Shown here one piece after another: positions 1-64,000 of a DNA stretch of 64,000 bases. This stretch comes from Ascidiella aspersa. Its lineage: Eukaryota. A program made the translations under genes and the position numbers. The DNA is taken from contig OZ004607.1 of assembly GCA_963924565.1 (NCBI GenBank), forward strand, positions 8,246,001-8,310,000. Reading direction: 5' to 3'. The stretch's first letter is position 1; every line of letters begins with the position of its first letter. Under the pieces are notes generated by a model. It was not told the origin of the DNA. It saw only the letters and a program-made list of their open reading frames with translations, and searched no databases.

Positions 1-2961
1 TATATTACTCTGAAAACAATTTCGCTGAAATTGGAAGTCAAATTAAAATAGAATTTTAGCGCACAATGTTTTCACAAACTATAATAGAACTAGGCTTTAA
101 TTAGAACCAAGTCTTTTCAACAGTCAAGGTTGTGTTAATAGGTGAGTGGCAAATTTCAACCCAGAAGTTGGTGTCATTGTGTGAGCGTTCCAATAAAACA
201 AAGTGCTTTATTCACGTCATAAAAATCGTAGGCAGAGGTGTGACGAAAAATAAACATCATAGGTCATTAGGAAGCAGTAGGCAGAATTGCGCGAATGTTT
301 AACAAAACAATGCGTATTAAAAGTGTCATGATGGTAAGAGGTTACACTGTCACAGTGATACGAAATTATTCATATAAAGGTCATTGTATAAAAGTTCCAA
401 TAAAACAATGCGCATTTTTGGCGTCATAAATGTTAAATGTCGTGGTGTGGTAGGATTGTAGAATAAGTCGTAAAGAAATAGATTACATTGAGTAAATGTT
501 GGAGACGGTATAAAAAGAAATTAAATCAAGATTCATTCAAAATTATCGCAAATTGCCATTTACACTTTTGTACCGCCTTTGTTTTCCTAAAGGTCGCGCA
601 AAAATCTCCTGAACTTACAAGGAATCGTTCGCGGCTTCGCGGGCCAGAGTTATTTATCACTTAAATGTGTGTTCAGTTCTTGTGCACACATATCAGTCAT
701 CTACGAAAATTTTCCGTTTGGGCGATCACAGATTTTTTGAAAGACAAAAAAATAAAATATAATGTAAACGCGACTATTGCAAAAAACATTAATTACAGGT
801 TTTAAAAATAGTCGGGTCTGAAAAATTGTTATGTACCCAGTATATATAATTAGCTCTTTGTTGGTTCCGATTTTCACTTTTCCTATTTCCACCGATTCCT
901 ATATATTTCACATGTTTATTCAACTAAGAGGGAAAAACTTTATTTCTTGAAATAAACAGAAATACTTATTTCGCCAAAAACATGCATTAATTTGTGTGAA
1001 AACATGTAGGAGAACGCAAAACTTCTAAGGTTTGTATATATAAATCAGCTAAAACCATATAAAAATACCCCTGTCCTCATTCCTGGGGATTTTTTTCAGT
1101 CAATGGCGCGTTACTGCTGATTGCCCGTGGTGCTGTATTGCCGCCCGCTGATGTTGCAGACACAAAAATGCAAATTACAGCAGACGGACAAAAGAGATTG
1201 CGGCAAGAAGCAGCACGGGGCTCAGGCCAACGTTTATAAGGAATGCAAGGGAGCTATTGACATGCTGCAAAACCGCAAACGCCTCAAATTGCATTGACAA
1301 GGCAATCGTTTTGCCAATGATTGGCATTTGGAAAATCCTTTTTACGAGCATTTCTCACTTAACACATTACCGTGCTGCAAAGCGGTACTTTTTCCTTTTC
1401 TTTTAGGAAATTTCTTTTAAATGGGAGCATTACAAAATAGTTTTTCTATTCTGTGACAGATTGCGTAAGTTTTATGCATTTTTGGTGGTTTTCTTGTAAG
1501 AAGTAATTCCAACCGTTCGCGGACAGTTTGTTTAAATTATATTTTTTGTTGCGGCTAATGTTCGACGTTTTTTTTTATCTATTATTGTTTAGTTTAAAAA
1601 AACTTCCAAACAGTTTGAACTAACGTTTGTTTGGCAGCTGAATGGTGCGACTGCAAAATGCAAGTCATAAAAAAAGCAAAGGGAAAAAACAGTACTTAAA
1701 AGACGGAGTCAATCCAACTCTGAACGCCACGGGGAGCGTTTTACACCAGGTGGTATTTAACGCGAAAAAAAAACCCTAAGTTTTTTTTGACAATTACTTT
1801 ACGGGAAATAGTAAAAGAAGGGCAATCGGTCCGCCTAATCCAGTGGTTCAATTTGTGGGTTATGACCCCCAAAGGAGTAGTTTGTCAATTTATTGGGATA
1901 ATTTTACAATATTATAACAGATCTTGATTTTTGCCAAGCATTAAGTATAGTAGCCGGCCTTCTAATTGTTTAAATTTCAATGTTTATTTGAGTGCAAATT
2001 ATTACTTACGCCTAATGTTGTTTGTTGAATCAATTTATCCAAAATAAAACTTGAAATTATTCAAAAAATAGGTAATGTAAGTTCATTAGGTGCATCAGGG
2101 GAACAGGAACCGATGCCTTTTTTGCCCCAACAGTGGATTTTAGAATTACACTAAACCAACATGTGTACGAAAACGGATTGTTAGGTCGTTTGCTGACCAA
2201 GCAATGCAAAAAGGTTGGCAAACAGAGAGGAGAGACCTGTTATCAAGAGCGATACAAACGCGCGTGGGTAAATTTAATTAAGGCGTTAATTTATCGCCCA
2301 GTTCATACAACACGGTTTAAAATACAAACAGGAACACCGGCTATAGCGTTTAAATTACCCGGATTAATCGATGATATTTAATCGGTGGGTTTAATATAAT
2401 GTTTCTCAATATTAGAGAAATGTAGGAAAAAACTGAAAAGTATCCTCACAAGATATTAACCTAAACACATCGCTTATGTCAAGCGTTTTCTGGTGTAGTT
2501 AACTCCAAATAATACTGTTACAATACGATAAATTGTCTAGGTAGAATTTACAGTCATATATTTCAATTCCAATTGTAAAAGGGCGTCGAGCGGGTAATTT
2601 TAAGGTTGTTTTTCGAACTTTAGGGTGTCACCTACTAGCCTAAGTGTATATGAGCAACGGGAAAGATTTTGTGTTAAAAAAATTAGCAACAAAGAACTTG
2701 GACAGGGAAACAGAAAACCAAACGCTCGAGATCAAAAATGGTTGTACTTCTAGTTGAGCGGTGGTAAAACGGCCGTAAACTCTTTAATAGCGGAAAGCAC
2801 CGAAAGAGTAACTTGAGTTTTGTGTGAATGTGGTCGGTCGGGGCTAGAAAAGAGCGCTTACCTAACCTTGAACAAACACATTAACGACAAGCCAGGACAA
2901 GGTTTGCTTGGCGGTCGTGAAAGTAACGATTGGCAAGTTTCGGTCTTGCGTCAGGTTACAG

Positions 2962-3231
2962 CAGTATTTCTCAACCTAAAGGTCGCGACCCGAAATTCGG
3001 TCGCCACTGCAGTAGTTCACATATTTATTAAGATGGTTCTGAGATAGATTTCTTCAAAAATTTATGAAAATTGCGAGGGTAATATGAAGACGTAGCCCAC
3101 ATAAATAAAATTTAAAGTTACTAAAGCTACTTTTTACTTCTTCTTTGCACACTTTAAGTTTACAAAAAAAGTTAGGAAAATGTTAAATTAAGCTTATAGT
3201 TTTTTGGGTCGCCGCAGCAAAAGAAACACTG
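2962..3231. mobile_element. hAT (Buster-like) MITE
   Basis: CAGTATTTCT...AGAAACACTG termini; perfect 8-bp TSD GGTTACAG. Confidence 0.85.
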
Positions 3232-4371
3232 GGTTACAGGTTTAAACCGGTTTAAAAATAATTATAATTGAATCAAAAGGCTGTGTACAAGGGAACAATA
3301 ATTCAGGATCTGATTGTGACATAAATTAGTACTTGTTAAGACCAACTGGTGTAATATTTATCCTCAATATTTTTTCCTGGGGACCCCTGGGAAATAAATA
3401 AAATAATAGCCACATGCGGCATATCACAAAAACAAATCGTTATTGTAAAATACTATCGTTTGAGCACGTTTCAGCTGCAATTTTTTACGATTGTCTCATA
3501 ACTGCGACAACGCACAACTTAACTTCTAGCCACACTTCTCAACTCCTACAAATTAACTTGAGGATGCAAAATATCTGTCAATCATCCATTAAGCGCTAAG
3601 CCGAAACACCACACATGCAAGGAGGTATGCGATAATGTGGCAGGATATTTCATTTTCCCGCTTTGACATCGTTTATATTAAATCCTTATGCACAGAACAC
3701 ATCCCAAATCCCACAATGCGTCAAACGAAAAAACGCAACGCTTATTGCCGTCCAGTATACGTCACACGAGGGTCACAGTTACGTCACAGAGAAGCGTTTT
3801 AGACCGGGAGAGCAAAAACAGACTACAACAACAAATGTGGCAGTGCTGGAAAAAAATCACATAATAATGTCTGAGGGCCCAAATAAAGTACAACGTCGTT
3901 AATTCTTATCTAATTTGTGAATAGCTGATGAATTGATCTTGCGATTTAATTTCTGATTTTATTGAAATTACGGCTGTTTAGCAGTATTTAGTTCGAAGTC
4001 AGTTTCAGACAAGTTTTATCATGAATTTTTCTAAATTAAATTTTATAATTAAAGGTAGTTTACGTATTTAATTTAATATTTCAGTTATCGCGAAATTAAA
4101 AATGGCATGGTCTTGAAATTACGGAAAAGCTCATAAATTTTAACTGGAATATAATTGTAAAAAGGGGGAAAAAACTTGTGAAAAGTCACCCTCGATAAGG
4201 GCACCAAAACAAAACGATCGTACAATTTAAATTGGGAAAAGGTTGATTTCATCAAAGTCAATAGGCGCTAAAGGGGTTATTCTCCAAGCCCTGCTATCAA
4301 CTTCATTAACCAAAGATAACTCACCGGTAGGGGTATCTATTGTTTCAGCTCTACAATGTTTCGTAGCTCAC

Positions 4372-4549
4372 CTGGTTTATAACGGTAAGGGTGATGGTGC
4401 CGGCGAAAGGCCACGTCAGCAGGTCGTCGAATTCTCCCTTCATGATGTGCACGAATAGGGACAGGTGGGTCCCCTGGGCGTTTTCGACCCCATCCAGGTT
4501 CACCCTGATGCACATCCGGTACCCCTGGGGGCTCGTGTAGAAGCCGGGG
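4372..4549 (-). CDS. TRAF6: TRAF6 exon: MATH/TRAF-C core
   Basis: [42 protein letters not shown]; canonical splice sites. Confidence 0.93.
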
Positions 4550-7500
4550 CTGCAAACACAAAAAGGGATTTTAGGGGTATGTGGGTTAAGTAATAACCGG
4601 TTTACAAACACTAGGAAGAACAATGGGATACACGGATGGTGTCAAGACTCGTTCAATTTACTTCTTAACCCTGGGGCTTCTTAAAGCCGGGACTACAAAC
4701 TGGAGAGGGGCTTTTTATGGGGTTGCAAGATAAATAGCCTTGATACCACTTTATTACCGGCTAAAAAAATAAGTTAAATCAAAATATAAATTACCAATGG
4801 TTGTGTGGGTATTTGGACGGTTACCGAGGTAGTTTAAATCAATATATGATCACTTATATAATACGTGTATGGCTGTATGCCTACCCTAGCGAGCCAGGTA
4901 AACATACAAAATAAGAAGCCCCTAAGGCTATTTATTCGGCTAACAAAGGAATTTAAATGGAATAGAATAGAGAATAAACATGGAAATAATACAAAACTTG
5001 GGGAATTAAATTTATTAATACGTCTGTCCCAACCCAAATCAAGGTATAATCACTAATGAGTGTATGCGACGTCTGTCCCAACCCAAATCAAGGTATAATC
5101 ACTAATGAGTGTATGCGTGATCCAGACAAAAAGCAACTATAAAAAAAAATATCGGAACCGTTTGAGAATAGTGCTGTTTCGCTTTCGATTTTCATTCTGG
5201 GAAATATTTGTCGGCAAGATAATGCTAAATATATACACTTGTTATATATTTTTGATGCCATAAACGGTCGAGCCATGACAACTTTTGCCGAAAATACAGA
5301 TTTTTTTTCCAAAAAAGTGTTGAAATGCGTAGGAAGTCACGGGAAGTATTGAAATTTTAAATTTCAACACCATTTGTTACGTTGTAAAAAAAACTTAAAA
5401 CAGGGAAAAAGCAGCGTAAATCGATTTCAAATTGGCGGCGAAACCATTGAAACGTTTTATATTTTGCGAGAAGCGGCATTTGCATTGGTGCAGTGCGCAC
5501 GCGAGTATTTCGTGACCCAGGGACACCGGAAAAAAACGTTTCTATCTGAAGATCGCTCACGTTGGGAGCCTCGGTAAATAAACACGCCGGTTCGTGATTG
5601 ATTGGAAGGCGTTGGCCGACGCGCTTTGAAAGTCAAGGCCTTTCGAAAATAAATATGCATAAAGCTGCACCCAACGACCTTTTTTGGTGCGCGCATCAAC
5701 CTTATGGGATTGCATGCACGCTGCAAGGCTTGGCATATATATGGTCTTATAGAGGCTGCACAGAAAGGCTTGGTGTTGCTTCGAAACGTTGAACTCTACT
5801 TGAATGCCCGCAGGCGTTTCATCATGTAAGCAAATACGAATGTGTTTTGCGACAAGGCGAACTGTATTTCAAGAGAGCCGCTTTGAACGAAACTTTTTTA
5901 ACAGCAGCATTAAGAGTTAAAAAGTCAATTTACAGTTAGAGTCATCAGTTGCTCGAGCCAAGTACAAGTTATTGTTATAGCAAGTCCGCGGAGTCCTAAA
6001 GAAATTTTTGGTTCGCGCGGGCAAGGGCCGGCATGACATTTTTGAAGGTGACGTCATAAACCAACAAAATAAAACCAGTCGACTTAAGAAACCGACTGCT
6101 TTAGGTCCAACAAAAGTCAAACTAAAATTGGGTCTAAATACATTCAATGAGAAGTCACCAAAGCGTTTTTCCTATTATTTCAAACACACCACTATTTCAA
6201 TTAGGTCTTCATTGATCCCTCTAAAACTAGGACCCAAGGTAAAAAAATGATATAAGAAAATAACAAAAACGTAGCATATTTCAATAAAAATATTGCAGGT
6301 TCAAAATGAATTCAGTAAAAGTTTATTCGCAAAGGGCCCAGTGCTAACCTGTGCAAGACCGGTGTTTCCCCGGTTGAAGCTGACTTCCTTAGTTGTTTGT
6401 ATTCCTTGATACGCCAGTAGTATAGGCCGTTGCAACACCTGAGGACAAAAAGAGAATATGAGCCAAAACAGCGCTTTACAAAACAAAATAAATATAATCA
6501 AAAATGGGGAAAAGGGTTACTTTGATCTATTAAAGCACGGTTTGGCAAATTTAGCTAAAAGTCTTGTTTGCCTACAGGGTCATTTTTTATAACTTTTAAA
6601 TAAGACAAATAAAGCTTCGACTAAGATTAAAAAATGGGGTGTTCAATACGTTGTATTTTAATTCCACTGGCTAAATCTCAAGTAAAACGTTTACATTTTG
6701 GGACATATCAGGGTAATATGACAGTTCGGCTGAACAGTCCTATTTCGCAGTATGACAAAAATAACTCCCAGGGTTAAAAAGGTGCATTCAGCCACTAAAC
6801 AAACATAGCCAAAACGCTGATAATATTCAAGAATCGACGTGCGTGAGAATTAAGACTAGAGATTATAGCACTGACTGCCATCTGTTATCGGCCCTAACAC
6901 TACATTGGAATGCTCTTACTTCATGTGAATTTCTACCGTTTGAAATAATACATTTATTGCATAATCAGAAATAAAAATTAGTTAACCGAAAACAACGCCT
7001 TGAAAGCTAGTCGCATTAAAATCAAACCATGTCGATAAGCATTAAATGAGGATTACCATCCAATAAAATATCAAAACTGAGCATGAATATTTAATGCCGT
7101 CACAGTAATTTGCGTAAATGCGTTGTGAATCACTATTTTCGTCGCTCCAAAATGCAAATTGCTTTCAATCGATTAATCGATTAATTACAAAATGCAGCAC
7201 GGGCTTACAAATTAGGGCGAAAGACCTCAAAAGCAGAGGTTCCCAACGTGGACGGTACCGCCCCCTTGGGGGCGTTGGCGAGTTACAAGGGGGCGTTTTG
7301 AGTCCGTGTCTAGTTTTGGGGGCGCTGAATCAACTTAAGGGGGCGTTACATAAAACCACTTATAGGCTAAATTTTATAAAAAGTTCACATAAAAATAGTA
7401 ACAAACAGGACTGTAGGTAACTTTTAACCTTAAATACAGTTTTTTCCGCCAGCTTACGGCCCGCGACCTCTTTGGCAACTATAGACACGAGTCCATGACT

Positions 7501-10500
7501 ATTTTAACTTAGTACGGGCAAAAATTTTTCGAATGGTCTTTCTGCTTCCAGTTTGTTTACGTTTTCATGCTGTTTTTCCAATAGATTAGCGCTTTTTTAC
7601 CGTTGCGGACAAACGGAAAACGTATTCAAAAATATTACGACATATTATTTAACATTTTTTGATTTTTTTCGGCAATGTAATGAAACCTAGCACGAAATTT
7701 AAAAGAAATGTTGGTATACCCCCGAAAATTGCGCTTGCTTCGCTCGCAAGGTGCGCCAGGACTTGAAGACCTTAACAAACACTGAATGACACTATCTATA
7801 AACACTAAGGTTATCCCGTTTTCTCAAACTAGCTTTATTACACTTTTAATTAGTAGTATGGATGAAAAAACTCCGAGGTCCGCCTGATTCACAGTTGTTC
7901 TAACATTCCAATAACACAATTCTTAGCGGCCCACAGAGACCTTTCTGAGTCTGATTGGTGCCCCTGACAAGAAGTGGTTGCCGACCCCTGATTTAAAGTA
8001 TTGGTGCAGAAAGTTGAAAAAAATTTTTCCTGGTAATGACATAACCTGGTGAATTAATGTATCCATAAATTCCTATAGTGAATGTATGTTAGACAACCTA
8101 AAATATGACTGACAGCTCATCGAAACGAAAGTAAAGACAATAAGTGTTAGGCAACGATTAATATAATACTTTAAAGCAAGATGAGGTACTGTAAAGCAAG
8201 ATGAGGGGGGCGATATGAAATATTATTGAGCCCAAGGGGGCACTAGTGTCAAAAAGGTTGGGAAACACTGCCCTAAAGAGTTCAGTAACTCATATAAAGA
8301 TTTCTTTGATCGTCCAGATCGACAATTTTCAATTTCCGCAAATTTCGCCAAACTGAGCTATGTATTTCCGTTGCTAGGGTCGAAGCGTGTAATGTTTTTG
8401 CAGGTTCCGTCCGTTTTGATCCAACGGGCCTTTCAACGTCGTAAACGCGTGTCTTACGTCACAGTTCACGTGTTAGGCGTGAGGTCAGGCCCGGCGGTCG
8501 ACTTAGCTTCGACGTTACGAATGAGGGTTGGGCGTCACGCCCCCTTGAAAAAACAACACCACACCGGGCGCATTTGGACGACGCTAAAAGTCAAAAACCT
8601 GAAGATGAATGGCTTTTGTGTGTTTCAATGATCCGTTCGATTTAAATTGCGGTTTTGCTAAACGTCAGAAGGTTATTGATTTTGTTGACAGCGTTTACGC
8701 GCCCTTCCAATTAAACGAATAGTTTTGAACAGTTATTGTGTGACTATAGGTAAGTTGGGTAACTCGAGTCACGATTGAAAAACAGAACGGGCAATATTAT
8801 AGTGGTTCGTATAAAAAACGGCTCGTAATTGATTAAACTTGCTAATAGTGACTTTATGCTAGTTTCCGATATATATCTGAATAACTTAATTCGATCGACA
8901 TTCATTTGCCAAACACACACATTTCACATCAAATGTCTTTCGAAACATTAAAACTGCATGTTTTAATGTAAAGCCCATACAGAAGTAGATGGTCACAATA
9001 TTGAAACTAGAAAAATAATTTTTAGAAAAGTTCAAAATGCGTTACCTCTTATGTATGGGCTTAAATTCATACTATGTCTAATTACAACTGCGGTCACTAT
9101 GCTACAAAATGGGTATTTTAAGGTATTGGCGTTTTTTCTGCGTTAATTTAGACAGAAATATTTGACGTGCAAACAAAACAAAAAAAAAGAGATCGATGCC
9201 CTGCCATTTTTTGTCAAGAAAAAGCCAAGAGTTTGGCCGAGAGTTCTTTCCTCAGCCTATGACATTAATTATTCAAACAAAAGCAACGGAAACAATGCGA
9301 GTGTTGCGGCAACAAACGCCGGTTTGTGACGTCACCTCAACTCCTGCTGTTCGAGCTTGGATTCGACCGAGGTGATTTTGGTTGAGATTTCACGCATCTG
9401 AAGGACCTGGTTGTCCATCTTGGCCGAGAGTTCTCGAACATGGTGGTCCAAGCTGTAATAACGCGACACGATGTATCGTTAAATACAACAGAATAAAAAC
9501 GATAGTTGGGATGCAAGAAGGTCGCGCGGTTTGGTTTTGTGTTTTTTATTGTATTGCTTTTACTCTGTTTTGAAAAAAAACTGTTTCGTGATTACTTACA
9601 GTAAGCGTGTTTTCGCGATGTCGTATTTTGTTTGCGATCGACTCGTGAGTTATCTTAAACCTTTGGATAATTTTTGTACTTTTAGGACCAGTGGTTCTGT
9701 TTTTTAAATCAATCTGCATGCGGACATAATTTTCATTGACCCCATTTCATAAACAATAAAAGTAAAATATCACTATATTTCATCTCATATACAAAACACA
9801 ATTCGGGACATCTGTTCTAGACATTTTATCACTAATTTACAATGGGTTTTTATTAGTGAATATGAATTACAAAAATACTGTTAAAATTGTGCAGTTCAGC
9901 TATTCATGCATTTTTCCAGCAGAAAAAAAAAGTGAATTGTCTTGAGATACAATTCTAGAGCCGACAATGACCAAGTGACAATCTCACCTCACAATCTTCT
10001 GGTCGTGGTCGGTGTGCTTCTGCTGCAGGATCTGAAGGTTGGCGACGGTCACCCCGGCGGGGAGTTCCCCGGTGCCGTTAACCCCAGGCACGCGGGGGGA
10101 GGAGCCCGATGACGCAGACGATGACGTCACGGGGATGCCGTTTTCTTCGGCGTGTTTGTTGAAGGCTTTTATTAGGGCGATCTCGTCGTATTCGCCGTTC
10201 TCATCTTGGATGAGAAAAAAAATTGGTCAAACTTTCTACACCTTTAAAGCGCTTATTTATATTGTTTGAAATAAAATACAGAAATCAGTTATTTTTTAAA
10301 TCAAAATACAACGTTAAATAATAGAATTGCCTATAAAGTTATGTGGTGATGGTGAATCTTTGTACTATTTAGGTACCTGTGCTTAACTTTTGTTTGTGAA
10401 AGTTTGTTTTCAATCGTGCGTAATTTAGGCCCTCATTTACCGTCACCCTGACTAAACCCATTTGCGTTAAAGCGGCGCGAGGCAATCATGGGCAAAATCG

Positions 10501-13500
10501 TGACCGGATCCCGAATATGAACTTATAAATGCTTTCAAACAAAATAAAAACGCCAATGAAGCCACACGCCTGAATTTAACCGCTAAATAACTCGTGTTTC
10601 TGTGCCAAGTTAAGTTTAACGTATGTGCATGACAACGTATATGGCTGTATTTTGTTTAACGGGCCGAAACGGTATTCGTTCCAATATTTTTTCTAGTCAC
10701 GGAACCCATTTAAATATAATCTAGATTTTTGAGGCTGACCTTAACAAACATTTTTGCAAAACCACGCCTTAATTTATCGCGAAACTTTAATAAAACATTG
10801 CGTAGTCAAATTAACATTTAAACCAATGCCTAAACATAAATGCTATATTTAAAAACAGCTGCCTTACATACCAAGAAAATCCGTTGGTTTTCACTCTGGA
10901 AACACCCAACATTTTTACGGACCCATAGTGAGAAATTGGGGCAAGAGTTTAGGGTAATGGTTTACATTTTCATGTGTCAGACGCAGAAAAAGCACCAACC
11001 GATCACGATTAAACAATAAAAGGCTTTTTGATGTTGAAAATGAATAAAGGGATATTCGAAATATTCAAAATGTTACCTTCTTCCATGTTGGCTTTGATAT
11101 TGCTACAACTATAACCTCTAACCATTACGCTCCCAAAAAGCTCTGTGTTTTTATTTCAAGTAGCTGTTTAGGCCTATTTACTAGGGTCTGAAATTTAAGA
11201 TTTTCTTTTTGTCTCGAGCGCACTGAGAGCGCTAAATATAACTTTAAAGATAAAAACCCTTGGCAAAAAATAGGTTCGAAGCCGAAATAAATACACTTTT
11301 TTCAGTGGCAATTTTTTTAGAGTTCTTGACAACCACGGAATTGCCCTTTGTAACAAAGGCCAAGAAATCGTAAAAAGGCTAGAAATGCCACCGGAAGAGG
11401 TAGCTTTGGCGGCCAAATTGCCCCGTTCAGTTTGCAGGCTGCCAATTGGCGGATCAATGCAAAGAGGGTTAAAGTCAAAGCCGCAAAAAATCGATTTCCA
11501 CTTTAGCCTACTTATTGAATGGACGTGAACGAAATGCGTGAAAGGTCGTGATTTCGTGGAGATTGTCTTTTCGTGATTCCTGGTTTTGTGGCATTTTTTT
11601 GGTGCCCGATCCACAATTCGTCGTGTATATGGACACAAATAAAACAGCAATTGGGTGATCGAGGCGTTTTACAAGAACTAGTGAGAAAACTGCTTAAACA
11701 TTTTTGTCACGTTTATTGGAAGTTTTACGTGTCTAAATCATGGTAAATCTGGAGATAAAAAGTGCCAATTGTGGAATATCTAGAGATAAATGACATTTTG
11801 CTTCGTGGGTTGAAGTGCTATCACTGAAATCGGATTTTCAGTCATTTTACGAACTAAAAGACAACTCCTAAGTGACAACAACCAGCACGAAAACAGGCTA
11901 AAACCAGGACAAACGACAAGACATTGCTATTTCTCCCGCGGCAGTAGCTTGGAGAAAAAAATATACAGGTTTCAAAACCAACCAATGTAGTGCCAAGACT
12001 GGTGCAAATGCTCGCCCAAAAAACTTTGAATGTTTAAGGCTGTAAAGGTATCTGACCTGTACAAGGTAATAAGCCTACTACTGTAAAAGTTGTTTTCAAA
12101 CTGCAATAGTCCTTTAAGTCAAGTTACCACAAACACGGTTTCAACTAGAATTGGTGGTCCATTGTTACGTATCACTATCGAACAATGAAGCCTGTTTGAT
12201 TGAAAACAATAAAGTCGTGAAATGACTTCCCCCACAGGGTTTTAAAGCAATGCAGATACATCAAGAGAAACCTCATAATTCAAATAATTTAACAATCCTC
12301 TTAACCGATTTAAGCATAGCAAATAAAGACAAACTTCGCTTCGATATGGTGATTTCACCAAAAGGAGCAGAGAAAAGATAAATTTGCAAGCTGTTGGTCT
12401 AGCAGCAATGCCTGGCGCAATTCCATCAGCAAGTTTCGAAAGCAACAGAGTCGTGCTGGGTTCATGCAAATGCGCGCCTGCCAAGTCAGCAGGCCTCAGG
12501 GTGTTTTGGCAGTCTACTTATCAACGCATTTGTTTCGGGCAAAACCAAAGTTGTGCGCAGTAAAACAAACACAAATTTACGATTCACTGGTCTGAAAAAT
12601 CTATTTTAAACAAATGAAAAAAGCAGTAGCTTTCCAGTCTTTGCGCCCCCCTTGTCAACAGTGCAGTTTGTAACTAATAAAACTTGATTCTTATGGACAA
12701 ATGACTTGACTTGGCCTTTAAGCCATTAGGTCAAATAACCTGGACTGAAATTAAGTGTTTAAATCATTTTTTAATAAAATTGGGTAATTTATATCAATTT
12801 TTACACGAATTTGTTATTTTTCGTTAAGATATTGCTCATACACGGAAGTTTACCAGTTTTAACAGTTCGTTTTATTTTTATGCCAATAACTTGACCGGGA
12901 CTTGACGTACTGTTTTTTTGCAAAATACCAGAAGGGTGAAAAAGCTATATATAATTTTCTTCGAAATCACCATTTTCAATTGATGCCGATATGCACATAA
13001 ACAAACAAGCAATTCCGTACTACATAAGTGTATCGATTTGTAGGCTTGCAAATGAAGCACAGGAAGTAATTCGCTATAGCGAGCAACTTTTTTCTATGGT
13101 GGACGATTTGAAAGCGGCCCTTCCTTTTTCCATTCAGCAATAAGGCGAGATATAACACATATCACGGAAGCGTTAAATAGACTTTTATCGGGTGACCAAT
13201 TGTGTTTGCTTTGCTTATGGTTGAGTCAATGAAAAAGCTGTTGCATGTACGCGAAGAAGAAAACGGATTTTAACGTGGATTTCCCTTGTTTAGACTAAAG
13301 TTAACAGTTTTTGAACTTAGTGGCGACGAAGTTATTTGCTAAGTTGACCGCTTGGCAAGGCCATTTCAAGATGGGCATTGGTGAAAAAAAGTTCTATAGT
13401 GCTTTTTCTAGCAAATTATGGTAGTCCATTTACGTTCTTAGATTGACAATTTTTTATTTTTTTGTTTTAACGAAAATCTAAAAAATACATTTGTTGAAAG

Positions 13501-16500
13501 CAGAAATACAAATAGACTGCGTTAAACATACTAGCATATTAGCTTAATTGGTTAAGCTAACTGTCACAATAAACGAACTTGTAACAATGCAAATTAATGA
13601 ACTGTACAGTGTACAGGGCAACGAAATAGTCCTTGATTTATTCATTGAACCCTTACCGCACACAATAATTTCTCTGAACAGACTTACAAACAAAAATTAG
13701 AACCCTAATAAACTGGAAATTTTTTTTAGTACAATTAGGCATTAGAAACGCACTCCAGTTGGGAACCACTGATTTAAACAGTGAGACATTTTGGTACATC
13801 ACTTAATTCAATACATTCACAAAAAGTGCGGTGGTAAAGAATCTATAGTTAATGGCTAACAAAGTGGATAATCAAAACCGACTGAAAAGCGTACATATAG
13901 GCATTGGTTCTACTCTGACGAAACAATAGCGCTTTATTTGACGACATTCAAACATGGTGAAGAATTGCAGGAGAAATTACACACGTCTGTATCCTATTTC
14001 TATTCTGAAAAGGCCTTTGTCGATTTATGTTAATTCTTTTTTTGTTAGCAGGTCGTAAATTAATTACTCTTTATCGCTTCTCAAGGCAAGGTAAATGTAA
14101 CACTAGTAAGTAAAGGTTAAATCAGTGAGGAACAGACCAATTCGACCGAACAATATCACAGCTAGTCCACTAGGAATTTACCACGGTATTAGTTGTAGGC
14201 TTTTACGATTTAACCCGAGCCTTTGCGAGCAATTGGCTTTAACTGATTAAGGCAAGTCTACAATGCCACGAAACTGAACAGAGGTCTGAAAGAAGGGGAC
14301 TAGCCCTCAGTGTGTAAACTGGTCCAGCAACTGACTTAAGCAACAAGGAGTGACGGCCAACGAGATAACGTAGTAATTGCGAGTTGGGTTTCAAATTGTG
14401 ACGTATAAGCGCAAATGTCAACTTCGCCGAAACGAAAGAAATTCCGCGAATCTGACTGAAAGGTGGCGAAAGTGCACGAGTGAAGTCGACCGACATATAT
14501 AGTACTGGTCCTCGTAAACGAATTCACATATTAGAACAAACTATAAAAGGTGTCGTGACATTAGCAGTTGGATTACTGTTTAAAACTTGGAAACTACGCC
14601 GGTGGCCATTAGCTAAATAGTAGAGGTAAAAAGCTTTGTCCAGTTTAAAACAAAAACGGTTTACATATTTAAATAATTTTTTTATAGGGAATTTACTTTT
14701 CTTAGTTGAGGTTTCTTTTTTTCGTGCGTTATTTTAGTTGTCTCACGTTAAAGTAGCAATGCCAGCCCTGGCCTAAAAGTAACCCCTTGTGGTAAAATGG
14801 TAGCAAAGTTCAATACATGACCGGATCTCGGTCATAAATGATTCAAAACACAATAAAAACGTTACCCAGCGCCAAGTTGGTTTTATTATGGTATGTATTT
14901 ATGGTATTTCGTAAATACAGTGGCAGTTAAACTTGCGTGATATGAAGAAAAAAAGGAAACATGACAAAAAATGCCCACTAAACAAAAAAATGATGGAAAT
15001 TGTATTCGCTAGCGATGAATCTCTGCCCTCAGTCATAAAACGCACTGACTAGTGTAAATTTAGGCTTTAGCCACAATCCCTAGTCCGGACAGAATTCCGA
15101 TTATGAGCTCTAAAAGTAAACACTGCAGGCGACCGATTTATATTGGTTAGAAACCAAATTCCCTTCAATGTAAACCATCTTTGTTATGTTTGCACTTTTC
15201 GGTTTCGAGTCGCGCTCATTCACACCCGAAGGGTTTCAGTTTCGATAAGATATTCGTCATGCGTGACATAGCACAGCTAAAACTAGGTTTAACGAAAAGA
15301 AAACTAGAATCGATTTTGTTGGCGAAACGAATCAGACATGTAGTTACTTTTTCCTAAAAAAATATATTTTTACTAAAAATATACATACGGCTGCTTGTTA
15401 AAAGCAGAAAAACTGGAATGACTGAATGGAAATCGACAAAAGACTGTATCAGCTGGGCAAACATAGAAAACAAACACAACATTGCTTTGTCTGGCAAATC
15501 AATCAAGTAACGCCAAAAAAAGGTTTTGCATACCGCTTTAAAAGAAGCAGGTTACCCTTGTTTGACTGCATTTTGTTTCTTTCCATTGCTATACAATGGC
15601 TGATTGCAAAAGCACGAAAACTCTGGAGCATAATGGTTGGAGGTTGTAGTAAGACGTAATAAGAAAAGCCCATACAGAAGTAGGTTGCATTTTGAACGTT
15701 TCGAATAACTCTTTATTCACTTTCAACAGTTGAAATAGCTACTTCTGTATGGGCTTTGACATTCTTATTTCAAAAACTCGTTTGCAAAATCTCCCCCCAA
15801 ATCGACTAGTCCTCGATTAACTGCCACGTAAGTGAAAGCGCATTAAGCACAAAAAGCGGGTGTCGAAAGGAATGTTAGGAATCCGATTAAAAGCTCACGG
15901 TCTGGTCGGTTGCGGTCTAAGGTCACGTAAAGCTGCGAAACTAGCTTTGTTGTCGTTTCTGAAGGTGGCAGCAAAAATTCGAGGCCTGCGGGCGAGCGGT
16001 GCTAATCGCGACCAGCACTTGACTAGGCAAAGTGACTTTGTTTAAATGATCAAGACCATAGGGTTGTTAATATCAGATTGAAGTCAATGCTGAAAGTATT
16101 GATACTTGTCCGATACTAGAGTGGAATTTCAGCCATAGTTTGCAAATCATTGCAGCGATTTCTACCTTAAAAGTTTGTTTTTAATTTTTTGGGGGGTTTA
16201 CAACTCAAGGAAAAAAAATACAGATTTTTATCTATTTAGCTTGTTTGAACATAGAAATTACTTGCTATCGACATAGGGTGCTCCTATCAAAATAAATTCT
16301 GCTACTGCATAAATCTTCTCAGTTACAACAAAACACTCGTGCATGGTTCAAGCACGTAAAATCTGCTGTTTTTTGGTTATTGTTCCCTAAACAGCGTTTC
16401 TGATGCACTTGCTGCGAATAAAATTGACTATTTTAAGGCGATATGAATGTAGTTAGAATGGAAATTCACGCCTGGTTTGAACGAAATGGAAAGTTACACT

Positions 16501-19500
16501 CGTTTGCTTTGACTTAGTACTTGTTTCGTCGGGTGTGTACGAATGGAGAAAATTTAATTTTCTTTGTCGGTTACTACCGGGTACAAGTGATAAATCGCCT
16601 ATCCCCAATATAAGATTAGCAAAATCCCTATTTAGTAACAGATACGTTATGCGCATGAAAATCTAAAGTGCTTTGACATTTTCAAAAGTCATGCCGCATC
16701 CCATACAATTATATCGACAGCGGTAGGTCTTTGGCAGTGAGTAAAGGCGATAAGCTAGCGTTTAGGCAGGGGCCACTCCCCTAAAACCAGGCCTATAGTC
16801 ATAACAACCCAGAGGAATATGTCATAAGCGCGTAAAGTCGAGATAGATATGACGTAAAACACACAAAACAGGTGCCATTTACGGGGTGGGCTCACTCGCC
16901 TGCGATAACTTGTGGGATGCAGAATATACTGACGTTGAGTTATTAATACAACTGTGTGATGTATAACACCTATGCGGTCGTGCGGGGGAGGGTGTGTATG
17001 TATGGGTGCTATCGTCAGCTGGCAAATATGAATATGTCATAAGCGCGTAAAGTCGAGATAGATATGACGTATAACGCACCAAACAGGTGCCATTTACAGG
17101 GGTGGGCTCACTCGCCTGCGATACCTTGTGGGATACAGAATATACTGACGCTGAGTTAATACAACTGTGTGATGTATAACACCTATGTGGTCGTGCGGGG
17201 GAGAGGGGTTGTATGTATGGGTGCTATTGTCAGCTATTTGCTATAACAGGCCCCTGGACCCTGGGCCATATGAGCACAGTAAATTGGTATTTTGCGGCCT
17301 GTTTATGGAAAAGCGTTTAAAGGCACAATTTTTTGATAACCACCAAGTTTTGGTACCGGCTTCATATCGTCAACTATTTGCTGAATATGGCAGTCAACCG
17401 GGCCAAATGGGATGACAAATCGGAATTCTGCGGCCTGCGTATGGCATTTACTAGAATGAAAGGCACATTTTTTCGAGTAAGACCAAATTTTGGTCCCGGG
17501 TTCATATCGTCAACTATTTGCTAAACATGGCAGCAAAAAGGGAAGACAAATTGGTACTCTGTGGCCAATGTATAGAAAAGCGTTTATTCAAAGAATGGGA
17601 CAATTTTTTTATAACGATCAATCTAACTAAATACCTGAATAAAACATTTGTTCCTATAGTCCTAGATATGTTTAATATTATACAAAAAGGTAGCGGTAGC
17701 CTACGGCTGTCCAGTCCTTTAGCAATTCCTTCATATTTAAGGAAAAGTAGCAAATCGAACTCCGGTCACGTTAACTTCGGTAAGTGATAATTTGCTTTCA
17801 CGTTATTAAATTAGTTGCCTTGGGCAGTGAACTAATTATTTTCTAAGCAAACTTGCGAAGCAGAAACCGGCGCTGGATCGCTTACCTCGAACACACATTT
17901 ACTTTATAACGGATCGGAAATTAACCTTCTTACAAGGCATAAAAAATTATTTCTCTTATTTTGACATTTACCAGCAGTTTAAACGTATAACAGCGATACC
18001 AGCCTAGGATGCTACACAAACCGATACTACTTACTGCCTGTCACTCTATAGTCAGGCATCGGTTTCGAGATTTTACAAAACGCCATCCCTCTAAGCACAA
18101 GTGTACAGTGATGTGAAACGCTTTTAGCAACAGACCAATACCAAAATAGAATGTGGATTTTCCAAATGGAAAGTGAATTTTCCCAGAATTAAATTATACA
18201 CTCGCTGTAAAACTGTTCGCGCTACTAAAATTGGTAACAAAAAAGGGAAATAACAGCCGACTGTTTCTTACTAGACAATCGAATCTTGTTTGTATGAACC
18301 AATACTTTTTTGCTATTGGCCAGACAAATTCCTACTCGGTAATGTATATTGGGTGAAATTAATAGCACCACCCAATGGTACACTGGGTCATTTCGAAGGG
18401 GAATAATTAGAAAAAATAATAGCCACTGGGTAAATGGTTATACCATTATCAGAAAAATACAAATCGCTTCGGGAATAAATCATGGAAAGAATACAAACTC
18501 ACGAACTTAAATTTAAGTACTGTATACTATAACCCTGACACAACCCGAACCCAAACGCTAAACCCCTAACATAAAAATGATGCAATTTTTAGAAAACGCT
18601 ATCAACGTTGGTCGAAAATTCTCGACTCCTTGGACGATCACTAACTGCGTAGGTCGAGATAGCCACTTTCAATAAAAAATACGGTTTTGGGGGTCGGTCG
18701 GATATTAACAACTAAAGTATACATTTATATTTTTATTGCGTTGTATACGTTTAGCTTGTGAACATAGTAAAACTTGCTTACCTGCGCCAGGGGTGGGCAC
18801 GTTGGAAAGGTCGGTGTCGCAGTCGTAAATGTTCACACTGTCTGATGTGTCGTCATCCAGGCCCATTCGTGACGTAGATGGACCAAGCTATAAGAGAAAG
18901 AGACATTTTACAATGTACGCATCGGTGTTATTACAATCAAACTGTAAGTGTTTGGGTTATTTTAAAACGTTTTATAGCAAGCAAAAGAACAACATTTTAG
19001 TCTGAGTGAAAAAAAAACCTAAAGCCTTAGGAACGTTCTGAATTCAAGGTTTGTCTAAATTGGCAGCTTTTTAGGTGAAATTAAAACTTAGGCTACGACC
19101 TATTATTTGCAGACCATTTTAACTCTTTTTTAAGGGCAGATAGGGCAATCCAATGCTAGTACTGTTTATTAACTTAGAGGGCGAATGCAATTGGAAAAAA
19201 GGTATCAATACAAAAATATTCATTGGTTCAATACACTAGATTGTAGAAGTTAAACTTATTAATGAAGTATTTAAAAGAGCAGTCTGTCCTAAGTAAACTG
19301 TTTCATATAAAGAACGTTCCGGGCGACAAAATTGGGGTGTTTCAAGGTCAACCTATAAATACATGCGATTACCAAAATCGTAAAACGCTTTTTATCGTTT
19401 TATGCCTGCACAGTGTACACAAGAACAAATCACGTATGTTTATTTGACAGTTGAAAGCTCACGACAAGCTTGTCTTTTTTGGCGACCAACGCATTGCATT

Positions 19501-22500
19501 TACTTAAATCTTAAGGGTTGACTGATTTCGGTTATTCGACGGACTAGATTTTGTTTTGTTTTGACAGAGCATATACGCAATTGAGCGAAGCCAAGCAATC
19601 TATAAATAGCATTTAGATTTGAAAGGGCAAAACTGTTTTGTTGGGAAGCTATTACTTTAGGTAGGTCACAATCTCACAGATCACAATTTTGGTTTGCAAT
19701 TTACATAAAAAGTAGCATTAACAATGTTAAAAATCCTATACAGCCAAAAAAAGCTGAAGTTAAAAAATCTCTGACGCGTCACCAAAACACGATGACGTAA
19801 TCAAAAAGAGGCGACAAGGACCGAAATATCACAACCGCTTAGCGGGTGTTTTACGCACTGAAGAAAAAAAATACAATCTTGCAGCCTATTGGCATCAGCA
19901 GCTTTAGCAAGTAAAAACATAGAGCGCGGACAGACGCGGAGCAGTCGTGCGTGTTGTCACGCATTAACGCTTCAACTTCCCACTTCGCCCGATCGGCCGC
20001 AAATAGCTCTCATATGTTGACGCACAAAATCGCGCTTCGCCCTTCCGGCGCACAACGTAACGGGCAGTGACGGCGCGCAATTTACCAGGAGGCTTCCAGC
20101 GTTTGGGAGAACGGAGACTTGAATTGGTAAACAAAGCGCGGTCACGACGCGCGGTTTCACGTCAAGGCTCCCAAACGAGGGGAGTAGTTTTGGCGGCCGT
20201 TTTGTTTATAAGCCTGTTCGAGTTGGCCGCCTAGAGTTCCCCTTAGATTGCTATTTGAATTTGAATAAGGTAGGTCGAGATTACATTTAAATAAGGTAAG
20301 TTGAACCCCTGTGGAGCCTTATCGAGTGAAGTCATGTTGCCAGGGCTAAAACCATTCCTGATGTATTAATGTGTTCACGGCCTCCTTCTTGGCCAATAGG
20401 AAGAGAACCCAATCCACAACCGACCTTCTTCACTCTATTTTCCCCCAGTTACATTTGTCATTGGTGGGCAAAACTGAAAAAAACAATATAAAGTGGGTTC
20501 CCCTTATTTCGTGTGATGAGATGGAGCGGACGTCGGACGCGTTCGGTGCTTTTTCGCATTGCAGCCGGGAAATTGGGGTTTTCTTCAAACTCGCGACAAT
20601 GACGTTATTCACAGACGCGCCTTGCTCAAAAGATTTGCCTTCTAGATATTAACAAGTGATTTCTACTTTAAAATGGTGCGGGGATCTATTATTTTCGGCC
20701 TGCATTTGTGGATATTTTGTAAATAATATTTGGAATAAGGCAGCCTTAAAATATGTAAATTCCAAAACTGTTAAAAAGAGACGCGGTATTAAAAAAGTAA
20801 CTGCTTTCAAGGGATAAACAAAATTTTGCCATTTGGGTTACAAATTGATATTAATAAAAAAGACGAAGGCAGTAAAACATAAAAATAATAAAAACCGCTG
20901 CTTTTTAATGCGACTAGAAAATGCTAAAAAGAATTAAAAATAACTAAAAAAGTAGGGGTACGCTTTATGGACGCTTACAGTGTTTTGTGATAAACTTAGA
21001 AAGCACCAAAAAACTCTCATAACTATAAAAAAACAGCTGCATGTAAAGTGATAATGTCAAATAAGTAGACGGCCAAAAACGAAGGACAGTAGTAAGGTTT
21101 AAAGGTGGTCGGAGGAGAGTGGCCACCCAGAATACAAGCAGGAATCCTGCGACCCGCAAAGAGATCCACAGGGCGGCAATTAAACTTGTGTAGCACGGGC
21201 GGTCGGGCGGGTCAGCAATCGTGCGCGATATTAACCGATCAAAAGCGCGTCGTCTGTCATGGGCGCGACAGCGCATGTCGACTGTGACGTCATACACACA
21301 CACAAAATCCCCGTCGCTTCCTGTGTGGGGCGACAGCATAAGTGTGGGCTTGGACTATTAGATTATTTTCAGGCTTTTAAATAAGAATTGCCGAATCCGC
21401 GAAAATACTAATAAAACTAAATCCGAATTAGAATTTTATTTAATCATTTTACAATCGTTTTAAAATGAAATGACGATTCATTTTTATAAGAAGTTAGCGA
21501 TAACGATGCGTACGCAAAACTTACAGCATGAAAGTTTGTTTCAAATAAAAACTTTGTTAGGAAATTAGTTTTCCATTGAACTTTCAAATTAGATTAGAAC
21601 CCTAGTTGAAACTAGAATTAAAATTAAGAACATTTTCATGTAACTAGAACTAGTTGGTTATCCAAGTTTGAAAAAAAACCTAACGACGCGCATTTTCAAC
21701 AATGCGAAAAGTCCCTTTGGGCCACGCGAAAGATGATCAGGCCTCTGCAACGCGGAAGTTATTCGGTCTCTGTGGGCCTAAAATTGGCCACTTTTAAGAA
21801 ACCTGGCTGCCCTTTTCAACATTTTAAAAGTTGTCCGGCTGGTCAGACTACTGACTCTTGTAAAATAAGAATGCTTTGTTTTTTTACCAATTTTTTTCGG
21901 GCATATTTATTTTCCTTTGACAACAAATATTTGATAAAAATCTTGAGCAATTTGTCACAACTCGCCAGTTTATACATCCAATTCGGATATCCGCCAATTT
22001 TGCAGCTCAAAAGTGGTTAAAAAGGACCCATTTTTTTATAACAAGCCAGAGGCCGGAATAGAACAGAGCCGCGTTTAAAATTACGGGACCGGGACCTTTA
22101 AAAGTGGCCACGTAACCCGATTCGAAGTGTTTTGTAGATTCGGGCTTTGAAAGTCGCTTTTGGAATGAGGGGCTTTTCACTGTGTCCAATAAACGCAATG
22201 AGGTGGCAAAATGATCAAAGGGCCCTGTTCTTTGCTTTGAGCTAAATATCTAAGGGTTTATTTTGGTGTAATTTAAAAGGAGAACTGTGAATTTCCCTAG
22301 CGGAGAGCACACGTGTATAGCTATTTACCAAAAATGGTATTTCCCGCTTTGAATATGTTACAATTTGTTACAACCACCTTTCCAATGAATTGAGGCGAGG
22401 TAAACCTATTTTACACGTTTATTTGCGCTTAAATCGCATGTTCAGCCTTGAACGCACAAAGGCCAAGGGCAAAGACGCATAAAAGACCGGTAAATTCGAA

Positions 22501-25500
22501 CAATAACAAAACCGGTTGTCGTTTGTTAGGTCACAATCGCCTGCTGCAGCACTTCAAATAAAACACGACAAGAGCACGTGTTATACTGCGCACGGTTCGG
22601 CGCGGATTCGAAAAAGTTGTTTGTATGTGTCACCGCAAACTGTTGCGCTATTTCTGGTGGGAAATACCCTGCCGTTTAGTTGTTACTTATTTTGCTGATT
22701 CTGTTTAGCTGAAAACAACAAAACACGACAATTTATATACGTGCGCAAAAGATTTCTATTTTTACAGCCTGGTAATAACGTTAAACCAGTTATGACAACT
22801 AGGTCCCATGACCATGTTGGGGTCTGTTTACATTTGAATTTGGTAAGACTGCCAGAATATTTTCAACCATGATTTTGAAGCAATTTTGAAAGCGATTGTT
22901 TAAGACCAATTTAAATTTTGCTTTATCGTGGTACAGAATAAAAAAAGACAACTGTTTTTCCCTCAACGATATGACCGTTTATGTTGGCCACAGTGACATG
23001 TAATACTAACACCTACAGAAGCATATCCCGAACACTAAATAGATTTGGCATTCTGAAGAAACAAACCTGGGTGTAACATGCTTCCTTTAGTAAGGTAGTT
23101 GTGTAAAAACCAAGACTATTGCCGAAGTTAAGTCACATATTTGGATACATTTTGATGCTGGTTCGTATTGCTAGATTCACAAACCTTGTGTTTTTTCGCA
23201 CGAGCGCCCATATTGTTTCTCTTTTGGAAATCAGTTGAAAAAAAAAGAAAAAAAAGCACGTTCTCGGCAATTTCAGAGTAAGTTGAACTAAGTGTTGCTT
23301 ATATATGGTTTAATCGTGTGCCGTTTTCAAAAAATGTACCGAGGTATTTGACGTAAAATTGGTAAAAAAGCTGATGAGTTTAAAGAAACTCAACGGCGGC
23401 CAAATTCCTTATAGAGTGACAGATAGAAAGCACCATCCAGACAAAGATTCAAATAGAGAGTCATGAATAATCCGGGTTTGTTTTCAATGTTCAATCTGTG
23501 ATTTACGTTACACGTCAGTTCAGTGGTTCTCAACGGGGGGCGGCGGCATCCTGGAGTGCCATTTCTAATGCCCAAGGGTGCCGAGAGAAGAATCCTAAGA
23601 ATCTGATTTTTGCCCAACTCTCACAACTTTTTGTGTAGGATTAAAGTGAAATAAATTCAATTAACACTTGCTACGTTGTTTAGAGTTGTTGTGTGTTGTT
23701 TCAGTTCCGTTTGTTGTGACATTCTAGTGATTTACCAACGGAAAAATCTTGTAGGGGTGCCGCAATCTATTATTGTTTCTGAGGGGTGATGCAAGCCATA
23801 AAAGGTTGAGAACCACTGCGTTAGTTCAACAAGCCCTTATAAATTTGCTTCCCTAAAAAATTATTATTCAAAAGCTGTTCGGGTTAGTCTGCAATAGGCA
23901 ATCCGCAATCTGCTTCACATAACACGTTAGGCCTAGACGTCGGTATGAGTTTCGCCGAAAGGTTAAGAAAGCATGAAATATACGAGTTTAAGAGCGGGAC
24001 GCGCCGTTTGCCGTAATACGTGCGCGGTTTCCAGCGCCTTTTACAAAGTAGGGTGATTATCGCTCATGATCCGGCCCTTTCGTCGCGCCGACCCGTCATT
24101 TCCAGCGTTTAGGGCAAATTACATCCGCGCTTCAGCCACGTCAGGTCAAGGCAAGAGATATTTTCACAAAATCCGAGTACTTCCTACACCAGCCCTGGAG
24201 ATTTAAACTTTAGCGCCAAGGGTGATATTTCAGTTGTTTGGGTTGTTATTTGCGTCGTGTAATTGTTTATTTATGTTGCTTTTAAGGGATTTCTTTTAAG
24301 ACTAAATATGTCCGATAACATCGGATCATCTCCGATACACGATCTATATTAGCACTAGCAGTATCAGTACTCTTCTGATACCAGGGTCATATAGGTTCCG
24401 AACATATACCAAATTGATATGGGCATTCGAGACATACTTTTCAATCCAACACAACGATTTCTACCTTGAATTAGAAATATTTTTTTAAATGCAAGTTTAC
24501 AATTAAAAGGTAACTAAGCTTCATTATGCCGAAGCAATGTTTTGTCTAATAATCTGATATTCAACCTTCAAAAGTGGTAATTTTATCAATCTACTTGCTT
24601 AAGAAAAGCAATGGCGGCATTTGGCATCGGCTCAGACGGTCGTACTTTTTGTCTCAAATAATAGTTTTCGATATCGGAATGAAATCTCAAGTATTAAACA
24701 TCCCTCTATCAAGGACGCAAGGACTTACCCTCGAAATAGCGACGGCGTAATAAGACCCGTAGTGTATTGTACAGCTTCGCTGGGAAACCACTTTCGTTAC
24801 AAGGGGCTTTCAATAGCGTTTCGATTAACGTAATTTTGTTTGCGGGTATCGTTTTTGCTTTTTGCTAAATCCGAGCGTTTGGTTTGGTGCGCGCAATTTA
24901 CATAGTAAACTATATTTTCCCCGAAGCGGTCATAAAGATGAGATTTGTTAATAAAAATAATGTTGTACAACTATGAAACGAAGAAAATATCGATTTTTGT
25001 AGCAAATGGCTTTATAATAAACAGAGGAGAAACACTTCTATTGCATGTGCTTAATTTTTAAATATATGTAACAGCTCGCTGTAAATTTTCGTTTGAATAA
25101 ATTTTCTTTAAATTAAACAAGCAAGATTGGTGCAATACTGGAGCAGATTGTCTTTTAAGAGTGACCAGTGATAAACCTCAAAGCCAACAAGGTAATTGGG
25201 CCCCTGGGAGCACTCACTTAACTTAAATCACTCTTCATCGCGTATCAATTAATCCACTTTATGATCAAGGAAGCTGTCGGTTTCGCTTGCACACAGCGCA
25301 CGATTTCGGCTGACGTCATCTGTCTAGCAATCAGCCGTTTTGCGTTGCACTCTTTAAAAGGCCGGGTCAGTTTTACCACCCGATTGCTTACCTTTTAACA
25401 GTCCTACACAACTCAAACTTACAAGGACAAGAACCAGAAAAAAATGGCTCGTTTATAACGTTGCTGTAAACCGCTCCAACTTGTATACAATGCGATATAA

Positions 25501-28500
25501 TCATAGGAGATGCCGCCGAATTAGATAAAACCTGAATATGTTGACTAAAGTTGCCCTTAAGTGAACATATATCAAACCCTCACTTGTTAAATTAAACTAT
25601 GCCAAGCAATGTTATTACAACGTGGGATGCATAAGGCAAAAGGGTGGCGCGTCCGCCGGTCGTATTTTGCAATCTATCTTTAGTGATTTTTAGCGGTGCA
25701 CCTCGAGAGATTGAAGAGTATTCCGTGAAACTCTTTGCCAATTTGGACAATAAATTATGTGTCTTGCAAATTGCCACACAACTAAGTATTTAAGACTTGA
25801 ATGCACCCTTATCTAAAACAAAATTAAAATCGTAAATTACTATATCGTTGTTTTGTAAATAGTGTGCCGCAAAATATTTTAGATTTTTGTGCTGCAAGCC
25901 AAAAAGTTGGAGAACCACTGCCTTAAACAATGCTGATTAAAAAGCTGATTGTAAGCGGATGTGAATAGGCAAGATAAAACTTAAAACGCGTCGTTGACAG
26001 TTCTATACATAAAAGAATAAATTCAAGGCGCGATTTATAGGCAAACTACCTCGATAAAGTCAATCTAAAAATCTTAATTCCTTGTAAAAAAAATTCTATT
26101 ATTATGGCAAGCAGTATAGGCTTCGATTCGGCCTTGTAAGTCGCAAGTGAGTGAAATTAAGACAAGGCCCCGCACACAATGCGAGATTTTAGGCGACCTA
26201 TTGCCACGGGCGTTTCTGTTTCGCAAGTTGTAGGTAGGGGACGACAGCAATTTCGCTCAAACCTCCATGCAAGGGTTAATGGAGGCATTTCCAACACGCC
26301 AAAAGTGGAACCGAGTAGTTCAACTTAAAAGCCTACTGAAGTACAGATACTAGCACTTGACCTTGGGTATCGGCTCGTGTATGATATTATCAGACATCCC
26401 TAATAACAATTTGATATTTCTGATCGGCGTTTTGCAAAGAACAAGCGCATTCCTCAAATTAACAGACAAACCACAAAAATAGAACAAAGGAGTAAAGCCA
26501 AAATGAGAAACAAACAACATCGTAAAGCTATGCCGTTTAAGTGTTAAGCTATCTTTGACTTTGATAAAATCAAAATGGAAAACACATAAGCACTGATACC
26601 ACATTTGTATCGGCCAAAGACAGCATTCTTGACTTCTCCAAAACCTACATGCCAGCCTACACGTAACCTGTTCTACCCTAGTTGCCAAGATGGAAAAATT
26701 GGGACAGAACAGCTTTAGTATAATATCAGTTAATCGACTTGAAAATTTTATTTAATTTACCTAGGTTTTTGCATAATAGTGGTGTAGTTGCAACCATTGT
26801 TAGAACATAAAAATATAGTCCCTTGATGGTAATAACGACCGGCCTTCGCCCATTAAACAGACCAACCGCCGAATCTATTGATTTTTAAACAAACACAGAT
26901 GATCAATCGATGTCTTAACTTTGACACAGTTTAGGCGACCCTTAAATTTTAATATAAGTAGCACACAAACGGCTTTTAAAAGGCTTTTGGTTTTCGTTTG
27001 GTAACGAAAATCGCGCAGTATTTGTTAAGCTTAATCGGCCACGACAACTAACTTTTGGTGCTAAAAAATTTAAAATCTTTGCATGTTTAAATCCATTTTG
27101 AATGGCAATTATGCAGTTTTGTGTTTTGGACTGCTTTTTACCTCAAACGCTTGGTTTATCTCAACAAGCACAAACAAATTGCCAATAGTACTAAGAATTT
27201 TACAGTGTTTCGAAAGTGTATTAAAGAAAACAGTGTGAAATTGACAAATGAGCTTCTTTAAAAATCCTGTTAAAAGTTAATAATGTGTGGTATATGATGA
27301 GCCACTCTATTTACACACTTTTGCCAGCCTTTAAAAGCAGGCGCAAGATTCGTGATTTTCGGTGTTGAAAATAGCCGCATTAACATGGAGGAAGCAGAAT
27401 GAGGCGATTTTCTGAAATTTGGAAGCGCGCAACTGATTTTCGTATCAGTGAGATAATCTAGTCTAGGAAACAACAACCACACAGAAATTGCAAACAAGGA
27501 AGATTTTCTCTTTAGGCTGTCAACAAATAGGGGCTCATTTTGGGTAAATATTTGGCAAACACCTTCCGGTGTCGAAAACGGCCCCCTTTATCTACGTTTG
27601 TTTGTTTTCTTGTGACGACGGAAACGTACATTAATTTATGCATTTTTTTTAACAATTTTAATGCAGTTGTGTATACTGTGTATTCGTTTTATTTTAGTGA
27701 GACATCGCGTCTGAACGTTACATTGTTGGACGTGGAGTGGAAAAAAGGGTAAAAAAAGAAAGTTTTGTAATAGATTTAACCGCCTTTTTAATATGCTGAC
27801 TAGCCACTGATTATACAAGGGTTTTTTTATTTTACTAATTAGTCCGGACAACTAAGCATAACATTAAACATTTTTTTCAAGACGCTGAAACTTTAATAGC
27901 AATTTAGCATTTTTACCATAAATTTTCTGTTTTATAACCTATTAATAAAAATAAAGCTTATCCAAAAAAATGTTCAATTAAAACATATAAACTTTCTTTC
28001 TTTTTTTTAAATATCTGCTTTGGAAAGTAATGGTTGGTAGTTAGATAATTACCAATATCAGCCCATTTTGGTTATCAAGTCAATTATTTTTTTATTTGTT
28101 TATTTTTTAAAAGTAAGTTAACAAAAGACTAATATCATTTAAATTGGCTCTTTACAAGTAATTAAATAACATTTGTTACTTTGGTATTTTGGATAATTAC
28201 ACTCCCACTGAATACACATACCTACAAATATGCATTTAAATAACAAATCTTACCATGTTGATATCGAGAGGGGAAGACTGATCAGTTTCAAGTTGCTTTA
28301 CTTTGTCTTTGGCTTCTTGTAAGTTCTTTTGCAGCTCGTCATTGTGCCTTTGCAGCGCCGTAACCGTGCTGAGCAAATATTGCAGGTGGATCTGAGTTGA
28401 GCCCTCCATGTGCTTCTGTATACCCAGCCGGGATAGCTGCGAAAATCGCACAAAAACGAGCAAATATTAATGCCTATATTGGAATGAAATGGTATTTTCT

Positions 28501-31500
28501 TAAGTTTTGTAATACACTTTGAAGCTTTTTTATCATCGATGCTGGAACAAAATCCAAATAAATGGGGATACAAAAAAAAGTATCAATACTAAACAGAAAG
28601 AGATAAGTTTGGTATTGATGTGCAGTCTAAACAATGAGAGTTTTTGTGATAAGGATCAATTTTTTATGAACATTTTGCTCTGGTAATATGAAATGTTTAA
28701 ACAAAGCATTATACACTACTTTTGCTGATTAATCAACACAAGCATGTATAATCTGCATATAGTTAAACACCACGTGCAGAACACGTAAAATAACCAACTA
28801 AAAATGAAATCACAACATACCATAGTTCGAACATTTGAAGTCAAAACTTTAAGGAAAAGTATAATGAGCAATATATTCTTCAGACCCAAAATAATTCATA
28901 TTGAGAAATAAATTATTGATAACCTTGCAATATAAGTTTGTGCCAGAACCATAAAACGATAGTGATACAGGAGCTTATTTGCATCCAAACTCAAAGTTTG
29001 TATGTAAATTAGGCCACAGGAAAAAATATTGTGCCAGGCGGTTTCACACCAGAAGGACCATCTGGGCCCACCAGTGTATTAGAGTTATGTGCATTATATT
29101 CAAGAAAATGCAAAGTATAAACACTATAGTGAAATGGTTACAGCATGTGTGTAAGGGTTACTCATTTTACATTCTAAGAAATAAATCAGATCATCAGTGA
29201 ATGTATTATAAGCTGCAACATGGAAATAATATGGTACAACTTTGTGCCCTCTCCTTAATGGCTAGACAAGTAAACAGTTAGGATATTTATACACATAAAA
29301 ACTGTTCATATATATATATATAGTAAACTGACCTTTTGGTGGCATCCGACTTTGTCAAAAACACATTTTATTGGAGCCTGGGGACATTCACCATTCACGT
29401 GCTGGTTAAGCTAAAATAAACAATAAAATTGCTTTATAACAAAGTTGCTGATAAACATTTGTTAACTGATTTAAAACAAAAACAAATATTGGACTGTATC
29501 ATACCAGACTAGATTTGTATCTCTTAGTTTGTAATGTAAATTATATGCAAAACAGCCACCCAATAAAATTTAGGCTGCCTAGAGGAAAATACTTCCGGTC
29601 ATACAGCAGGAAAACAGTCCATGTTGCACACAGCAAATAATTTCCTGTTATATGCTATGACCAACCAAAAATCCTCTATGAATTCCAAAACACTGATATT
29701 GCAAATGACAAAAAGAAGTGTTCTAATTCTGAGTATTGCAATTGTACTAACAAATTTGTACCGATATTCGTTAGGTTTTCTGGTGTTTAATTTAACAAAG
29801 AATTTAAAGACCCGTGCATAAATAAGTTTTCTTTTTAAGTTTACTTACCCTAAACCTCTTGATCTGATGTTTACAGTGTGGGCACTCAACAGGTTGATGT
29901 TGTTTACAATCTTCCTCGTGGTCCTAAATTAAAGTGAAATAAAGATTTAGCACAGAGGCCACACAGCAAAAAACACATCAATTAATGGTGATGATACTGA
30001 CGCAAGTTGTGTTATAATATTAATTAATATAAAACAGAATACTGGAAGAAAATTGATAAAACCTATAAAAATAAAAAAAGTGTGTAATAGTTTTTAAGCA
30101 TCGACCATCACACTCTAATGTTATCTAATTTACATATTAGAAAAATCATTTAGTGGTAAAGCATAACAAATATTTTTTCAACAGCATGTATGCTCAAAAT
30201 GTTTTTTAGCTAATCATTTAATTAACCAGGCCATACTGGACTCAAATTTCTTTAAAATAATTATGAAATAGCAACATTTCAGTAAAAGCCAAACATTCCA
30301 GTTAAGTAATGTAATTATATAATTCAACTTGTCAAGCGTGGATTGATGCAATTTGCTCACCTTTTGGGAGTTGAAGGGAAATTCCTGGTTGCAAATGGCG
30401 CAGGTGACAGGTCGAAGCGGACACCGGTTTTGCTCGTGAGCAACCTTTTCGTCGGGGCTGAGCAACTCACCGCAGTTAAAGCGGCACAACACTTTTCGAA
30501 AGGGGCACATTTCAAGGTGGGGCTGCAAACAGTCAAAATTGAATAGGTTAAAAAAATTTTCTTGTTTAAATAAAAAAAAAAAACAATACAAAATAAAAAG
30601 AAAACAACTATAAACATAAAAAATTATACAAATTTTTTTCAAGTAGTGTGTATGCTTTGAAGCATAAGGCTGGAGGTTGTAGTTCGGTGTAGAATAAATG
30701 TTAAATTCAGCACAGAAGTAGGTAGCAATTTGTAAACATGGGGAATGAATCTATATTCATTTATACATCCATGTATACAGGTTTCACATTAAAAAATATA
30801 ACAAAAAAAACATTACCTGTATGTTTCTCAGTTCGGTTGTTACTTGGCAGCCAGGGTGTGTGCATTTCACCCTCAGGTCTAAAACTTCGCGATGAGCCGA
30901 TCTGTCCTGAAATAACTGCTTCGAAGATAATGCCATTTGATCAACTGGACATCTGGCTTTTTTCCTGAAATCAAAAATTGAGGCTTTAAAAAGTTGTATT
31001 TTATTAATTTTTTTTGCCCAATAATAGGTTTTTCTAAGAAATATAATCAAATACTGTTAAATTGTGACTGATTCTATCCCTTTCTACATCAAAAATGACT
31101 AACCGCAACTAATTGCTTTTATTTTTTAAATGAAATCACAAACAAACAAGTACTGATAAACAAAACTGGTGAAACCCAGTAGTAAATAAAGTAGTGCTCT
31201 TACTTGATGCAGCGTAAAATGCAGAGATGACAGAATCGGTGTCCACAGCCTGTTTGAACAGGGTCTCGTAGCGCCAACAGACATATCGGACACATGTACT
31301 TGTTGTCCAGGGTGGGAATAAACTCATAATCATAACCTGTGCAACAATAATTATGTGCTGTTTTAAATTTGCTTTAATTTAAACTATACAACTTACCTTG
31401 ACATACATGTATATAGTTATACAGGGAATAATGTTTAACATGGCAATTTTAGTACATCAAACGTCGCCATTGAATTTCCCAGAAATAAAGCGGATGATTT

Positions 31501-31829
31501 TACCAAAATAGTATACTAGATAAACTACCAAACATTTCTGTTTATTAAAGTAGAAAGTCAAATATCATAGATAAATAACACAAAACATATTTCAAGTTAC
31601 ACAACTGCTTTTTGTAATTAAAAATTTATTATACAGATAGATTTCTTCAGTTCACATTTTTAAAGCCCAAATAATACCTTGAACAATTTTTAGGTTTCTT
31701 ACCAACAGTGCCGTCATCAGCAAATCCGTTTACATCATTTGTATGCACATCAGGCGATGATAAGGGGGATGCCAAATCTGGCGCCGTAAATGCCAATTTA
31801 AGCGACATGTTTACTTTGCACTGAACCAT
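4372..31829 (-). CDS. TRAF6: TNF receptor-associated factor 6-like (RING, zinc fingers, coiled coil, MATH/TRAF-C); 3' end off-window
   Basis: GT-AG exons, phase-consistent, 1614 nt = 538 codons: 31703-31829, 31204-31336, 30817-30964, 30361-30522, 29849-29923, 29333-29410, 28254-28436, 18782-18887, 9988-10204, 9336-9452, 6349-6438, 4372-4549. Peptides [55 protein letters not shown] and [28 protein letters not shown] match TRAF6 as I recall it. Start codon (31829 vs 31808) uncertain. Confidence 0.88.
5020..5117. repeat. 49-bp perfect tandem duplication
   Basis: ACGTCTGTCCCAACCCAAATCAAGGTATAATCACTAATGAGTGTATGCG x2. Confidence 0.92.
7234..8270. mobile_element. hAT MITE containing a nested second MITE (~7437-7990)
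   Basis: TIRs CAGAGGTTCCCAAC / GTTGGGAAACACTG, TSD 6/8. The inner segment ends GTTGCCGACCCCTG and is a reverse-complement relative of 40328-40776. Confidence 0.75.
8970..9062. mobile_element. Palindromic MITE, same family as 15624-15770
   Basis: AAAGCCCATACAGAAGTAG...TATGTATGGGCTT. Confidence 0.7.
9988..10204 (-). CDS. TRAF6: TRAF6 internal exon (Ser/Gly-rich linker into second coiled coil)
   Basis: poly-T CCAAG acceptor, GAG|GTGAG donor, GC3-rich open frame [18 protein letters not shown]...[12 protein letters not shown]; phase 1 to 2. Confidence 0.8.
15624..15770. mobile_element. Palindromic MITE family (AAAGCCCATACAGAAGTAG inverted repeat)
   Basis: Perfect 19-bp inverted repeat 15665-15757; other copies at 8970-9062 and 44981-45528; fragments near 11090-11135 and 30655-30725. 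Confidence 0.8.
16816..17235. repeat. ~214-bp near-identical tandem duplication
   Basis: Both units start GAATATGTCATAAGCGCGTAAAGTCGAGATAGATATGACGTA (16816, 17030). Confidence 0.92.
17281..17590. repeat. ~130-135-bp diverged tandem repeat (~2.3 units)
   Basis: AAATTGGTA..TGCGGCC starts at ~17281, 17417, 17548; TTCATATCGTCAACTATTTGCT occurs twice. Confidence 0.8.
18782..18887 (-). CDS. TRAF6: TRAF6 isolated internal exon (acidic linker)
   Basis: CTTTCTCTTATAG acceptor, CAG|GTAAG donor, open frame [35 protein letters not shown]; phase 0 to 1 bridges the flanking exons exactly. Confidence 0.78.
23521..23818. mobile_element. hAT MITE
   Basis: Perfect 14-bp TIR CAGTGGTTCTCAAC; TSD CGTCAGTT/CGTTAGTT. 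Confidence 0.88.
30361..30522 (-). CDS. TRAF6: TRAF6 exon: TRAF-type zinc fingers
   Basis: [34 protein letters not shown]; TTTGCAG acceptor, AAG|GTGAG donor. Confidence 0.9.
31204..31336 (-). CDS. TRAF6: TRAF6 exon: RING finger
   Basis: CAG|GT TAT GAT...ATC AA|GTAAG; encodes [24 protein letters not shown]. Not in the frame shown in the ORF track. Confidence 0.92.
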
Positions 31830-32036
31830 CTACCAATTTCAAATTTACATGCTAATCCAAATCAATATTTCTCGACACCTAATGACTGACATCTGCTAGA
31901 GTTTAACAACACATGTTCAATGTAAAACAGAGTGTACAAATTAAACAGGTCTGATAATACAACAAAAGCCGTTAATTGATGCCAAGAAGAACCAAAACTC
32001 CTGTGAAACTAGGATGGTAACCTGATATCAGTTTAA

Positions 32037-32243
32037 CTGGCGCTGGTCTAAAAGATATCAAAACAATCAAACAATTATTAAAACTACACACAATATTTGG
32101 GTTAGGGTGCGGGTTAGCGTCTGGGTTTGGGTGGGTCATGCATTATTATTTAAATAATACTTGACCCACCCAAACCCAAGCACCAACTAACCTGTACCAT
32201 AAACCTATTAATTTGAATTGTGGTAGGATTATAGACCAGCACC
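32037..32243. mobile_element. Foldback element with GGGTTA/GGGTTT-like internal repeats
   Basis: Outer TGGCGCTGGTCTA / TAGACCAGCACCA; inner perfect GGGTTTGGGTGGGTCA / TGACCCACCCAAACCC. Confidence 0.7.
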
Positions 32244-34952
32244 AATATACATTTTATGTATGGTTTGACCACCCTCAGTGTGTTTTACATTCAAAAGGGA
32301 AACACGTTTAATCATCAGACAATAAAACTAACATTCTTTTTTACTTAGTTTTAAGAAATCCGATGGGACGCCAGTAATTTTGCCCAAAACATCGGGTATT
32401 GAAATAAAATACACAGTAATAGACATCCACACCACTACTAAATAAAAACTAGACTGGATTTCATTACTTGACATACTATCATGACGTTAGTTGCCTCCTA
32501 CGCTGATAAATCTGCAACGTAGTCTTGATATTTTTAAATATAGGATTAGTAGAGTACGCCTTTAATATTTACGTTGCAATAGGTTCCACTCACTAACTAA
32601 ATCCCACTTAGTGCTAACAATAAAGGTCAACTGTTTTCGTGATTAATCGAATTCTTGGAAATGCTGGAACCTGAAACTAAACTGCGTTGGCTTGTCATGT
32701 TTTGAAAGACAGCTGATAAGTATTTAAATGTTTGCTAGCGTCAGTACGCGCGAAGCTACATTAACCTATCGCAAACTAATGTTGTTACTATGAGCTAAAG
32801 AATTCCCTTTTTCTAAAACTTTGCATGCACAAATTTGCTCAACAGCGCCATTGAGCGCCTGTAGTATTTTGGACATTTTGTTCGGATTGAACTACGGCCA
32901 TACTTTGAACAGCATGACCGGCTGTGTCGCTCAAGCTGTCATTTGATTTCCCACCGTGTGTTGTAAATTCGTTCATCATTTTCCGATTTTCCATTCGTTT
33001 AATTATTCGCGTATGCTAACGAAAGATTAATCACCAACATCTGGCCGATGTAAGCAATATAAGAGTCGCTAAAAAAGGTAAAAACAGTCGTCGCCGTTGT
33101 GTTCATTTTGAAGTTGGATGCGTTAGTTTTCGTAGGATATGAATGGTTATTTCGTAAGTTCATTATAACTACTGATGTGCTGTTTTTTTAGTGAATTAAA
33201 TTATTTGTTTTATTGTGGATGTTGCACACGTCCGTCTTAACTTCAATCTCCTGGAAATGGAAATGCTTGGAATCACGAAACGCTCTTCAGTCAAGATCAG
33301 GGGCCGACCCAGTAGGCACGAGGTCATGCCAAACCCCATTAGTTGCCTCAAGATGTCACATCTACTTCTGAATTAGCCTACACGTTTTGTTAATAAAACT
33401 AAATAAACCCATTTTGGGGCACGAGTTTGCAGCAATAAATGGGTGTTTTAAGCGATAATCTCGGAAGAATTGGGATTTCGCACTCGCCCGCGGCCCCAAA
33501 ATATACCTGTAATGTGTTGACGTAGCCTATACTATTACGGCTTTTCCTGACCTAAAACACACCAAACGAGCTTAGCTTTTTAGCCCATATATTTATGCCT
33601 TAAATGTTTTTGCGCTATTTGTCGGCACTGTAACTTCAACTGTCCTTTAAGTTCAAAGTGTTGGACTTAAAGCATTACAACACGATTATCATACTATGTG
33701 CCGCGACACACTTGTCCGCCCCTAGAGATTTTAAGTGTAGACCTACCGCGAAACTTTTTATGATTTTGGCAAATAGGTAACCTTTAGACATTTTAGGTAT
33801 AGGCATGCGATTAGGTAAGCGGGGATTAAATGCAAACCTTTCTTTATAAAAAACTGTTATATTGTGATATTTACCATTACCAAGCTTCCAGCAATAGGCA
33901 CGATTGTCAAATTATGATATTATTGTTTTTTTAGGTTTTCTTACTGAATCGCAAACCAAACACGTTTTAGTAGAAACATACGCACTTATTTCTAGCAATT
34001 TGTACGCAGCAATAAACATAAATTAGTTGCAACTTATAGGCTAACCGTTTTGTAGGCTTTTGGCCGCATTGCGCAGTCATATGCCTCAAAAACATCTCGG
34101 CTAACTAAAAAACATTCAACCTGGCATCACGACGTCTACCACAGCCACACTTGCGTATGGTCATATCTATACCTTTCTTCCCTTTTCTCATGTGCACCTT
34201 GAGCCTTGGTAGCGAAACTAAACGCATATATTTTAAGACTTGGCTATAAAAATGCTAGTAAAACCGGACTACAAGTATTAGTAGTGCGGTTAGACGCTAA
34301 GCTACCTCTGATAGGAATCAGATACAACTCAGTTATAGGGGAAACGATAGCTTCCAAATTATTAGACAACTTACTAGCCTACAGCTTGACCGAGCACAGA
34401 AAGTTTCTTAAAGTTACATGTTGTTTTTACGTCAACCATGACGTTATCTCCTAAATTTTATACACTTCTTGAACGAATATTTTAGATTAGCCGTTGGCTT
34501 AAAAGTTGCAAAGTTAATTTACTGCTTTACCTACCACATAGATGGTTCGATATTTTGATGAGGGTCGACTATTCAGAACGTTTAAGCATTTTCATGAGGT
34601 CCATCACGAACAAAATACAGATGTTATGTAGATGTTAATCGCATATTTTAATGATATTTTTTTATGTTTTTTTTTCGAATAACAGGTGTTTCTGTAACCA
34701 CTTTGTTGTCCGTAAAACAATTTTGGTTTGCTTGACCAGGATGAGCACGGCAGTTTTCAGAGATGACGTCATAAAACAAATAGAGTATGGAACTGTTGTG
34801 TTATTTCAAAAAGTAACTGATCGAATGACAACATGATGAATGATACACGAAAAATTAGCACAGAAAACTAGAAGTTTATGTAATGACAGAAAATGTAGGC
34901 CTGCAGTTTTCATTTCGTTAAACCCAATTTTGTAGAGAAAAATGGCTTATAT

Positions 34953-35197
34953 CAGTGCTTCCCAACCAATGGGTCGCGACCCGTTGGTGGGTCGCAAAGC
35001 TATTACAGATGGGTCGCGAAAGCAATTTAAGTGTTACAGTTTTCTATTAGATCGGGAAATAATTGCATTATCATTACGTAACGTTTGCAACAATTTAACG
35101 TATAAGTATAACAATTAGACGTGTTTTGTCGCATTAAATCATTAATAAAACTTACATTAAAAGTGAATCGCGAACTGAAAAAGGTTGGGAAGGACTG
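34953..35197. mobile_element. hAT MITE
   Basis: CAGTGCTTCCCAACC / GGTTGGGAAGGACTG; TSD GCTTATAT/GCATATAT. Confidence 0.85.
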
Positions 35198-35339
35198 GCA
35201 TATATGATATATATATATATATAATCCCATGACAAAAATACTGGCAAAACAAACCTACCAATACACATCATAATCAGATAAACAGTCAATAAATAATTAA
35301 ATACGAAGAGGTCAGTGGTTTAGTTAAGACTGAAACAAA

Positions 35340-37892
35340 CTAGTGGACAACTCTGCCCCCTCTGCGATACACAACAAATGTACACAGCGCCATCATTATT
35401 CCTGCTAGGGCCATGCAGATCATTGTGTACCAAAATACAACAAGAAAAGTTCCGTAGTAATCAACAATGAGACCTGAAAAAGAACAAATACTAATTGGTG
35501 ACATTGTATTTTAGTCATATTAACAAACTTGCTTCATTTGCGGATTCTAATAATTGGCTGAAGGGCCCTGCTATAGACGTAGGTAAACAGTTAAAATTAT
35601 CGTAAAATTAAAGGCAATTAACTTCATATAGAGAAAGCATGCATTAAACTGTCATTAATAATTCAAGCAAAAAGCACACGCTTAAACACCAAGGGATGGG
35701 GGCACCACAGAAATTTTCTAAATATTTCGAGTCGTTCAGGCGACTCAGACCTCAAAAGTGGCACGGTTAAAATAAACTTTTGCCTATTTTTTCTCAAGTA
35801 TTATCTTAATTCTCTCTGACTATTAGTTTAAATTAATTTATAATTTAAATTGTGAGGCGTATTGTGTTTATATTCTGAATGACACATAGAGGGACAAAAT
35901 TTACCAAAGTATTAAGTGCTAAGGACCTCTAAATGGCATGGTCAGGCCCTACCGACCCTGAAGGGTTTTCTGAAAATGGAAAGCAAAGACAAATTAAAGT
36001 TATCTTACCGGATAATATGCCACTTGCGAAAACAGCAACGCCTCCGCATGCGAAGTACAAACCGATGGAGAGTGTCATAATTTTAGGCTCAACGAACACA
36101 GAAATAGCTGTGATGGATAATGTTGCCATTGATCCAAATGTGCCGCCATAAAGCAGGGCGTAAATGATCAGTTCGGGAAATTGACGGCCCAGGATTGCAA
36201 TGATCTGCACAGTGGAGCACGAGAATATCAACAAGGTAACAAGTCGGAGAATGTGTTTCTTTAAGTACTTGAATTTGGATAGAACAGCACCTGCCGAGAT
36301 ACACCCCAGAAAGTCGCCAAATGATATTACCGACAGCAATGCAGTGCTGTGCCTGGAACTTATTCCACCCGTGAGCGTGTGTGGAACAATGTAAACGTTG
36401 GGCACGTACATTGATAAACCGATGCAAAAGTGAACCAGCAGTAAGCACATTCCCAGCCAGTAATTTTTCAGAAAGCTAGCGGCGCGATTTTTACCTTTGA
36501 TTGTTGTGCCAGATTTACTTTGGTTAGAAGAAAATTCTAACGTTTTGTCCTCATCTACTTCAGCTGACACGCTCTCATCTTTGCAAGGCGATATTGGGTG
36601 TATCAGTGCCCCGGCGCAGCAAGCGTTGAGGTTTACAGCCGCCAATATAAGAAAGGCACCTCTCCAGTTGTACGAGTCCAACAAATACTGGTTGAGATAC
36701 GGGTAAGCCGTCCCTAAAAGAGTGTACCCGGACAGAGCAATTCCGTTGGCTAGGGGTTGCCTAGTTGAGAAGTAAAGAGAAGTTTGTGATAAGGAACAAA
36801 CTGTGATGATTCCGTACCCAACACCTGAAGCAACAATACGGGGTTAAATGCACACATATAAATTATTTTTGTTTAATTCCGATATAATTCAAAGTTTATA
36901 GTACCAACTAACACAAAAAATGTTACGTCCTATTATTGTACGACAATTGTTTCATATAAGTAGTGGGTTCGAGTCACTGACCTGTAATCACAGCTCCAAT
37001 GTACATAAGTACCATCACCGGCGAAAATGCACAGATAATTAGCCCAGAAGATCCTATAACTCCTCCAAGCATTGTCATTTGTCTTGCATCCATCCATCTC
37101 GACAGGATGTGGGGAACAACTCCTGAAATACGATTTCAAAGCAAAACGTTGTAAAAATACGTTTCAAGCGCACACAACAATTTCGTTCTTCTTAAATCAG
37201 TTTAAAGCATTTAATCTAAACATCTCTTGTCAGTGTACTGGCGTACGTCCAAAATCTAAACTTTCAATGATTTAGTGCTGAAAAGCGTTTTTTATATATC
37301 AATTTCTCCCGAATTGTGTTCTCCAGTATTTTCAACATTTTTTTTATATGGCGCTAATTTATTTTCAAAGCCGCAATATCAGGGATTGCGGATATATTCT
37401 AATGCTTCTCAATCACAGCTAATGGCACGTTTTAACAAATGGCTCAAAACTATTAACAAATGGCTCAAAACTTTTAACAAATGGCTCAAAATGGCTCAAG
37501 GCTCAAAGGTAAAAAAAACTGACACCAAAAGGACATTGGTTCATACACGAAACTGGTCTTACATTGAAAGGAAATATAATATAAACAATTCACTGTCGTA
37601 ACATGGTGATAAGAGTGACCTGATACAGTCTGACCACCGACCTGACATAGGTAGGACACTGACCTGACACGGTTAGGACACTGACGAAAAGCGACATGAA
37701 CCAGGATGTGGAGGCATTACTTGCCCCAAACTCGTTCTTTATGTCGATGAAGAAGACACCAAAACTTTTAGTGGAACCAAAGGCTATCCCTCCGCAGAAA
37801 AACGCCGATAGGGCGACAACCCAACCCCAGCCACCATTTGGGGGCTCTTTGTGAACGGCAATTCCGTTCAAAGTCCGAATTTCGAAGGACAT
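35340..37892 (-). CDS. SLC16/monocarboxylate transporter family MFS protein, paralog A (~439 aa)
   Basis: Exons 37664-37892, 36982-37122, 36009-36824, 35340-35473 (1320 nt incl. TAG). MCT signatures PPNGGWGWVV, YFSTRQPLANGIA and YNWRGAFLILAAVNLN; multiple hydrophobic segments. Confidence 0.9.
37431..37507. repeat. 21-bp tandem repeat
   Basis: TTAACAAATGGCTCAAAACT(A/T) x3 plus partial GGCTCAA copies. Confidence 0.85.
37598..37685 (-). repeat. 22-nt tandem array spanning the exon-1 donor of MCT paralog A
   Basis: GTCAGTGTCCTAACCGTGTCAG|GTCAGTGTCCTACCTATGTCAG GTCGGTGGTCAGACTGTATCAG GTCAC... Confidence 0.82.
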
Positions 37893-38045
37893 TATTCTTG
37901 ATGCATGTGGCAAGGAACAGTTGCGTGAAATTAAAACCACAAACGAAAGTAAATCTTAGCTTCTTTGTAGGTAAAACATCTGTAAAAACAGCAATTTGCC
38001 AGGGGTGGTATTTAATTAAGCGGAACGATTAGCTATACCCAACAC

Positions 38046-38250
38046 TTGCAATAGTCCACAAGCTTTGAATGTAAAATAATTTTGTAAGTTTAGATTTATT
38101 TCATGCTTTTAAGTGAACTGAAGTGTTAGGTTCCCTTATCGTCTCAAAGTTGTTGCAATAGTCCACAAGCTTTGAATGTAAAATAATTTTGTAAGTTTAA
38201 ATTTATTTCATGCTTTTAAGTGAACTGAAGTGATTATCGTCTCAAAGTTG
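38046..38250. repeat. ~107-bp tandem duplication upstream of MCT paralog A
   Basis: TTGCAATAGTCCACAAGCTTTGAATG...TTATCGTCTCAAAGTTG x2. Confidence 0.9.
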
Positions 38251-38414
38251 TTCTTACAGCACAGTAAAAAAATTGGACTTACGAGTGTCATTCGTTGTTT
38301 CTAAATGTTCAAAACACCTAATTTTAACAACATTCTAAAACAAGCAAACTCTTCCAAATAATGAAAAAAGCTATTGCTGCCAGGCATAATATGTAATGGA
38401 GTGTTGCTCTTCCA

Positions 38415-38477
38415 CCAGTATATATAATAGATCGACGTTTCGACGTGCTATACAGAACGTCTTCATCAGGATACTGA
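38415..38477 (-). ncRNA. Minimal hammerhead ribozyme of the Penelope-like element
   Basis: Minus strand CUGAUGA-A-GACGU(loop)ACGUC-GAAAC-GUC|GAU: intact catalytic core, 5-bp stem II, palindromic mini stem III, short stem I (AUC/GAU). Confidence 0.8.
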
Positions 38478-39136
38478 CGCATCATGTAAAACAAGATTCC
38501 TTATAAATCGACAAGTAACAATTCGTGCGATTACAAACTCGCACCAACGCTCATTGGTGCAAGAGCGCGCGATAGCTTATCGGCATTAGAACGTTTTTAC
38601 GTTCATGGTGCTGGCGCGTGAATGGATGTTCCACGACTCAAGAAAACCTCGCCTGTGGTAATCGGTTTCCTTCGTCAAGACCTGAGCTGCAGAAAAGTTT
38701 ATGCTGTGCTTGTGGGTAGTTGCATGGCTTGCCAACGCTGATTTCTTGGCATCCTCCTTGCCCACATCCCTTTCGTGCTCCTTCCGGCGCGTATTTAAAC
38801 TTCTACCCGTCTCCCCGATGTAAATTTCGTCACACTCGCCGCACGGTATAGCATACACCACACCCCTTGTCGCAGTTGCATCAACCGGGTCTTTTGGGTG
38901 CGACAGCATCTGACGTAGGGTGTTAATTGGTTTTACCCCAACCGATACACCGAAATCGGTCAACACGACGCATAACATCAGTTAACTTTGGTATGTAAGG
39001 TAAAGTGACGAAGGCATGTTCTTTGTACTGGATCTGCTTCCGCGAAACCTTTTTAGGGTCACGAAGAATCCAGTCCGGGTATAGCCATTTAACCGCAGGG
39101 CATCATGTACCCTGCGCAATTCGGTTTGAAGCATCC
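38415..39136 (-). mobile_element. 5'-truncated, frameshifted Penelope-like retroelement (RT C-terminal linker, GIY-YIG endonuclease, pLTR remnant)
   Basis: GVVYAIPCGECDEIYIGETGRSLNTRRKEH..SALASH..FLES in ORF 38586-38978; upstream frameshifted LRLNGY/PDWI and FVTLPYIPKL; hammerhead core downstream. Confidence 0.9.
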
Positions 39137-39555
39137 TAACATACACCTAAGAAAAACCAACGTTCCAGTAATAATAACCTCGTGGTTTTCAAAGCGTTCC
39201 AGCAATAATAACAACATTTTAACCTTATTTCTTTACTAAGCACCTGTTTTTCCTAGAGTGGTAATTTTAAAATTAATTTAAATATTAAATCTCAGCAGTC
39301 TACACTCGAGTGGCCTTTAACCTTAACCAGAGCGCAGTCCTAAATTGTAAAGGTTCTTATACTTTTTGTTTGCGACGCCCATTTTGATTCTTTTTGAACT
39401 TTTGGATTTCGCGAGTCAATTTTAATTTGCTTATTTGTGTATAAATAAAGCACAAAACGTTACTGCATAGTCAAAAAATAGTGTAATTAATTCAGATAAC
39501 ACACTAAGTGTGACGTATAGCCTTGCACAGGATTATTGTTACATGTAGCCTAGAG

Positions 39556-40002
39556 CAGTGGGGCTCAACCGCCGGTCCGCCAAACATATTACAATTTTAT
39601 TTCCCAATTGCAAAATTCAAGATGTTGAAGGCTTCTCCATCAAATTTCGAACATCGCTAGCTTCGTAATTTGCAGCATTGTCACGTAACATAGAGTTAAT
39701 GGTCTACTTTCGACTTAATCGTACGTCACAATGCTGCAAGTGTTTTGGCAAACTGTTTAAAATTAGGCTACAAATTGTTTAAGTGTTAACCTTTAAGACC
39801 AGTTGTATGTGAAAGCTAAGAAGTGTTTTAGTTGCATACTGTTGCGTTATTAAATTTTGGGTTTGTTTTGATTTTTGAAGATCCACCGGTCCGCAAAACT
39901 TGTTTTAAAATTTTACCGGTCCGTATGCTAAAAAGGTTGAGAACCACTGCTTTAAAAAGGTTGAGAACCACTGCTTTAAAGAGGTTGAGAACCACTGCTT
40001 TA
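39556..40002. mobile_element. hAT MITE with triplicated right TIR
   Basis: CAGTGGGGCTCAACC left end; AAAAGGTTGAGAACCACTGCTTTA x3 (24-bp period). Confidence 0.8.
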
Positions 40003-40327
40003 ACAGATTAGCATTCACATCAAAAGTACAAGCGATTGATATTAAATGCTTTATCGTCAAGTGCTGTATATTCTAGTGCAGCGGTTCTCAACCAGTGCGC
40101 CATGGCCACAGACCAATTTAAAAAAGCTAGATTTATTGAAGAGATTAGTTTCATTTGTGTCACTATACCTAATTTTACAGGAATAATGGCTTGGGGAGCA
40201 ATTGAGTAGGAACGTAAATGAAATATAAATTTATTGTTATATGCTCCGCTATATTTTATTCTAAATCTTTTTATAGTTTGTGCATTCACAAAAATGGGCC
40301 ATGAAAGAAAACAAGGTTAGTCTAGAG

Positions 40328-40776
40328 CAGGGGTCGGCAACCTTTTTCTAGTCGCGGGCCAAAACCAAACTCAGAAAGGTCTCTGCGGGCCGCACAAAAT
40401 GATAACTAAGAATTGTGTTATTTTCATGTTGAAACAACTGTGAAATCATTTAAATTTCTTGCAAATTTTTATTACATTGCCGAAAATAAAAAAAATGTTA
40501 AAAAATATACGTCCAATATTTTGAATACGTTTTCCGTGACGCACTTGGCTGCCTTCCACGGCGCAACGGTAAAGAAGCGCTGATCTTGGTGAAAAGACAA
40601 CATCAAAACGTAAACAAACTGGATGTAGAATGATGTCGCGCGGAGCGCGAAAAATTTTCGCACTTACGTAGTTAAATTAGTCAAAAAGTATGTGGAACGG
40701 ACTCGTGTCTTATTTGTCAAGAAGGCGGCGGGCCGGACGAATTACATCGGCGGGCCGGATCGGTTGCCGACCCCTG
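40328..40776. mobile_element. hAT MITE
   Basis: Perfect 15-bp TIR CAGGGGTCGGCAACC; TSD GTCTAGAG/GTCCAGAG; related copy at ~7437-7990. Confidence 0.9.
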
Positions 40777-42034
40777 GTCCAGAGCGTTAAACTTTTAAAC
40801 TAACAACACTGGGTTTATGCACGATTGTTATAACCTTATAGAGGTCTAGGCACATTAGGTATCGTGTTGTTTTTGGCCTATATATCTAGCTGGAAATACG
40901 GCAATTTCATTTCCTTGCATTTTTTATGTTAAATGTAAACCTCGATATTTGATAACAGTCTTTGTACGAGGTAACATTCTTTTCAGGACGACCAAGACCA
41001 ACCTTAATTGTACATTTGCAGTTTTGCCGCTTTTCTTTTATAGCCAGAAACACCATTTCTTAAATATTTACGTCACAAAGTTTCTTAATATTACGTCACA
41101 ATGGGCTATGTGTGCTTTAAGCGAACATGGAATTTAATAAAATTAAAATATCATTCAGCCAAGTTGATTACTATAATCTTGTATTAACACAGCGCCCCAA
41201 AAGCTTCAATTTTAAATATGTTATATTCTCTTTGTATTAATATTATTACAGCTGCTGTTTTTCTTAGGTGGGAATTGTTTTGAAACAGCAGTTAAAACGC
41301 TCAACAGGGCAAAAATGTTGTGAACCACTGCCCTAATCCGCCCCCAAACTGCAATCCGAACTCCAGTCCACGCACCATATAGCAGTAAAGCAGAAAGTTA
41401 CAACCTGATTGAAAGAGTGACAAGTAATTCTTGAACATCGGTTATATTCCTTACCCAGTTTTTTAGCACTGCAATATTCTTACAATAAACTTTTTTTATT
41501 AGATTAATGTTATAAAAAACTTGTTACCGTTAGCATTAAACTGCTCGCCACGCCTTGGCCATCAACACTTTTCTAAATACAATCACAGTATGACATCGTT
41601 ATTTATTTCGAATTGATTTTTAAGTGCCGTGTACACTGTGCAATAATAGAACGTACGCCGAGTCACGGACTCACGATATTACTGTTGTATATAATAGCTG
41701 AGTGTAAAGGTGGCATAAATTTCAGGACAAAATTTTGGCTGGTTAGTTTTAATTACTGGATTCACATAATATTAAATTAATTTCCTTTTGTTTGTTTATC
41801 AGGGAGCTGCAAAGCCTTTAGCAGCTTCACAAATATGGATTTGACGTGCAACTAGAACAAAAAAACTAGGAAATAAGGATTTATATTGAAAAGCTTTTCT
41901 AAATGGCAAGGAGAAAAATATTTCACCGTTTTTTAACGTTAGGTATTTGCCAAATTGTGCATACGCTATTACAAAATAAATTTGTTACAAAATCAGTCGT
42001 ATTGCAGAAACTATAGTGCAAGCAATTTTAAACT

Positions 42035-44855
42035 TTACTTCACTATTTTTCCTCCTCTTTTTTGTAAAGCAAACGCGCACATGCCCATCAACATACCAGT
42101 CATCGCCATACAGATCAAAGTGTACCAAAATACGACGAGAAACGTTCCGAACCAGTCTACCAGAAGTCCTGCAATTTAAAAGNNNNNNNNNNNNNNNNNN
42201 NNNNNNNNNNNNNNNNNNNNNNNNNNNNNNNNNNNNNNNNNNNNNNNNNNNNNNNNNNNNNNNNNNNNNNNNNNNNNNNNNNNNNNNNNNNNNNNNNNNN
42301 NNNNNNNNNNNNNNNNNNNNNNNNNNNNNNNNNNNNNNNNNNNNNNNNNNNNNNNNNNNNNNNNNNNNNNNNNNNNNNNNNNNNNNNNNNNNNNNNNNNN
42401 NNNNNNNNNNNNNNNNNNNNNNNNNNNNNNNNNNNNNNNNNNNNNNNNNTAAAAATATAGAGGAGATGCCCTTACCAGATACTAAGCCACTGATAAACAA
42501 CGCCACACCGCCGGAAGTAAAGAACAGACCAAAGGCTAGGGGCATGATTCTGGGCTCCACCAGCTGAGAGATGGACGTTATAGATGAAGTGGTCACCGAC
42601 CCGAACGTACAGCCGTAAAGGGTCGAGTACACTGCCAGCTCCGGGGCCATAGTGCTGAGCAGGGGAATGATTTGTACGACGGAACAAACCAGAATCAGCG
42701 CAGCCACCAATGCTACGATGTGGTCGCTTAAGCTCTTGAACCTGGATATAACCACGCCAGACATGAGTCGTCCCAGAAAGTCACCGACGGATAGAAGAGA
42801 CAGCAGCATAGTGCTATTCGCTTTACTGATGTTGTTTGTAAGCGCGTGCGGGATAATGTAGATGTTCGGGACGTACATGGACAGACCCACACAGGTGTTG
42901 ACAAAGAGAAAGCAAAACCCGAGCCAGTACTTTTTCAAGAATTTTGTCGCTCCATTCGCGTCGTTATTTTTTTTACCGGACTTATCTTGAGGGTGTGTTT
43001 GTTGCGATGAACAATGAGCCTTTTGCTCTAACTTTTGTAAAGTATTCGAACCGTCCTCTAGATCTGCACAAGGCGATATAGGGTGCACCAAAGCACCGGC
43101 ACAGCAGGCGTTTAGGTTAACAGCCGCCAATATAAGGAAGGCACCTCTCCAGTTGTACGAGCCCAACAAATGCTGGTTGAGATAAGGGTAGAGCGAGCCA
43201 AGAGAGGTGGAGCCGCAAAGTGCGATTCCGTTTGCTAGCGGCTTCAAGGTGGAGAAGTAATACGATACTTGCGAAAGGGAACAAATTGACATAATCCCGT
43301 AACCAATACCTGCACACCAAAATAGACATGTAGACAAAGGAGAAAGTTTATTGTAGTGTTTTTATACAGCTAAACTTGAACGTTGGTGCTTTTCCAAGGA
43401 GGAAAGGCAATAGCGATACGCGCAGTTACTGTGTTTGCTATAGGCATTAAACAAAACAAGAGGAATTTGGAAATAAATTGTTGTATCGTGGGGAAAATAA
43501 ACAAGTGTGTCGCAGTGTGTGTCATCACCTTTTTAGTATTTGATTTAATACACTCGATGCATTACAGAACTAAAAAATAAATTTAAAAAAATGTTTTTAC
43601 ACCAAAATAAATTAATTCCGAGCACCCGGTTTCGAAATATAATATATAAAAAACAGGATGTCGTGATAGATAAAAGTTTAGAGGTTACGACACATGTGCA
43701 ATTACAGTGCTCTTCTAGTTTATTAGGATTGTCACTGTAAAATTTAGATGTTTTAATAGCCTACTGTACTGTTTTTTTTTATTTTTATTGGATTGGATTG
43801 CTTTTAAAAACCTGTAATAACGGATCCAAAGTACATGACAGCCATCACTGGTGAAATCGCACAGACAACGAGCCCAGTTGATCCGATAAGTCCTCCAATC
43901 ATTATAACCTGTCTGGCGTCCAGCCATCTTGACAGGATGTGGGGAAGAACACCTAAAAAACACAATTAAAGTAAGTAATACACTGACCTATTACTACTGT
44001 AATACACGCTTAAGAGGAAAACCGACATTGTATAGTTCGCATGGTGACGTGCTAAAGGAGTAAGTTTGACCTAACTGAATGAAAGCACTAAACTCATCCA
44101 ATTTTTTACTGACTTGACAGTATACAACATAAAGACGCTGTCTAGACATAAAGAGGATAGTGACGTAATATAGTGTTGACACTCACAATACACTGGTATG
44201 CCAATCTTCAGAGTAAAACCACTGCCTTGCCACAAAATGCTGACCAGACACAGCAAGGACACTACCTTGGCACAGTAAAAACACTGATTTGACACAAAGA
44301 TACCTACACATTCAAGACGCAATGACCTGACACTATTAGGACACTGATCTCACGACCTAATCACAATCACGACTTAAAACCATCGGGACAAAGACTTAGA
44401 GAAACTAATAGCTTGGCCACGAAAAAAGTTGACCATAAGCGTGTTGATACTAACCTGACACCAATAAGACACTGATCTAAACAGTTAAAATACTGACCTG
44501 GCGCAGCAAGGACCCTGACCTGACAAAATTAAGACACCGACCTGACGTAAAAAAAAGACGTAAAAAAAAATAGGATACTGACCTGGCATAGATAGGACAC
44601 TGACCTGACACGGTAAGGATACTGACCTGAAACAGTAATGACACTGACGAAGAGCGACATGAACCAGGATATGGACGCATTACTTGCACCAAACTCGTTT
44701 TTTATGTCAATGAAGAAGACACCAAAACTTTTTGTGGAACCAAAGGCTATCCCTCCGCACAAAAACGCCGATAGGGTGACAACCCAACCCCAGCCACCAT
44801 TTGGGGGCTTTTTGAGAATAACAGATCCATTAAGAGTTTTAATTTTAAGTCCCAT
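42035..44855 (-). CDS. SLC16/monocarboxylate transporter family MFS protein, paralog B (~445 aa)
   Basis: Exons 44627-44855, 43812-43952, 42476-43309, 42035-42168 (1338 nt incl. TAA). Same intron positions and phases as paralog A; PPNGGWGWVV, YNWRGAFLIL, GDFLGR. Confidence 0.9.
42183..42449. other. Assembly gap (N run) inside intron 3 of MCT paralog B
   Basis: Run of n bases. Confidence 0.99.
44455..44648 (-). repeat. 22-nt tandem array spanning the exon-1 donor of MCT paralog B
   Basis: About 8 units GTCAGTRTCCTnACnGTGTCAG, the first exonic; decayed units continue to ~43980. Confidence 0.88.
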
Positions 44856-44980
44856 TGTGTATTTGTGCCTATAGGGAAACAGGGTTTAGAAAGAAGAGAC
44901 TCTGTTGTGCACTTCGCGCCGCCATTGTTCAATAGAACAAGAAAACAGTCAGCCGAAAGCTAAAACATAATACGAATAAC

Positions 44981-45528
44981 AAAGGCTATACAGAAGTAGA
45001 TATCATTTTGAACGTTTAGAACAGGGGTTCTTACTTTTTTTTTTTAACTTTTTTTACCGCGGACCCTTAAAATTTTCTTTTATCTCACGTGGACCACTGT
45101 AGGCATAAAAAACAATTAAAAAATGACGTCATAAATTCACGTCACAGTACAAATAGACTTCATAAATTTGCTGATTTTGGTCCAAAAATGTGAAAGTGAA
45201 AAGGAGTTAAATACATTCAGTGCAAAACCGTTTTATTTTTAATTAAATTGTTTTCTTTAATAAATTGATTACTTCTTAAATATACACTAATATTTCAATT
45301 AGACCTTCGTGGACCCCCTAAAACTAGTTCACGAACCCCAGTTTAAGAACCCCTGGTTTAGAAGAACTCTTTATTCCTTTTCTACATAGAAATGAATAAA
45401 ACTATATTGAAACTGACTATGTTGAAAATTAATAAAGAATATTTGAAACGTTTAAAAGTATACCTACTTCTATATGGGCTTTGACATTCTTACTACGTCT
45501 TACTACAACCTCCAAGCATTATGCTCCA
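44981..45528. mobile_element. Palindromic MITE, same family, interrupted by the hAT MITE 45022-45355
   Basis: The two halves rejoin to a sequence matching 15665-15757; the right flank is the reverse complement of 15624-15664. Confidence 0.75.
45022..45355. mobile_element. hAT MITE inserted into a palindromic MITE
   Basis: TIR CAGGGGTTCTTA / TAAGAACCCCTG; perfect TSD GTTTAGAA. Confidence 0.9.
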
Positions 45529-48235
45529 AAAGCTAATGTTTCGCTAAAACGAATAACCTTTTTCTTGAGGTTTCGTATACAATGTATGGAAGACATGAAA
45601 ACATAATCTTCTTTTTCAATTCAAAATAAACATAAATATACATTTTTAAAGCCGGACTTAATTCATAGACACACTGGGTCAACTAAAAATGCCAAACACC
45701 AAAGTTTTTAACCGAACGAACTATTTTACGAAAATCACAAAGCTTGAATGTAAACATCACCTGCTTCAATAATAATAATCTTACGGTTCAAGTGAATGAT
45801 TTACAAAGTTGCCTAGCATTTTGCTACTGTATTTGTTTCGTTTGTTCAAGCATTTTTGGAAACTGCCAAAGTGCAGTTGCTAAAAACATTCGACCCTAAC
45901 CCAGACGCTTATTGGCAAAAACTAATTAATGTCAGCTCAATTTAACGTTTTTTTAGATTACTTAGCATGATGATTGGTATACAAGGTTCGAGTCTTAACT
46001 TTCTTTCTTCGATCTGCCTAGCGCGTTTGGCCCATTTTTTGTGTACCAAACTGTATACTACTTATTTCCTACTATTTGTTTACAGCGCCGGCTGTTTAAG
46101 TAAAGCGCCTAATGCAACCAAACGTGCTTTGTGTGTAAACAAAAGTAAAGCCCAGCAAACGACATTAAAATACAGCAGAACTGATTTGTCTCCTAACATG
46201 CGGTACTGAACTTTCTTTTTAGAACTTGTTTTGCTTATCGCTGTGAATTACAGCAAAAAACAAAGGCCTCTCTAAGGGGGTTGAGGGAAGTAAAACAACA
46301 CTCTGAAGCTGCATTTGTATTTTCAGTGTACTTGACAGTTGTGCGTTTTTTGTTGTGCAGATTGCGCTATGGTTCGGTGATTTTGTTTTTTTTCGTCTTC
46401 TTCAGCGCAAATGAACTACTTCAACGGCAATCAACCAGGCAGAGGCAATCGTAATAACAGAATCCAGTGTTTCTCGACTAATTTTTGCCGTAAGCCAACT
46501 ACTAAGGCTTGGGAAGTATAACAGCAAAGGTTTGGCGACACAATGCTGTTTACTAAACTTGTTGTAAGCCTAAAGCGAACAAAACACAAACAAAACTGTA
46601 ACATTATTAAATTCGAATAATAAATATCAACCATTTCTTCGTACTGCTTCCACAATTATCTCAATTTGTTTCAACATCTCAATAAATCTAATCCTGTGAA
46701 CTACTGCAGTCGGCGACTTTACATGCTAGTGGTTAAGCGCCCATGCTGTTTTGGAAATGAATTTATTATTTTGTCTAGTAGACATAAAAATACACTGCAC
46801 CTATTCATGGCGCTCAACGGTTTATGGTTGGGTGGGGAGGGATGGTGTTTTATAACATGACGCCATAAAACAACAAATCTAAAACATACCTGCTGTTTTA
46901 TAGATAATTCGTACGCAAACAGGCAGCTAAAATTTAACACAAGCTTGTAAAAAAATAATATGTTTTAAATTCGAAAAACTTCTAATTTCACAGCGAATCG
47001 GCCACATAAAACAGACTCGCGAGTTACTCGATGTAGTCTAATCGCATTTATTAATTTAGCAGAAAAATACTTACGAGAGTAGGCTATAGGAGTTCACATG
47101 GCGCATCAACATACCATAGTGTGCTCACCAAATTTAGACTAAAAAATTGTTCTTAAAACGTCTAAAAACTTGTTAGAAAATACAAAAATTCGCATTAACT
47201 TGGAGTTTTTTTCATTATTATAGGCAAAAAAATATAGTTTTTCTGGGGCATGCCTGGTGTGAATTTTATCTGTAAGTTTATATCACAATGTTAAATTTGC
47301 CGTTCCTTAAAGTTTATCCCATGTTGAACTTTCATTCAACAACATCGATATTATATTTATCAGGAGCATTGACTAAAAATATGAAGCTGTTTTTTATTAA
47401 CATCAGGGGGTAGACACACGTACCCAATGGTAACCCAACTAAGTATACTTACCAATTTACGTACTGTGTTCCATTGTTGTCTTTGTATTTAAAAAATCTC
47501 GATTTTCTACAAATGACATCAAGTGATTTTATGTTGCTTTTTTATGACGAGAAAGTAATCAAGTCTTGAGAAAAGTCATATAAGCTAAAACTCTATAAAA
47601 AGAACATAAATCGAATCTTTATAAAGCACAGAATTTTGCTAACTTGCCAAATAATCTTTTTTTAAATTAAAGTAAAATTCACGTTTTAAATATTAAAAAG
47701 GTTACAGCACGACACGTTTGCCAAGAAATATGAATAAAGTTAAAATAATACGCGTTTTTTGGGTAGAAGCAAGGTGTTCCACGTAAAATGCCGCAGAAAA
47801 CGGTAAAAAAGAATACAGAAGAACACTTAAAAGATATGATTGTCATATCTAAATGTATGAGGTAATAAATACAAAAATACCAGGACAATTGCCTAGTGAA
47901 CTGCCAACATGTTACAAATCTACGGGAGTTTATTTAAAAATAATTGATGCCTAGACAACGACTTTCTGTCCTTACAGCAAAATAAAAACCTGATTCTTTT
48001 CTACGCGATTTAAAATCGCGAAAATGGACGATGTTTACCAACTAAGCTTAAAGTGCCTGCTTATCAGTTAATAAAGTTAAAAACTAGCAGTAGCATAGTT
48101 TCTTCAACCTAAAGTTCGCATATAGAGTATAATGGTTAAATAGCAACAGTGTTGAATTGACTTCGCAGTTTGCACACATGATTGTCACTGTGATCTTCCC
48201 ACTTAAGAAAAACTCCAACATAATCACAACCAGCT

Positions 48236-48632
48236 CTACTGCGAACCGTAAGTCGAAATAAAAACGTTAAAAAACTCTTCCAGTCGCTTTTCGCCGTTGA
48301 AACAGAACTTGACAAAGTCCTGCTCAATGTCCTGGGCCGGGTAGTCGTCCAGGCAGCCGATTCGCCAGCGCTTGGTTTGCATGTAGTTGACCGACCAGTA
48401 GAAACCGGTCGAATCGAGTTCGGACTGGCCGACGAACCGGTTCAAACCGGATCCAGACCTGGGCGTGGCCGGCCGCTGTTTGAGGCTGAAAGAGTGACGT
48501 TGCATGACTCCGCCTTGCAGCGGGATTTGAGCGAAGACCTGCCCGGTGCAGTGGATGTAGTGCGGAGACAGGGACTTTTTCATTTTGGAGTCGAGATGTT
48601 GAGAGTCTGTGTCGTCTCTGATGAATCCAAAC
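48236..48632 (-). CDS. DEPDC5: DEPDC5 terminal exon
   Basis: CAATACAG acceptor; RFGFIRD..YIHCTGQVFAQIP..GFYWSVNYMQTKRWR..DFVKFCFNGEKRL; TAG stop. Confidence 0.92.
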
Positions 48633-51600
48633 CTGTATTGACGGGATACGTGTCTGATCGTCGGTTCGTGTTAAGCATTTGGCCGTTTTAATGTACAACA
48701 GTTATACAGTGTTGTAATGACAAGTAAATGACTTTAGTTTAGTTAAGTCACCATTTTTAAATGACTTGACTTGACTTGAGTCGTTTTGGTAAAATGAATT
48801 TTACTACTGGACTTAAGTTATTTGGACAAATACCTTGACTTGGACTTAAGTCTTTGAGTCGAAGGACTTGGTTGAAATAAAGTGTTCCTATTTTACATTT
48901 TTATAAAATCATTAGGTTTGCTAAGATAACTCGAGTTTAAGTTTTGAACAAAATTCAAGAGTTGTAGTAATACGTGCGTCGTTCAGACCCAAGCAACCAA
49001 ATAGGAGGGTAAAAATGACAAAAATTTGAATTTCAAATCGGCCTGTTGGAAGTAAACGATCAACATAAAATCAAACCTGCACAGTATGGCCTCCATAAAA
49101 GCGAACATCATATCCCGGTATTCTGTCACGTTTTTTCCAAAATCTGGAAATAAAGGTAAAACCATCAAATCAAACAACCGAAGATAGTTTCCTTTTGGTG
49201 AAAAACGCACCAATAACTTTATCTCACTAAATAGAGCAGTACTAGAATTAAAAATCAACCCAGAAATGTAAAATACACGTCACCTTTAAAACCCGGGCAG
49301 GCAGTGATGAGTTCCATAACACGCAGTGGTACAAATAGGGGGCTTCTTAGCGGGCCCCCAACCCCGTCCCTGGGTAGGGCGAAGGGGTCACTGGGTACGG
49401 GGAGGAGGTATAGGTCACTCGACGCGGCCTTGCGACACCACAGTTGAAGCTGTGACGTAATAATAGAGTTATTCACGATTGCATGAAACCTTGTTTTAAA
49501 GAAAAATCTATAAAACACATTTCTTACTGCTGGGATTGTGAAAACCAAAAATAAATAATTTATTTTAGTATTTTATTAAGATAAAACTAATGGTGAAAAT
49601 AAGTTGTTTGTCATTTAACTCATACGATAAAGCTAATCTTGGTAATTTAACAAACACATTTTTAACACTGGACAGGTCGAAGGACTTTGCAAACTATACG
49701 AGTTAAAACCTATGAGACATATTTTTCTTTCACAAACATAAATGTGAAAACCAAGCATACACCATGCTTCTTTTAGTTTCTAAAGATCTACACCAAATAT
49801 GAAAATATGAATTGTTTATCGTTTAACATTAACACCAAAAAAGCTATTTCTAACAAACGACTTTTAATCCGGTTATTCACACAAAATCACAGCCAGTTTA
49901 CAAAATCCAAGCTAGTTTAATAAAGTTGGAAGTCATTTTACCCAACTTTACAGCAATTTTAACAAATTCCCAGCCATTGTTACGAAAGCGCAACCAAATA
50001 GAGTAGTGGTTCTTAAACAAAGGCTCACTTGAAATATTAGTGTACATTTAGGAAGTAATCACTTTTTAAACAAAACAGTTTGATTAAAAATAGAACGGTT
50101 TTGCACTACATCCTGTTTAGACTCCATTACACTTTTACATTTTTGAACCGAAATCGGCAGATTTATGAAGTCTATTTGGACTGAAACGTCAATTTATGGC
50201 GCAATTTTGAAGTTTTTGCCGGTCGTGGTCAACGCGAGGCCCAAAAAATTTTTAAGGGTCCGGGGTAAAAAAAAGTTCAAGAACCTCTGATATAGACCCA
50301 CCATGTTGGAAATACACGAGGCGGTGGCGACCATCCATTGCATCTCGAACGCGAACACCAGGCTGTCGACTCCCGTGCGCACCCTGGTGGTATAGCGGGC
50401 CTGGCACCACTCGGTCCGGTTCGTTCGTGCTTTGTTCATCAGGGGAATACGCACCGTGTGCTGTGCGGGAAGAGTAAGGTGATAAAGTAAACGACATGCA
50501 GCTAAATAAACGTTTGTTAAACGGTATACAACTGTGTTTTTTAAATTAAGGGATAGTTGGCAAGGGATATCAGTTTCTTAGGATCACATATTTCTGTAAG
50601 ACTGTTGAAACAACATTGGTGACCCGATTTTAGAACTGTTTTTATATTTGTCAAATATTTTTTAGCTATCTTTTGGAAAGGAGATGTTTTTAATTATAAA
50701 AAAAAATTGAACACAATTGTGTAACTAAACCAACTTCAGTACACAATTGTGTAAATCTGTAAAAAGGGTAACTGACGAAAGATAGCGACACTAATAACAA
50801 AGGTAAACCGTTTAACTCTAAGATAGAATACAGAAATAAGTCGACCAAGCTATTTCAAGCTATTTCAAGCTATTTGATGCCAGCAAACTAGATTGCGGTG
50901 AGACTCGACATCGTGACCTTGATCATATCGGTGTCTAATTTCGCGTTTTATCTACGAAATAGACCATAAAACATAACGCGGTTCACATCGATTAGAGGTT
51001 GTATGTACGAACAGTATGCATCAGATACCGTTACTATGCTTGTTTCTTAACTTGCTTCCCTCTGAGCCTGTGAAGCTCAGTTGGTAGAGCGACGGACCCG
51101 GTATGACCAAAGTTCGTGAGTTGGAATCTCACCACGGGCTAGTTTTACAAACAGGAAACAGCACGGATCAGGTTGTTTCGCGACGTGCCCTCCTCCGAGC
51201 CTGCTTGTCTCATTTGGTAGAGCGACGGTCCCGGTATGGCCGCAGGTCGTGAGTCCAAACCTCATCGCAGGCTGGTTGTGTTTTTAACCTGGCCTTGCTT
51301 GCAATGTAATCCTGATCAAGCCGACAGGTTTTGGTAAGCCCTTCCGAAGGCATTTTGTGAGCTTACGTCGTTTATAACAAGGTTCCCCAAACTTTTTTGG
51401 ATCACGGACCAATATTTGTGAATCTGTTTTTTTTTCGCAGAACGCAATACAATTAAAGTTAAGTTACTGAACTTAACAACTAATCCCATGGCAGTATAAT
51501 TACACAATTATATTATCCTATAACTTCACTTCGTTTCTCATCTCTGCCTCACAACAAACTTTTTACTCGCTAATCTTGGCGCAACAAGTAAGATTTACAA

Positions 51601-54600
51601 TAGTGGATAGCAAAAGATCTCGAAATCATTAAAGTGCGAATAACTGCGGCAATTATATTGAAAGGGTACGTACTGTACAACGTAAACGTGTGACTTTAAT
51701 TTATTGTCATATCGCCACAGACCACCAGTGCAGTCGTCGCGGATCACTAATGGTATGCATATTGACATTACAAAGGTAGCAAATTCCCAAAATACTACCT
51801 TGTCCGGGAACTTGGGGCCATTTCTGGGGCTGTCCCTCGTCGGGGTGATATAAAAAGCGCCCGATTTTCCCTCGGAGGGGTTGTTCGACCCGAAAATGGG
51901 GACCTCGGTGGGGGCGGGGTCGCTGTTGACCCCCTGACACCTCACGGCGACCTCGAACCAGCGGTCGTGACAGGTTTCGCACACCGACGTGTACTGGTAG
52001 CTGGTCGGGTCTTCGACTGGGAATAAGTTGCGAGATTTTGAATTTGGAAAAATTACAAACGAGTATAGTTGCTTAACATTAGCACTACAACGCCTGTAGC
52101 GTGTCGGCGTCCACAAAAATAAATATGCTTTTTACTTTTATTTAACACCCAGTTTATAGTTAAAAGCAGTGTTTTCAAGTTTTTTAAGCCTGCTGAACAC
52201 TAAAAAAAAACAAATTCGCAGTACACTTTTTACAAAATCGTATAACTTAACTTCACAATCACTTTAACTTCACTGCAAGGTACTAAATCAGTGGCATAAT
52301 GTCTTATCTCATAGATAGTGCAGAATTGCGCTCCAACTTTTAAAAGTGCACTTAAGTTTAAGTCACTGACCAAGCAATTACAACACTGCTAAAAACAAAT
52401 CTCAAAGCCAAAAAGTTAAGTAAATCGACATCATCTTAATTAGGACGTTTCGATACGAGCTTGTATCATCTTCAGTTAATGCGACTCAAAATATATACAA
52501 TTCAATTCAAATCTTATCAAGCTACATTACAAATTCGTGTATAGTGGAGAATATGAATGAGAATATGAAATAAAGTGAATTGACTAACTTACTTTCGTTG
52601 TTTTGCTCCTCACTGATCCGATAAAAGACATAACCGTAAACAAAGGCTTGCTTGAAGTTACCCGAAGATGGAACGATCATCGAATATCGACACAAGGTCT
52701 AAAATATTAAAAATGTTTAAAAAATAGCCTTTAACTAAAACTAAACTCTACTTTACAATCATCATTTCTTGTTTAATTTTTGTTTTGTTCATTATAGAAC
52801 TTGAAAATGGCTGCGTTTAGCTCTCCTGTACATATTTAGATGCAGAATATAATTGCAACAACATGATTTATAAAAAGTACTAGAAAGATATTTGTAATTT
52901 TTTTTATTTTTTATTTCCAGCCCTGAGGTTGCTTGATAAAATGACCGAAAACAATCGACAAATTCCTTGGCATTTGTCATTTAAAGCTACAAACCTATAG
53001 CGACATTTACTCGCCTCAAAGAGTTTGCAGGCGTCGTCGATCGTTTCCAGCCCGCTGACGTTTGCCAGAGCCCAATGAACGGCTTCCAGACTGACGAACG
53101 TGTGCTTGTGGAATCCGATGTTGGTGGGAAGAAAGCACAGGCCACATCTGCGCGTAAATCGAAGAATTATAAATTTGCAATTCAGTTCCTGAGCTTAACA
53201 GTTACGTGTAAGTGCATGTAGCATACTGCGTTTCGCGTTAGAGCTAGTTTTTCTACAAATAAGCCTGCAAAAAAAATTGGGTTGCGAGTAACATGATCGG
53301 CAGAACGTTTTTAGAAGTGACGTCATAAATTAAGGAACATATATATTTTTTAAAGGTACGCTTAGATTTTCTTCGGGCCGCAATGGACCTCCTTAAACTA
53401 CTCCGCGTACCTCCTAGGGGTCATTGGATCCCAGTTTAAGAACCCCTGCGTTAGAGACATCATTTTTGCTGAACAACACGCGGTGACACATTTCCACACA
53501 AAACACAAGCAACAGGAACGTGAAATGTTAGTTTAACAAAATATCGGCAAGCTTTCGTTTTTACCTTTTGGCAAGAAGCGTTTAGAATTGTTGTTAAAAA
53601 ACTCCGTAAAACGGAGTAGCATAGTGGGTTTTGTCGTATACAAAATATCTTAACGATTTAATGTTATCTGCGAAATGGTCCAATATTCGTAATTTCTGTG
53701 AATTTACGTGAATGAATGATAACCAACAATAACTATATAGTCGATGTGTAACAGAGTCGCAAAACCAACTTACTCTGGATCCTTCATCCCGTTGATTATT
53801 TCCACAAGTTCGGAGTTTGACGTCAGGTGAGTCGAAGGGCGCCTCTCGTGGTCGAAGTCACCACCACCTTCTCCAGGTGTCTGATAAAAAAATGAAAGAA
53901 CTTTGTAAATCCCTCCGGGACATTGACTACGTGTGATGTTAGTAAAAAATAGAAAAAGAATAACATATTTTTAATTGCTGAATACTTTTAATTTCTAGCA
54001 GAAGCTCCAAATCAAACATCTGAAATGGCTTTACTACAGTTATTGTTTTAGTATTACGTCCGAGTGACCTTGGCCGATTAAAAACAACTTAGTTTGTTCT
54101 GAACTGTTCTTTCGAGAGACTTAGCTTTAAGTCTAGTGTTTTAAGCAGCGGCTTTTATTTAAAATATAAAACTTAAATTTATTAACAAACCTAAATTTTA
54201 ACAGGCTTAGCTCTAACCTAATGTTCTGTGCACACCAATGTTTTTTTTAATAAAAAAATGTTAAATTCATTAAGCTAAAGTTTGTGTCTCCATAGCTTTA
54301 TGCGTAATGGTATGAAAATCACCACACAACAAAAATGACTCACCTTGAGGGTATCAACAAAATGCTGACTCAACCTCAAGCGAAAAAATGCCGACTCAAC
54401 CTCAAGCAAAAAAAAATGCCGACTCACCCTCAAGCAAAAAAAAATGCCTACTCACACTCAAGAAAAGGAATGCCGACTCACCCTCATCGGCACGGGTTTT
54501 GTGTCGACCGCGTGCGATAACTTGGTGCTCATCGTTGAGGGCCCACTAAAAGTGTCTGTGGGGCGGACCGGGGTCGATCGGTCACTGGTGGGGGTCCCTG

Positions 54601-57600
54601 AGGTGGGGCGCAGGGGCGGGGTCGGGGTGGCGTGGTTGGACGCGCCGGCGCCGCTGCCCCCCATTGTGCTGAGTGACGTGTAGGACTTTGAGAGGCTCGG
54701 AGAAAAGCTGGCGAAGGATTTCTGGCAAAATCGAATGCAAGTTGTCGAACATAATGCATTGGTTTTTCGGTTGATCATCACACTGAAAATCTAGTCAACT
54801 TATAGTTAGCTGGTGTTTCAGAGAAAAAACGTGTTTCGCTGTGCAATGGCACTTTGCAAACCAATAGGTTACATTTTTTGATTTTCTAGTTTTGTAAATA
54901 CGAATTGCTGAATTGTAGTGTGAATGATGGGGAAAGCGCTAGCGAACGAAAAGTTTTCTTTAATATTCTCGTAACATTTGTTTATATATTTAAATTTGTT
55001 TATATATTTAGGAGACCAAACTGAAAACAAATACTGCACTAAAGCTACCGTTAACTCCCATTTGGATTTTTTTTTTTCAATAAATATATATATTGTGTAT
55101 TGTATTTGTAAATTTTTTTAACGCCTCTTCTATTGCGATCTAAACAAGTTTCAACTGGCCGCAAACCGGGTTTCCACGTAGGGAGACAGTACTCGAGTCC
55201 TCGTTTCGTGTGGCCTAAAGGCAAACGGCACTTTCAAAAAACAATATGAAAAGAAATGTTGATGAAATTAAAGTACTTTTAATTTTATTTTTATCGAAGT
55301 TAGTTAAGTTTCATGCATATTTAGGTGGAATGAAGCATACCAGCCGTAAATATAACGATGAATATCACGGTTTGGTGATATTCAGTAGAATAGGTAGATT
55401 TTTAGTTAAGAAGAGCAACTATAACTTCTGGAACTGTTATCTTAAATACATTTAAATAACGTAAAAAACTATATTAGACCTTTATACATTGCTAGCAGAA
55501 CCTCGTACCCTTAAAATAGGCGACTGACAGTTGTCGTATTTAGTGTTTGGTATAAACATAAAAAAGTAACTTGACTCGGCGCAACTGCAAGACCGCGGCA
55601 CTCTCCGAAACAATTCTCACCCACGACTTTCTGGCGCTCTGCGAATGCGCTCTCTTGATCTTGTTGATGGCCTCCAAGAACCTGATGAATCCCTCGGTCA
55701 TCACACCGCACTCCCCACCTTCCATGCTGCTATCGTGCGACCTAAACACACAAGGCCGAGGGGTAAGGGGTGCTCGATGATGTCGGGTGGGAGGCCCGGA
55801 GCTGATATCCGCTATCGGGCCAAGCATTGTCGGTATTTTCCCAAAGGCTTGGCGTTTACCAACATAGCGATTTTCTGTTTAAATATAGTGGTTTGTATGC
55901 GAGGGTTAAATAACTTGTTTACGCCATAGCATGGCTTATATAGAGTCCAGGGCTCCCATCAAAACGATTTCCGGTTAAAATCGTAGTTTGTATACGAGTT
56001 GAACTGAACTTGTTGCCATACTATGGTTAATATAGCGTTTTCATGCCTTAATTTGTAGCCTGTTTTAGTTTGAGTTTCAATATACTTGGAATCAAATTAG
56101 CCAGCTGCACGTTATGCACAAACTAGCGGGCATCGAACTCAATAACGAATTAATTATATGAAACATCTCAAGTCAAATATCAAACGGAAGTTCGAAATCC
56201 AAGCAAAATGTGTATAGCGTTAAGACCCAACAAACCGCTCAACGAGTACAAAGCACCAGTTATACCAATACACCGAATTTTATAGTAAATGTAACACTCT
56301 GCAAAATCAGTTAATACATCGCTAGACTCCGAGTCTACTTCGTTTTGTGACTAAAACTGAAAGCGTAATGCTGCAAAGGCGTCTTATATCGTATTAAGGT
56401 AATACTCTGCAAAACCAGTTAGTACATCGCGAGACTCCGAGCCTGGTGTGTTTGGTGCCTAAAGGCAAGCACTTATCGAAATTGAAGCGCACTATTGGTC
56501 AGGTAAAAACAGACGGTTCGCCGCTCAAGCTTTTGCGAATACGCCTAGCAATAAATTTCCACCAAAATTTAGCCTCACTTGTCGCAGCCGCATCCGTCGA
56601 AGGAGCAGTAGCGAACTTTGCCGTCCTCCTCGTTTCTTTCTAGTCTTTGCAGTCGCTTGTGAGGGTTGGAAAGCACGACGAACTTGGCGCGCCAGAACTT
56701 CATCTTCTGCAATTGAGCAATAGTAACGCTGTTCATGCGCTAGTGTTTTTTAAAGTGGTCCTAGCGATCACTTTTTTGCAGTCGTTATATTACAAGGTCG
56801 ACTGACAAATTTATAAACATAACACAAAGACATTTAAAGACTTAAGAAGTCAATATTTGGCTTTTGGAAATGAAGAAACGAGTTTTAAATAAAAAAAAGC
56901 CATAACATTCATTAAACTACATTTACTTATTACTCACTCTTTAATGGTTTAGTAAATGCTGGAACAATATATAAGTGTGATGAATTTAATTCTTTTTATA
57001 CACATTTTCTTGATAAAGTGATTAGAAATAGCAAATAAAGCACCCTATTTACATTTAAGCAACAAAATCAAGAACTTTGCGTTTTCTTAAAAGTATGCTG
57101 TTGACTTTGAAAGGGGAAGCGTTACATAGTAAATGATGCTGTATGTACGAACAGGATTTCAGCAGGCAACTGTGATATGGTGGTTTCTCGGTTGGCCGGA
57201 GGTCGACAGTTCGAACCTCACCGCCGGCTAAATAGTTTAAACGCAACGTCACTGTAGCACCGACCGTTTGCAAGTCGCCCTCCGGATAACAGACGTAGTA
57301 GTCGTGGTGGTTCCAGTAGTAGTCCTCCACCTTGTCGTGCCCGAACGAACACCTGGTCGGTTGGAACAGGCCCCGGGTGGTCGGCCAAAGCATGTAGCCG
57401 TAACTCATCACAACTGTTACGAATGCATGCCTGCGGGAAGTTGAGAATTAAGCCGTTTACCTATTTATTAGTCAAGTTTTCTGTTGTTTGCTAAATTAAT
57501 TTAACCTAATCAGCTATAAAATTTAAAATTGAACCATATTTTCAGGTAATGAACTTTCAGGTAATCCATCCAGAAAATCGATATAACTATAAACTTATTT

Positions 57601-60600
57601 TTTTAACTTAACGCCGAATAACATACTGCCTTTGGGTGACGTAACAATTACTTAATGTTAAATATATCGTTTTATTGCAGGACCTAGCGCAAATTAGCTT
57701 TTCTAAACAACGATTTGTTAGGACGAAATTACAAGAGACAAAGCGCTTTGTTTCGTTTGTGCAAATTGGTAAATAGGAAATTTAGTTTGCCAATAAAAGT
57801 TACGTTTTGTTGGTGTTTAGTAGGCATTTTGCGTCGGTTAAATAAACGCTCTAGAATTTTGAAAGTTCGGCGACTATGAATACAATACCTGGCAGAAACA
57901 GCGTGTTCATCACTCAGGCATATAGTTAACTTGATCAGTGTGCATGGCAATTTTAATTGGCCTATTATTACTAGATTAATCTGGTCAGTTATTCCAACTG
58001 CATTTAAATTTGTTATTTATTTTGGCAGTTATAATGTTTATTATTAACCAGAAAAATTTATATTAGCAGTGACGACAAGTTTAAAATAAGTCACTTTTTT
58101 GACCGCCCTGTTTGCATTTAAATTTTTTACAAAAAATGGAAGTCAGTTGGGTCGTGTTGCAAAATAGGTGCCTTGTATTACGTTTACGTTAGTTGACAAC
58201 GAGTTTCAATTTAAGTTTTTTAAATGAGTTCGAAATAATGCAATAAATTATAAAGGGTTGAGATACAGCCTCGTGTTTATGTATAACAAAATGCTCACCT
58301 CGGCTTGTAAATTTTCACCTCTATTCTATCTTCGTCCGAAGCGAACCTGACGATGTGATATTGGCGACCGTGACTCAGCATATACGAGTCACGTGACAGA
58401 AACGTGTTGTCCCATCCGCGTGCTGCCAAAAACATTAAAAAATAAATTTGAAATAAAAAAACAGCAATCAACAAACAAACAATAACTGCCTTTAACTTTT
58501 ATTCGTATTTGAGTAAACATTTCGTATCTGACTGAGTAGGCCTTAATTTATTTGACAAGCTTTTTGTGTCATAGGTTTCCAATAGAGTAATAGACCAATG
58601 TTCAACATTACAAAGGCACTAAAAACATTTGTGCATATAACAATAGACTTTTGGTGTCTTCTATATTCGTCTTTTGGAATTCTACATAACATTTTATGAC
58701 AGTAATATTTTATAATGTCAAATACAACTTATAATACAAAGTCTATTTTTGCTAAAATACGTCTATTTTGCTGAAATCGAACGATGTATCAAACTAGATT
58801 CCAAACTACCAGAAAAGAAGCAATAATGTCAAAACAGAATCCAAAATACGAATATTATAACAAATCAGCAAGACAAAACACCGAAACATAATACAGATCT
58901 ATACACGTCATACCCCAAATGCAACTGATTCACTAAAACCAAACTTGAAAAAAATAGAAAAACATCAAAACAGCCAAGATGTATCTTAAAATCCAACACA
59001 ATCCACCTTGCAAGTCAAGTTAACATTAAAACCTCCTCCAACACAACAACACAAAAAGCATACCGAAACGGTCACAGTAAACACCAAATACCAACCAAGT
59101 TTTTATAGGAACTCTAAAATATAAAATACCCCTAAAACGCCATAATCCATATCAAGTTCTTATAGGAACTCTAATACATAAAAAACCTAAAAACGCCAAA
59201 ATATAATTCACGTTCTCATAGGAACTCCAAAAAATATAAAAACCCCTCAAAATCGCCATAATCCAATTCACGTTCTCATAGGAACTCTAAAATAAAAAAA
59301 GCCTTAAATACTCACGCGATGAGCACATGGGACTCGTGCCGCCGCCGCACATTTGCGCCATCAGCATGGCGTCGCTCGTGTTGGGACTGATCACAGTGGC
59401 GCCGCTCGACACGCTGTCCTGGTTGCGATCGCGCGTCGAGTGCTTGATGATCTGGAAGCCGTGACACAGGCGCTGGTTGATCAACTCCTGGAAGACTTCG
59501 CGAGAACCGCGCATCTCCAGACCGCATTCGGGGGTCTTCAGCTCTTCGTCACTGTCGCTGTGTTGTTTCATAAACGTAAAGAGACACAATAAAAAGTGGC
59601 CAAATGACGAGAATGTTTAAAAGAGGGACAACAAGAGGCTAAAGAAGTGGTCTCTATCTCGTAATACAAACGCGTCACGCACGCCTCACGGGTGCAGCTT
59701 TGCTTGATAACTTAGTCGGTTGAGAAGGCGGTCGTGTTTTTGTGTTGTATGATAAATGAGTTAAGAAACAATAAAAAGAGCCGAAGTGTACATGTGGCGG
59801 GATTGTGGTTTGGTAAGAGGGGCGGGAAAAAGCTATTACGTTATTCAAGAAGTGGTTTCAATCTTGTTACACACGCCTCACGGGTGCAGCTTTTGCTTGA
59901 AAGCTCAGTCGGTTGAAAACGCGGTCGCGTTTTTACACGGACGTGTGTTCGACTCTCACTCAAGCACGAGTAAATTATACGCTTTGTGACATAGTTGTTT
60001 GCTTATATGGGGATCTTTGCTTTTTATTATTTCGAGACAAAGGATAAAAACGCTTTACATGTGATACAAACGACTGAAGAATGATTTTATGGCATGCTCC
60101 TAAATCGCTTGAAGAAAACACATTAGTGCTCGATACATAAAGCACTAATCAATTAATATAGTTTTATTATTGAGATTGTTTTTCTATCGGCCGCATTACA
60201 AAGAAATCCACCGGCTTATTAAATATTTTCGAGCAAGTAATATACAACCGATGAAACTATACAGTCTCTTTTGAGACTCGATCTCACAATCGAGGCTACA
60301 TCGTTAAAGTTTGCTTCAGCTATAGACTACATTAAACTGACGAACATTTAGTTTTCGTCTCATTTCTCCAGGCTACTGTTACCAAGGCAACAGCGTCACC
60401 CACCCTCTCTCGCTTTCCGCCTCATCCGGGACGAGGAAGTAGGAGTGCTCGGAGTAAGTGTTGAGGAGGTGAGAAGAGGAGGGGTAGTAGTCCGTGGTGA
60501 TCGGGAGGCAAGCGGGACACTTAAGAGACTTCCAGTCCAGTCCTGCGTTAAAACAGTTGGTAAATAAGGTTGCATGCACTAAAACAGCAGGAAGCGCTGC

Positions 60601-63600
60601 TATGGTAATTTCTCAAAGCTCCCACTGATCCTACTTAGCCCAATCGGTAGGATGACGGTCACGGTTTGTTCGAAGTCGTGAGTTCGAATCACACCGCAGG
60701 CTAGTTTTGCGAACATAATGCATCAGACAATGGTGGTGTAACACTTTCTCAAACCTCCCATTGCGCAACCCGAAATGTAGGACGACGGTCACGGTTTGGT
60801 CGAGGTCGAGAGTTCGAACCTCACCGCAGGCTAGATGTGCGCTATAGCTCAGGCTTGCTTAACCAAGGGTCACCAAACTACGGCCCGCGTGACCGATCCA
60901 ATACGCCGAAAAACCCTTTTGTCTCGTGGCACATTTTCAATTAATCCTAGAATACGAGTTTGTCGATACCTTTTGAACTTAATGAAAAATTGATCAAGCT
61001 TTTATATTTCATTCGTTGTGTAGTAATTAACATAAATAAGGTCGATGTATAACGATTAACATAAATAAAAAAATTGATGGCCCGGAATCGCCAATCCATG
61101 GGATCCATGGGCATGGGCATCTACGCGATGCCTTACCGACGGCGCCGGCATACTGGTAAGAGTTAGTAAAGTACTTTGCAAATGAAAGTTACGCGACCAC
61201 GTAAAAGGTTACGTTTACGTATGAACGTGATGTCACGCATAGTGAAAATTGTTACAACTTTACGCAAAGTTACGTTCACGCATATACGGCCAAGTTTCGG
61301 AAAATATTCTCCTAAAGTACTTAAAACGGGAGACGTAGATACGCGAGCCAACGTTTACGCAAATTTATACACACAAACGCAAAAAAAATATCAGAGTACG
61401 TAAATAAACGTTTAAAAATATATTATCATGCAATGGACTAATTCAAACGCCAGGATATTAAACTTGGGTTTGTGTTTTCACGTGTAGTAGAAAACCTTAA
61501 TCAATGCAATGTTTTGAGTCAAAATGTTGAATCAAGCTTGTTAAATTATGATTAGCGTTTTTTGGCAATGGCAAAGTATACATTTTGCAAGAACAATCAG
61601 AAAGAAAAACAATGATTAAACTGGCAATTGTATTCACAGGCACAAGTTTAAGTACGAATCCCGCTTTGGTTCCACTTCGACCTTTGAGTCTGAAATATAC
61701 CTAAATACTTGGAATATCAAAATTGTGTGGTTCGATTTGCCGAATTGGTTGCCCACATCTAAACTTTTACTCGAACAAAAAGTAGAAGATTTTATTGGCC
61801 CAGACTGACTCCTTGCCAGCACGGAAGCTCGCAGAAAAACAAACATAATCTCTTGCCTCACTTTGTTAAAAACTTGAACTTTCAAGCCTATAGCGGTAAA
61901 AGTTTACGAATTTGTTTAGTTTTTAAACATAGAACAAAAGTGATAAAATGGTTTAAAACTGCATGCAAAAAGCATGCACTTTGATTTTGGTGTTTGTGCG
62001 AAAGACGTGCTTAGTGATTGTGTGCCGCTTGCAAAAAGCATGCTCAGTAATTAAGGTGCGCATGCAGCAGACATGCTCTATATCATAACGCAGTTGCCTG
62101 AAAAGTGCAACCAAAAAAAAACATGCCAGTTTTGGTGTCCGGTGTCCACTGGATGTCGCCAGCGATCCCCCACATCCAGCTGAGTCCGAAGCTGGAGATC
62201 GGAAGCTTGGAGGAGGACTGGCGCGAATCTGAGGAGAAAATCCGCTACAAAGCAGTGGTTCTCAAACTGGCGTTCGTGAGAAAGTTTGGGGTCCGTGAGG
62301 GGCATGTTTTACTGTAATTGCTAGAAGCCATTTGAATAAGACAGACGATTTGAGAAGTTTGATAGACCGTTTTTGTTTTATCGATATTTTTTTGAAAAAC
62401 AGCCATGGGACGAAGGGGCTCTGTAAACTGTAGAGTGCTACTCTTGTCTGTTGCTATGCTAGCTGAGTTTGTGAATCATGACAAAATGGCAATTTTGAAA
62501 AAAAAATAACATCAGCAACGTTTATAACTGATGGCGGGTTGAAAAATGCCTTTTAATGTTGTAATGTCATCCATTTTGCTTGCTTGAGTAAAGTGATGAC
62601 GTTATTTGGTATCGGATCGGATCGAGATTCCTTTTGTCCTAAACCGGGATAGGTACCGGAATAAAAAAACGTCGTTTTGAGCTTTCTTATTGGCAGCCAA
62701 GCAATGCAATATTCACCATATTTTATTGGAAATTTAACAACATGCTCTTTAATAAAAATAAGGCAGTCCTACAAGTTTACGGAAGTGATGGACACTGTTG
62801 ATGACGTAATGTTGATGGCGCAATCCACTAACAGGGCAAAGTTTCGCAGTTCGCATGCTTTCAGCCAAATCCAGTGAACAACGTGAACAAATTATCATAA
62901 AAATCCCCCAAATTAAAAAAGATGATTTTTTAGAGTTTAAAAATAGAAAATCTCCGCACCAACGCAACGATATTAAAAACCTTCAAAAAGTTTATAACGT
63001 TATTCGGTATGAAAAAAAGGTACATAACATATAAAGTAACGGCAAATGAAAAAAAGAAAGCCAGATGGCGATTCTACCGCTACACTTAAAAGAAACTCAA
63101 GAAAATAAAAATCAACCTACGATAAAACGGTAAAAAAACGTGTTTAGACATGTCTGTACCTTTGGTGTAGTTTTCTGCTGGGTTCGGGTTCAGCGACCAC
63201 GATATACTTTCGTTTCCCGGGAGGAATTTCATGTTTTTGCCAGCGGAGGGACTGGAACCGTCTGAACCTCCGCTAGCAGAGTCGTTGTAATCTTGTCGGA
63301 TCGTCATGTAACGCTGAAAACTAACACTGGAAACGAAGAAAGATAGAAATAGTCGCGTTCTAATATTGTTGAGCAAAGCAGTTTGCGTCTTGTTGGCCGT
63401 GTGTGTCATTCCCTGATGAAGAATTTCCGAATAGTTAGCCGCAACGTTGGACAAACAAATAAATACCAGAATAACTTATTTTCAGTATACTATGCCTGGT
63501 AGCAGCAGCAAATGTATTAAACTGGTGTCTAATAAATGTTTTGGTGGTCGATTTAGGTGTTAGGTCAAAAAATTTTGGTCCAAACCGTTTCATTCAGCTT

Positions 63601-63795
63601 TAGCTACAAAATGAGTTTGGTGTTATGTTGGTATCCCAACCTGGTGTTGGTCGAATCGTAGCTGGCGGGAGGACTCAATCCCTCCGAAAGGCTGGATCCG
63701 TTGCACATCTCCTCATCCGACTTTTCCGAGGTCCGACGACTGCGGGATATCGACCTTGTAAGTGGGTTTTGATGGTGCAACACCAGCGCTTCACC
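48236..63795 (-). CDS. DEPDC5: GATOR1 subunit DEPDC5/Iml1 ortholog, 3' part (5' exons off-window)
   Basis: 18 phase-consistent exons (2937 nt): 63641-63795, 63160-63326, 62127-62228, 60404-60542, 59316-59557, 58299-58422, 57265-57430, 56579-56706, 55621-55741, 54482-54721, 53774-53880, 53015-53147, 52593-52698, 51799-52016, 50302-50460, 49284-49449, 49077-49143, 48236-48632. Motifs [81 protein letters not shown]..RL. The 60404 donor could instead be 60383 (same phase). Confidence 0.92.
51066..51273 (+). mobile_element. Dimeric tRNA-derived SINE-like element (two tRNA-like units)
   Basis: Units 51066-51140 and 51199-51273, each with A box (GCTCAGTTGGTAGAGC), T-arm GTGAG-TTCGAAY-CTCAC and an acceptor stem GCCTGTG/CACGGGC. 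Confidence 0.75.
52593..53880 (-). CDS. DEPDC5: DEPDC5 DEP-domain exons (53774-53880, 53015-53147, 52593-52698)
   Basis: EIINGMKDPECGL..TFVSLEAVHWALANVSGLETIDDACKLFE|TLCRYSMIVPSSG..FVYGYVFYRI fits the DEP domain; missed by the ORF track. Confidence 0.85.
53244..53448. mobile_element. hAT MITE (left TIR decayed)
   Basis: Right end CCCAGTTTAAGAACCCCTG as in 45022-45355; perfect flanking CGTTAGAG duplication. Confidence 0.7.
54331..54486 (-). repeat. ~26-29-nt tandem array containing a DEPDC5 splice donor
   Basis: About 6 units TGAGG(G/T)TGAGTCGGCAT(T)nGCT. Confidence 0.85.
59098..59310. repeat. ~57-61-bp minisatellite (about 4 units) abutting a DEPDC5 donor
   Basis: Recurrent TTCTCATAGGAACTCTAAAA..CCCTAAAACGCCATAATCC. 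Confidence 0.85.
59560..59935. repeat. ~185-200-bp diverged tandem duplication starting at a DEPDC5 acceptor
   Basis: CACGCCTCACGGGTGCAGCTTT..AGTCGGTTGA twice; ACAATAAAAAG and AAGAAGTGGT anchors twice. Confidence 0.8.
60628..60860 (+). mobile_element. Dimeric tRNA-derived SINE-like element, second copy
   Basis: Two units ending GTCGTGAGTTCGAATCACACCGCAGGCTAG and GTCGAGAGTTCGAACCTCACCGCAGGCTAG; a partial monomer also lies at ~57180-57230. Confidence 0.72.
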
Positions 63796-64000
63796 CTGGA
63801 TAGAATTGGGTATTTTTTAGCGTTTTTTGCCGCATGTTGGCAAACTTAAGTATTAGTTAATTTCATACTGCTGCCAAAAAGATTTCTTTTTTTGTTGTTG
63901 TCATACAAAGCATTTATTTCGTAAAAGTCCTAAATTAAATAAATTGTAGCATAATGTTTATAAATAGACTGTACCACGTGTCCATTAAAAAGCTACATAC

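Follow-up and report, generated by a model that had tools for sequence, protein, structure and literature searches.

Why does an intron begin with copy after copy of the end of the exon in front of it, each copy bringing a splice donor of its own? This question is raised by a gene in a stretch of 64,000 nucleotides of DNA from Ascidiella aspersa (contig OZ004607.1). The whole stretch is called the window below, and positions are counted from its first letter. It was found that two SLC16/MCT-like genes, paralogs A and B, lie in tandem on the minus strand of the window. The coding exons of paralog B begin at 44855 and give a spliced reading frame of 445 aa, while those of paralog A begin at 37892 and give 439 aa. 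The two genes share exon sizes of 229 nt, 141 nt and ~820-830 nt, followed by a short last coding exon, all exon limits being predictions from sequence and homology. In paralog B, coding exon 1 (44627..44855, 229 nt, ending in phase 1), intron 1 (43953..44626, 674 nt, phase 1) and exon 2 (43812..43952, 141 nt) follow one another on the minus strand. In paralog A, coding exon 1 (37664..37892, minus strand, 229 nt) is also followed by a phase-1 intron. The best PDB matches of exon 1 are MCT1, MCT10, MCT2 and MCT8, and exon 3 of the spliced frame matches MFS_1 (Pfam, E 1e-15). The host gene is classed by homology as an SLC16/MCT-like transporter, the MFS_1 domain and the MCT-type N-terminal motif both being present.

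Two further features of these genes were recorded. The intron-2 donor of paralog B (43811, minus strand) is a weak CAG/GTTTTT (the slash marks the junction), whereas paralog A has CAG/GTCAGT there. Just upstream of paralog A, an open frame of 131 aa lies at 38586-38981 on the minus strand; I take it to resemble a GIY-YIG endonuclease fragment of a retroelement.

A 22-nt array across the end of exon 1

The last 22 nt of exon 1 of paralog B (44627..44648, minus strand) are unit 0 of a tandem array that enters the intron. The first-pass annotation had described this unit, and its positions were confirmed. Unit 0 encodes VSVITVS and the first base of a split Gly codon. Its CAG end abuts the true exon-intron boundary, as set by the paralogs and a PDB alignment of the exon end, and the donor is reiterated within the intron. 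Since the unit begins with GTCAGT and ends with CAG, head-to-tail junctions rebuild a splice donor.

There are eight clear units (44648-44455), which start at 44648, 44626, 44604, 44582, 44541, 44519, 44497 and 44476. The period of 22 was confirmed by TRF, and the units are tandem and of minisatellite length. Units 1-7 are intronic (44455..44626, minus strand). They carry the true donor at 44626 and spare GT donors at 44604, 44582, 44541, 44519, 44497 and 44454, while the junction at 44476 is dead (TAG/AT). Unit 6 (start 44497) is 21 nt in length. Unit 3 (44542..44582, minus strand) is 41 nt in length, and its 13-nt T-rich internal duplication has produced the sole pyrimidine run before an internal CAG/GT (44541). 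The junctions match CAG/GTCRGT exactly in five of eight cases and CAG/GT in seven of eight. The earlier statement that most clear junctions recreate CAG/GTCRGT was therefore upheld, and all six donors then listed, from 44626 to 44497, are right. The extra donor at 44454 (CAG/GTTAGT) was absent from that list.

The six B units that were compared are 13-18/22 identical in pairs, and by this measure the B units are judged to be old and mixed. What lies beyond them? A unit matrix was built from nine clear units (six of B and three of A) and used to scan the distal intron. In the span 44454-43953 (minus strand), six units reached a score of at least 6, against 0.45 in 300 shuffles (p 0.003). Their best starts are 44348, 44288, 44266, 44186, 44164 and 43987, after which comes the true acceptor. 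The same scan of intron 2 of paralog B found no unit at a score of at least 6. Units resemble the consensus less the farther they lie from the exon (Spearman rho -0.53, p 0.02, 19 segments), and unit-like sequence extends to 35 nt from the acceptor. The picture of about eight clear units reaching 44455 and then decaying toward exon 2 thus agrees with that drawn in the first-pass annotation. The 674-nt intron is judged from these copies to be mostly repeat-derived. The annotation's suggestion of intron growth by tandem duplication of the AG/GT-bearing exon end therefore holds.

The unit was also considered as a dispersed repeat or transposon. This was rejected, as a DNA search of the genome matched only B and A (at least two matches). 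An exact double donor with a spacing of 22 was found in the genome only in A and B (at least four matches, none in the control).

Paralog A and the age of the intron

Paralog A has a 22-nt array at the same exon end as paralog B (37620..37685, minus strand), which the first-pass annotation did not mention. It consists of an exonic unit 0 and two clear intronic units, with decayed traces at 37619 and 37540. A blastn match between the paralogs (44598..44818 of B and 37635..37855 of A, minus strand; 90.5% over 221 nt) covers most of exon 1 and ends ~29 nt into the intron, inside the array. The four-fold differences between A and B number 4/25 in exon 1 codons 16-68, 8/19 in exon 2 and 68/96 in exons 3-4, and the difference in divergence between exon 1 codons 16-68 and exons 3-4 is significant (p 1e-6). 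It is likely that exon 1 and about two units became common to A and B via gene conversion that carried the front of the array, the matching segment being the likely conversion tract. Units 0-1 of A are identical to units 1-2 of B at 40/44 positions and to units 0-1 of B at 35/44. Either an intronic unit, which reads VSILTVS in B, would have become the exon end through a one-unit slip, or unit 0 of B would have diverged later.

Did the repeat create the intron? A protein search of the genome (308.6 Mb, 75 contigs) gave 17 matches, which are B, A and 15 other SLC16-like loci, the latter 25-47% identical to exon 1. In 12 of these 15 loci the corresponding codon, 13 residues beyond the Trp of helix 2, carries a phase-1 GT, mostly as GTAAGT, and in all 12 the donor is free of any repeat running across it. 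Eight of the 12 lie in one cluster, and the 12 together represent five separate genomic places. In the remaining three, L006 and L016 end the exon earlier and L015 looks broken. As a separate observation, loci L004-L012 and L015 (C2, ~8.26-8.32 Mb) form a tandem cluster of nine SLC16-like genes, one of them inverted and one with a stop in the first coding exon. The split codon aligns with residue 73 of human MCT1, where human SLC16A1 presumably has an intron as well; a literature search returned no confirmation of that intron position.

The first-pass annotation had offered intron gain by tandem duplication of an AG/GT proto-splice site as one reading of the array, with the exonic duplication itself creating the intron. 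The reach of unit-like sequence almost to the acceptor would fit, and the mechanism is real elsewhere, being defined in the excerpted text of PMC3443670. The likeness is that an AGGT-bearing exonic segment was duplicated in both cases. The difference from that mechanism as excerpted is that the position here is common to distant paralogs without an array, which means that the duplication enlarged an existing intron. Because 12 of the 15 other SLC16-like loci have the phase-1 donor and lack the array, intron gain was rejected and is extremely improbable; the alignment of the split codon with MCT1 residue 73 also speaks against it. The intron is likely to be much older than the repeat. The present donor is either the old one or a replacement at the same position by a copy of the exon's GTCAGT.

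Spare donors, a second allele and the rival readings

How strong are the spare donors, and what would their use cost? Against the U1 consensus, the true donor at 44626 matches at 10 of 11 positions. The spare donors at 44604, 44582, 44541, 44519, 44497 and 44454 match at 9, 10, 8, 8, 10 and 10 of 11, by which those at 44582, 44497 and 44454 equal the true donor. In the same order, their use would extend the exon by 22, 44, 85, 107, 129 and 172 nt. Five of the six extensions break the frame, and the one in frame carries a stop inside the array. The expected frame shift at the +22 and +44 donors, 22 being no multiple of three, was thus confirmed. A premature stop would follow use of any of the six, again as anticipated, the first stops lying at codons 195, 108, 216, 109, 109 and 109 of the 445-codon frame. 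Since all these stops lie well before the last junction and UPF1 was found in the genome, products of the spare donors are likely to be degraded. With early stops after all six proximal spare donors, their regular use would cost transporter.

Conservation within the units was compared between the nine junction bases and the 13 middle bases, leaving out unit 3 (with its insertion) and the six bases of the true donor (with their known constraint). In six proximal units, mismatches number 4/48 at junction bases and 21/78 at middle bases (p 0.012). When distinct variants are counted, the numbers are 4 and 14 (p 0.08). Five distal units have no such difference (12/45 and 18/65 mismatches), and all 11 units pooled give p 0.08. 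A neutral reading of the excess is that the first bases of each unit may have acted temporarily as the true donor, and were later pushed downstream; the rival reading is selection for spare donors.

The array also appears to vary in length. X1 is a DNA run (contigs), possibly from the source sample of the assembly and so not independent; the comparison covered 43830-44900 and comprised 21 records. One X1 contig, of depth 38, links 44467 with 44594 and so skips 126 nt (44468..44593), or about five units, units 2-6 summing to 128 nt. A single contig supports this joint; its shorter side is 30 letters long, and the reading covers the two sides but not the stretch between them. A reference-like X1 contig runs across the skipped span at depth 44 (depth being no measure of copy number). 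Another X1 contig, compared across 357 nt of the distal intron, shows 34 letter differences and 13 gaps, and it has ~100 nt in place of 62. The X1 contigs are read as a second allele that would have two rather than six proximal spare donors. By this single run, possibly of the source sample, array length differs between alleles, and the notion that unit number varies between alleles was borne out by the contig lacking about five units. As a side observation, the reference-like X1 contig ends at 44654. X1 unitigs presumably overlap by 30 letters; if so, there is a difference between the two alleles at about +3 from the true donor (~44624).

I consider the array to be a donor-reiterating ('mirage') minisatellite, a mutational by-product in which the first donor is used, with a probability of about 0.78. 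The last 22 bases of the exon would have been repeated head-to-tail into a pre-existing intron, the junctions rebuilding the donor as a by-product. The array may have grown when the GTCAGT common to the Val-Ser codons and the donor set off slippage or unequal crossover, and older copies would have been pushed downstream. Transfer between A and B may have come about through exon-1 gene conversion with a one-unit slip. The spliceosome would pick the first donor and the other donors would drift, while leaky spare-donor products would be removed by nonsense-mediated decay. On this analysis, the first donor is likely used and the spare donors are likely mostly silent. This choice of donor is proposed on the precedent of human and amphioxus genes, which mostly splice at the first one. 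Against a silent array stand the three spare donors that match the U1 consensus like the true one, and the precedents of IFI6 and CBS. Leaky, decay-coupled donor use, to which the slightly better-kept junction bases (p 0.01-0.08) point, is accordingly given a small share of the probability.

The first-pass annotation had proposed that the array might act as a copy-number rheostat. In such a rheostat, splicing at spare donors would commit a meaningful part of the transcripts to destruction, and alleles with six versus two spare donors would give different amounts of transporter. The early stop behind every spare donor, the presence of UPF1, the difference of about five units between alleles, the three donors as strong as the true one and the weak over-conservation of the junction bases all point that way, as does the use of two spare donors in IFI6 and CBS (PMC1557585, as excerpted). 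In the same excerpt, however, raising the spare donors of F7 to a consensus value of 91 did not bring them into use. Judging by where the joint lies, both alleles retain the nearest spare donor, the likeliest to be used, and the deletion therefore need not alter output. Counting shared variants once weakens the conservation signal, which is absent distally and would be explained by a short spell as the true donor. A rheostat is thus unlikely. Rather improbable, too, is a wider role of the array as a working part, in which selection would keep the spare donors near the exon, an allele-dependent share of transcripts (six versus two donors) would go to decay and the intronic units would be spare exon ends. 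They could be such ends because, when the array loses complete units at its front, the final seven codons are exchanged but frame and donor stay as they were; the exon end of paralog A may be the first intronic unit of B promoted by front-unit loss. If spare donors were selected and used, the repeat length would set the level at which the transporter is expressed, and the slip by one unit between A and B would mean that intronic repeat copies are promoted to coding sequence.

The junctions had also been likened to recursive (ratchet) splice sites, by which the intron would be removed stepwise at CAG/GT junctions, most plausibly once at 44541. The juxtaposition AG/GT is indeed common to both (PMC6110457, PMC10156609, as excerpted). 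Of the 11 internal YAG/GT sites, that at 44541, at a distance of 85 nt from the true donor, comes after a pyrimidine run; recursive splicing is also a minor route in human introns of <1 kb in the excerpt of PMC10156609. The filter Y5-N0-4-YAGGT taken from that source passes only this site among the 11, but it passes only two of six real acceptors of A and B, which makes it a weak test for these genes; length and the lack of fixation of the 44541 site weigh more. The spacing here is 22-44 nt in a 674-nt intron, whereas fly recursive segments average 9.1 kb (PMC6110457, as excerpted). The first two junctions would give steps of 22 or 44 nt, below the intron peaks of 47 and 60 nt of Oikopleura and Ciona (excerpt of PMC4122922). 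The vertebrate minimal-intron peak of 76 nt (excerpt of PMC9438311) forms no part of this argument. By length, a step of 85 nt to 44541 is the sole feasible one. That site arose as a by-product of the 13-nt slip; the second allele skips it and paralog A lacks it, and in not being fixed between alleles or paralogs it differs from the recursive sites in the excerpts of PMC6110457 and PMC10156609. Recursive splicing of this intron was therefore judged very unlikely, its occasional use keeping a small probability because short human introns can be spliced in this way as a minor route. Poison micro-exons of 22, 44 and 87 nt from the 44541 acceptor were tried and rejected: all bring early stops and depend on the site that the second allele skips.

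Other donor arrays and known systems

Is such an array peculiar to the two paralogs? A genome-wide search for a triple CAG/GTNAGT at gaps of 10-35 nt gave 23 matches at five places, against one control match. Among the four places besides B, two follow Pfam-matched exons (copine and PH), one follows a likely exon and one has no clear exon. The copine gene has donor arrays in two consecutive introns (L046:1-1222 and 1483-1610, C7), one of 34 nt x 3.7 and, one intron upstream, one of 62 nt with at least 19.7 copies. In L025 (minus strand, ~1430-1600, C1), four identical 43-nt donor copies form a young array after the PH-domain exon, whose Pfam match (E 7e-4) is below the cut-off. In L031 (minus strand, C4), an array of 31 nt x 7.3 with CAG/GTGAGT follows a short exon without a Pfam match, which is probably the second of its gene and comes behind a signal-peptide-like exon. 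In L032 (1320-2655, C6), an array of 29 nt x 43 with CAG/GTCAGT has no clear exon in front. Triple AGGTAAGT arrays gave seven matches at three places, with two control matches, and none sits at a clear coding exon, which argues against the simple picture that every donor array sits at an exon. The short-period arrays at exon ends carry GTCAGT, GTTAGT or GTGAGT. Together with the absence of triple AGGTAAGT arrays from clear exons, this could be a sign of selection against repeats of the strongest donor (GTAAGT), although only a handful of places is involved and GTAAGC does occur in the 62-nt array of the copine gene.

The splice-donor array belongs to a kind of repeat known from human and lancelet genes. 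A literature search on ascidian splice-donor minisatellites found no ascidian case and only human F7, and the locus described here extends the known repeat class to an ascidian, and thus a tunicate. The genome also has one GH6-domain match above the Pfam cut-off, a feature typical of tunicates. General support for the view that repeat length can alter splicing comes from the excerpt of PMC10078293.

The closest relatives are the amphioxus 'mirages' of Adh3 and the globins BflGb6 and BflGb9 which, in the excerpted text of PMC3087553, leave splicing undisturbed and occur in haplotypes of 6 versus 3 units. Intron gain was already proposed for them there. In both cases, an invertebrate chordate has tandem copies that span the exon-intron boundary, many but not all copies keep AG/GT, unit number varies by haplotype, and degenerate repeats lie deeper in the introns. 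The present case differs from those described in that excerpt in being from a tunicate, in having a unit that is readable as wholly exonic (22 nt), in the greater age of its units by their pairwise likeness, and in being common to two tandem paralogs via a likely conversion tract. In amphioxus, splicing itself was tested.

In human genes, as excerpted in PMC1557585, only the first donor is used at the 37-bp VNTR of F7 intron 7, and the same holds for LMNB2 and PDGF; in IFI6 (6-16) and CBS intron 13, two spare donors are used as well. The F7 repeat resembles the present one in that its first monomer spans the exon-intron boundary, its donor is reiterated and its copy number is polymorphic. The spare donors of F7 are identical copies of a middling donor in that account, whereas those here differ from one another and three match U1 like the true one. 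Moreover, the unit here, at 22 nt, is not divisible by three. Between them, the two alleles and the two paralogs vary in how many strong spare donors they carry, spaced at 22 nt and breaking the frame, and they offer a natural test of first-donor choice.
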